Of a stretch of 64,000 bases of DNA, positions 1 through 64,000 are shown in pieces. Position 1 is the stretch's first letter. Every line of letters begins with the position of its first letter. Both the position numbers and the translations under genes were made by a program. A model generated the notes under the pieces. That model saw only the letters and a program-made list of their open reading frames with translations. It ran no database searches and was not told the DNA's origin. The stretch is from Eledone cirrhosa (taxonomy: Eukaryota): the NCBI GenBank assembly GCA_964016885.1, contig OZ024755.1, positions 4,588,001 through 4,652,000 on the forward strand, in the 5' to 3' direction.

Positions 1-235
1 AATTAGAAATAATTTGTGCCAGTAAAATTGTCAAAATACGATCGGATATATACAAAAGCAACAAGTACCCCTAACCCAGTCACGAATTTGGGGGGTTGTG
101 GCTGAATAAAACTTACTTCGTTAAAATCTCATTTATGTTGCAAAATAACCATTTTTAATCCCCCCAAAACAATGAAGTCTTGTGAATGTTTAAGAATCGC
201 TTTTTTTCATTGCGACCTACCGTAGACAGTTTCGG

Positions 236-311
236 TTCCGGCTTGTTGCTAACAACAGTGTTATATGTAAATAGTTAAGAGTTTACATATTGTAACCGTT
301 ACTATAGAAGA
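236..311 (+). promoter_or_regulatory. Putative GAS8 ciliary promoter with RFX X-box-like and forkhead sites
   Basis: GTTGCTAACAAC (245-256) and GTTACTATAGAAG (298-310) resemble RFX X-boxes. TGTAAATA (266-273) lies within the inverted repeat atatgtaaa/tttacatat (263-271, 282-290). All are 60-130 bp upstream of the ATG of a motile-cilia gene. Confidence 0.55.
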
Positions 312-370
312 ATCCATTTGATTTTTACCAGTCTTATCTCCTTTTCTTGAAAGAAGAATCGTAATACAAA

Positions 371-373
371 ATG
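371..373 (+). CDS. GAS8: GAS8 coding exon 1 (start codon only)
   Basis: aatacaaaATG|gtaatt. Supplies the Met missing from exon 2, which opens tag|CCA CCA AAG, and sits just downstream of X-box-like motifs. Confidence 0.75.
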
Positions 374-1434
374 GTAATTATCTTCTTAATTTTTAATTGG
401 TAATTTGAAGAGAGAGAAAATAAAAAAAAAAATGAAGAGAGAGAGAGTAAATGATTTCGAGTGATAGTTTCATAACTTTTATAAAGAAAACTAAATTCCT
501 GAAAATTCTCCTTTCTTTAACTCGATCATCTAAAAACGTTCTTTCTTTCCTAGTGGAGCATGTGTGATTTTTTCACAGTTGTATAAATAACATTAGAAAT
601 TGTTTATAATTCTTATAAACACAAATAATTGTTTCTATTTTTGGCGCAAGGCCAGCAATTAATCAGTGCATTACTGGTACTTTATTTTATCTACCCCGTA
701 AAGATGAAAGGCAAAGTTAACCTCGGCGGGATTTGAACTCAATAATAAATACAATTAATTATTGCTATAAACCTCATAAATATAATGCACAAAATTATAC
801 GACCAAAGTGAGAGAAACAAACAAACAAAAACAACCATCAATTCGACACCAAGTGCGTCAATTAGACACAATTCACACCACAAGGGCCAAACGGGAATTT
901 TTTAGGCAAGCCAACACGCCCACAGCATTATTGTGGGTGGTGACGAGGCTAAGGCGCTGAAAGAACCAAACTCCATCACGGGTATCACCTGACACCTCAG
1001 TAAGGTGAGCCACCAGCGATGACAAGAACTTCGCTGTCAGTGGCCCAACTTCACCGAACGTCTCCAACGACACAGGCTGAAAAAAATAGTTATTTGATAG
1101 ATCTCGATATTTATGGACTTTATTCCATTCGGCAACATCCATGATGTGGGAGGGAGCAAAAGAGTCATTGACTGTGACATCCCAGATGAGGCACCTACCT
1201 CTTACCCAGTGTCCCTGGGTAAGACCGTCTGGTCTTTCCTAGTCTTCCCAAAATCATTATATATATATATAAAATAATTGGTAAATTTGTAATTTAACTA
1301 CGATAATTAAGAAGGATTAATTGAACGTATATACACAGCCCAAAAAGTTACGTAATCCTTAAAACTAATTTGTATTTATATTTCGTCCCTACACAATTAC
1401 TTATAGGGTGGCTTAATTCCCTGATATATTCAAG

Positions 1435-1481
<47 letters not shown>

Positions 1482-1520
1482 ATAATAATAAATGTGAAGA
1501 CTAAAATCCAAAGAGGATAA

Positions 1521-1557
<37 letters not shown>

Positions 1558-1666
1558 TAAATATTTGCTCTAGGGTTCTTATATATTTGATATATATTTA
1601 TCCTAATATATATATTGTTATACTTGGGGAGGATCATGTAATAATATTGTCAGAAATAATAACAGA

Positions 1667-1701
<35 letters not shown>

Positions 1702-3985
1702 CAAACGTTAAAACGTTCCCTACTCTACCAAGCAATAAACTAATGTATTTCTTCATTGTATTGTGCCGTTTGCTTTGTTGTGTTTGTTATACTATATATA
1801 TATATATATATAGCATGTTGTAATCTCTATTAGTGGTGGTGGTGTTTGAGTTGTCAGGTAATGGTGGTCAGATGATAGTGGTGGTGGGTTCCAAGTAAAT
1901 GTTTCTTGAAATGTTTGTTTGCCAAAAAAAAATGTTAGAGGTGTAGATGTAATAATGTTACTTGAATTTACCTTTTGTCATACATACTGAACTTTCTTTG
2001 TTCAATGCTGATTGTCCAGGTGAGGAGACTTCAGTTCAAGTACTCATGCTTGTGTGCTGCAGGATATATTTGGTGGACAATTAAGTGAGCTTCTAGCAGT
2101 GAATTTGAACCCAAGACTTATAAATTAGTAGACTGAAACTATATCTACTTGGCTATTTCACTTCTACTTTTCCTAGCAGAGATGAAGGACATTTTATTAT
2201 AAATAAAGCTTGCTTTTACAATAAATAAATAAATAAAGCCGTTTTGTGAAGGTGTGTGGCCTAATGGTAAGGTTGTTGGACTTACAATCACAATGCCATG
2301 TGTTTGATTCTTGAACTGGGTTGTGTGTTGTGTTGTTGGACAAAACACTTCATTTCACATTGCTCCAATATACTCAGCTGAAAATGTGTACCAGCAATAG
2401 CTGGAAGTTTAACACTTGAATGGACTGATGTTCTGAGCAGGGGGTAATCCTATACTCCCAGTCTCTTAACACCATGGAAACTGGGATAAGTACTGGTTTG
2501 GTGAACCTCCGGGCTCGAGACAGACTTTAACCTTGCAATGGACAGGCATCCTGTCCAGGAGGGAGTCTTATACCATCAGTTGCTTAATGCCACAGAAACC
2601 AGGATAAACACCAGCCGTATGTGTCCCCTGGCTTGGAATAATGTTTAACCCTGCAATGGACTACCGTCCTCTCCAGGAGGGAGTCTTGACCTTTCAGTTG
2701 CTTAACACCACAGAAATCAGGATACACACCAGCCTGACGAACTTCCAGTCTCGAGACATTAATCTAATCAATCTAATATTTTAATATGTTAAAAATACTT
2801 CACGTAAAACTACAACAAAAGAAAGAACATATCCCTCTCTTAGTGTGTTTTTCCTATAAAGTGTAGTCGAACCCATGCAAGCATAGAAAAGTGAAGGTAA
2901 AAAAACAAAACTGTAATGCATTGTAAAATGGATACAAGTTAAGAATTTGGCCTATTTTCCCCTGCAGAATCAATATCAGTGGATCAATATCAACCTATTG
3001 ATATCACTCTATCATGAATCTATATATCAGTCTATGAGAATGTTGTTCAACAAATTAACAGTAAACAGAACAATACCTAATTGTGAGATTCTACAATTAG
3101 TACAATCTTTTAATATAATTACACCATTAGGACCTTGTAGTATACCGTTAGAGTAATTAGTTGGTAGATGAATGGTTTATAAGAATACAGAAACTCTCTC
3201 TTGTAGATAAATGGTTTGTAGATAAATGGTTTCTAAAAATACAAAACATCTCTCTCTTTCTCTAAAACATGCATTATTAATATATATATATGAAGCATTA
3301 ATTATATATATCTATCTATCTAAGGCGGGTAAAATTCCCGAGATCCATGGACGAGTTCTCTCCAGCGGTCTCTGTCCCTCATTATCGCTGCCATATCCCG
3401 CATCTCCAACAGACCAGTGTCTGTCCTTAGGGCATCAACATATGTTAACCTTGGTCTTCCTCTTCTAGTGTGTCCATGTAGGGGCTCCCAAAGGAGCACT
3501 GAGTGCAATGTCAACTCTGGATGTCGGTGAGCATGTCCAGCCAACCTCAGTCTCCTCTGTGTCACTTTTATATATATATACTAACATTGGTAAATGATAT
3601 ATATATATATATATACTAAGCATTAATTCATCATCATCATTTTACGTCCACTTTTCTCTTCTCCCTGCTTGCAAGGGTGGGATGGGTCCTATTCAGCACA
3701 GCATCTCTCCACTTGTCACGGTCCTTCGTCATCTCCTCCGTGAGCTTCAGCAATCTGAGGTCTGCTCTCACCACCTCCGCCTATGTTTTTCGTGGTCTTC
3801 CTCTACTGCTTCTTCCTTCTACTGGCATTTCTTGGTACTTCTTTATCCAGCTGTCATCTTCCATGTGCGTCACATGTCCATACCATCTCAGTCTTCTCTC
3901 CTGCACACTGCAACTTATCCCTCTTATACACAGTTTCTCTCTCAACACATCCATGCTCAGGCGTTCAAATACATTGACATATTAA

Positions 3986-4027
<42 letters not shown>

Positions 4028-7000
4028 TAACATTGGTAAATGATATATATATATATATATATATATACTAAGTGTTAATTATATAAATACTAACATTAAT
4101 TAGTTTTTCTTCTATTTATTTTGTTTTCAATTAGCCACCAAAGAGAGGTAAAAAGGGTAAGAAATCAGGGAAAGGACCTAAACCTCCTATCCTCATCGAC
4201 AATGTATCCACAGAGGAAATGACTAAAGAACAGGTAAGATTTCAAAACTCTTTATCATTGTTCATTGATGATTGATCTATTTAATCATTCTATGTCTATT
4301 TTTTATTGATTTTATTGAACTTCTAAACTCTGTAGACATGTCTTTACTTTGACATTTTTGTCAAACGTTGCTATAGAATAGATGACGTTTGAATTCTGAG
4401 TTTAGTTTAAGACATGTTTGGCTTTGAATGCCACTTGAAGAGGTCGTCTGAGCAATAAACGACTGCATGAGAATCTTCGTCCAGTATATGTGTGTGTGTG
4501 TGTGATTGTTCAGCATGGACCCTTAACTCAAAACTGAAAAGAAGATTAGATGGAGCCTACACTCACATGTTAAGAGTGGCTTTGAGTGTCACTTGGAGAG
4601 TTTGTCTGACCAATGAGCGACAGTATAGGAACCTTTGTGTGTGTGTGTGACAGCTCACACCTATGCAGGTTTAGCTGGCCTCCCCCAAGGTATATCTCGT
4701 TGGAGGTGTCTTGGGTAATTTAATGATAGGGACCCCAGTCCTATCATCTCATTTCTACAGCTGAGTAAACTGGAGCAACGTGAAATAAAGTGTCTTGCTC
4801 AAGGAAACAACACATCACCCGGTCCGAGAATTGAACTCACAACCTTTTGATTGCAAGCTCAATGCTCTAACCCCTAAGCCATGCGCCTTCACATAGGAAT
4901 CTTTGTCCAGTATCAGACATGATCAAAGAGTGTAGAGTCAGACTCAAAGGGAATGGAGAGCTTCTTGTTCTTCGTCTTCTTCCACTTATTCCTGAGAGGG
5001 CTGTTGGGGAAGAGTCCTCAAACACTCCCCCCAGCAGGTCCTGTCAGAAGCAACCATCTCCAACTGATCTGGCTGGATCCCCAAACAAGACCAGCCAAGC
5101 TTGTGGATGTTATCCAACCATTTTGCTTGGGGGTCTACCTCTGGGTCTCCTGCCAGTTGGTTTTGCCCAAGATAACTATTAACTTTAACCCTTTAGCATT
5201 TACATTACTCTATATATACTACTATATTTTCATGGTTAGAATGTCTTAGGAGAGAATCGCTGGACAGTTGATATTATCTATTTAGAGGACAATACCTTAT
5301 TGTAGGTATGAGTGGCTAATTGCAACCAGTTTGCACAGAAAGAGGTGAGAAAATTCTGGCTGGATACAGTCGGTTTAAATGCTAAAGGGTTAACTGAGAA
5401 ATAAATATTAAAATGTTTTATGTTGTAGCTTGAAGAGCATGTGGTTCGGATGAGAGAGCAGCTTGATCGGGAGAGAAAAGAACGAAACTTCCACCAGCTG
5501 GAGCGTGACCGTGTTCACACTTTTTGGGACATTACCCAGCAAAAGTTGTCAGAACTTCAAGCGCAACTACGTAACAAAGATAGGGAAATGGAAGAAGCGG
5601 AAGAAAGACATCAAATTGAAATTAAGGTAAAGTAATCTGTCTCACTTTCATTCTTCTAAAGACTGATGAAATTAAAGTGGTAAAGTTAATACGAAGCATT
5701 GTGAGATATGTAATATATGACTGATAAATTTCAGAAAGCTGGTATATTGTGGTAGATATATATAAAGGGCAAAGGATGACAAACAAAACAAAACAAAGTA
5801 ATGTTTTACCCAGTATATTTCAACATGATATTTCAGGGTTAATACCCTCTTTTCAAATGTAAAAATAAATTAAAGTAGTATTGTTAATATGAAGCATTGT
5901 GAGATATGTAATATATGGCTTAGTTTCAGGAAGCTGGTACAATGTGGTAGAAATATATATGGTGGTGGTGGTGATAATGGTTATGATAATAATGATGGTG
6001 AAGATGGTGATGATGAGAAGGAAGAGGAGGATGTCTATTAATATGTTACTCTCTTTCTCTCTGTTCATCATCATCATTGTTTAACGTCCATCTTCCACAC
6101 TAGTATGGGTTAGACGGTTTTGTTCCATTGGATGCGGGAATGATCGGAAGACCATGTCTCGCTTGCACGGAAGCGTCTCTGGCAGGTTTTTTTTACAGCT
6201 GGAATCCCTTCCTAACATCAACCACATTTACAGTGTGGACTGGGAGCCTTTTCACCGTGTCTCCTACACGGCCACCTTACAGTGGGGACTGTTGTGTCAT
6301 CGACACAGTGGACGGAATGGGAGAGGGAGGATGGGGTAGGGTGTGGCAATGGGGTGTACATTGAGTTAACAGGTGCCTACTGACTGTAGGTTTGTATGCA
6401 ATGGTAGTCGGGTCTTCTGTACAATTGGATGGCGCCAAAGATCTTGATCTAGTATTGTTTGTTTTATTTTGTCTAACACAGGTGTACAAGCAGAAAGTAA
6501 AACACTTGATGTATGAACACCAGAACAATATTGCACAGTTAAAGGCTGAAGGTGCTGTATCACTGAAATTGGCACAGGAGACCAATTATAGTAACGAACA
6601 GCAGTTGCGCAAAGATAAACGGAACCTCAAAGTAGAACTGAAAGAAATGGAACTCTCTCATGAAGACATGGTTAAAACTCTGCAGAAGGTAATATTTAAC
6701 GCTTTAGCATTTAAACTCTTCATATCCGGCCAAAATTCTCACCAATTTTTCTATTCAAACTAGCCACTTATACTGATGTTAAGGTATTGTTCTCAAAATA
6801 AATAACATCAAAATCTCATAGATTCGATATATTATGTGAAACAATTATGTGAGATAAAGCCTCTACCGTGAAAATACAATAGTATTTATAGAGTAATGTA
6901 AATGTTATGTGAGATAAAGCCTTTACTGTGAAAATACAATAGTATTTATAGAGTAATGTAAATGTTAAAGGATTAATCTCGCAATAACTGGTCAAAATTC

Positions 7001-10000
7001 TCGCCATTTTTTCTGTTCAAACCAGCCGTATTTTACTGACTCCTGAAAGATAAATGTAAGGTTGACACTGGCAAGATTTAAATTCAGAACAGTATGGTGC
7101 CAAACTAGATACACTGAATTGATCAAATATCTAGATTGGTTTTTAAACAAGATGTTTCTTTACTTATATAATTTAGTTAATGTCTTGATTTAACTTGAAG
7201 TAAATTATCACATAATTAAAGTAAAATAAAGTTATAAAACTATGACAGTTCTATGAAAATAATTCTTTCTAATTTTCTATTCCAGAAAAATAGTGAAGAA
7301 ATCACAGACTTACAGGCTGAATTCGAACGCCGGGCAATGGAAATTGAAAAAAAATATGATAAGAAAATGGAAGCTCTGCGTGATGAATTGGAACTGAAAC
7401 GTAAAGTTGAGATTCATGAAATTGAAGAACGCAAAAACAGTCAAATTATTACCCTGATGAAGAACCATGAAAAAGCATTTAGTGATATTAAGAATTACTA
7501 CAATGATATTACACTAAATAACCTTGCTTTGATTAATACACTCAAGGTAAAAACACAGTTTAATTAATTTCACCCTCATTAATACTTTCAATATCTCAAA
7601 ATATTCCCCATAATCTTAACACATCAACATCATGACCACAGTTGAACTTTTCTGACAAAGTCTCTCTGCAATTCATGATTTTCCATTGCTCCTTACTGGT
7701 TTCCTGTGAGTCGGTTTCATACATTATAAAATAAATAGGATGGGTTGGGGTTTCAATATGTAAACTAAATGACTAATTCTGGTTTTCAAAATATATCAAC
7801 AGAGACAATCTAGACAAAATGACCCTGCTTATTCCACCCTTACCCCCTATTATTTTGGACACAAGAGTATCTGTGGTACACTGGTACAGAAACCAAAATG
7901 AAAGCTATCTATGTTTTTCTTTATTCAATGAAACCATTTGATATTTTTCTCATCTTAAACTCTACAAGAGTCTTTTTTTCATTAGTTTCACCAATAGTTA
8001 TATTTATATTATTTAAAACCTCATGAAATCTTACATATTGGTGCTATGTAACTCCAGTTAGTACTTACTGCTCAAGCAGACATTTAACAAACAAAAACAC
8101 ACACAAGGCAGGAGTTATGTAAAGGATTAACATTTTCAAATTAAATATTAATAACTTCTGTAACAAAACCAGAAAAGTAATGGCAATCTATGTTTCAGGA
8201 ACAAGTAGAAGACATGAAAAAGAAAGAAGAACGCCTTGAAAAGCAGATGGCTGATTTAATTACAGAAAATAAACGTTTAACTGAGCCTTTACAACGAGCC
8301 CGAGAAGAAGTTGAAGAACTGCGGAAAGCTCTTGCTAACTATGAAAAAGATAAACAATGTCTGAAGGTAGATATAATGCCGACAGTCTAAATTTTATTTC
8401 TTATTTTTAAAATGTATTCAAGAAAAGATAAACAAGATATTTGCTAGATATGGTGGGTTGTACCATTACAGTACACTGGAATCTTGAGTCGTGAACTTAA
8501 GGACGTTATCTGAAAGGTTCATAAACTGAAACAATTTTTCCCATACAAAATGTTGAGAGAGAGAGACTGTGTGAAAGACAGATAGATATCACCATAGTAA
8601 CTAACTACACAGTGACACTTTCCTGCCGATTCTACAAGGTTGTTGCCAGCTTGAGACACTGTTTGTCAATCGAGATTTTTTATGTTCGGAAAAATTATTC
8701 ATTAACCGATTTGTATGAGCAAGAAACGGTCACCTAAACTGACTTATCTCACAACAGAACATCTTGTCTAACCAATGCTAGTGTGGAAAAATAGATGTTA
8801 AATGGTGATGATGATGGGGATTATTTATATATGTACACGAGTAAACATACACATACAAATATATTTTTACATTTTCCTTTCTTTTCAGATGACGAAAGCC
8901 AGATTAAAAGTGACCATAGAAGAATTAAAAGCATTACAATGGGAACATGAGGTCCTTGAGCAACGATTTGAAAAGGTTTCGACTTTATATCCACTCTCTT
9001 TTATTTCTTTGATGCTAGGGTAAAGGGTTAAGACCCCCTTCAGTTGCAAATGACCATAAGATTTGCACCTGGAAAGTTCTTTCCTGAGGCACAAGTCCAG
9101 GCAAGGTTGTTTGTTGAAGACTCACCCATGAATACCAGTCTTCTCTCCTCTCCACCAATGGTGTACAAACCATATATAATTAATTCTGAAGTAAAAGAAT
9201 GAGCAGTTATAAATATTTTAACAGTTTTAGCCTTATAGTATTTAAACCAGCCATAATTGGCCACTCACACCAATGTTAAGATATTGTTCTCAAAAAAAAT
9301 GATCTCAAAGATTTGATATTATGTGAGATAAAATCTTTACTGTGAAAATACTATAGTAAATATATAGAGAGTAATGTAAATGCTAAAGGGTTAAAGATTG
9401 TTGGTTTTTTTCTTTATTCTCTAGATTCAGGAAGAGAGAGATGAATTATATAACCAGTTTGTGAAATCTATTCATGAAGTGCAACAGAAAAGTAACTTCA
9501 AGAATCTTCTCTTGGAGAAAAAGATGCTCACACTTACAGAATTGCTTGAACAGAAAGAAGGTCAACTCAACGAAGTTCTCTCTTGCTCTAACCTTGATCC
9601 CTCGGCTCTCAACATGATCACACATAAACTTGAAGTAAGTACGACGTTTCAGAGCCTAACAGTAAATATTTTAATGGATCTTTGTTGACTCTAAGGCTGA
9701 CCTTGTCTTGCTCATACGGGAACTGATTTTGGCTTGATTTCTACAACTGGACACCCTTCCTAACACCAACCTCATTTACAGTGTGGTCTGGGTGCTTTTT
9801 TGTCATGACACCTCCACGACCACTTTGCAGTGGGAGGGGATGGGGGCATATTGCCTATATGCTTCGGCTTCGGCTTGTTCCCGTGGGAAGTCGGGTGTGT
9901 GTGTATGTATGTACCACTGCTGTTTGACAGGTTTGCTTTTCATCCTGCAGGGTGTCCTAAAAGGGCAGAGGAACTTTTTTTGTGGGGGACAGTGAAATGG

Positions 10001-10922
10001 CTGGTCATATGCAAAAGCCTAGCAGGACTGCTGCTCATCCTTAAGTAACAAGTGATAGCATTACTCAAAATCGATTTGCAGCTATCATGCATGCCTTCTT
10101 GAAAAGTATTAAACAGCTCTATGACATCACATTAAAAGTTGAAGCCTTTCCAACTACAAAATACTGCAAATTTTTACAATAATCTTTCCACTAATAAAGT
10201 TACTATAAATATTTAAATTAACAACCCCCCCCCCTTTTTTTTTAGATATATTGAGCTAAACTATTGCAGGATGTTAAAAGTTAAATATAGTAAACAGTTA
10301 TTATACAGTATATATTTTCCTTTACAGGAAGTTTTGATGTCAAAAAATACTGCAATTAAAGACCTTCAATTTGAACTGGCCAGAGTTTGTAAGGTAACGT
10401 GGTTCATCTGTCTCTTCTTTTACCATATTTCTATATCTACTCTGCACCATCACACATATTGAGTCCATGGATGTATATATATATGTACTCTCATGTCTTG
10501 AAGAATCGTTCACCAACCCCCCAACCCCCATAATTTTAGTTCACATTAAAAAAAACATTATAATATGACAAAAAAAAAGAAATCCCATATTTACGAATGT
10601 ATACTATATAATTACCGATTTGCCAACCCCGTTTATTCCAACCACCCTGCTTATAAGAACACAAGCAAATGTCTACCCCCCTATTATTTGGAAGCACTTA
10701 TATATGTATATAGTATGTATATGTATGTATATATAAATATAATAATATGTATACATATCTTTCTCTTTCTAGGCTCACAACGATCTTTTGCAGACATATG
10801 AAGCTAAACTTCAAACTTTTGGAATCCCCAAAGAAGAACTTGGTTTTAAGCCACTTGAATCGTCAGTGCCAGAACATATTCTTGGTAAGGGACCAGCTGG
10901 TCTGGTCTCAGCTAAAGTATAA
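371..10922 (+). CDS. GAS8: Dynein regulatory complex subunit 4 (GAS8/DRC4), complete spliced gene, 482 aa
   Basis: join(371-373,4135-4233,5429-5626,6482-6688,7286-7546,8199-8366,8889-8975,9425-9634,10328-10393,10773-10922). All introns are GT-AG and phase 0, and the frame is open throughout. Protein [14 protein letters not shown]...[16 protein letters not shown]...[15 protein letters not shown]...[25 protein letters not shown]...[26 protein letters not shown] matches the GAS8 family as I recall it. Confidence 0.96.
873..1245 (-). mobile_element. CRE-clade non-LTR retrotransposon 3' fragment (restriction-like endonuclease region)
   Basis: Translation [25 protein letters not shown]...KY..L...[12 protein letters not shown]...FFQRLSL...N, with a frameshift. 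Confidence 0.75.
3320..3565 (-). mobile_element. RTE-group LINE 3' fragment
   Basis: [14 protein letters not shown]...RRGRPRLTY...DRDRWR. A shorter copy lies at about 62038-62125. Confidence 0.8.
3630..3980 (-). mobile_element. RTE LINE 3' fragment with (GAT)n tail
   Basis: Minus frame [18 protein letters not shown]...GRPRKT...DRDKWR. Confidence 0.8.
4135..4233 (+). CDS. GAS8: GAS8 coding exon 2
   Basis: ttag|[33 protein letters not shown]|gtaaga, 99 nt; not in the ORF track. Confidence 0.93.
4645..4892 (-). mobile_element. tRNA-derived SINE family 2 copy
   Basis: Reverse complement of 32398-32638. Confidence 0.82.
4955..5180 (-). mobile_element. RTE LINE 3' fragment with GAA-rich tail
   Basis: Homologous to 33325-33742 ([11 protein letters not shown]...DR..W). 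Confidence 0.7.
5189..5389. mobile_element. piggyBac-type MITE
   Basis: TTAA|CCCTTTAGCATTTA...TAAATGCTAAAGGG|TTAA: terminal inverted repeats with TTAA duplication. Confidence 0.8.
5429..5626 (+). CDS. GAS8: GAS8 coding exon 3
   Basis: gtag|[21 protein letters not shown]...HQIEIK|gtaaag, 198 nt. Confidence 0.96.
6482..6688 (+). CDS. GAS8: GAS8 coding exon 4
   Basis: acag|[16 protein letters not shown]...VKTLQK|gtaata, 207 nt. Confidence 0.96.
6700..6972. mobile_element. piggyBac-type MITE with a 60-bp internal duplication
   Basis: Same family, degenerate TIRs, TTAA flanks. Confidence 0.7.
7286..7546 (+). CDS. GAS8: GAS8 coding exon 5
   Basis: ccag|[10 protein letters not shown]...[10 protein letters not shown]|gtaaaa, 261 nt. 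Confidence 0.96.
8199..8366 (+). CDS. GAS8: GAS8 coding exon 6
   Basis: tcag|[11 protein letters not shown]...YEKDKQCLK|gtagat, 168 nt. Confidence 0.95.
8889..8975 (+). CDS. GAS8: GAS8 coding exon 7
   Basis: tcag|[29 protein letters not shown]|gtttcg, 87 nt. Confidence 0.94.
9231..9390. mobile_element. piggyBac-type MITE
   Basis: Same family; right TIR aaatgctaaaggg|ttaa. Confidence 0.7.
9425..9634 (+). CDS. GAS8: GAS8 coding exon 8
   Basis: ctag|[33 protein letters not shown]...THKLE|gtaagt, 210 nt. Confidence 0.95.
10328..10393 (+). CDS. GAS8: GAS8 coding exon 9
   Basis: acag|[22 protein letters not shown]|gtaacg, 66 nt. Confidence 0.95.
10773..10922 (+). CDS. GAS8: GAS8 coding exon 10 (last)
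   Basis: ctag|[49 protein letters not shown] ending TAA at 10920-10922. AATAAA motifs follow at about 11010 and 11065-11110. Confidence 0.95.
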
Positions 10923-11671
10923 CACCTTTCACGACTTTCCCTCATCTTTACCATTCCCTTCATTGCTTCAACATTTTATGTCTTTCTTTGAACCAGAGAA
11001 ATGCTAAGAAATAAAAAAAAAATGGACAGTTTGAAATTTTGAAAATTGAAATGTAATGTAAATGAAATAAAATAAAAATGAAATAAAATAAAATAAAATA
11101 AAATAAAATAAAATATTATATGAAATAATCTAAAGATTTATACACATCTTTGGAGTCACAATCGTCATTTTGACATGGGTTGAACGGGTTGTCAAAGTCT
11201 GAGATAAAACAGGCCACAGTGACCAATGTTGCTTGTTAAAGTCAATATTCAGCACCGTTTCTATAGCTGGAAGTTCTTCCTTACACTAACCACCGTGTTG
11301 GGTGCTCTTTCTAACACCAACCACTTTATATTGTGTACTGGGTACTCTTCATAACACCAACCACCTGACATGGTGTGTTGGGTGCTGAGTGCTCTTTCTA
11401 ACACCAACCACCCTGTGTTGGGTGCTCTTCATAACACCAACCACCATACGTTGTGTGTTGTGTTACTGGGTGATCTTCCTATCACCAACCACCCTACTTT
11501 GGGTATTGGGTGCTCACCTAACAAAAACAACCAAAAATGGATAAACAACCAAAAGACTTTCAGCAGCAACAAGTCAAGATATTTCTTCAAATATTTTCTT
11601 TATTTTCTTATAAAATTCCTTATTAATCTATCAACACAAATACATAAAATAAAACATATCAAGCGTGTAAA

Positions 11672-11726
11672 TCACAGTTTATCTCTGTCTTTTGGTTCAT
11701 TTGGTTTCTTGTATCGTTTTCCTGGC
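11672..11726 (-). CDS. MRPL42: MRPL42 coding exon 6 (last)
   Basis: ccag|(K)PGKRYKKPNEPKDRDKL* ending TGA. Minus-strand AATAAA at 11599-11604. Confidence 0.92.
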
Positions 11727-14700
11727 CTGGAAATACAAAAGAGAGAAAAAATAAATTGTATTACACAAATATTTCTTATTTTGCATCATATCAAACCATA
11801 CATAAGCGAGATACAGATCCCTGGCCTGTCCAGGGGATCGGCAGCCCTGCTTTAGTACTACGTAGATCTGTCCAATCCTCTCTAGCAAGGAAACCATCAT
11901 CATCATCACTGTTTAACGTCCGTTTTACCACACTACCATGGGTTAGATGAGTTGTCCTGTGTGAGACAAGTCAAATCAGATGACTGTGTCTTGCTCATAC
12001 AGAACCCTTTCTGGCTTGGTTTCTATGGCGGGATGCCCTTCCTAATACTAACCACATTTATAGAGTGGTTTGAGTAAAGCAGACATTAATGATCATTAGT
12101 ACAACACCCTTAACACTAGGTCAAGCCCCTCCACTACCCTATTACAACCCATTAACCCTTTAGCATTTACATTACTCTATATATACTATTGTATTTTTGT
12201 GGTATAGTCTTTATCTTACATAATTATCTCACATAATATTGAATCTATGAGATTTTGATATTATTTCTTTTAAGAATAATACACCTTAACATAATTATGA
12301 GAAGCAAGTTATGGCTGATTTGAATAGAAAGAGGTGAGAGAATTCTGGCCGGATACAGCTGGTTTAAATGCTAAAGGGTTAAATTCATTTAACTTGGCAT
12401 GACTCTGAAATAAACTTCCATTTTGTTAACGACACAATAAACCAAGTTGACTTACTTAAGAAACCATCGGTGTTTGCTTGTGAAGAATATATTGGCAAGT
12501 TCATTGTTTGTTGGTCCATCTGGTCTGAGACGCAGTTTCTCTGCCAGGAGATGTTGTACTTTCAATGGAGATTCACCCTGATATAATATTAGAATTGAAA
12601 ACACAGAAAGGATAAAGTTATAAAGCATATCATTTATAACTGGTACAGATGAAAAGAAAAAAATAAGGATTTCTTTTTTTATTCATGAAGTATTTGTGAG
12701 AGCTGTCTTGTCTATAGTGAGACAATGGAAGAGCTGTCCTGTCTATGATGAGAATGTGAGAGCTGTCCTGTCTATAGTGAGACAATGGGAGAGCTGTCCT
12801 GTCTATGATGAGACTGAGAGCTGTCCTGTCTATAGTGAGAATGGGAGAGCTGTCCTGTCTATAGTGAGAATGGGAGAGCTGTCCTGTCTATAGTGAGAAT
12901 GGGAGAGCTGTCCTGTCTATAGTGAGAATGGGAGAGCTGTCTTGTCTATGATGAGAATGTGAGCTGTCCTTTCTATGATGAGACAATGTGAGAGCTGTCC
13001 TGTCTATAGTGAGTGAGAATGGGAGAGCTGTTCTGTCTATAGTGAGACAATGGGAGAGCTGTTCTGTCTATAGTGAGACAATGGGAGAGCTGTTCTGTCT
13101 ATAGTGAGACAATGGGAGAGCTGTTCTGTCTATAGTGAGACAATGGGAGAGCTGTTCTGTCTATAGTGAGACAATGGGAGAGCTGTCCTGTTTATGGTGA
13201 GACAATGTGAGAGCTGTCTTGTCTATAGTGAGACAATGGGAGAGCTGTCTTGTCTATAGTGAGACAATGGGAGAGCTATCCTGTCTATGGTGAGACAATG
13301 TGAGAGCTGTCTTGTCTATAGTGAGACAATGGGAGAGCTATCCTGTCTATGATGAGACAGTATGAGAGCTGTCCACCATATAGTGAGACAATGTGAGAGC
13401 TGTCTTGTCTAGAGTGAGACAACGTGAGCTGTTCTGTCTATGGTGAGACAATGTGAGAGCTGTTCTGTCTATGGTGAGACAATGTGAGAGCTGTTCTGTC
13501 TATGGTGAGACAATATGAGAGCTGTCCTGTCTATGGTGAGACAATATGAGAGCTGTCCTGTCTATAGTGAGACAATGGGAGAGCTGTCCACTCTATGCTG
13601 AGACAATGGGAGAGCTGTCCATCCAATCCAGAGCAGCCAGGAAAACAAGTTATTACGCCACTAGAATGGCTAAGTTCCCCTGATCTTGTTCACAGAGTTA
13701 CTAGAATTTTATGTTTGGAAATTAGAATTGCAATATTTTTTACAAACCTCCTGAATCTCAGCAACCTTTCTAGGAAGTGGCTACAAAGAAAAGATGGTAA
13801 AAATAATCAATACTAAACATTACAGTATAGGAAATAGAAATAGATAGCAATTAACAATCATCATCATTGTCATCGTCATTTAACGTCTATAATCCACACT
13901 GGCATGGGTTAAACGAGTTGTCATGTTAGGAGACAAGTCGGGTCTAGAGACCACATCTTGTTCATATTTGGGTTTGGTTTCTACAGTTGGATGCTCTTCC
14001 TAACACCAACCTCATTACAGAGTTAAATTAACAAATGTGTAAAAAGGAAGGAATTAATAGAAACTTAATTTAACTGGTTTCTTATAACTAACTTAATTTA
14101 ACTGGTTTCTTATAATTAACTTAGTTTAACTGGTTTCTTATAATTAACTTAGTTTAACTGGTTTCTTATAATTAACTTAGTTTAATTGGTTTTTTATAAT
14201 TAACTTAGTTTAACTGGTTTTTATAATTAACTTAGTTTAACTGGTTTCTGTAATTAACTTAGTTTAACTGGTTTCTTATAATTAACTTAACTCAACTGGT
14301 TTCTTATAATTAAGGTAAACAATGATTACAAAATCAATGGAAAGTAAGCAGAGAATGTTTTCTCACCTTGCTAAGTTCATAAGGGAATGGTATTTCTGGA
14401 TGCCAACATACAAATGTCATGTCATCAGCAGTAGTTCCTACCAAAACATCCCTGTAATGAAAATAGTTTCTTTATTAGCCCCACAGCGTTCGCATTAAGG
14501 AAACAATAAGACAGTACAGTGTGTGTGTTTTTTTTTTTGTAAAAAAAAAAGGTTTATATAACAGATTTTTAAAAATAAACATTTAAAAATCAAACATAAA
14601 TTCCCAAAAAGTGGGGTACCCTCTGAGGGTCACTAGTGGAGAAAGCCCACAATACAATTAGGTTAGAAATGATCTTCAATTTACTGACCAACACAGATTC

Positions 14701-17700
14701 CTTTATTAGCATTTAGGTCTTTTTTAAACGACCACCACAAAGTTTTAGATTTGGTTTTGAAGTTATTATTTTGGCAACATTACAAGTGCTAAATCTTTAA
14801 CCCTTTAGCCTTTACATTACTCTATATTTACTATTATATTTCATGGTAAACACTTTATTTCACATAATATCGAAACTATGAGATTTTAATATTATTTATT
14901 TTGAAAATAATACCTTAACATCTGTATGAGTGGCTGGCTTTGGCCAGTTTGAACAGAAAGGGATGAGATAATTCTGGCCAGATATGGCTGGTTTAAATGC
15001 TAAAGGGTTAAAGAAGAAAACCATTTATATAACTACCAAATTATTGAAAAGTCAATTCTAGAGGTAAGAATTATTTTCCAAGAGATTTGTTTTGAAAGAT
15101 ATTTGGTCTTACTGAAGCACTGATCCAGTGTTTAGCATTCAAAAAGAAAAAAGCTGTAAAAAAATCCTAGAGTTTACCATGCTGGTGCTATGATATCAAT
15201 CATCTTTGATATCATGGCACCTAGTGAATATTTTCTGAGAAAAGAAAAAAAATAAAGCTTACTTTTTAGATTTAAAAAATTCATTTCCTGATGACTTATG
15301 TCTTGAAGATAAGAACAAACCAGGAACACCTGCAACAAATAAATACCATTGTATATTAATAAATATCTAAACAAGTTTGGAAACCATTTTATTATGAGAA
15401 ATGTATTAATTCTCCTCTTCATATTCGCCTACTTTTTCTTTCTTTGAGGCAAGTTGGTGCAGCGTTCAACATTACAGTATTCCAACGACCCAGAAAAGGG
15501 TTAAGGCGCCATGATGATGATGTTCTCTGACTAAGCCATCATCATTTTATGTTTGTTTTCCATGCTGGCATGGCTTGGACCATGGATTAACCCTTTAATA
15601 TTTAAACCGGCCAGATCTCTTACTTTTTTCTTTTCAAACCAGTCATAACCGGCCACTCATACTTATATTAAAGTATTGTTCTCAAAATACTTCAAAATTC
15701 GATATTATGTTAAAGGGTTAAGAGAATAAAAACAAACCAATTCAATATAGAATATATTGTCGCTGCTATTAAAGAAACTGACTCATCTCTGATAAGAAGG
15801 TAAGGTTGACTGAAGTAAGTAAATAGAATGTCTTAGATGAGGCTATTGAAAAAAAGATTGAAACAAACTGACTTTACAGACAATAAGTAGATTAACAGGC
15901 ACAAAGACACCACACATAGACACAGACAGATATACAGACTCACACACAGACAGAGATACATATAGACACAGAGACACATATAGACACACACACAAACAGA
16001 CACAGACTTACACATAGACAGATATGCACAGACACACATATAGCAGCACAGTCAGCAAAAAAATGACATGAAAACTATATTCAATAGCTGTGCTGTACTT
16101 ATGAGAGCATAAAATATTTACATGAGAATAAACTAACTCATGAGAACTGTAAATAATTACAACAATGCAGTCAACATTAAAGCTGACATATATATACCCC
16201 ATCATAATGAGACGTATGTTTATTTAGATGGTAACTGTAGTGAATGATATATCCTAAATATAAAGTGGAGGCTAAGAGTCAGTTCCAGACCTCATCTAAC
16301 ATGAGTGAAACAGGTCTTCTTCACCACAGTATGTCATCACTTGTTGTGATTCCTCTTCCTCTCTTTAATGAGATTCTGCTCCTGAAATCAACTTTCACAA
16401 CTTCTTCCCATGTCTTCCTCTCTCACAAGTCTTTTTTCCACTTCTTTATACAACTGCCGAGCTCAACTTTGTCTTTCATCCTTTTGAGCTCGATAAAATA
16501 AAGTACCAGTCTAGTACTGAGTCGATTCTTCCTCTAAATCTCTTTCTCACTTCTATTTTTTCTCATCTGGAAGAAATCTGCTGTATTCAGACCTGGAGAG
16601 GAATGGGTTGTGCTCTACCAGATTTTAAATAATTATTTCTACTTTTGGCCACGGCCAGCAATTACCCAGTGCATTACTGGTACTTTATTTTATCGACCCC
16701 ATAAAGATGAAAGGCAAAGTTAACCTCAGAGGGATTTGAACTCAGATCAAAAAGGGCCGTAACTATGCTGTAAAGCATGGTGTCCAACTCTCTACCGATA
16801 CTGCCAATCCACGTGCCCTAGAAACAGCATATTTCAATGAAGTTCATCTACAACTCCTTCAGGAGTTACGTAACCATACCATACACAATTACCACACTCC
16901 AATAAATGACATGCTTGGATTACCACTTCTTTACACAACTGTCATGCTCCAATAAGTGCCATGTTCTTACTAACATAGTCACATCTTCATTGTTTAACGT
17001 CCAATTTAATATTTCCATACTGGTACACTACATTTGATTTCTCTTAAACCCAGCTTTTCTCTCAGCTCATGTTTATTTTTGTTGCTGTCACTCGTACACA
17101 CGAACGTTACACATCTAGTGCAGTATGCTCAATTTATTTCTATCCAGACTTTATAAACCCTTCTCATTTAATTGTTTCTACTATTAGCACAAGGCCAGTA
17201 AATACTCAGTACATTACTGGTACTTTATTTTATCGACCCCGTAAGGATGAAAGGCAAAGTTAACTTCGGCGGGATTCTCATTTAATGCCTATGATTCACT
17301 ACTGTCTGTAACATACCACATATTCACCACCACCACAACCATCATCATCATCACGACCACCACCACCACCATCATTACCATCATCACCATCGCCACCAAA
17401 GCCATCATCATCACAACCACCACTACCATCACTACAACCATCATCATCACCACCACTACTACTACTACCATCACCACCACCATTACCATCATTACCACCA
17501 TCATCATCACCACCACAACCATCATCACCATCATCACCATCATCACCACCACCACAACCATCATCACCATCACCACCATCACCATCATCATTTTTAGAGT
17601 TATACATACATCATTCAGAATCTTGACTGGTTCACAATCTCCCCTTTTCAACACTCACCAGGTTCAGTTTTTGCCTTATAGGGCCCCGTAAATGAAAAAG

Positions 17701-18103
17701 TGTCTATTTTTTTAGGCAAGCCAAAACACTCACAGCATCGCCAGGTGAGACTAAGACGTTAGAACAGCCCAAAACACCCTCACAAACATCATTTAAAGCT
17801 TCATCAATTATTTAAGAATTAAGAGGACGAGGGATTAATCTCCTGTACCCAAACTAGGCCAACTGAAGTATGTAGAAATAAGTAATTTGCTGAAACAAAC
17901 AAGAGGCCTGTTTTAAAGATGCTTGAAGGTCACATCTACGAAAACAAAAACATTTCTCAACGAAAATAAGTTTTCGATAGAATTTTGGAAAATTATTCCA
18001 GAAGGAGTTAAATAGATAAGTTTTAAATAATATAAATTAAATACAAACCGCTTATTTTAGGAGATTGTAAAACAGAAATAGTACTTTTCACGATCGCATT
18101 CAT
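11672..18103 (-). CDS. MRPL42: Mitochondrial ribosomal protein mL42 (MRPL42), complete spliced gene, 138 aa
   Basis: complement join(18049-18103,15263-15329,14367-14451,13748-13780,12456-12577,11672-11726). GT-AG introns with consistent phases, 417 nt in total. Protein MNAIVKSTISVLQSPKISGVPGLFLSSRHKSS...TFVCWHPEIPFPYELSKPLPR...LANIFFTSKHRWFLKPGKRYKKPNEPKDRDKL* carries the mL42 motifs VCxHP..PYE..KP.PR, FFTxKHRW and PKDR. Not represented in frame by the ORF track. Confidence 0.92.
12156..12378. mobile_element. piggyBac-type MITE
   Basis: Perfect TIRs and TTAA on both sides. Confidence 0.82.
12456..12577 (-). CDS. MRPL42: MRPL42 coding exon 5
   Basis: tcag|GESPLKVQHLLAEKLRLRPDGPTNNELANIFFTSKHRWFL(K)|gtaagt, 122 nt. 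Confidence 0.94.
12696..13620. repeat. Minisatellite, 29-31-bp unit gagagctgtcctgtctatagtgagacaatg(g/t)
   Basis: About 30 direct units inside an MRPL42 intron. Confidence 0.95.
13748..13780 (-). CDS. MRPL42: MRPL42 coding exon 4 (33-nt exon)
   Basis: gtag|PLPRKVAEIQE|gtttgt. Confidence 0.88.
14063..14313. repeat. Minisatellite, 28-bp unit taacttagtttaactggtttcttataat
   Basis: About 9 units. Confidence 0.93.
14367..14451 (-). CDS. MRPL42: MRPL42 coding exon 3
   Basis: acag|DVLVGTTADDMTFVCWHPEIPFPYELSK|gtgaga, 85 nt. Confidence 0.93.
14801..15007. mobile_element. piggyBac-type MITE
   Basis: TIRs and TTAA on both sides. Confidence 0.8.
15263..15329 (-). CDS. MRPL42: MRPL42 coding exon 2
   Basis: gcag|(G)VPGLFLSSRHKSSGNEFFKSK(K)|gtaagc, 67 nt. 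Confidence 0.85.
15591..15717. mobile_element. piggyBac-type MITE, internally deleted
   Basis: ttaa|ccctttaata...tgttaaaggg|ttaa. Confidence 0.7.
17320..17592. repeat. (CAC/CAT/CTA)n trinucleotide tract
   Basis: Low-complexity tract; similar tracts at 28845-29135, 58848-59120 and 63085-63525. Confidence 0.9.
18049..18103 (-). CDS. MRPL42: MRPL42 coding exon 1 (targeting peptide)
   Basis: aaaATG AAT GCG...ATA AGC G|gtttgt. Its phase 1 end matches the next exon, and it is Ser/Lys-rich with no acidic residues. Confidence 0.72.
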
Positions 18104-19331
18104 TTTCTTTTCCCGTAAAACGGTGTCACAGAAAAGCGGTGTTAGAGAATAAAACGTTCCTTATGGTTTCTCTTTCCTGCGGGTAGCCAACTCAGCTCCA
18201 ATAGTACCATAAAACAGGTATATAATTCCCCTCGAACCAACTAACAGTTTAATTTATCATATATATATATGTTAAGCCTTCATTATTGAAGTAGTTTATT
18301 ATTGGCTTTCTTAAATTACAGTAGAAAAATGCAGGTTTAGTTGGCCTCATCCAAGGTATATCTCGTTGGAGGTGTCTTGGGTAATTTAATTATAGGGACC
18401 CCAGTCCTATCATCTCATTTCTACAGCTGAGTAAACTGGAACAACGTGAAATAAAGTGCCTTGTTCAAGGAAACAACACATCACCCGGTCCGAGAATTGA
18501 ACTCACAACCTTTCGATTGCAAGTCCAATGTTCTAACCACTAAGCCATACGCCTTCGCATGGCTTAGTGGTTAGAAAACCTGAAATGTCCCATCGATCTA
18601 AATCCAAACCTAAATATGAAAAACGTGAAAAACGCCTAACGTTTCAATCCATTATATATTTTCTGAGTTCAAATCCTGCCGAGGTTGACTTTGCCTTTCA
18701 TCCTTGCGGGGTCGATAAAATAAAGTACCAGTAATGCACTAGGTATTTTGCTGGCTTTGTGCTTAAAGTAGAAACAATTTTATATTTATCAAGCAAACAA
18801 TTATTTCGTTGTTTTGTTGGGTGTGGTGTAGGATCCGTTTTTAACCATGATGTAAGTAGTTGATGTAGCTATGATGGCGGCGGTAGTTGTAATTGGGGAA
18901 GGGGAAACAGTTAACTCGGTTGTTTTTTTATGTTAAACAAAACAATTCTTTTTTTGTTTGTTTGATTTTTTTTTCTTTTTTGTCAACTATGTTTTACAAA
19001 CAGAAGTTTTAAAAAGACGGAAATACCCAAAAAAAGATAAAAACAAAATTAAGCAAGGGAAAAAAGAGAAAGAAAACGAGAGAAGAGTAGATCTGGTTGT
19101 GTAGTAAAGTAAAGGAAAGGACTATAAATGTCATAAATGAGAAGAAAATGATGAAAAGAGCAAGGACTACTCAGCCGCGAGAGAAAAAGAGTGTACCCGT
19201 AGTGTAAAAAAAAAAAATGACATATCAGTTATTTATAGAGAATGTCGTGTCTGATGAAAACGACGAGTGAAACCGTTGAAATATTTCTTAACTAATGATT
19301 TCAAACTTTTTATTTAATAGTAAATAATAAC

Positions 19332-19515
19332 TGTTTCTACTTTTGGCACAAGCCAGCAATTACTCAGTGCATTACTGGTACTTTATTTTATCGACCCCGT
19401 AAAGATGAAAGGCAAAGTTAACCTCGGCGGGATTTGAACTCAGTCTGTAAAGAACATAACTATGCTGGAAAGCATGGCGTCCGATTCTCTACCGATACTG
19501 CCAATCCACCACCCT
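19332..19515 (-). mobile_element. tRNA-derived SINE family 1, full-length copy
   Basis: Reverse complement of the 56622-56810 unit. Confidence 0.85.
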
Positions 19516-19904
19516 ATTAATAGTAAATAATAATATTACACTTCCAAAAAGTCGAGCCCAATAATTCATAAGTAAGATAGTGTTGGTGGCCTGTCGAAAA
19601 TAATGCCCCAAAACGGCATATAAACACTATCGTTGCATTAAGATTAAGATAAGGATTACGGTTAGTATTAGGGTTAATATTTGTTAAGTCTCTAGCAGGT
19701 TTGAAAAGCCATATCCGAGCATCACACATCTGAATCTGACAAGCGATTGCAATACTCTTGGCAGAGTTTGCAGCCATCATTTAAGTTAAGTAAAATCAAG
19801 ACTTTAAGGAACATATTTCATGGCGTTTATATATATATATCACAGAGAGAAATGAGGTGCAACAGAAATGAAACATGGAGTACATGTTAAAATATAGTCT
19901 AGAT

Positions 19905-20276
19905 CAGTGTTTCCCAACGTGGGCGCTGTTGTGTTGAAAGGGACACTGGGAGTTTTTATTTCATTTGGGAGGGGGGGGATATACTCAGAAGGGCGGTAGG
20001 CATTTATCTATTGTTTCTTTCAAATTTTCAAAAATTTAAAAAACACTTTTTTACTTTGAACTTAAATTGACCCTTTGTGATTAAAGGATCAACCACACAC
20101 ACATACACACATTTGCTTTAGGTTTTGAACCCATTTGAACTGCGGCCATACACCAGATAACGTGTCAAGTCTTATGAATTCAGTATCTTATTTGAAATTT
20201 AATTTGATAGGAGGGCGTTGACAAAAAAGTTTGCGCCCAAAGGGGGCGCTGGCTGGGAAAAGGTTGGGAAACCCTG
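19905..20276. mobile_element. hAT (Charlie-type) MITE
   Basis: TIRs CAGTGTTTCCCAAC / GTTGGGAAACCCTG with an exact 8-bp target duplication GTCTAGAT (19897-19904, 20277-20284). Confidence 0.88.
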
Positions 20277-20983
20277 GTCTAGATAGATGAGAAACAAAAC
20301 GAGGATGTAGTTTATGGAACACCCAAATGATTTAGAAGTCGACCTTAAGTAGGAACAATAACATTAAGAAAGACATGAACGACACCACATCATTTTGTTT
20401 TGAAAATAGGTTTATAAGTATGAATTTTCATAAGATTTTCGTAATCGTCTCTGTACTAGAGGCGGTGGAGATCCTGGTCTAGGTTTCAATCCTGGTAAAG
20501 AGGTACTGTAGCCTTTTTCAGTTTTGATTTTACAACCAATAGAAAAAAACTGGAAAGGTTTACCGGGAACCCTACTGCCGACCAGGATCGAACTTCAGAC
20601 CAAGATCACCACCGTCTATGTTTCTTCCAACTAAGCCACCGAGACAACTACAAAAGTATAATGAAAATTGATAATTATAAACCTACTTTCAAAATCAAAG
20701 TTAAAAAGATGTGTCGTTCATGGCTTTCCTAGAGCTATTAGTAATATTTAGGGTCAACTTCTGGTCATTATTGAAAGTCTCTGGATTTCGTAAAATACAT
20801 AATATCTCTTATTGGAGAAGGTAAGATATTTTCCCGCAAAAATTTGATTGCACTGTTTTGTTTCCACTTATGTATTTTTCGAAAATATTATTTGTTCATT
20901 ATAAAAATTAAATGATAGAATTCTATATGTAGGTGGGCCACCTTCATCTCCTGGCAACCAATATTTTTAGACCCAGTCCACCA

Positions 20984-21042
<59 letters not shown>

Positions 21043-21125
21043 GAACAGATTAAAGTTTAATCAAAGAATCGCTGCTTTCACCCTTAACGGGATCTTCACA
21101 TTTATTATATATATATATATATATA

Positions 21126-21308
21126 CTAGTTGACGTACCCAGGAGAACAGATGATGAGAGACGACAGGTAAAAGAGAAAATGACTGTATTGGATGCGTTG
21201 TCTGGTTTACAGTATGAGGCGTGGTGTGTTTGTGTGACAAAAAAAAATTTCCAGATACACCAGATTCTTCGTTTTACCGTTCGTGCATAATATATGAAAA
21301 TTTATAGA
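21126..21308 (-). mobile_element. Short Helitron-like element
   Basis: Minus strand begins A|TCTATAAATT and ends CTAG|T; the subterminal hairpin is incomplete. Confidence 0.4.
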
Positions 21309-21330
21309 TGTTCCCACTTGTGAACAGCCT

Positions 21331-22142
21331 ACTGAATAGATTTGACCGGCTTTACCTTTCTGGGTACGATAAAGAACTCCCATACTGAATAGATTTGACC
21401 GACTTCATCTTCTGGGTACGATAAATAACTCCCATACTGAATAGATTTGACCGGCTTCACCTTTCTGGGTACGATAAAGAACTCCCATACTGAATAGATT
21501 TGACCGGCTTCACCTTTCTGGGTACGATAAAGAACTCCCATACTGAATAGATTTGACCGGCTTCATCTTTCTGGGTACGATAAAGAACTCCCATACTGAA
21601 TAGATTTGACCGGCTTCACCTTTCTGGGTACGATAAATAACTCCCATACTGAATAGATTTGACCGGCTTCACCTTTCTGGGTACGATAAAGAACTCCCAT
21701 ACTGAATAGATTTGACCGGCTTCACCTTTCTGGGTACGATAAAGAACTCCCATACTGAATAGATTTGACCGGCTTCACCTTTCTGGGTACGATAAAGAAC
21801 TCCCATACTGAATAGATTTGACCGGCTTCACCTTTCTGGGTACAATAAAGAACTCCCATACTGAATAGATTTGACCGGCTTCACCTTTCTGGGTACGATA
21901 AAGAACTCCCATACTGAATAGATTTGACCGGCTTCACCTTTCTGGGTACGATAAATAACTCCCATACTGAATAGCTTTGACCGGCTTCACCTTTCTGGGT
22001 ACGATAAAGAACTCCCATACTGAATAGATTTGACCGACTTCACCTTTCTGGGTACGATAAAGAACTCCCATACTGAATAGATTTGACCGACTTCACTTTT
22101 CTGGGTACGATAAAGAACTCCCATACTGAATAGATTTGACCG
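21331..22142. repeat. Minisatellite, 53-bp unit
   Basis: actgaatagatttgaccggcttcacctttctgggtacgataaagaactcccat, about 15 near-identical units with no spacers. Confidence 0.96.
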
Positions 22143-22514
22143 ATTTGTATGCACTACAAGAATTTTCGAGCTAGTGTCAATGTTTCGAAATCATCATTTT
22201 TATTGTTATTATTGTAACTATTGTTATTGTTAGGGTTGCCATTGTTTCCTTTGATATTTGCGTATTTATTTCATCATTGTCATTATTAAATAGAACTTTA
22301 CGTCACAAAGATTGTTTTCAGTGTTAGATATCAGCGGAATATTTTTTACAGACATCTGTTACTTGGTTTGGGTTGATGACTCCTATTGTGTGTGTGTGTG
22401 TGTGTTATATTAATCATAATACGGCTATGATTTTAAACTCTTCAAAGTTATCAGATATTTCGTTGAGTGTAGGTAAATATCTGTGTATGTTATTGTTTGT
22501 ATGTAGGATTACCC

Positions 22515-22850
22515 TCAAATACTCTGATCTGTCGGCCAGCTACATTTTTCAGCCTGTGGCTTTTGAGACGTTTGGGGGGAGTCGGGCCGCTGACTGCGAG
22601 GTTCTTCTCTTCACTGACGGCTCGCCTAATAGAGGTAACTGACGAATCTCGAGAGGGCACTTCGTTGTTCCAGCGCATTAGCCTCGCCATCACCCGAGGC
22701 AACGCTGCCAGTGTGCTGGCTTGCCTAAAAAATCATTAGAGTGTTTCCCAGTACTCCTCGCTCGCAACGTTGCTGTCTTTTGTTCTGGTGTTGGCTCGGT
22801 TGTTCACCCCTTCCTTTACAATTTCTTTAATATTATAACATTAAAAGAAT
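22515..22850 (+). mobile_element. CRE-clade non-LTR 3' fragment
   Basis: KYSDLSASYIFQPVAFETFGG / VGPLTARFFSSL...LFQRISLAITRGNAASVLACLKN; homologous to 873-1245. Confidence 0.75.
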
Positions 22851-23103
22851 ATATCATCCTGGATTGAAACTTATGGTAAGTTTAAATATTACCAACCGGC
22901 ATTTGTTTTGTGTTTAAAGTCCATTTAAAGTGAGTGTGTGTATATATTTAGTCACAATAATTACTAAATAAAAATGTCAGTCTCTAGGCTTTGGATATCT
23001 GTAGAAGTTTTAATACCTTAAACCTCCCAATATATATATATTACACACACACAAACACTCACATGCACACACGTATATGTATATATGATATTATATGTAC
23101 ATA

Positions 23104-23151
<48 letters not shown>

Positions 23152-24599
23152 AAAAGTAAACAGAAATAACAAAGTCAACGGCACAGTACAATGAAGAAAA
23201 AATATGTCAGTTTTACGCTTGATATAGTAGGAAAGAGTCATATATATATGTGAGAGAGAGAGAGCATATATAAAATTGAGAAGTTGGCGTTACTTGTCAC
23301 ACTAATGAAACACGCGTATTAAAGGTTATGCAATCGGTGTAGTAAGTAATTTAATTGTACATCACAACACGTCCCACAGACTAAGTGTGCTGACACACTC
23401 AGACTAGGCAGTGGGGGTCACTTTGGAAGCAATGAAGCCATGTTGCTCAACGACTTCGTGTCATTAACTAATGATATAGTGGCCATCAACGAGACCAGAA
23501 TTTTCGAGGCGGAACGAGTCTTCTCCACACCCAACAGCAGCAACTGCAGCGACACTAATTTTGCTGCTGAACTGACTGCAGTCTGTTCTTAATTTTAACA
23601 CGTAAACATAAACATTTACCAATTGTGAAAAAAGAGGGCTATTGAATGTCAAAGGTTAAGGCAACGAAAAGACAATTCACAATATGAAATATAAACTACT
23701 ACTACTACTACTACTACTATTGCTGCTGCTACTACTACTACTAATGCTGCTACTTCTACTACTACTACTACTATGATAATAATAATAATACCAATAACCT
23801 TTTCTTTATTGGCCTCAAAGGCTGATAAACTACAAACTGTCACACAAGCGGAGTTATAATACACGTAGGAATGCACCCTCACACAGAAACACACATACAT
23901 ACATGCATACATGTGTGTATGTGTAAACAGGGTGGAGCAAAATCGTAATACAAATATATTAAGGTTAAAAATTTGGTCCACACAAAAGAAATATGAATAA
24001 TTCTGCTCTAATTAACCAGAAATAAGAAGCCAGCATCCAACACAGATCAAGATAGGTCACAAGTCGATGACCTTCTGCTAAACTGTGTTTTTGTTTTAAT
24101 TAGCACTGCGTAATTTCCCTATGCTAAACCATGAAGGACTGGCGTCCTGTCCAGGTGAGGGTGGGAGAGTCTTGTATTCTCTGTCGCTTCACGCCACAAA
24201 AAAAAAACGGGATAAGTTAAAGTGTAGATAAGGTATGAAATAGACTGTTTCAACGGGTTGATAGCTTATTTAAAGTCGATCAAAGAACGATATAGTTCTT
24301 TGATTACGGGAAGGATATAGGGGGTTGTGACATTCAGACCTTTTCTGACGCATAGTAAATGAAGTAAAATTATTTCTCTCAACATTAAATATTGTAGCTT
24401 CTATACGGTTGCTCGAACCATTAAAAATGGAAGCCAAATCTCACCCTACCGTCTTAGAAAAGAAAAGCGTATTGGATAATGTGAAAAAGGAAACATTTAT
24501 AGTTGTAATGCTTTTTAATTGTTGTCTTCTCGCCAGAGCTAACTTGGAGCTAAAAAACCACAAAACAACAACAGTAAAAACAACAACCTAAACTACTAG

Positions 24600-24815
24600 C
24601 TACCAACGATTGTATCGGCTGCTCTCTCCCAGGTTTGTGGTAGAGCCTGTAGCAGTGGAGACTTCCGGCATTATTGGCCCTCGGGCCACATCCCTACTCA
24701 CTGTTATTGGAGTGGAGTTGGCTGCCTTTAAGTGCAAGTGAGCTCAGCCAGGTTACGAGTGGCTGTTCCAGCGCGTTCCCACCACCGTCCTAAGGGGCAA
24801 TATTTTCTCTATCCA
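24600..24815 (+). mobile_element. Divergent CRE-clade non-LTR 3' fragment
   Basis: RFVVEPVAVETSGIIGPRATSLL...WLFQRV...VLRGN with an internal stop. A shorter remnant lies at about 17707-17790 (-). Confidence 0.6.
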
Positions 24816-25660
24816 GTGGGGGCGGGGACCATTAAGTGACCAAAGCCTTAAGTTTCATTTATTGTAGTGGTGCTATGTAGAACAGATTTACTTCCATAAA
24901 CATGATTTATAAACCTGTTCTTCCTATACGAACGCCCTTTGTTGCATGGCAGCTCTTTATATAGCCACGGAAAACCCAGCAACTTTTTAACTTCGCAGTA
25001 AAATCAATAATTATAAATATAGGACGATCAAAGCAGATTTTTTGCAAGAATCTACTTTCATGATATGAAGTTTGATGTCATAGACAATAGAAGTGACGTA
25101 ATTTGAGCGGTCCCATTGGAACATTTCCGTTAACAATAATTGACTTAACGTCACGTAGTTTTGAATAAAGTGTGTTAATAGGACATTGAAGATAGAGTCA
25201 AGAAATTAGGTGAGAATTTACAAATCTGAAAGATTAGATTAGCTTAATTATTACTTAATACTTACGGAACTGGTGACAAGTCAATGGCTTTTCAAACATA
25301 TATCTTACATTTGCTCCAGCTTAAGACTTTGCATTTCTTCTCACTTATCGTTGAATGCCAGTTATTTGCTTTCTACTTATACACTTATTGTTGGCAATAG
25401 TTCACTACTTTATTATATTAATTATCTAACCGTTTTTCATTTAGTTCCTCCCTTTCGTTCGTTCTTGCTTTCTCTCTCTCTCTCTCTTTCTTTCTTTTAT
25501 CTCTTTCTATCTATCTTTATTTCGTTCTTTCTTTCTTTTTTACTCTGACCGACATAAATATTCTCAACAGCTTTTTTTTTTTTTGTAATATTTTTTTTTT
25601 GTAATATGTCACTCTGAATTGGAATAAATGGTGTGTTCCGCCGCTGTTAGAATTGAACTA

Positions 25661-26065
25661 CGAGTGCTGGTTGAAAAGTTCATTGGCTGACTATGAAGGA
25701 TTGATGCGAGAGCTGTGAAATCTTGCATGCATTAAATTACAACTGTTCTTATTAATAACTGCATTGTTTCTTTCCAGGGACTTTGTTGAAAAATAAACCT
25801 CATTTGGTCATTCCATGAGAGTATCTTGGTCAGCCTATGAACTTTTCAGCTGATCCTCGAATATTGAAAAATAAACCTCATTTGGTCATTCCATGAGAGT
25901 ATCTTGGTCAGCCTATGAACTTTTCAGCTGATCCTCGAATATTGAAAAATAAACCTCATTTGGTCATTCCATGAGAGTATCTTGGTCAGCCTATGAACTT
26001 TTCAGCTGATCCACGTATGTTGAAAAATAAACCTCATTTGTTCAGCCTATGAAATTTTCAGCTAT
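25661..26065. mobile_element. mariner-type MITE with tandemly amplified right end (78-bp unit)
   Basis: TA|CGAGTGCTGGTTGAAAAGTTCA...TGAACTTTTCAGCTGATCCACG|TA. Units start at 25787, 25865, 25943 and 26021. Confidence 0.72.
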
Positions 26066-26480
26066 TTTTTCACTAAAAATATCTAATACGGCGGAAACAT
26101 TGTTTCTATCCCCTCAACTAATATAATGTTTTTAAACTTTTATAAGGCTCGGAGGAGGGGAAGGTAGGTAAGTCAATTTAACCCATGGCCGTTAACACAG
26201 TGGAGTTTTTCCACCCTTTGGCAGATCTTGTTTTGGTATTGCTGGGTTTAGTCGTAGACCACCTGACCATGAAACAGGTTGTACAGGGCTGCATGGCACC
26301 AGTAGCAGTTAGTATAGAAATAACTTCTACAGGTCTAGAACTGTTTCATTCGAAGGAAATCATCAAGAAAGCTTTCTATATTAATTTTTGCTTTATATAT
26401 ATATATATATATTACTGCATATCTCTCTATATATACAACACTTATCGAGTCCTCTCTGGTTTTGATATTTGCATTTATTA

Positions 26481-26581
<101 letters not shown>

Positions 26582-26711
26582 GTCTCTCACGCCAGCACCA
26601 ACAGTTTTGCAAGAGATGTCAACATCAATGGACCTGTTATTTTTATCTAAATACATTTTAGATACAATTCCAACCCGCCTGTCCCCTCAATCTATCTTAT
26701 TTCTCATTCTT

Positions 26712-26747
26712 TCTTCTGATGAAGGACTAGCGTCCGAAACGTTAAGA
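26712..26747 (+). ncRNA. Penelope-type minimal hammerhead ribozyme motif
   Basis: UCUU-CUGAUGA-A-GGAC(uagc)GUCC-GAAAC-GUU-AAGA with a palindromic ACGU stem III. Relatives at about 35378-35411 (core mutated) and 43978-44001 (5' truncated). Confidence 0.65.
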
Positions 26748-26824
26748 CCCTCTTCCTGCTATATCAAGCGTTAACCTAATATATCCCTTCCATATACTGT
26801 ACCGATTGTGTTGTTATTTCTGTT

Positions 26825-26912
<88 letters not shown>

Positions 26913-27242
26913 GTAATCTGTACGTCATAAAGGAAAGTAAATTACTGTTGATTGTATTAAAATGGAACACGATGGAACCTGCTGTTAAATATCATAGGAG
27001 CAATAATTGTTTCTACTTTAGGCACAAGGCCAGCAATTTGAAAAGGCGGGGGGGGGGTCGATTAATTCGACTCCAGTGTATTACTGGTGCTTTATTTATC
27101 GATCTCGTAAGGATGAAAATTTGGTAAAGCTGTCCTCGGCAGGATTTGAACTCAGAACGTAAAGGGCCGTAACTCTATGCCGCAAACACATACCCACATA
27201 CCTACACACCCCCATAGCTTCAACTAATCAAACATCAGATAT

Positions 27243-27418
27243 CCCATATAACATGACATATTGACACCCCCATATAACATGACATATTGACACCCCCATA
27301 TAACATGACATATTGACACCCCCATATAACATGACATATTGACACCCCCATATAACATGACATATTGACACACCCATATAACATGACATATTGACACACC
27401 CATATAACATGACATTGA
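27243..27418. repeat. Minisatellite, 26-27-bp unit ccccatataacatgacatattgacac
   Basis: About 6.5 units. Confidence 0.92.
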
Positions 27419-27488
27419 CTAATGACAAGTTGACAATTGCAACTTCTGTCATAATACTACTACTACTACTACTACTGCTGCTACTGCT

Positions 27489-27664
27489 GCTACTACTACT
27501 ACTACTACTACTGCTGCTGCTGCTACTACTACTACTGCAGCTACTACTGCTGCTGCTGCTGCTGACTACTACTGCTGCTGCTACTACTACTACTGCTGCT
27601 GCTGCTGCTATTGCTACTACTACTACTGCTGCTGCTGCTACTACTATGACAGAGATAAGAATAA

Positions 27665-27731
<67 letters not shown>

Positions 27732-27750
27732 AGTATATATATGTATGTAA

Positions 27751-27802
<52 letters not shown>

Positions 27803-27821
27803 TTACATACATATATATACT

Positions 27822-27888
<67 letters not shown>

Positions 27889-28063
27889 TTATTCTTATCT
27901 CTGTCATAGTAGTAGCAGCAGCAGCAGTAGTAGTAGTAGCAATAGCAGCAGCAGCAGCAGTAGTAGTAGTAGCAGCAGCAGTAGTAGTCAGCAGCAGCAG
28001 CAGCAGTAGTAGCTGCAGTAGTAGTAGTAGCAGCAGCAGCAGTAGTAGTAGTAGTAGTAGTAG

Positions 28064-28064
<1 letters not shown>
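27489..28064. repeat. Perfect 576-bp palindrome centred in (TA)n
   Basis: Arms mirror about 27776/27777 (coordinate sum 55553) at every point I checked; the opposite-strand ORFs 27228..27812 and 27741..28139 translate identically across the arms. Confidence 0.92.
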
Positions 28065-28120
<56 letters not shown>

Positions 28121-28199
28121 TATATATATATATATATGAATAAATTTAGTCCTTCATCAGTGATCTGCCAACCTTCATTGGTATTTCATCGCTTTAAAG

Positions 28200-28550
28200 A
28201 CCATATACATTCGGTTGGTGCGAGCAACGGCTAAAGAAAGTCGTTGGGACACGTAAATAAGGGGAACGAGCGAGACTGTACACAATCAAAGATGGTAATA
28301 CAACGAAAAGTGAGGAAGAAGGAGTCAAGTCCCTGAAATCGATGAATATAAGTTCTATGAAATCGTGGACGAAAGAGAATAAAGACCATCAAACCTGGTC
28401 GAAAAGCTAACTAAAGACATTTTCTAGATGACCTTTGGAAGATTCCTGAACTGAACAATAGCAGAGATATCAGAGATCGTCAAAAATCGTGGGCGATCGT
28501 CAAAAATCTAAGTCCTTATAAGTCTTTATAAGTCTTTATAAGTCTTTATA
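28200..28550 (+). mobile_element. Degenerate RTE-like 3' fragment with (TAAGTCTTTA)n repeats
   Basis: LGHVN..., P.TW...KD and W..IV remnants; heavily decayed. Confidence 0.4.
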
Positions 28551-29877
28551 ATAAGCAAGATATAAGTCAGTGTAAACTTCTTCCGTTAAGTTATTATTTA
28601 TTGGTTTCCTTTCTCTTCACACACTCTATACAGGTAAGTTAGCTGCTTTTTTTAAAATTTAATTTAACCTTATTTTGGAAAAAAAAAAGAAACTTGCCTC
28701 CTTTCTTTTCATACACTAACTACATAAAGATAAGTTATCTGTTGTTTTGGGGCTTTTTTAAAATTTAATTTAACCAAATTATTTATGGGAAAAAAAAAAA
28801 AATAGACAAAACTATTTTTCTTCGGCACTTATGTTTAGCCAACACAATCATCATCACCATCACCACCACCACCACCACCATCGCCAACACCACCACCAAC
28901 AACACCAACATCACCACCACACTATCAACACCACCATCACCATCGTCAACACCACCACCAACAACAACAACAACACCATCACCATCACCACCATCACCAC
29001 CAACACCACCAACACCACCACCACCATCACCAACACCACCACCAACACCAACATCACCACCACCACCACTACCACCATCATCACCACCACCATCCCCACC
29101 ACCACCACCACCACCACTACCACCATCAACACCAGTACACATATTTCCAAGTCGGGTGTTTTTTTATCGAGCCCTTTTTGTCGGACCGCTAAACCATTTC
29201 AGCTGGCGAAATATCTTAGCTGATATTGAATTAAGTTATATGATTTATGACTCAGGAACTCAGCTAAGGCAGTGGTATAGAGTGAATTACTGATATGGCA
29301 TTGACCGAGTCGATCAGAAACTGACTAGGTCTAAAAATAACAATGATGAAACCACCACCACCAACAGCAACACCGCCACCAAATTATAAAGTAATGCAAG
29401 AGTCCTTCAAGGAACAAGAAACGAACTGTATTGCAAGTAACTTTCTACCATTTTCAGCTCAAGAAATATTGATTCTCTTTGAACTCGAATCAACTAAGCA
29501 TTAATCATTAAGCAAATATAATAAAATGCAAATCTGAAAGTGGTTTCCCACCGTTTAATATCGTTTGTTCCACTTAACAAACAATAGTAAACAAGATGTA
29601 ATGTCATCGAGATCTTACAATCTCAGCGCAAGTCAATGTCGCGTGATTCATCATTTAAGAAGACTATAACTTGAATTTTGAAAATTACTAGGAAACGAAA
29701 TAAGTAACTTCTTTTTCTTTTTCTTTTTCTTTTTCTTTTTCTTTTTTTTCTTATTTTTTCTTTTTCTTTTTCTTTTTCTTTTTCTTTTTCTTTTTCTTTT
29801 TCTTTTTCTTTTTCTTTTTTTTCTTCTTCTCCTTCTTTTGTAATTTCTCTAGGTTGTCTCCGTTTTCTTTTTTTTCT

Positions 29878-30998
29878 TTTAAAAACCAGAATTAGTCGTT
29901 TAGTTTATATATTGAGACCCCCAACCCATCCTATTTATTTTATAACGTATGGGATTTCTTTTTTTTTTTGTCATTTGTAAGGCTTGTTTTTTTAATGTTT
30001 AAAGAAAATTAATTGCCGCAGGAATGTATACCACTTTAAATAAAGATTAGCAAAATTTAATAAGTGAGGATTAGAGGTGGTGGTGGTGATGGTGGAATAA
30101 GAGCTGGGTGGGGATTGTTGGAAAAAATCTGAAAAATTAATAAGTGTGGGGTGGGGATGAATTATTCGAGACCTGAGAGTACGTGAAATGAAAGGGCTAC
30201 AAGGAGGGAATTGAATTTGGGTGGTAGATTCCCTCTACGGGAGGTTTACTTTAATTTATGGCACACACGGGGAGCCGAACATTCCTCAGCCAAAACTTGG
30301 ATCTATAAATCATACGAAACAATTTCCTGGCTGCCATTCCTAAGAGGACTGTAAATATTCCTAATTGAAAGTGACTGAGTGTGTGTGCGTGCGTGGGGGG
30401 GGGGGGGTGACTGAGTGTGTATGAATGTGTGTCAGAGACTCAGTGTATGTGTGTGTAAGAGAGAGAGAGAGAGAGACTGTGTGTATGTATGTGTGAATGT
30501 GTGACTGAGTGTGTGAGTGTATGTGTGTGTGTATGTGTGTACGTGTGTGTGTGTGTATGTATGTGTGATAGTATGTATGTGTGTGTGTGTGAGAGAGAGA
30601 CTGTGTATGTATGTGTGAGTGTGAGAGAGAGTGTGTGAGTGTGTAAGAGAGAGTGAGTGTGTGTGTGTGTGAGAGAGAGAGAGGGGAGGTGAGAGCGTGT
30701 GCCTAAATTGATTTTTAAAAAAACCAGAATTAGTTGTTTAGTTTACATATTGAGACTCCAACTCATCCTATTTATTTTATAATGTATGAGATTTCTAGTA
30801 ATGTTCTTTTTTTTTGTCATGTATAACGTTTTTTTTTTAATGTCTAAAGAAAATTAATTGTCGCAGGAATGCTACCACTTAAAATAAAATTTCGCTGGAG
30901 ATAGACTAGCAAAATTTAATAAGTGGCAAGGTTGGAAAAAATCTTTTAAAAAAATAATAACCAGCGAGGGGTGGGGATTATTCAAGATTCGAGAGTAG
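29878..30998. repeat. Two direct copies (about 29878-30180 and 30714-30998) of a dispersed repeat flanking a GT/GA tract
   Basis: Shared aaaaccagaattagt...cctatttattttataa...gcaggaatg...aaaatttaataagtg. Opposite-strand fragments at about 7720-7790 and 10520-10600. Confidence 0.75.
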
Positions 30999-32397
30999 CT
31001 GTGATCGGCGTTTAGTATAGCAGACGATATCTATTGAACATATATATACAGTCTTCAACAACATTAAAATGGCTGAAAAACATCTAGGACCTTTAAACTA
31101 ACGTATATGCTAATTGGAGGCAGCGAATTGGCAGAGTCGTTAAAACGTCGGATAGAATGCTTTGCGGTATTCGTTCCGGCTCTCTACTCGCTGAGTTCAA
31201 ATCTCACCGAGGTTAACTTTGCCTTTCACTTATACATGGTAGATTCTTCCTCTATATCACTTTCTTACTTCCATCCATTCTCTCACTCTTCCTATCCTTC
31301 TCTGGAAGAAATCCGTTCTATTCAGATCTGTAGAGGAGATGGAATCCGCCAGGCTTAAAAGGCTCAAGAAACGCTGTGTCAATATGGCGCCACTGTGACT
31401 CTCATCTGTAGTTACAGGTCTATACCACATACGATACTATAAACTAATTCAACGAGTTGATATAGTACTGTTAACCTACAGGCTCACAACTGCATAACCG
31501 GGTTTAACTGCCTGAATTGCTCGTTGTGTTTTATGAGCAGTATGCTTACTTCTGTACACTTCAAGCCAACTGTTAGGAACACGTTTGTTTGCGAATTGCA
31601 TGTGTTTACGCGTTATTTGATATAGATCATCCAATATGTTATGACTGTCAATATTTTCACAAGTCGAGTAGATAATACTAAACTTGTATTTTTTTTTTTT
31701 TTTTTACATTTTACAAGAGAGTAAAGAAAGTAAAAAAGTGAAGCCGTAGATCTGGTTGTAAAGTTAGTTGTCAGGTCAGTCAAGAGTGATAAATGTTTAA
31801 AACAAAACAAATAAATAAAAAAACGAAATTGTACACGACGAGAAATTACTGAGTGAAGTGAGGTCCAATTACTAACTCAATGTTATGTCAGAACTTATAT
31901 TATATTGCACACAAAATCCATGACTATTTAAAAAAAAGAAAAATGAAAATCATAGACAGTGTCTTTCGTTAGAAATATGGTGAGACCGTTTACTTTGGTG
32001 ATTAAAATGAGGCGACGAATTAGCATTTCCGTGGAAATGCTTTTACCATTTTGTCCGCAGGTCGCAGCCGAAACACCACCCTGACCTCAGTGTAAAGTCT
32101 ATCACATTTTCCTTTCCCTCCTTTCTTTCTTCCTTTCTCTAATAGTCCTTGCTCTTCCCTCTCATTTTCCTCTCATTTATGCCATTTATAGTTCTTTCCA
32201 ATACTGCTTTCTTTTTATGTATGTTTATATAACTTTATTACTAAATAAAACTGCAAACCTTAAACCTTAACTATGTTTAACTCCTAACACTAATCCTTAT
32301 TGCTAACCCTAAAACCTACGTAATTAGATTGGTTTTCATTATAAGGTATATAAATGAAGTGGATGGCTTCATTATATATTATATTATATTATATATG

Positions 32398-32638
32398 TGA
32401 AGGCGCATGGCTTAGTACATTGGGCTTGCAATCGAAAGGTTGTGAGTTCAATTCTCGGACCGGGTGATGTGTTGTTTCCTTGAGCAAGACACGTTATTTC
32501 ACGTTGCTCCAGTTTACTCAGCTGTAGAAATGAGATGATAGGACTGGGGACCCTATCATTAAATCACCCAAGATACCTCCAACGAGATATACCTTGGAGG
32601 AGGCCAGCTAAACCTGCATAGTTGTGAGCTGTCACACA
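32398..32638 (+). mobile_element. tRNA-derived SINE family 2
   Basis: gaaggcgcatggcttagt...gagttcaattc...ccttgagcaagacac core. Near-identical copies at about 4645-4892 (-) and 18330-18557 (-); related copies at 53895-54240 (+), 42210-42465 (-) and 2255-2760 (+). Confidence 0.85.
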
Positions 32639-33324
32639 CACATATAAATACATTAATCGATATATTGGAAGAAACGTACAATAAGAACAAACCCCAAGAT
32701 TCTTCTTCTTTTTTTTTTTTTTTAGAGAGAAAAGTTTTAAGATTCTGAAAAAAAAGAAGAAAAAGAAAGGTTTTTTCCCTTTAATTTTTCAAGTCTGGGT
32801 TTTTCTCCTCTTTGGAGGACACAACTTTTGCATTCCTCCCAACACTTTTATGAACTGTTTTAAACATAAGTGATTGTGATTCAACAAGGAAAAGATAGGG
32901 TTATGATTAGGATTTGCGGATAGAGTGTGTGGGGTTTTTTTTTGGGGGGGGGGGGTAAGCTTTAGGGCCAGTGGCGCATATTTAGATTCTGGGGACTTGA
33001 ATTGTTATGGGGTTCCCTCCATAACTAGCAACGATAGGGCGACAATAGGACAATAAATTTCTGCTGGGCTCACCACAGAATAAAGGGCACTGAAGCTTCA
33101 TTAGTTCCATAGTAGATCCGACATTGGATAGGGTTAAGATGTAGGTTTTAGGGTTGGCAATAGGGGTTAGAGTTAGGAGTTCAACATGGTTAAGGTTTAA
33201 GGTTTGCAGTTAGGATTGACGGTCACCACAGAATAAGGGGCACTGAAGCTTCATTAGTTCCATAGTAGATCCGACATTGGATAGGGTTAAGATGTAGGTT
33301 TTAAGGGTTGGCAATAGGGATTAG

Positions 33325-33742
33325 ACTGAAAGAATACGATCGCGAATACAAGCAGCCGAAATAGGGTTCCTCCGAAGGGTCTTTGGAGTAACGTTACTCG
33401 ACGGAGTGCGTAGCTCAGAGATCAGAGAGTCATTCCAGGTAGAGCCACTACTACTCCGAATTGAGATATCACAGCTCCGATACTATGGGCAGTGGTTAGA
33501 ATGTCTCAGGAAAGAATCGCTGGACAGATTTTAAGAGTATAACCAACCGGCAGGATACCCAGGGATAGACACCGAGCAAGATGGTTGGACAATATCCTTG
33601 AGCTTGGCTGGTCTCGCTTGGGTATCAAGCCAGATCAATTAGAGACGGTTGCTTCTGACAGGACCCGTTGGAAGGAGCGTTTGAGGACTCTGCCTCCACA
33701 ACTCTCTCAAGAAGAAGAAGAAGAAGAAGAAGAAGAAGAAGA
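33325..33742 (+). mobile_element. RTE LINE 3' fragment ending in (GAA)n
   Basis: RIQAAEIGFLRRVFGVTLLDGVRSSEIRESFQVEPLLLRIEISQLRYYG...DRTRWK, then a GAA tail. Confidence 0.8.
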
Positions 33743-33892
33743 ATACTTGTACTTATTCGGCGTTTCAGTGCAGCACTCGTTGTAGAACGCCGGTTTCGCC
33801 AGATCGTTTGCTCGGAATTATTTACAGACGCTTTATAATGCCTACTATAACATCCGTTAACTACAACCATATTTTCAACGGAGAAATAAATA

Positions 33893-34664
33893 TCTTTAGT
33901 CTATAACAATTTTTGCGTCACTTCAACTGGACTCAGAAGCAACAGACTTTCTCCTAGTAAGTAGAAAATACATCTACAGTGCATATTTTCCACAATCAGT
34001 TCAGCTCTACTCCGATTGCATTTTCAATGTTTCTACTTACAACACATTCTCTCCCTTTTGTTTTTGTTTTCTTTATATTTTCTTATTTTGCATTCCATTC
34101 TTTCTTTTAAACTGTATTTACATGATTAAAAAAATTACAAGTAAACTACAATCGTAAAATATTCGATGTTTTAGAATCGATTTGCAATAACAAAAAGTAT
34201 GTTACTCGTTTCTGGAAAGGTGTTTAAGCATAACTCGTTCTGTGATACTATGCCAATTAGAAGTTAAGGGACAAAAGACTTGCATGAAGGGCTTGTATTC
34301 GCGATAGTATTTCTAATTTTACTTTAACTTAATCCCCCAAATCCAAGCCATTGGCTCATTTGTGTTATTTCCTTAAACTCATGCGTTTTTTTTCTTCTAA
34401 TATACGTTAAATGCTTCTTTGTACCAAATTTAATCGAATAGAAAAATGGTTTCAAGATTTTTTCCTCCTTAACAAGACTTTGGATTTCATTCGGTGTTGT
34501 AGAGATTCTCCAACTGTCTTTAGTTCAAGAAGAGGTTGCGGATAGTTTATCCACCAAAAAGTTTGTAATAAAAGAATTATTCAACTAAAAACTTGGTTTT
34601 GTACCCTTTTTATATTCACAATACTACAATTAGCCGTCAGTTTTGACGGCACGGGGCCAGCTAG
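33893..34664 (+). mobile_element. Non-autonomous Helitron
   Basis: 3' hairpin GCCGTCA-gttt-TGACGGC (34633-34650), 10 nt, then CTAG|T. Candidate 5' end A|TCTTTAGTCTATAA at 33893 is less certain. Confidence 0.62.
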
Positions 34665-35041
34665 TTATTATTCTAATTGACTACAGACGTTCTTTGACGG
34701 TAATGTTCCTTCCAACTTTTATACGGCCCTTTATGGTCTGAGTTCAAATCCCGCCGGGGTTAACTTACGGGGTCGATAAAATAAAGTACCAATAATACAC
34801 TGGGATAATTGCTGGCCTTGTGTCAAAAGTAGAAACAATTAATTATTTTAATTGACTACAAATGTTCTTTCTTTCTTCTTTTTTTTTATCAGGAAGCAAA
34901 GAATCTACTCGGCGTTTAAAAATGTCAACTACACAAAACTGGAAATCCTTCAGAACGGTATTCAAAAGAAAATTTGATACCGTTTTATCGTATCTAAAAT
35001 CGTCAAAAACAGAGTAAGGATGAAAAGAAATTTCTTTTTAT

Positions 35042-35142
<101 letters not shown>

Positions 35143-35154
35143 CCACACAGAACA

Positions 35155-35194
<40 letters not shown>

Positions 35195-35823
35195 GACACA
35201 CAGACACACACACACACACACACACACACACAACCTCACACACAACCACACCTGGACTATCCACTACGATCCCCACACCCCGAATGCCGGACCACTCACT
35301 CACCACCCCCTACCTAAAAACCTTTTTCTAACAATTTTTTCCAAACTTTTATGTACCTTCCTGCACGAACTCTCCATTTCCCGACAAAGGACTTCTATCC
35401 GAAACGTAGAACCCTCCTCCACTTCCTCCCAAGCGTGATTCTACTAATACTTTGTAGTTTTGCATCCCTGTGTTTATTTTGTTTCATTTGTTCAATCAAA
35501 TTATTTTTATATTTTTAAATTATTTGACCCATTCAAAGGTCATTTGACATTGTTTGGGAGATTGTCGCCCATTAATGGACTCCTCTTAAATCCTGGTGGA
35601 GTCGGAGGAGCGCTGTTGTGACATACAGCGTCTCTTGGGCATCTTAAACCCGACGGAGCCCACCCCCTCCAAGAATGGATACAATCAATTTCTTCCAGAT
35701 GAGAGAAAAAGAGGGGGTGGAGAGAGAGGAGAGAGACAAGGGGGAGAGAGAGAGAGAGTGATAGAGAGGATGTGTAAAAGAGATATAGAGGAAGAACTGA
35801 CTCCAGTACAGGAGAGGTACTTT

Positions 35824-35899
<76 letters not shown>

Positions 35900-36840
35900 T
35901 CCGCCAAAATAGTTTTGTTTGGAGAAGAAACCGAATGCTAATTATTCCTTTCGAAAGAACGATGGGTTTCTGTATTTTAATCACAAATCAACTGTACTCA
36001 GGCAACCTAGTCGATTAGACCGACACCAGTATATGACAGGTACTAATAATTCAAAGAAAACAGAATTACTCTCAGTCACTTCACGCCACGGAAACCGACA
36101 TAAGCGCCGGGCACGAGACTTTAATTCTGCGATGGACTGACGTCCCGTCCAGGGGTGAGTCTTCTACTCTCAGTCACTTCACGCCACAGAAACTGGGATA
36201 AACACCGGCCCGATGAGATTCAGGGTTCGAGACAGACTTTAGACCTTTTGGGGGGGGGGGGGGGAGTATGAATCTATTAGTTTTAGAATGTTTTTTGTGG
36301 TGGTTCAAGCCCTGGACGGGAACACCTGTAAATTAAAGGTATTCCGATTGTGAACTTACTATGTTGAATTGATGTTTTGTTTTGGGTGGGTTTTTTTTTT
36401 ACGTTTTGATTGAATGTTTGTGTGCATTTGGCAGTATCGGTAGAGGGTCGGACGCCATGCTTTGCAGCAAAGAGTTACGGCCCTTTATAGTCTGAGTTCA
36501 AATCCCGTCGAGGTTAACTTTGCCTTTCATCCTGACGGGGTCGATAAAATAAAGTACCAGTAATACACTGAGGTAATTGCTGGCCTTGTGCCAAAAGTAG
36601 AAACAATTATTTTAGGATGTTCACACCCTCGATAAAACAAGCAGTAAGCTACCGTAATGCCGAATTTTCAGAGAGATTGTTGCCTTTTAGTGAAAATAAT
36701 TCAGTCCCCCAATGCCCACGAAAAAAAGAAATAAATGAATTCATAGTAACATTTAAAATAAAGAAATAAATAACCCGAAATTTACTTCCTAATATTTCGT
36801 TTCGTTTGGGAAAACCCATAACCTACATGTGAAGGTTTTT

Positions 36841-37760
36841 TCTGTATTTCCCCCACCGCTATGTTGTTGTTATGTACACTTCTCTATTTCCCCCCACCGT
36901 TATGTTGTTGTTATGTAGACTTCTCTATTTCCCCCACCGTTATGTTGTTGTTATGTAGACTTCTCTATTCCCCCCACCGTTATGTTGTTGTTATGTAGAC
37001 TTCTCTATTTCCCCCACCGCTATGTTGTTGTTATGTAGACTTCTCTATTTCCCCCACCGTTATGTTGTTGTTATGTACACTTCTCTATTTCCCCCACCGC
37101 TATGTTGTTGTTATGTAGACTTCTCTATTTCCCCCACCGCTATGTTGTTGTTATGTAGACTTCTCTATTTTCCCCCACCGCTATGTTGTTGTTATGTACA
37201 CTTCTCTATTTCCCCCACCGCTATGTTGTTGTTATGTAGACTTCTCTATTCCCCCCACCGTTATGTTGTTGTTATGTAGACTTCTCTATTCCCCCCCACC
37301 GCTATGTTGTTGTTATGTAGACTTCTCTATTTTCACCCCCACCGCTATGTTGTTGTTATGTACACTTCTCTATTTCCCCCACCGCTATGTTGTTGTTATG
37401 TAGACTTCTCTATTTTCCCCCACCGCTATGTTGTTGTTATGTACACTTCTCTATTTCCCCCCACCGCTATGTTGTTGTTATGTAGACTTCTCTATTTCCC
37501 CCACCGCTATGTTGTTGTTATGTAGACTTCTCTATTTCCCCCACCGTTATGTTGTTGTTATGTAGACTTCTCTATTTTTCCCCACCGCTATGTTGTTGTT
37601 ATGTACACTTCTCTATTTCCCCCACCGCTATGTTGTTGTTATGTAGACTTCTCTATTTCCCCCACCGTTATGTTGTTGTTATGTAGACTTCTCTATTTTA
37701 CCCCACCGCTATGTTGTTGTTATGTACACTTCTCTATTTCCCCCCACCGCTATGTTGTTT
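36841..37760. repeat. Minisatellite, about 40-bp unit ttctctatttcccccaccgctatgttgttgttatgtagac
   Basis: About 22 units. Confidence 0.96.
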
Positions 37761-37789
37761 ACAGAGTGTGACCTGTATACGAGTGTGTC

Positions 37790-38655
37790 GGTATACGATC
37801 ATAATGTCGTGGGTTCGATTCCATTCCTAGACTGGATGTGTTCTTGAGCAAAACACTTGATTTCATGTTGCTCCAGTATACTCAGTTGAAAATGAATACC
37901 AGTAATAGCTGGGGGTGAGGGTTAACTCTGCAATGGACCGGTGTCCTGTCCAGAGGAAGTCTTCTAATCTCGGTTACTTCACGCCACGGAAACCTGGGTA
38001 GGCTCCGTCCTGTTGAGACCCCGGGTTCGAGACTGGCGTCGTGACCAGGGGTGAGTATTTCACTGTCAGTCACTTGACGCCATGGAAACCTGGGTAGGCT
38101 CCGTCCTGTTGAGACCCCGGGTTCGAGACTGGCGTCGTGACCAGGGGTGAGTATTTCACTGTCAGTCACTTGACGCCATGGAAACCTGGGTAGGCTCCGT
38201 CCTGTTGAGACCCCGGGTTCGAGACTGGCGTCGTGACCAGGGGTGAGTATTTCACTGTCAGTCACTTGACGCCATGGAAACCTGGGTAGGCTCCGTCCTG
38301 TTGAGACCCTGGGTTCGAGACTGGCGTCGTGACCAGGGGTGAGTATTTCACTGTCAGTCACTTGACGCCATGGAAACCTGGGTAGGCTCCGTCCTGTTGA
38401 GACCCTGGGTTCGAGACTGGCGTCGTGACCAGGGGTGAGTATTTCACTGTCAGTCACTTGACGCCATGGAAACCTGGGTAGGCTCCGTCCTGTTGAGACC
38501 CTGGGTTCGAGACTGGCGTCGTGACCAGGGGTGAGTATTTCACTGTCAGTCACTTGACGCCATGGAAACCTGGGTAAACGCCGTCCTGTTGAGACCCTGG
38601 GTTCGAGACTGGCGTCGTGACCAGGGGTGAGTATTTCACCTCAGACAGACTTTAG
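37790..38655 (+). repeat. SINE with 3' module expanded into a 96-bp tandem array (about 7 units)
   Basis: B-box gggttcgattcc and cttgagcaaaacactt core, then near-identical 96-bp units (32-aa periodicity in ORF 37882..38553). Confidence 0.85.
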
Positions 38656-38724
38656 ACATTTTTGTTTCTAAAAATGTTATATTTAGAATGTTTTTGTGGT
38701 GGTTACAGCCCTGAACGGGGCACC

Positions 38725-39010
38725 CAGAGTTGGATTTAGACGTTAAGGGACCCGGGGCACTTCGGGTTGTGGGTGCTCATACACACAGCAAACCCACCAA
38801 TTTTATATATCAAAGTTAGCTTGGCGCAAGTAATAGGAATTGAAGTTAGACATACTGGTATTAAATTCAAACATTCTAACCATCCTAAAACTAAAATGTC
38901 CAGTTGAGGGCACAAATACATTGCTACGGCCGTCGCTGGTGCCCGCCCCTCACTGCAGGGCACCCGGGGCAACGCCCCCATCCTTCGATCCTCCATTAAA
39001 TCCGTCCCTG
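38725..39010. mobile_element. hAT-like MITE
   Basis: Imperfect TIRs cagagttggattta / taaatccgtccctg with 8-bp flanks ggggcacc / ggaacacc. A paralogous empty site lies at about 36310-36340. Confidence 0.7.
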
Positions 39011-39894
39011 GGAACACCTGTAAGTTAAAGGTATTTCGTTTGTGAACATACCATGTTTTGTTTACATACGTCTACAATGGTCCACGGTGCCGTTCTTTCT
39101 AAAGACTTGATTAAAGGGAATGAATTTGGCTGCTATTTCTAGCAAGTCGATCGATCACGTAGTGGCTCTCTCGTTGCGTCATAAACTCACTCAATTGGTG
39201 TGTATCGAATATATAGAGAAAAAGTCGACGAACAAACTGACCCACGGCACGTGTAAGACGCATATTTAAATATAGAACTTCACGTACAGGTGGGAAAAGA
39301 GAGAGTGTATGTGAGAGAGAGGGAGTGTGTGAGAGGAGAGTATGTGTGTTTCAGAGAGTGTGAGAGGACAGTATGTGTGTTTCAGAGAGAGTATGTGTTT
39401 CAGAGAGACAGTATGAGGGGGAAAAGAGGAAGTGTGTGTGTGTGAGAGGGAGAGTAAGAGTGTGTGTGTCTAAGAGAGAAAGAGAGAGTATGAGGGGGAA
39501 AAGAGAAAGTGTTTGTGTGTGTGAGGAAGTGAGAGCGTGCGTGAGAGAGAGAGAAAGCGAGAAAGAAAGTGTGAGAGAGAATAAGACTGTGTGTAAGATA
39601 GAGAGAGAAAGAGAAAGAGACAGTAAGAGTGTGTGTGTGTGAGAGAAAGTGATAGCCTAAGAGTGTGTATGTATGAGAGAGAGAGAGAAAGAGTGGGGGT
39701 GAATAATTAAGCGTTTTCTCCAATTGCAAATGTCGTATTGTAAGCGTTCGGTGGTGGAGAGTGAGAATTTGTGTTTGTGTCGCCTCCTCTGGTTGGCTTA
39801 TTAAATAAGTTAGTTACTAGTACGCACTCTTAGAGAGTATTACTTGTAAAATTGATTCCATTCTAATCGCTGTGTTTATTTATGGTTACCCAGG

Positions 39895-39987
39895 ATGAGG
39901 ATATCGTGCCTGATTTCTGAGGCAAACGATGTGGTCCATGAAGTCCTCGTCAAACAGAAAGCCAAGGGGCAAGATTGCCTTGATCAA
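39895..39987 (+). CDS. MYLIP: First coding exon of E3 ubiquitin ligase MYLIP/IDOL (dnr1-like), FERM N-terminus; partial gene
   Basis: ATG...CAA|gtaagt encodes MRISCLISEANDVVHEVLVKQKAKGQDCLDQ, which aligns with my recollection of human MYLIP [29 protein letters not shown] and ends at a perfect phase 0 donor. No downstream exon was found in the window. Confidence 0.8.
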
Positions 39988-40327
39988 GTAAGTACACAGA
40001 TTTTGCAAAGCTTCACGCTTTTAGCTTTTTTATATTTTTCTTCTCATTCTTACTTGAAGCTTTAATTATCAAATCCAATTTATACACCGAACGTACCTAG
40101 AAATACGTGCATAAACCATACTAAACACACACACACACGGATATATATATATATATCATCATCATTTTACCTTCGCTTTTCCCTGCTTGGAAGGGTGGGA
40201 CATATATATAATATAGAAATGGCTTCTACAGGACTAGAACTGTTTCATTCGAAGGCAATCATCTGCTATGTGTTGAGTACCTTACTTACTGTGGTTACCC
40301 CCGATTGAACCTGGGATACACACACAC

Positions 40328-40367
<40 letters not shown>

Positions 40368-40454
40368 ATTTATGTATATATGGTGTAGTGAATTACGTAA
40401 AAATCTGTTTTTATCCAAAGTTGGTAGAGCACTTAATCGAAGGGACGAGTTGCA

Positions 40455-40815
40455 ATGTATGCATGCACGCATATATGTATGCATGCATGTATATATGCAT
40501 GCATATATGCATGCATGCATATATGTATGCATGCATGTATGTATGCATGCATATATGTATGCATGTATATATGCATGCATATATGTATGAGTGTATATAT
40601 GTATGCGTGTATATGTACATGCATATATGTATGCGTGTATATGTACATGCATATATGTATGCATGTATATATACATGCATATATGTATGCATGTATATAT
40701 ACATGCATATATGTATGCATGTATATATACATGCATATATGTATGCATGTATATATACATGCATATATGTATGCATGTATATATGTATGCATGTATATAT
40801 GCATGTATACATGTA
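40455..40815. repeat. Compound ATGC/ATAT/GTAT microsatellite
   Basis: Alternating purine-pyrimidine tract; source of several spurious ORFs. Confidence 0.9.
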
Positions 40816-41483
40816 TACCCCCGCTTCAGACTTTGGTTCCTTGTAACTTTCTTAATAATAGAAGTAATCCCATTATTTTCATGTTTTAATGGAATATGAC
40901 GAAGCTGTAATATCGAAGGTGTAGCTTATATTGACATTTCTGTTTGTCAGCAATTCACACTTGTACAAATCCTTCATTGTTATTTCCAATACCATAGAAT
41001 TAGAAATATAATAATAACAATAAAGATTTCTACGTTAGGCACAAGGCCAGCAATTTGGGAGGGAGGAGGGTCGATTAAATCGACACCAGTCCATTACTGG
41101 TACTTTATTTTATCGACCGATCCAGTAAGGATTTGAACTCGGATCGTAAAGAGCCATAACTCTGTGCCACAGCGCAAGGTGTCCGACACAATCATAATGG
41201 TTTCTTTATTTGGCTACAAATAATAAAACCTTTGTGTTTACGTTTAGCCTGTTATAAATAAAGATCGGAATTGTTTAATGAATAAAAACATTAAGGAATG
41301 AATATCTTTTAATATTTAATTTAAATTTTGTATTTGTTGTTCCTATTTCATTTTTTTTTATTTTTTTTAAGTTATGAGGAAATAAAGCCGTGGTTTTGTT
41401 GGGGGGTCACTTGTTGGAAAATAAGAAAATATTTCGTCTAATTTACCGATTTTATTCCATTTTTACACGTCGGTTTGTGTGTG

Positions 41484-41549
<66 letters not shown>

Positions 41550-41949
41550 CACTCACAAACCGACGAGGAAAACCTAGCGAATCCTATGAGTACGCTGAGA
41601 TGCAACCGGTCCCAGCATTAATACATATGCTGAGTCCGTCAACTTTATATATATGAAAAGAAAAGAATGACTTCACTTGTTTCAAATATACCTAACTGTA
41701 CCTCAGACATTTATATACTAACAAAGAAATAATTCACCAAGTTTAAACACTTAATATATTATTTATTTGAATCTACCCGTGTTTCATTCGCTTATCAACA
41801 TATAGAATTATATATATATATATATATATAGTGGTAGAACACTGGAAGGTAATATCCGTAGTGGTAGAGCACTCTGTCCATGGGACGAGTTAGGTAGAAG
41901 TGGTTACAACAGTTAGTTCTCGGTATGGTGAACTAACTGTTGTGTAACC

Positions 41950-41980
<31 letters not shown>

Positions 41981-42014
41981 TAATAAATGGAAACTATATT
42001 TATAAAACCATATT

Positions 42015-42080
42015 TATTTTATTATACATATTTCAAGGGCAACCAAGGCAAATTATGGTGCGCTTTCATCAGATAAAATA
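42015..42080 (-). ncRNA. Type I minimal hammerhead ribozyme (copy A1)
   Basis: Minus strand: UAUUUUAU-CUGAUGA-AAGCGCACCA...UGGUUGCCCUU-GAA-AUAUGUAU-A-AUAAAAUA. 8-bp stem I, intact core, near-palindromic stem III, AUA cleavage triplet. Confidence 0.72.
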
Positions 42081-42146
42081 CAGATTTGTTTTATAAATAA
42101 ATAAATATTGACATACCCGGAATCCCAACAAATTAAATATAACCTC

Positions 42147-42190
<44 letters not shown>

Positions 42191-42467
42191 GAGAGAGAGA
42201 GAGAGACAGAGACCCTTCGGTCACGAATGACCATGGGATTTGTACCCTCCGGGGCACAAACCTGGGCAAGGTGTGTTTGTAGAAGACCAACAGTCACCTA
42301 TGTATACCAGTCTTCCCTCTCTCCATACCACCGATGTTGTCCAAGGTAAAGGTAATGGCTGATACAAGCTCGGCACCAGTGACATTGTAACTCATATCTA
42401 CAGCTGAGTGAACTGGAGCAACGTGAAATAAAGTGTCTTGCTCCAGAACTCAACGCAAAGTCCGGTC

Positions 42468-42501
<34 letters not shown>

Positions 42502-43267
42502 CTGTTTAGGGAATGAAACGTCCAGTTACTTGAGATTCTCTAGAGTGGGCACTAGATGCGTAGTTTCCAGTAGGTATATTGTTGTGATAATAATAAAAAG
42601 GACGCTGTGTTCGATCTTCATTACATTTATTGAGGTGCGACGCGCATTTCGCGATTGATCAGCTCGATTTGTATCGATCGGGCCCGACTCTGGAATTAAA
42701 AGCTCGTCGGACTTCTGTAACAGTAATATATATATATAATATATATATATGTGGTGACCCCCCCCCCCCTCCAAAAAAAATCAATGTACACACACTTTGA
42801 ATGGTGATATAAAAACAATGTTTATATAGAGTATTAAAGTTTTTTGTTATTCAAGACAAAGTAGTCAGGCTTATGATATTTTCAGTTATGACAAGTGTTC
42901 AAAATAATGACAATTCATTGCTGATAAAAGATGGTTGGAATATAGATGACTGAATTATTTCGTTTGGTATTTGGGTGCAATCCCTTTCAATCATATTTCG
43001 CCAGGTACCACTCACAAAATTACAACTTTTCGGTCTATATAATCTTAATTTTTCAATCTATATATTTGATTATATTTGCTCTGCATTTCCAATTTTTTCT
43101 CTTAAAAAAAAAAATCTAACTTTTCCTCAGACTAATAAACATATTGAGCTAATTCTGATATATAATTTGTTTACATACATTCGAGATTCGAGCTTTCTGT
43201 GTGTGTGTGTGTGTATATATATATACAATATATTAACAAATGGAAACTATATTTATAAAACCATATT

Positions 43268-43333
43268 TATTCTATTATACATATTTCAAGGGCCACCAAG
43301 GCAAATTATGGTGCGCTTTCATCAGATAAAATA
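43268..43333 (-). ncRNA. Type I minimal hammerhead ribozyme (copy A2)
   Basis: Same core as A1. Stem II is AAGCGCACCA/UGGUGGCCCUU; stem I has one G-U pair. Confidence 0.72.
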
Positions 43334-43447
43334 TAATACAGATTAGTTTTATAAATAAATATTGACATACCCTGAAAAAAAGACAACCTTAACGGTTGGA
43401 GCTTCCTGGATAAGCTTGTTAAATCCCAACAAATTAAATATAACCTC

Positions 43448-43488
<41 letters not shown>

Positions 43489-43901
43489 ACAGAATGTGAC
43501 AAGGCTGGCCTTTCGAACTACAGGTACAACTCATTTTTGCCAGCTAAAAGGACTGGGAGCAACGTGAAATAAAGTGTCTTGTGTATATATGTGTGTGTGT
43601 GTATATATATATATAAATGAAAGTATAGAAATTATTGTGAGCGTGAAGCCAACAGTATTTCATAATATATAAGTGACTATAACGTCAAAATGGAAATTAA
43701 TTAACGTAAGATGTGGGAAAATAATTCAAACTCAATTAAAAAAAGATCAAGACAGATTTATCCATAGAATTTTGTGAAATCCAGGGAAAAATCAATAGAG
43801 CCTTAACTTTGAATAAAATAAAGTTTAAATACTCATCCTTCAATTTGGAAAAACTATATATACACTAATTTAAGGTATCGTAGCATATATATATATATAT
43901 G

Positions 43902-43981
<80 letters not shown>

Positions 43982-44650
43982 GGCTTATGCCCGAAACGTC
44001 GTTCCCCACCCCACTCTCAAGAGCGTAAAACTAATAAACCTTTGTTCGTACTGCCTCTCTGTTTTGTTCCCGTTCCATTTTTCACTATATATACACACAC
44101 ATACACACACACTAATTTAAGGTATCATAGCATATATATATATATACACACACACATATATACACACACACATAATGTTTTTATCACTATTCAAAATGTG
44201 TATACATTTGTTTTGGGACACCCTGTTTGTAGAAGAAAACAGGTTTAGTAAATAGTAGGAAATATTGTCATTTTCCTATCCCGATCGCTATATGTCAATA
44301 ATAATAGCTGTGGCCTTTTTTCTTCTCCTTCCTCTGTATATATATGTCATATAAACTGCCAACTGTTGTTTAGTAAGACATTCTGAATAAAACAGAATGG
44401 CAGGTAGACAAAATTTTAATGTAAAAAGTGAGTCTTGTTACTCCAGAATTTTACCTGCTTGCTCACTTGCGCCATATTCGGAGCTAAGTTTAATTGATAG
44501 TAAGTAGGAGGAAAAATAATTAGTTTCTACTGAAATCGATGGGGGTGTTCTATAAATTTATCTTAATATATATCCATTTGTATAGGATGGCTTTCTTCTA
44601 AAGAAATCTGTATGTCTATCTATCTACCTGTCTGTCTATCTACCTAGATC

Positions 44651-45348
44651 TGTCCCGGATGCGTGTGCGACGAGGAAACCATTGCACACGCTTTGGTACA
44701 CTGCTCGGGCATTGCCGATCTGTGGGGCTATGTCGAACAACTGCTGTCAAGGGTGGGACCGATCCGGTTGACTACCGAGTCTATTGTAACGATCAAGCCG
44801 CCTCCCCTCTTCAAAAACGAAGGAGAGGCGGTGTTTCTGTGCGTAATAGCCATGGCGAAAGAGGTTGTATGGTGGACGCGTCTGAAAGGACTGAGGTCAG
44901 ACACTTTTCTCTCTGGCCAACAACTGGTCCGTTTCTTCCGATATCATTTCGGAAGAAGGATCAGGATGGAGAGAGAGGTGCTGCACCCCAGCCGTTTTTA
45001 TGAAAGATGGGTGAAAGTGGCGAGAATGGCCCGTGTGAATGGGCCTTCACTCTACATCAGACTATAGGTGAGGAAGATGAAAGACCAAGGGAGCACCCCC
45101 TCTCTGTGCTCCTGAGGCGAAGGGTTGCACACTTTTTTTTCGAGGGTGTGTGCGACCCCCCCCCCCCCCCCCCCCCCCCAAGGCGCCTCCTCTCTATTGA
45201 GGACTTTGTTATAAATTTTATTTTTTGTTATATTTTATTTTATTTTTATATATTGTTATTGCCTCCTCCTCATTGAGGACGCCTTGTTTTGTAAACTCCC
45301 CCCATTGTACTTGTCCCACTTTTGATGCCCTGGTGGCAAATAAAAGAA
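44651..45348 (+). mobile_element. L1/Tx1-like LINE 3' end (zinc knuckle plus 3' UTR)
   Basis: CP..C..DEETIAHALVHC...LWGYVEQLL...AKEVVWWTR...F.ERWV, then a poly-C tract and AATAAA, embedded in a TCTA-type microsatellite. Confidence 0.8.
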
Positions 45349-45349
45349 A

Positions 45350-46057
45350 CATATCTATATATCTACCTGTCTACCTGTCTGTCTATATATCTACCTGTCT
45401 ATATATCTACCTGTCTATATATCTACCTGTCTGTCTATCTACCTGTCTGTCTATCTACCTGTCTATCTATATATCTACCTGTCTGTCTATATATCTACCT
45501 GTCTGTCTATATATCTACCTGTCTGTCTATATATCTACCTGTCTATCTATATATCTACCTGTCTGTCTATATATCTACCTGTCTATCTATATATCTACCT
45601 GTCTATCTATATATCTACCTGTCTGTCTATATATCTACCTGTCTATCTATATATCTACCTGTCTGTCTATATATCTACCTGTCTATCTATATATCTACCT
45701 GTCTATCTATATATCTACCTGTCTGTCTATATATCTACCTGTCTGTCTATCTATCTACCTGTCTGTCTATCTATCTACCTGTCTGTCTATCTATCTACCT
45801 GTCTGTCTATCTATCTACCTGTCTATCTATCTATCTACCTGTCTATCTATCTATCTATCTATATATCTATCTGTCTGTCTATATATCTACCTGGCTATAT
45901 ATCTACCTGTCTGTCTATCTACCTGTCTATCTATATATCTACCTGTCTATATATCTGTCTACCTGTCTGTCTATCTACCTGTCTATCTATATATCTACCT
46001 GTCTATATATCTGTCTACCTGTCTGTCTATCTACCTGTCTGTCTATCTACCTGTCTG
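45350..46057. repeat. TCTA-derived 20-bp minisatellite (atatctacctgtctgtctat)
   Basis: About 35 units. Confidence 0.93.
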
Positions 46058-46202
46058 TCCGGCTGCTTTTGGAATTTGTGCTTTGTTATTGTCCGAAAAT
46101 AGATACATAAATATATATGTTTAATTATATAGATTGACTGTCAGACTGATATAGAGATAGCTAGACAGGTAGGTAAGTAGGCAGGTAGGTAGGTAGATAG
46201 AT

Positions 46203-46507
46203 AAATTTCTTTATTAGCCACAAGGACACAAAAGAAGGGGACAAATACAAATGGGGAGTTTACATACAGGTATATGAAAATAAAACTATTAATACAATAA
46301 CAAATAACAATTGAAATCCCAAATAGGGAGGAGGTGTTACACAGGGGTTGTACACACCCCGAAAAAATGTACAACCCTCATCTCCAGGAGCACCAAGAGT
46401 GAGTACTCCCCTCCTCTCTTCCTCTTTTTCCTCAACCTACAGGCTTATATAGAGAGAAGGCCCAACCACTCGGGCCATCTTTGCCACATTCACCCACCTT
46501 TTATAAA
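46203..46507 (-). mobile_element. Second Tx1-like 3' end, inverted relative to 44651-45348
   Basis: Reverse complement ttttataaaaggtgggtgaatgtggcaaagatggcccgagtg matches about 44996-45040 and ends gtggctaataaagaaa. Confidence 0.75.
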
Positions 46508-46894
46508 AGGTAGGTAGCTAGGTAGAGAGATATATAGATAGGTAAGTAGGTAGAGAGGTAGGTAGGTAGGTAGATGGATAGGTAGAGAGATAGATAGATA
46601 GATAGGTTGATTGAGTAATAGATAGGTAAGGTAGATATTTTATTGACTTTTATTTTCAAGATACCAGCATCAGAAAATAGGTTGTACCTCATGCTGGTGC
46701 CATGATAAATAGCACCCAGTCTACCCAGTCTACCCCGTAAAGTGGTAGTGTTGGTGTCACGACGAAACATTCCACTCTGTAAGGTGGTATTGCTGGTGCC
46801 ACAACAAATGTGTGTGTGTGTATATATATATATACATATTAATAATTCAAGAAAACACTAGTTAAATAGGGACATTTGTATTTCAGTCATGTGT

Positions 46895-47580
46895 TGTTAA
46901 TGTTGAGCTGTGTCTGTTGATTTTGAGCTGTGCCCATTGATGTTGAGCTGTGCCCATTGATGTTGAGCTGTGCCCATTAATGTTGAGCTGTGTCTGTTGA
47001 TGTTCAACTGTGTTTGTTGATGTTGAACTGTCTTAAAGTTGAACTGTGCCCATTAAAGTTGAACTGTGCCCATTAAAGTTGAACTGTGCCCATTAATGTT
47101 GAGCTGTGCCCGTTAATGTTGAGCTGTGCCCGTTAATGTTGAGCTGTGCCCGTTAATGTTGAGCTGTGCCCGTTGATGTTGAGCTGTGTCTGTTGATGTT
47201 CAGCTGTGTTTGTTGATGTTGAACTGTCTTAAAGTTGAACTGTGCCCATTAAAGTTGAACTGTGCCCATTAAAGTTGAACTGTGCCCATTAAAGTTGAAC
47301 TGTGCCCATTAAAGTTGAACTGTGCCCGTTAATGTTGAGCTGTGCCCGTTAATGTTGAGCTGTGCCCGTTAATGTTGAGCTGTGCCCGTTAATGTTGAGC
47401 TGTGCCCGTTAATGTTGAGCTGTGCCCGTTAATGTTGAGCTGTGCCCGTTAATGTTGAGCTGTGCCCGTTAATGTTGAGCTGTGCCCGTTGATGTTGAGC
47501 TGTGTCTGTTGATGTTGAGCTGTGTCTTGATGTTCAGCTGTGTCTTGATGTTCAGCTGTGTCTTGATGTTCAGCTGTGCT
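46895..47580. repeat. Minisatellite, 20-bp unit tgttgagctgtgcccgttaa
   Basis: About 34 units with higher-order block duplication. Confidence 0.94.
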
Positions 47581-48309
47581 TGCTCTGATTCTACTGAACA
47601 ATGTAGCATTCATTCTATTTATTTATATTTGGGGAGGGTCATTTCAGACAAACCTTTCTATTATAGAACTTATTTCCTTGCTATTGTTAAGTTCTAATAA
47701 AACTGGTTCATCACTGTTTAACGTCCATTTTTTTCACACTAGCATGGGTTAGACAAGTTGTCCCGTTGTAAGACAAGCCAGATCAGATGACTATATCTTG
47801 CTCACACTGGACCAATTTTGGCGTGGTTTCTATGGCTGGATGCCCTTCTTAATGCCAACCACCTTCTGAGTTGAATCAAGTCCTGTGGGTCCCATCCCAA
47901 TAAAACTAATCTCCTGACCACCTCATCAGCATAGTTTTGATTTAAATGAGTGGGCAGTTAAAATCCTCTTATAAATATAACATGGAGAGGGATGGTTTCT
48001 TACTAAGCTGGCTTAACTAAAGATTATTCTAGATTAGGACAAACCATCTAAATTGGTGCCACTCTGACCAAATGGGTTATGAGGCTCACCGACACCTTTA
48101 ATTTACTTAAACCAGTAAATAATTGATATAAAAATTCATTGACAATTAAAATAACTCATACATACACATATTTGTTAGCCAGCTGTCTCATGTTTTCTTT
48201 AATAAACTTAAGATGGTAATAGTTTGTTCATAAAAAACGAGAATGATGTGTTGAGGTTCTGTATAGTTTTCATTTATTTATTAACATTGTGTCTGAAGAT
48301 GTGATGGAT

Positions 48310-48793
48310 CATCCCCTGTCAACTTGGTACCCAAGACATCGCCATCCCCTGTCAACCTGGTACCCAAGACATTGCCATCCCCTGTCAACCTGGTACCCAA
48401 GACATTGCCATCCCCTGTCAACCTGGTACCCAAGACATTGCCATCCCCTGTCAACCTGGTACCCAAGACATTGCCATCCCCTGTCAACCTGGTACCCAAG
48501 ACATTGCCATCCCCTGTCAACCTGGTACCCAAGACATTGCCATCCCCTGTCAACCTGGTACCCAAGACATTGCCATCCCCTGTCAACCTGGTACCCAAGA
48601 CATTGCCATCCCCTGTCAACCTGGTACCCAAGACATTGCCATCCCCTGTCAACCTGGTACCCAAGACATTGCCATCCCCTGTCAACCTGGTACCCAAGAC
48701 ATTGCCATCCCCTGTCAACCTGGTACCCAAGACATTGCCATCCCCTGTCAACCTGGTACCCAAGACATCGCCATCCCCTGTCAACCTGGTACT
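48310..48793. repeat. Minisatellite, 33-bp unit ccatcccctgtcaacctggtacccaagacattg
   Basis: About 14.5 nearly identical units. Confidence 0.96.
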
Positions 48794-49854
48794 CTAGAGC
48801 TCTCCATCTCTTGTAAACCTGGTACTCTATTGACTACACAAATTAATTGTCTCACCTATACAACACACCTTTATCACCAGAAATGGTAGAATTCTAGACT
48901 ACATCACAGTATTTATAGTTTTGTCATATTCTCAGTTCAAATCCTACTTGAGGCTGATGTTTGCTTTCCATCTCTCTGTAATCAATAGAATACCAGTTGG
49001 TAATGTTGATTCAATCAACACTACGCCCCTCCTTTCCTACAATTCTTGTCCTACTTCTCTAAAGACCAGAGATAAAAATATTAATGAAATTAAGATGGTA
49101 GTGTGGCAAATATAGTCGTATTATGCTAGACTAAATAAATGTTTTCTTTCGTCCTTCTACAACCAAGATTCATCTCTTATCAAGGTTGAATTTTGTCATC
49201 ATTCCAGTTATCAATAAAATAACTGCCATTATTCCACTGATTATATTCCTTCCGTGTCAATTTGTCCAATGTAAGAGATCAATATTTTTAGGTGTGGTAA
49301 GAAAATCATCATCATCATTTAATGTTATTTTTTTCTATGCTTGCCTGGGTTAGAAGGGTTTTCATGTTATGAGTCAAGTCAGGTTCGGAGACCATGTCTT
49401 GCTCATATGGATCTTATCTGATCTGTATTTTGGCTTGGTTTCTACAGCTGTTAGTGTTGACTGGGTGATTTTTATCATGCCACCGAAATAACTATCTAAC
49501 AGGGTGGATTGGGTGCTTTTTGTTGTCACCAGCACAACCACCTAACAGGGTGCTTTTGTCATGTCACCAATGCAAATCAGGTTAGTAATGAAATGAGCAA
49601 GGAAAGAATTAATACTTAAAAAGAATTCATCTCCTCTCCTACACATACAATTTTGTTTTAACTATAGCGTTAGAGATGTTTAAGTCAAACTTTTAAACCA
49701 TTTCAATCTTATCTCCATCCAAGTACTAAGTACTGCCCTGTCTTCCTGATTTAAGCTATATAAAGACAAGATTATTCAATACACCTGTAAAACTTAGATG
49801 TGAAAATTAGTTGAACTAAGAATTAAGACTGTTATAGATTCTCTTTGCTATGAG

Positions 49855-50440
49855 TTCACTATCACACTTTACAGTCACATTATCACACTTTACAGTCACA
49901 TTATCACACTTTACAGTCACATTATCACACTTTACAGTCACATTATCACACTTTACAGTCACATTATCACACTTTACAGTCACACTAACACACTTTACAG
50001 TCACACTACCACACTTTGGTCTTTCTACAGTCACACTACCACACTTTGGTCTTTCTACAGTCACACTACCACACTTTGGTCTTTCTACAGTCACGCTATA
50101 ACACTTTAGTCACACTACCACACTTTGGTCTTTCTACAGTCACACTACCACACTTTGGTCTTTCTACAGTCACACTACCACACTTTAGTCTTTTTACAGT
50201 CACACTACCACACTTTAGTCTTTTTACAGTCACACTACCACACTTTAGTCTTTTTACAGTCACACTACCACACTTTGGTCTTTCTACAGTCACACTACCA
50301 CACTTTGGTCTTTCTACAGTCACGCTATAACACTTTAGTCACACTACCACATTTTGGTCTTTCTACAGTCACACTACCACACTTTAGTCACACTACCACA
50401 TTTTGGTCTTTCTACAGTCACACTACCACACTTTAGTCAT
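49855..50440. repeat. Compound minisatellite, 21-bp then 30-bp units
   Basis: cacactttacagtcacattat followed by cacactaccacactttggtctttctacagt. Confidence 0.93.
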
Positions 50441-51624
50441 AAAGTAGAAATAAGGATTATCTTTAGTATACGGTATCTGTTTTATGAACCCCAGAAGGAT
50501 GAAAAGCTAAGTTAACTACGACACAATTTGTAAAGATAACCAGTTAAACACTGTATTGTATTTAGTCCCTATGGCTACTAGTAGCTACTATTTGTATAGC
50601 AGCAGCAGCAGTATTAGTGGTAGTAGTAGTAACAGTAGTGATTGTAATGTTTTCTAACATAAACACAAAGTCGGATATTTTTATTTTTAGGTTGAGTGAA
50701 GTTGAAACTAACCTCATTGTTTGACTAGTAGCTTCCATTGCTCCACCGTGTAATAAAATACTTTAAAATCATTTACTGTGTCATTATGCTGCCCCTACAT
50801 CCCGTCCCTCACCTAACGTTGCTCTATTAATAATAGTAATAATAATAATAATAATGGTTTCTTTATTGGCCACAAGGGCTAACATGAAGAAAAACATTAC
50901 AGACGGCACAGAACGGTACAGGACAATACAAAGTGGGTTTTGGCCGTGTAAAAAAAAAAGGTTACAACGACAACAACGACAACAATAATAATAATAATGA
51001 TCTAAACTATAATAAATAGTAATCGGTGGATAGATTACGAGCAAAACCAACCTGCAGGAGACTCAGGGGTAGACCCTGAGTTTGGCTGGTCACGCTTGGG
51101 GATGTGGAGACGTTTGCTTATGACAGGACCCACTGGAAGGAGTGTTTGAGGACTCTGTCACCCCCACCCCCCACCCCTGTCCCAACACTTTCGGGGGGCG
51201 GGGGTAAGTGAGTGAAGTAATAATAATACTAGTAGTAAAATGTGAATCCTAAACTGAAGGCTTATTCAGGTCAATCTATATTTACTGGTGTTAATTGATA
51301 GGAAGAGAAAATGAGAAGAATTGATGTTTACTGACAAATCAATAGATATTTTTATTATGGACTTTACCTATTATTGGTTTTGGTCAACTGATTGCAGCCA
51401 TGCTGGGAGCGGCTCTGCTTTCAAGGGTTTAATCAATCATATCTTTTTGCCCAGCAGCTGAGCTCATGCTGATATCCATTCATCGTTGAAACAGCATCAG
51501 CTCAGCTGTCGGACACTAACTATTTACAATACATACGCTACACTTTCCCAAATATTGAGTATTTAGTTGAACATGATCTTACTGGTCTAAACTGGCCACT
51601 TCCAATATATATATATATATATAT

Positions 51625-51895
51625 ATTTATTAAAATAACAGATTAAAGTTTAAGCAAAGAATCGCTGCTTTCACCCTTAACGGGATCTTCTGAAACTAAC
51701 AAAGTCAATCTGTGAACGCAGAAGTAAATATTTCAAAAAACGTTGCAGCCGGAGGAAGTCGGGAAGACGATACTTTGGTTAGTTTTAGGTATGTTTTCCT
51801 GCTTGGTACGGGTATGTTCTTCGTAGAAATATTCAGATGTTGTTTCTGCCTGATGAATATGTCAATAGAGTGCTCAACCGAGGGAGCCAAATAGT
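51625..51895 (-). mobile_element. Penelope-like element fragment between (TA)n tracts
   Basis: Frame LNISTKNIPVPSRKTYLK resembles the S.KNIP.PS...Y N-terminal motif of Penelope-like ORFs. The adjacent CAGAAGA-UCCC(guuaa)GGGU-GAAA is a hammerhead-like remnant; the same end occurs at about 21040-21100. Confidence 0.5.
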
Positions 51896-51929
51896 AATAT
51901 ATATATATATATACTAACTAAGAACATAG

Positions 51930-52610
51930 ATTTTACATGTGGCCGGTGCTCTGGTGCAATAAGTAGCAGCAAGTGCCCACAAACTACTAGCTCTTTCAAT
52001 TGCGCAGAGGGTTCTATAGAAATAGTGGACAGCTTCCGTTACCTGGGCGATAAAATCAGCAGTGGGGGAGGGTGCTCTGAAAGTACTGTAGCTAGAGTCA
52101 GAACTGGTTGGAAAAAGTTCAGAGAGCTTATACCACTATTAGCTGCTAAAGGGTTCTCACTAAAAATGAAAGGCAGGTTGTACGATGCCTGCATACGAAC
52201 AGCAATGCTGCATGGCAGTGAGACCTGGGCATTGTGTGCAGAGGATATACGCAGACTAGAGAGGAACGAAGCTTGCATGCTCCGCTGGATGTGTAACAGT
52301 AATATACGTGAACGGCAAAGCATAAACGAACTAAGGAATAAATTAGAGATAAGAGGGATCAGATGTTGTTTACTCGAGAGAAGGCTACGTTGGTATGGAC
52401 ACGTGATGCGCATGAAAGTCGATAGCTGTATAACAAAGTGCAGGGCAATAAAGATAGACGGTAGTCACGGAATAGGCAGACCTAGAAAAACCTGGGACGA
52501 GCTGATAAACTCCGACATCACACACTTACACCTCTCCAAGACAATGTCACTGGACCGAGACCTTTGGCGGTACTCAGTAACAGAGAAGACCCGCCTTACC
52601 TAAATATATA
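51930..52610 (+). mobile_element. RTE LINE, 5'-truncated, C-terminal RT region (192-codon open frame)
   Basis: VDSFRYLG...ARVRTGWKKFREL.P.L...KGRLYDACIRTAMLHGSETW...MLRWMC...[11 protein letters not shown]...GRPRKTW...DRDLWR. Confidence 0.9.
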
Positions 52611-53173
52611 GTAAAACCTACTCCAGCCAGTAGGCATCTCTAACAAAATACACCCCGTCCCACCACCCCCACCCCCACCCGATCCACACCACCCCGTTCT
52701 ATGTAAAGTTATGTTGGTGCCGCGCCATCGAGGCCGAAACAAATGAGATCGTGTAGGTGTCACGACAAAAAAACACACAGTCCACGCTGTAATGTGGCCG
52801 TGTAGGCAACACGGTAAAAACCTCCCAGACCCACACTGTAAATGTGGTTGGTGTTAGGAAGGGCATCCAACTGTAGAAAACCTGCCAGACAGTCCTATGC
52901 GAGCAAGACAATCACTCTTGCCTCAAGTGGGACTACCCCCGTCCAAACCCATGCAAGCGTGGAACACGGACGTTAAACGTTGATGATGATGATGATGATG
53001 ATGATATATATATGAAGGTCATCCAGCCATAGAAAACTTGCCAAACAAAGAGTAGGAGGACCCTCAGTTGTGTCAAAGGCATGAAAACCTACTATCATCA
53101 TCATCAGGTTTAGCGTCCGTGTTCCACGCTTGCATGGGTTTGGACGGGGGTTTTCCCACTTGAGGCAAGAGTC

Positions 53174-53227
<54 letters not shown>

Positions 53228-53263
53228 TTCAAAATATTAACAAAATATTCTTGTGATCAATTA

Positions 53264-53330
53264 TATTTTATTATACACATTTCAGAGGTACTGAGTTAAG
53301 TTTAACAGTACGTCCTCATCAGATAAAATA
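53264..53330 (-). ncRNA. Type I minimal hammerhead ribozyme (copy B1)
   Basis: UAUUUUAU-CUGAUGA-GGACGUACUG(UUAAACUUAACU)CAGUACCUCU-GAA-AUGUGUAU-A-AUAAAAUA. Confidence 0.75.
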
Positions 53331-53599
53331 GGATGATGCATGACATACCCTGAGATAGTAGATGGTTAAGATTCAGTGATGGTAGTGATTAACTTATGAC
53401 AAAACTCAATATTTATACCCTAATATTGAGAACATGAGATAATATAATACAAACAATAGAGAGGGTGTGTGTAATAGAGTGTAAAAAATACATGGCATCA
53501 ATATAACAGTTAAAGCACTCAACCCTTTCTGTTGAGTGCTTCCAATCTATTGTAAAACTCATTCTTTGATGTATTCATTAAACCTTGTTTAACTTTTAA

Positions 53600-53671
<72 letters not shown>

Positions 53672-54311
53672 TCAACATAAAAAATGGATGAGTTGCAAAA
53701 TGTTGAGTGCTTTTCCTACTATTACATCATGGTTAATTATACGGAATGACCAGTTCTATCCAGTGGTGAACCACCAAACCTAAATGTATATGTATACACA
53801 TTTTGATTACCTGTTGAGGCAATATTTATTAGAATGGTGTTGAAGTGTGTATAGATTTTTTGGAACACCCTGTGTGTGTATATATATATATATTTGGAGG
53901 CACATGGCTTAGTGGTTAGAGCATTGGCCTTGCAATCGAAAGGTTGTGAGTTCAATTCTCAGACTGGGTGATGTGTTGTTTCCTTGAGCAAGACACTTTA
54001 TTTCACATTGCTCCAGTTTACTCAGCTGTAGAAATGAGATGATAGGGACTGGGGTCCCTATCATTCAACTGTCAAGTGGTCATGGAGGTGCCATGGCAAA
54101 AAAGCACCCAGCACTCACTGTAAATGAGGTTGGTGTTAGGAAGGGCATCCAGCTGTAGAAATCAAGCCAGAATCAGTTCCCGTCCCACCCTTGCAAGCAG
54201 GGACAAGCGGACGTAAAATGAAATGATGATGAATGATGATGATATATATATATATATATATATATATTAATTCAAAATATTAACAAAAATAGACATTCGT
54301 GTGATCAAGTA

Positions 54312-54378
54312 TATTTTATTATACATATTTCAGAGGTACTGAGCTATCTTCAACAGTACGTCCTCATCAGATAAAATA
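54312..54378 (-). ncRNA. Type I minimal hammerhead ribozyme (copy B2)
   Basis: UAUUUUAU-CUGAUGA-GGACGUACUG(UUGAAGAUAGCU)CAGUACCUCU-GAA-AUAUGUAU-A-AUAAAAUA. Confidence 0.75.
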
Positions 54379-54698
54379 AGATGCTGCATGACATACTCTG
54401 ACTTAGTAGATGGTTAAGATAACTGTTGAGTGCTTCCAATCTATTGTAAAACTCTTTCTTTGATTTATTCATTGAACCTTGTTTAACCTTTAAATATATA
54501 TATATATAGATTTAATACAATAACAGAGATAGTTTAAAGCTAAACTCTGACTGGTAACCATCTCACTCAACAAACATTAGGTTATATTAAAATATAAACC
54601 CAATTTAAGTGTTTGGGGTGCTAACAATATGTATAATGTGGAAAAGCCAGTTGTATTATTTTATGAGATATAATTAAAGTTAAAGTATATCTCTCTTA

Positions 54699-54743
<45 letters not shown>

Positions 54744-54841
54744 GAAAATATAGAAATTATTGTGAGCTAGAAGCCAATAGTATTTCATAATATATATGTG
54801 ACTATAACGTCAAAATGGAAAAATAACATGCTCATCATACG

Positions 54842-55670
<829 letters not shown>

Positions 55671-56621
55671 TACACCCCCTCCTCTGCCTCACCATGAAAT
55701 AAGGAAGAATTGTTGATAGTGTTCTGGTGATACTGTGACACCTTATAAGAGAACTTCTAAAAATAGATCTCGTTAGTAGAGAGAGAGACAGGGAGTTAGT
55801 AGAGAGAGAGACAGTGAGACAGACAGAGAGTGAGTGAGAGTGGGTGAGACTGAGTGAGAGAGAGACAGTGAGTGAGAGTGGGTGAGACTGAGTGAGTGAG
55901 ACAGACAAGTCAGAAAATAGGTCGGAAAACAAACAAAAAATCCAGTTTTTTTTAAATAAAAGGGATAGGTAGGTCGTGGGTGGAGAGGGGGGGGGCTCAT
56001 GTGTTGTTTTTTTTAAATTTCAGTTTTATTTTTTTTGTATCAAATTCCAAATTAAAACTAAACTGAAAAAAAAACCCAAAGAAAAAAACTGAAGTATTTA
56101 AAAACATTAACTATAATGGTTTCTAATATAGGCACAAGGCCAGCAATTTTGGGGGAGGGGAAAGTCGATTAAATCGACTCCAGTGCGTGACTGGTACTTT
56201 ATTTTTTCGACCCCCGTAAGGATGAAAGGCAAAGTTAACCTCGGCGGGATTTGAACTCAGACCATAAAGGGCCGTAACTCTTTGCTGCAAAGCATGGCGT
56301 CAGACCCTCTACTGATACTGCCACAGTGCACCAGCATGGCCTCAACCAGTCGGCTGGAACATGTAAAAGAGTAAAGAGTATAGAAACATTACCGCCACCC
56401 AAAAAATGTTTCAATTTAAATCAATAAATTTGATCATTTTTTTTTTTTCTATTAAATTTCAATTCATGCCAGGATTTTGATTTAAAACAAAACAAAATTT
56501 AGAATTTGGTTTCTCTCTGCCACCGCTAGAACAAAAGGATGACAATGGTCATCTAAAAACCATAGTGTAATGAGGCTGTTTGCTTGCAAACAAAACAAAT
56601 ATTATTATTTGATATAATATA

Positions 56622-57180
56622 GGGCGGTGGATTGGCAGTATCGGTGGAGGGTCGGACGCCATGCTTTCCAGCATAGTTACGTCCCTTTACGATCTGAGTT
56701 CAAATCCCGCCAAGGTTGACTTTGCCTTTCATCCTTATGGGGTCGATAAAATAAAGTACCAGTAATGCACTGGGTAATTGCTGGCCTTGTGCCTAAAGTA
56801 GAAACAATTATTTGATATAAAACTAAAATATAGGTGAATTGGCAGTATCAGTAGAGGGTTGGACGCCATGCTTCTAGCATAGTTACGTCCCTTTGCAGTC
56901 TGAGTTCAAATCCCGCCAAGGTTAACTTTGCCTTTCATCCTTACGGGGTGGATAAAATAAAGTACCAGTAATGTACTGGGTAATTGATGGCCTTGTGCGG
57001 TGGATTGGCAGTATCGGTAGAGGGTCATGCCATGCTTTGCAGCATAGAATTACGCCCCTTTATGATCTGTGTTCAAATTCCTCCAAGGTTAACTTTGCCT
57101 TTCATCCTTACGGGGTCGATAAAATAAAGTACCAGTCACGCACTGATTGCTGGCCTTGTGCCTATATAAGAAACCATTAT
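56622..57180 (+). mobile_element. Three tandem copies of the abundant tRNA-derived SINE family 1
   Basis: A-box tggcagtatcgg, B-box gagttcaaatccc, core ttgcctttcatccttacggggtcgataaaataaagtaccag. Other copies at about 632-740, 16635-16815, 17172-17277, 18660-18778, 19332-19515, 27008-27180, 31115-31230, 34725-34838, 36428-36607, 41027-41190, 56118-56330, 59236-59417 and 63635-63765. Confidence 0.85.
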
Positions 57181-58206
57181 TTGATATAAAACTCACAAAT
57201 ACATTTTTTTTTTAATCTTTATTTCAAGTTCTACAGATTAGGTTGCTGTTATATCTAATAGATAGACAGCAAATTGACTGAGTTGTTAGAACGTTGGATA
57301 GAATGGTTTGCTGTATTCATTTCAGCTCTCTGCTCTCTGAGTTCAAATCTAAACTATAATAAAGTAAGGAGTGTGGGACTGCATCCAGAATATCATTTTT
57401 TATCCCGTTAGTAAAATAAGTTGGATTACTTTGAATAAATAATGAATGAATATTACATAATTTATCTACTAAATTTCGTGGCTGTTCATTAAATATATTT
57501 TATTACTTATTTAAAGATTCACTTCTTTAAAATGTTCAAATGTCAACACTTCTGGTTAGCGATCGCTTAAATAAACATTCATTGTTTCACACTAATTTTC
57601 TCCTAATGCAGTTTATATATAATATCGTCTATTTTTAATGTACCATGGATTACGTTACTGATTACATAAGACAGTGTAACGCAGTCTTTGTTCAATTTCT
57701 GTCTATATTGTCAATTATAATTTTATTTGATGTATCATATCTACATGTATATATACCTGCGTATAATATCAATATACACACTACACATGCTAGCAGAAAA
57801 CCACCCGGAGGGTGATCGAGAAAGTATCAGTTTAGTACTGGAGTCGATTCACCTATTCAAGATTGATAAAAGAAAGTACCAGTCTAATACTGGGGTCGAT
57901 TCTTCCTCTATATCTCTTGCTCACATCCATTCTCTCACTCACTCTGTCCTTCTCTGGAAGAAGTCTGCTGTGTTCAGACTTGGAGAGGAGATGGGCTCTT
58001 CCAGGTTTTAAAAAGTGCTCTAGAAGCATTGTATGTCAATATGACATCCCGCGACTCCCTCGGGAGTTACGGGGCCATGCATGTATATACCTAGTAGATC
58101 AAGTTAATACACTGAGGCTTATTAGTCCACTGGTTATATATCTTCAATTGTTAAACCTTGGTATTTCCATAATCACTAGAACATTGCACAAAACTCCTTA
58201 GGGCTT

Positions 58207-58706
58207 AAAGGGTCTCAAACTGAAGGACTCAAAATCCCCAAGATACCATTATGTCCTGGGTCAGAGTCACAGTGGGCCAAACGTGAGATGGGGGAGGCAT
58301 AATTTCTACCTGTTATAATGCTAATGATCTAAAATAGGCTGCTTTTTATTATTTATTTCAACTTTATAAATAAACATATGATAGTAAGTGGAATATGTGA
58401 ATTAGTACAAAATGTAGAGGGACAAATTTTCTGTTTCAAATTTTCCTTAATTTTCTTTCTATAAGCACCAGCTTGGTGAACCTTCAGGCTAAAGACAGGC
58501 TTTAACCCTGCAATGGATTGGTATCCTGTCCAGCGGAGAGTCTTGTACTCTATCATTTCACACCAAAGAAACTGGAATAAGCACCAGGTCCAAGACAGAC
58601 TTCAGAGGGTCAAATCACTAAGTTTTAGGAAAATAATTAGTTATAAAAATTATTCTGCAGTGGGCCATACGAAAGCAGTTTGTGGGTTGCATGTTTGAGA
58701 CCCCTG
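58207..58706. mobile_element. hAT (Charlie-like) MITE with a nested SINE fragment
   Basis: TIRs aaagggtctcaaac / gtttgagacccctg; SINE 3' module at about 58490-58605. Confidence 0.6.
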
Positions 58707-59879
58707 CTTTAAAGTATTTCTTTTGTCAACTTATGAGGGTTGATAAAATAAAGTACCAGTAACACAGTGGGGTCGATTTAATCGACTTTCCCTACCCCTT
58801 ACCTTCAAACTTTCTGGCCTTGTGTCAAAAGAAGAAACAATTATCATAGTAGTAGTGGTGGTGGTGGTGGTACTGGTGGTGGTGGTGTTAGTAGTAGTGG
58901 TGGTGGTGGTACTGGTAGTAATTGTGGGGAGACAGTGGTAGTAGTAGTGTTAGTGTTAGTAGTAGTGGTGGTGGTGGTGGTGAGAGAGACAGTGGTAGTA
59001 CTGGTAGTGGTGGTGGTGGTGAGAGAGACAGTGGTAGTACTGGTAGTGGTGGTAGTGGTGAGAGAGAGACAGTGGTAGTACTAGTGGTAGTGGTGGTGGT
59101 GAGAGAGGCAGTGGTAGAGGTTTAACTAATGTGACTTGCTCTATATATAATCAACCTCTCTATAATGTAAGTTAATATCTGAACGACATCTTTGTATTTT
59201 CATCAGCTGCAGTTGTTGATAGAATAATAATATAATTGTTTCTACGTTAGGCACAAGGCCAGCAAATACCCAGTGCATTACTGGTACTTTATTTTATCGA
59301 CCTCGTAAGGATGAAAGGCAAAGTTAACCTCGGCGGGATTTGAACTCAGAATGGCAAGGGCCGTAACTCTATACGTCAAAGCATGGCGTCCGACCCTCTA
59401 CCCTTACTGCCAATCCATATAATGATAATAATGAGCAACAGTGAAGAAGTGATGGAATTCATTCTCTCTTCTCTCTCCTTCCCTCTTCACTCTCCACTCT
59501 CTCTTCCTCTCCTTCCACTCTTCTCCTCCTCTCCCCTTATCTGCCCCCCTCCCAACCCCTCTCTACTCATCACCCCCTTCTTTCTACTCTCCTCCCCATC
59601 CCCTTATCTCTACTCTCCTCTTCACTCCCTCCCCCACTCTCTTCTCTCCTCCCCTCCTTTCTCCCTCCTTACTCTACTCTCTCCTCCCCTCCTTTCTCCC
59701 TCCTTACTCTACTCCCTCCTCTCCTCCCCTTCTCTCCACCCCTTCTCTCCACTCTCCCTTCCTCCTTACTCCCCCCACCACCATTGGATCTGTTCCAGAG
59801 TCTATATCACAGGTAGCAGTGATCGTTGAGCCAAACACTTCAACAATTGAAGTGTCGCGTCTACTTCTGTGAGTCTAAA

Positions 59880-60180
59880 GATGCTGGGTAATTATATAGG
59901 ACAGGGGGTGGGTGGGTAGTTGTTGGGGTTGCTGGGTCATTATATAGGACGGGGGTGGGGTAGTTGTTGGGGATGCTGGGTCATTGTATAGGACAGGAGT
60001 GGGGGGGGGGGGTATTGTTGGGAGGCTGGGTCATATAGGATGGGGGTAGTTGCTGGGTCATTATATTGGACAGGGGGTGGGGGTAGTTGTTGGGATGCTG
60101 AGTCATTATATAGGATCAGGGGTGGTGGATAATTATTAGCTATTGGAGATGTTGGGTCATCATATAAGACAGGGGGGGGT
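59880..60180. repeat. Degenerate G-rich tandem repeat, about 45-50-bp unit
   Basis: gctgggtcattatataggacagggggtggggtagttgttgggat units. Confidence 0.75.
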
Positions 60181-60464
60181 ATATATCACCATACCACAGT
60201 CTCTCTCTCTCTGTATCACCACACAAGTCTCTCCCTCACACAAAAGGTCAGGAGATTAATACAGTTACATATCCAAAGTAAATTAGAAATGAGCAATAAG
60301 TTATTTTTATAATGTCAAAGTGTTTTGCATGTGTTAATTAGTTGAGTTAATCTCTTATTGCTAATTGTAGATTATAGTCAATAGTACTTAGTCACCTTAA
60401 AACGTATTTCTTTTAGTTGTTTATTTAAAGTGTTAAAATTACAGGTTTCTTGCTGCTTCTATAA

Positions 60465-60790
60465 GTGTTAGAGGTTTCCTGCTACTTCTATAGATACTAG
60501 AGGTTTCCTGCAACTTGTATAGATGCTAGATATTTACTGCTACTTCTATAGATACTAGAGGTTTGCTGCTACTTCTATAGATATTAGAGGTTTCCTGCTA
60601 CTTCTATAGATACTAGAGGTTTCTTGCTACTTCTATAGATACTAGAGGTTTCTTGCTACTTCTATAGATACTAGAGGTTTCTTGCTACTTCTATAGATAC
60701 TAGAGGTTTCTTGCTACTTCTATAGATACTAGAGGTTTCCTGCTACTTCTATCGATGTTACAGTTAGATGTTTTCTGCAACTTCTATAAG
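60465..60790. repeat. Minisatellite, 29-bp unit tagaggtttcttgctacttctatagatac
   Basis: About 10 units. Confidence 0.92.
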
Positions 60791-62166
60791 TGGTAGTATT
60801 ACATGTTTTTTGTTATGTCTACAAACATAGAGGCCTACTGTATTTTATCAGAACAATTTTCAAGTTTATTTATTACAATGTTCACAACACCAAACTCAAC
60901 ACTACATGTTACACCCCCACCCTCAAACACTACATGTTCACCACTCCACAAATTTTCTTCAAATACTATTTGGTTGTCTTCAAAATGGTTCAATATTGAG
61001 GATCAAAAGCAGCAGACTAGCCAGAGTTAGTGTCCTAGTTACTGGTAAATATATTAAAATGGTGATAAGATGGGAACACTCTTCTCTTTGATTGGTTGTT
61101 GTTGTTGTTGTTGTTTATCTCCAGGTCAGTCCTGATCAAGCAAACCTATGATCAAAGGTGTTTTAGCTGTTACCATAAAACTAATTTCAGAAACACCACT
61201 CCAACCTAGGTACATAGTCTGTCATCCTCACTCCTTCCCCTTTCTTTCTCCTGTGGCCTAATAGCCCTTGCTCTTTCCCTCCTTTTCTTCACATTTATGG
61301 TATTTATAGTCCTTTCCTCTATTTACCTCTACAGCCAGATCTGACCTTCTTTACCCCTTCCCCTTTGTTTTTCTGTTACTTAATTTTGTTTTTTTATCTT
61401 TTTTAATATTTCCATTATTGTATAACTTTGGTTTGTAAAATATAGTTGGCATAATAAAGCCATAGTGTATATATCATAAAATAATAAGAAATAAATAAGT
61501 TTCAAAGTTTCTAAGACTTTACTTATTGTTAAAGAATCTGATTGATATGTTAGTCTTTGTTTTGAGTTCAATCCCTGGTAACATATGGAGGTTGTGGGCC
61601 ACAAACCAACGAGACAAGCATAAAAAAAATATCTGAGGTTAGATATTTCATTCCCATGTCCCAAACCAGTTTGATCAAGTCAAAAGAGAGAAAGAAAGAG
61701 AGGGAAAAAAAAAAACGGTTCACAACTAGTTTTCAAGCATTATTTTACTGTTAGAAACAATTATTTTACTGTTTTATTTTGTCAATATCTTTGCTTGTAA
61801 TACAAACATAGACACACACACGTGTAATAGACAAATACACTTAGACATATCATCATCATCATCATTGTTTAACATTGGCTTTCTCTCCTCGCTATTAAAC
61901 TTACTCTCACACACATGCTCACATGAATATGTAAATGTGTATATGATAATTTCTTTATTTTGCCACCTAAATGAATGTACATATAATATTATGTGTGTAT
62001 GTATGTATATAAATATATAATTTATGCTTATATCTATCTAGGGCGGGTAAAATTCCCAAGATCCCTGGACGAGTTCTCTCCAGTGGTCTCTGTCCCTCAT
62101 CATCGCTGTCATGTCCTTCATCTCAGTATGTGCAAAAAGATTTTGCTACATAAGTATATATATATG

Positions 62167-62241
<75 letters not shown>

Positions 62242-62482
62242 TACGGTCTTTTTACAAAATGAAAAAAAAAAAACCAGACGTCCTACACAAGTGAAAGTAT
62301 AAAGAAAAAAGATGAAATCGAAAATTCAACTGGAGTCTTTTTAAGAATATTTATTTGATTCCTTTACCACAAACCCTCCATATCAATTCTACTTTTGAAA
62401 AGCACAAGAACTGCGAAACCGGTAAAGGAACCAAATAAATATTCTTAAAGACTCCAGTTGCATTTTCGATTTCATCTTTTTT

Positions 62483-62521
<39 letters not shown>

Positions 62522-62694
62522 TGTTAGGAAGGGATTCCAGCTGTAAAAAAAAACCTGCCAGAGACACTTCCGTGCCAGCGAGACATGGTCTCCCGACCAT
62601 TCCCGCATCAAATGGAACAAAACTGTCTAACCCATACTAGCGTGGAAGATGGACGTTAAACGATGATGATGATGATATATATGTATGTATATGA

Positions 62695-62725
<31 letters not shown>

Positions 62726-62879
62726 TGTCATCATCATCATTTTTACATCCGCTTTTCCCGTCTAACCCATGCTAACATGGAAGAACGGACGTAAAACGGT
62801 GATGATGATTTTTCCCTGCTTGCAAGGATGGGACAATATATCGCAATAACTGCTATATATTTATGTATGTATATATGTA

Positions 62880-62915
<36 letters not shown>

Positions 62916-62917
62916 TG

Positions 62918-62957
<40 letters not shown>

Positions 62958-64000
62958 AAGTCTAAAGTCAAAATATAGACCAGTTTTCTCCATTGTAATC
63001 AACTACACATATCATTTTTATCATTATCTTTTTAATCTTGTGTGCCTGGACTACACATGCCTCGGTTGACAGTTAGGAATTTCACTGCCACCACCACCAC
63101 TACTAGCACCTCCACTACTACCACCACCACTACCGCCTCCACTACTACCACAACCACCACCACCACTACTACTACCACCACCACCACTACTAGCACCTCC
63201 ACTACTACCACCACTACCACCTCCACTACTACCACAACCACCTCCACTACTACCACAACCACCACCACCACTACTACTACTACCACCACCACCACTACTA
63301 GCACCTCCACTACTACTACTACCACCACTACCACCTCCACTACTACCACAACCTGCACCACTTCTACTACTAGCACCTCTACTACCACTACAACCACCAC
63401 CACCACCTCCACTACTACCACCACTACAACCACTACCAGCACCTCTACTACTACTACTACCACCATCACCTCCTCCTCTACTACCACTAACAGCAGCTCT
63501 ATCATCTCCACTACTACTACTACTTCATTTGTATATCAAAGCAATAATATATCATTGTATATATACAGTACAACATATACTTGTAGGTGACATAACTACA
63601 CAAAGTAAATACTGTATATACTCAAATATAAGCCAGGGGCCAGTTTATTAAATCGACCCCAGTGCATTACTGGTGCTTTATTTTATCGACCCCCTGAGGA
63701 TGAAAGGTAAAGTTGAACTCAGAACTCAAAGCATGTTGTCCAACGCTCTACCAATCCTGCTAATCCGAACTGGTAATCTATGTAGAACACTCCAGTACTT
63801 ATTCTAACAGAATGGCCATCACCAATCATAACTGACATCTAAACAAGGTAGACTGGCTGTGTTCTTTATACACGGTAGCTTCACAGTTTCTAACACTTAA
63901 TATACACTGGCCACTGTAACATCTATGTCACTTCCTCTTCAATTCTAATGTTCACTAAATGAATCTTATAAACACTGCAAAGGCTGATAGTTCAGACAAT

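Follow-up and report, generated by a model that had tools for sequence, protein, structure and literature searches.

Paired hammerhead motifs in an Eledone cirrhosa window probably represent separately inserted 3' ends of two Hydra-type Penelope-like element families

Results

Hammerhead motifs in a predicted host intron

The window (i.e., the whole 64-kb stretch of Eledone cirrhosa DNA that we analyzed) contained exactly four matches to a type I hammerhead descriptor when both strands were searched, all on the minus strand (A1, A2, B1, and B2; Table 1). The same descriptor found no match in any of 200 block-wise dinucleotide shuffles of the window. Each motif has an 8-bp stem I (with one G-U pair in A2), the CUGAUGA and GAAA core, and an AUA triplet, and the motifs are spaced by 1253 nt (A1 to A2) and 1048 nt (B1 to B2). 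An earlier, sequence-only reading of this DNA had described these shared features and both distances, and our analysis agrees with it. It also agrees that stem II differs in sequence between A and B and yet pairs in both, since each folds into 3 bp, a C-C mismatch, and approximately 6 bp. The closing pair of stem II is A-U or G-U, in contrast to the usual G-C.

The 8-mer of helix III is self-complementary and has a 2-nt loop, which would restrict its formation to a duplex of two molecules. For this duplex, the predicted energy is -2.2 kcal/mol for A1, A2, and B2 and +0.6 kcal/mol for B1. Thus, the earlier description of all four hammerheads as intact holds for the catalytic cores but is doubtful for B1 as a whole. 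The lowest-energy predicted dimer is a non-catalytic pairing between 5' segments. In an Rfam scan of the window, hammerhead families were absent at an E value of ≤1, and the matches obtained came from microsatellite look-alikes and from the tRNA-like head of one SINE; recognition of all four hammerheads is by the descriptor alone.

The motifs lie downstream of a predicted exon with the start of a FERM domain (Table 1). The next predicted exon matches FERM_N positions 26 to 63 (E value, 3e-11), and a RING exon follows 3 kb further on (E value, 5e-12). The predicted intron of this predicted FERM-RING gene, from position 39988 to window-equivalent position 71401, would contain all six ends of families A, B, and C, each in antisense orientation.

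TABLE 1 Features of the window (., no strand assigned)
Feature	Positions	Strand	Remarks
Predicted host exon, FERM domain start	39894..39987	+	AG/GT signals; FERM_N positions 5-28, weak (E value, 0.002)
A1, 5'-truncated 3' end of family A	41975..42122	-	96.6% to 3' end of ORF-bearing L075
A1 hammerhead	42015..42080	-	Descriptor match; AUA triplet ends at 42023
A1 inverted tail (~31 bp), then (TA)n	42120..42151	+	100% to L074/L075 tail; orientation opposite to body
Spacer A SINE-like interspersed repeat	42210..42467	.	Parts match ≤33/138 unrelated loci
A2, 5'-truncated 3' end of family A	43221..43412	-	93.7% to L075; other sub-lineage than A1
A2 hammerhead	43268..43333	-	Descriptor match; AUA triplet ends at 43276
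A2 inverted tail (42 bp)	43411..43452	+	Breakpoint unlike A1
C1, truncated 3' end of family C	43617..43856	-	Ends before ribozyme
B1, 5'-truncated 3' end of Hydra-type family B	53215..53514	-	94.7% to 3' ends of ORF-bearing L042, L044
B1 hammerhead	53264..53330	-	Descriptor match; AUA triplet ends at 53272
B1 inverted tail	53529..53601	+	98.6% to L044 tail
Spacer B tRNA-headed SINE, (ATG)n end	53881..54250	+	Rfam tRNA match at 53903-53966; ≤38/138 loci match
B2, 5'-truncated 3' end of family B	54264..54420	-	8.8% divergent from B1
B2 hammerhead	54312..54378	-	Descriptor match; AUA triplet ends at 54320
B2 inverted tail	54423..54495	+	
C2, last 80 bp of family C	54742..54821	-	Without ribozyme

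Composition of the window copies

Each A or B copy in the window retains the final 150 to 300 bp of an element, joined to an inverted stretch of tail, and lies within (TA)n; the body-tail breakpoint is distinct in every copy. The repeats of 170 to 380 bp bordered by (TA)n that had been noted earlier were recovered at approximately 175 to 385 bp with those borders, but they are composites of an element 3' end and an inverted tail. Beyond its SINE-like repeat, spacer A contains a microsatellite, a weak repeat, and approximately 430 bp unmatched among the fetched loci (positions 42752 to 43192; matches in 0 of 138 loci). The rest of spacer B is made up of (TG)n, (TA)n, and one further repeat. The two spacers are unrelated to each other, are found beside no other family copy, and do not resemble the element bodies.

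Families A and B across the genome

Exact-match hammerheads number 8,264 for family A and 6,209 for family B genome-wide (reversed-pattern control, 0). Full-length copies (approximately 4 to 4.7 kb; unit length, 4.5 to 4.7 kb in B and approximately 4 kb in A) comprise a pLTR with a hammerhead, a tail, an RT-nuclease ORF, a 3' UTR of 1.5 to 2 kb, and a hammerhead, which lies 55 to 60 nt from the element end. The hammerhead near the 3' end, the insertion in (TA)n, the pLTR, the inverted copy, and the tail match Hydra-type Penelope-like elements (PLEs). Both families are apparently uncatalogued, and they may already carry Repbase or Dfam names; identity with Hydra-1_Obim is ruled out by a different hammerhead and length.

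The RT-nuclease ORF lies on the hammerhead strand in family B (L042, L044, and L136 to L138) and in family A (L071 and L075; 51 to 64% identical to the B fragments). One unbroken frame of 750 aa yielded a predicted fold (pLDDT, 79.5) for which telomerase RTs make up all five top PDB matches; PDB sequence searches (protein, then profile) gave no relevant match. With Pfam, neither an RT nor a GIY-YIG match reached significance on the ORF pieces (RVT_1 on family A, E value of 0.07), and GIY-YIG was matched in 3 of 32 aligned homologues without a match in the query. Read by eye, a VY...YIG...F..R...H motif lies C-terminal to the RT. DKT replaces DKG in L042, L045, L075, and L131, and RWR, not RWK, is present in L042 and L075. 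The CxCx5C linker occurs in L042, L044, L071, and L075 (the third C is changed in L131), and CxxC and CxH, which in the Hydra definition surround conserved E and N residues, occur in L044 and L131. As to the insertion-in-fingers and the nuclease CCHH, both of which the Hydra clade lacks, reading by eye showed two RT motifs 64 aa apart, versus 65 in Hydra-1_Obim, and a single C in the first nuclease strand. The only animal-named protein match was from Argonauta hians. Within the window, tblastn at an E value of ≤1 detected no RT or nuclease traces.

Judged by protein motifs, A and B appear to be Hydra-type Penelope-like families. The proposed link of the repeats to Penelope RT/GIY-YIG ORFs was found in the ORF-bearing full-length copies of both families, and the proposed kind of element, a (TA)n-associated, Penelope-like retroelement, is upheld. 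On this sequence evidence, we regard the A and B motifs as real dimer-type hammerheads of such an element.

Relationships and spacing of the pair members

Of 41 dispersed copies, 31 are closer to A1 than A2 is. Of 21 dispersed copies, 20 lie closer to B1, and 19 closer to B2, than these two lie to each other, although this comparison is biased in that many loci were fetched as best matches to A1 or B1. By substitutions alone, none of the 41 sampled copies is closer to A2 than A1 is (3.5%, tied with two others); thus, the separate origin of A2 is argued from diagnostic sites and indels. A2 and a copy approximately 185 kb away (L086) share diagnostic sites and a 5-nt insertion absent from A1. 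Two copies at another locus (L012), from one event, are near-identical. The partners A1/A2 and B1/B2 are, by these comparisons, not sister copies.

Pairing was assessed on the first 100 exact matches listed per family, all on one contig, and on 400 kb of DNA flanking the window. Among the listed matches, a same-strand family partner at 0.9 to 1.4 kb was found for 0 of 100 A and 0 of 100 B copies, which does not support the earlier expectation of same-strand pairing beyond chance. No family partner lay within 6 kb for 71 (A) and 68 (B) of the matches listed, which also included 15 (A) and 14 (B) head-to-head inverted pairs and short same-strand tandems (65, 205, and 679 bp). Cross-family A-B neighbors within 6 kb amounted to 7 pairs at 5 places among the matches listed (approximately 1.3 expected); one such pair is on the same strand, 1330 bp apart, with an unrelated spacer. 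A hammerhead of another family lies within 1.5 kb at 9 of 37 loci (approximately 2.2 expected). Copies of different families thus cluster approximately fourfold. In 3 of the 37 loci, an additional A- or B-like motif lies on the same strand (at 378, 700, and 1073 bp). Two same-family, same-strand pairs within 12.5 kb, both with a C stub after them, are a rarer arrangement than mean density predicts, and the fourfold clustering accounts for only part of that excess; the 400 kb flanking the window contain 8 such motifs.

A third family with tandem hammerhead units

The approximately 85-bp element that had been noticed after both pairs occurs in two copies (94% over 80 bp), but it belongs to a separate family, C, whose end it forms. 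The unit of family C is 627 nt long, is arranged in tandem, and includes a canonical type I hammerhead; the copies in the window are without the ribozyme. We rejected the element as a common part of the pairs, given that C is a separate family (1,636 candidates) and that different repeats lie between the C stub and A2 or B2. Tandem units with hammerheads were found at L139 and L140 (3.2 units), and the 100 listed of 105 exact matches included two tandem pairs, spaced 626 and 628 bp apart. In a 605-nt stretch of one unit, the three sense frames are riddled with stops. The retrozyme idea fits family C, which we consider a candidate retrozyme on sequence grounds. No cephalopod precedent for it was found in our literature searches; "octopus" has 0 occurrences in the main text of one preprint (10.64898/2026.07.22.740005), whose species list includes four invertebrates.

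Discussion

The four motifs are very probably clipped 3' ends of two high-copy Hydra-motif PLE families, each likely inserted separately in (TA)n. Because the ends of both families are common, truncated, and probably landed separately, the pattern is an ordinary one, and it is likely no device for excising RNA circles. By analogy with PLE work in other species, the element nuclease would nick AT-rich DNA, the RT would begin at an internal site close to the tail, and premature termination accompanied by inversion would leave a short dead copy between (TA)n tracts. The flanking (TA)n would offer fresh targets on which several families pile up. The hammerhead would be a passenger in the window copies; in a full partial-tandem element, it would function through dimerization or with the aid of a protein. 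The common strand likely stems from antisense orientation in the host intron, either because sense copies were selected against or by chance.

The sequence-only reading took each pair as a retrozyme- or pLTR-like layout that could excise an RNA of 1.05 to 1.25 kb. As one mobile unit, retrozyme- or LTR-like, a pair would release an RNA of 1253 or 1048 nt that would be circularized and re-inserted. The shared strand and family, the similar spacing seen twice, and the intact core fit this idea, as does a helix III possible only in a dimer, and dimers in a Schistosoma example cleave weakly in vitro (PMC4209133). However, the spacers are neither conserved nor repeated beside other copies, the inversion junction differs from copy to copy, the partners are not sisters, 0 of 200 copies are so paired among the matches listed, and a transcript of the predicted host gene would carry the motifs in antisense. 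As a mobile family, such a unit is largely refuted, and we give it next to no credence; independent solo Penelope fragments in TA tracts, the outcome that reading had named as contradicting it, are largely what we found. If an antisense transcript spanned a pair, the separately arrived ribozymes could still act jointly and release the spacer by accident, as a linear or a circular RNA; the intact cores and the compatible A1/A2 palindromes speak for this. Such excision is very unlikely in view of the weak helix III, the non-catalytic best predicted dimer, the A-U or G-U closure of stem II, and an anole PLE hammerhead that cleaved only with its protein (PMC11167929).

It is about equally improbable that each pair is a decayed partial-tandem insertion or local duplication spread by SINEs and microsatellite growth. 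Spacer B does consist wholly of microsatellites and interspersed repeats, and short same-strand tandems do occur, but one-event copies elsewhere are near-identical, while B1 and B2 have diverged and A1 and A2 differ at diagnostic sites, and each copy carries a separate inverted tail. A tandem duplication of a 1.2-kb segment was rejected, as the spacer and downstream flank are unrepeated.

Families A and B resemble the Hydra clade, including Hydra-1_Obim of Octopus bimaculoides (PMC8557442), in the single RT plus C-terminal GIY-YIG ORF, in DKT, RW(K/R), CxCx5C, CxxC, and CxH (protein similarity judged by eye), in the sense-strand type I hammerhead near the 3' end, in (TA)n targets, and in the partial tandem, the inverted 5'-truncated copy, and the tail; stem II of Hydra-1_Obim is likewise closed by A-U. 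They differ from that clade in length (approximately 4 to 4.7 kb with a 1.5- to 2-kb 3' UTR, versus typically <3 kb, and 2507 bp in Hydra-1_Obim), in tails of approximately 75 to 100 nt (versus 30 to 40), and in copy numbers in the thousands. Minimal, dimeric type I hammerheads of metazoan PLEs (PMC4209133) share the palindromic helix III and likewise occur in genomes mostly as solo copies, with opposite-strand pairs 100 to 700 bp apart and same-strand pairs around an RT ORF. Unlike these, A and B have an 8-bp stem I, no bulge before stem II, an R-U first stem II pair, and a pyrimidine mismatch at the fourth position of stem II, which is kept in most local families. Helix III varies among families and yet remains palindromic, which supports the dimer model.

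In metazoan non-LTR retrozymes, as described in PMC7229834 and the main text of 10.64898/2026.07.22.740005, units are likewise non-coding, type I, and head to tail as in family C, whose 627-nt monomer exceeds the 150 to 450 bp reported there and whose hammerhead has a full helix III of 7 to 8 bp. The A and B pairs, in contrast, have no tandem monomers, only 150 to 300 bp of each 1.05 to 1.25 kb is repeated, and the families are autonomous. Plant LTR retrozymes also place two hammerhead-bearing direct repeats around non-coding DNA; however, their hammerheads are of type III, and the twin LTRs that carry them enclose a conserved interior, whereas the window pairs have type I hammerheads, non-sister repeats, and unrelated spacers. 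The pLTR pair of one PLE flanks the ORF or body, while the window pairs have no tblastn match between the repeats. The A and B pairs demonstrate no new system.

Pile-ups of Hydra 3' ends in (TA)n could conceivably be a birthplace of retrozymes, where two same-strand, dimer-dependent hammerheads from separate insertions bracket host DNA that would be excised from antisense RNA, circularized, and copied by the Hydra RT. We hold this to be a long shot; if true, the window would represent the raw stage and family C a finished retrozyme of the same genome. Two Hydra-type families of high copy number and with long 3' UTRs, apparently not yet catalogued, emerge from the analysis, as does one candidate retrozyme from a cephalopod. 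With >14,000 hammerhead copies and near-intact ORFs, the two Hydra-type families offer a natural set for testing selection on PLE hammerheads (e.g., their purging from the sense strand of introns).

Hammerhead motifs and adjacent features

A type I descriptor applied to the whole window found four hammerheads, all on the minus strand (two each of the Penelope-like families A and B; see the table), at the positions proposed by the sequence-only reading, and found none in shuffled window sequence (200/200 shuffles). The motifs share an 8-bp stem I, a core of CUGAUGA and GAAA, and an AUA triplet. Stem II, which had been said to differ in sequence between A and B and to pair in both, has the same computed layout in each (i.e., 3 bp, a C-C mismatch, and ~6 bp), and the spacings, (TA)n borders, and 85-bp element are present as that reading described them. 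The four motifs were not reported by an Rfam search of the window. Helix III, a self-complementary 8-mer, has a loop of 2 nt and therefore could pair only between two copies. The predicted helix III duplex is weak and is turned unfavourable by a substitution in B1; the predicted dimer of lowest energy has a different, non-catalytic pairing.

Features of the window and of one related locus (window coordinates unless a locus is named; extents of A and B copies were mapped on full-length copies)
Feature	Position	Strand	Description
A1	42015-42080 (hammerhead)	-	last 148 bp of element
A2	43268-43333 (hammerhead)	-	last 192 bp of element
B1	53264-53330 (hammerhead)	-	last 300 bp of element
B2	54312-54378 (hammerhead)	-	last 157 bp of element
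C1	43617-43856	-	family C 3' end, ends before ribozyme
C2	54742-54821	-	family C 3' end, ends before ribozyme
Half hammerhead	43981-44075	+	stem II and GAAA, without CUGANGA half; host sense strand; presumably similar to the minimal Penelope-like hammerhead
Other minimal hammerhead	~26715	+	yet another family, 4-bp stems; 3 further copies in 400-kb flanks
FERM-RING gene	39894-39987 (exon), to L101:7402 and L102:517-747	+	predicted; next exon ~31 kb further
GAS-domain gene	8181-9685	+	two exons; growth-arrest-specific, microtubule-binding domain
Inverted repeat	27489-28064		perfect, 288 bp; microsatellites around (TA)n centre
LINE-type 3' fragment	51869-52600	+	matches end of long ORF in L077
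Split family B hammerhead	L022, about 1950-2250	reverse	repeat inserted into TA-rich helix III

Families A and B

In the 3.0-Gb genome, 22- to 23-nt ribozyme patterns gave 8,264 exact matches for family A and 6,209 for family B, while the reversed control patterns gave 0. Stepwise extension upstream of dispersed copies reached coding sequence on the strand that carries the hammerhead; thus, the linkage to a Penelope RT/GIY-YIG ORF that the sequence-only reading had suggested looking for was found in full-length A and B copies. The order in one family B locus (L042) is (TA)n, inverted tail, pLTR with hammerhead, tail (i.e., the short segment following the pLTR), ORF, 2-kb 3' UTR, hammerhead, element end, and (TA)n, and this layout recurs in three others (L136 to L138). 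For family A, most of the ORF was present in 2 of 12 long loci (L071 and L075; 51 to 64% identity to B fragments), with parts in several others. One family B copy retains an unbroken 750-aa frame, and the best structural matches of its protein model (pLDDT 79.5) are telomerase RTs. Pfam detected GIY-YIG in 3 of 32 aligned homologues and RVT_1 in 1 of 32, and matched neither domain in the query itself.

Hydra, as characterized by Craig et al. (2021, PMC8557442), is defined by DKT, RWK, a CxCx5C linker, nuclease CxxC and CxH, a hammerhead, and (TA)n targets, and its listed octopus member is Hydra-1_Obim. These motifs are present in A and B, with RWR replacing RWK, and would place both families in Hydra. 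Compared with Hydra-1_Obim, A and B are longer (about 4 to 4.7 kb) and have a different hammerhead. More divergent RT and nuclease remnants (L079 and L080) are ~40% identical to family B; thus, several Hydra-like lineages coexist in the genome. Further related hammerhead families (L010, L024, L027, L078, and L089) have a common stem I and core; across them, helix III varies without losing its self-complementarity, and most keep a pyrimidine mismatch at stem II position 4.

Each of A1, A2, B1, and B2 is a complete small insertion. An inverted tail piece is joined at the 5' side, with a junction that differs in every copy, and many solo copies among the fetched loci have the same form. 5' truncation, inverted copies, and tails are described as a signature of Penelope-like elements (Craig et al. 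2021, PMC8557442); the tail has been tied to internal RT start sites, and nicking of AT-rich DNA has been shown (Frangieh et al. 2024, PMC11167929). A tblastn search of the window detected neither RT nor nuclease sequence.

Pairing and clustering

The sequence-only reading had taken each pair as a retrozyme- or pLTR-like unit releasing a 1.05- to 1.25-kb circular RNA. The pairs are very probably not such units. In a sample biased towards A1 and B1 matches (41 A and 21 B copies), A1 is closer to 31 of the 41 dispersed copies than to A2, and B1 and B2, which differ by 8.8%, are each closer to 19 to 20 of the 21 others. Substitutions in A2 speak against a separate origin, since none of the 41 copies is closer to A2 than A1 is, but A2 has an insertion and several sites in common with a copy ~185 kb distant. 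The spacers consist of SINEs, microsatellites, and unmatched DNA, and were not found beside other family copies (138 loci). The expected same-strand pairing bias also failed to appear: among the first 100 listed matches each for A and B (one contig, exact matches only), no same-strand pair lay 0.9 to 1.4 kb apart; the patterns used are ones that would detect both pairs in the window. Within 6 kb, 71 A and 68 B copies were solo; 15 A and 14 B pairs were head-to-head inverted, and same-strand pairs were 1661, 3667, and 4025 bp (A) or 65 to 679 bp (B) apart.

Copies of different families, for which a single insertion is hardly a possible source, do cluster. Among the listed matches, A-B pairs within 6 kb numbered 7 at 5 places (~1.3 expected), one of them same-strand, 1330 bp apart, with an unrelated spacer. 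A hammerhead of another family lay within 1.5 kb at 9 of 37 loci (~2.2 expected), and at 3 of 37 another A- or B-like motif lay on the same strand, 378 to 1073 bp away. Around pair A, 13 (TA)n tracts lie within 2.8 kb, where the average is 4.7. Fourfold clustering does not fully account for two same-family pairs within 12.5 kb, which are still rarer than it would predict; only 8 such motifs lie in the 400 kb of flanking sequence. We take this residual rarity to be a selected coincidence rather than the product of a mechanism. Since the predicted FERM-RING gene (which, from its domain layout, we take to be MYLIP/IDOL-like) lies on the plus strand with exons ~31 kb apart, all six A, B, and C ends are antisense within one predicted intron (a 1-in-64 chance if each orientation were a coin toss, calculated post hoc). 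This position is the likely context for the common strand of the motifs.

Family C

The 85-bp element belongs to a third family, of which it forms the 3' end (1,636 candidates for that end). In other copies this family extends through a type I hammerhead of canonical form whose helix III is complete; one ribozyme pattern has 105 exact matches. The unit is ~627 nt (620 to 638 nt) and non-coding in sense frames, and occurs as 1.2-unit partial tandems or arrays of up to 3.2 units (L139, L140, and L047 to L057). Since its units lie head-to-tail with the ribozyme in consecutive units, family C fits the working definition that a 2026 preprint (Li et al., 10.64898/2026.07.22.740005) gives for non-LTR retrozymes, and is a candidate for that class.

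Ribozyme function and novelty

Cervera and de la Pena (2014, PMC4209133) reported that one minimal motif alone did not cleave and that dimers cleaved at a low level, and the solo copies and opposite-strand pairs seen here are exactly their genomic picture. An anole motif required its protein and was dispensable for in vitro insertion (Frangieh et al. 2024, PMC11167929). The window motifs are most likely silent passengers.

Beyond Hydra-1_Obim, literature searches on octopus hammerheads, octopus Penelope/Hydra retrotransposons, and hammerheads and pLTRs of Penelope-like elements turned up nothing describing these families, and neither octopus nor cephalopod occurs in the available text of the 2020 retrozyme paper (PMC7229834). 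The motifs are real and the element is of a known kind; judged against literature descriptions, the families are probably new.
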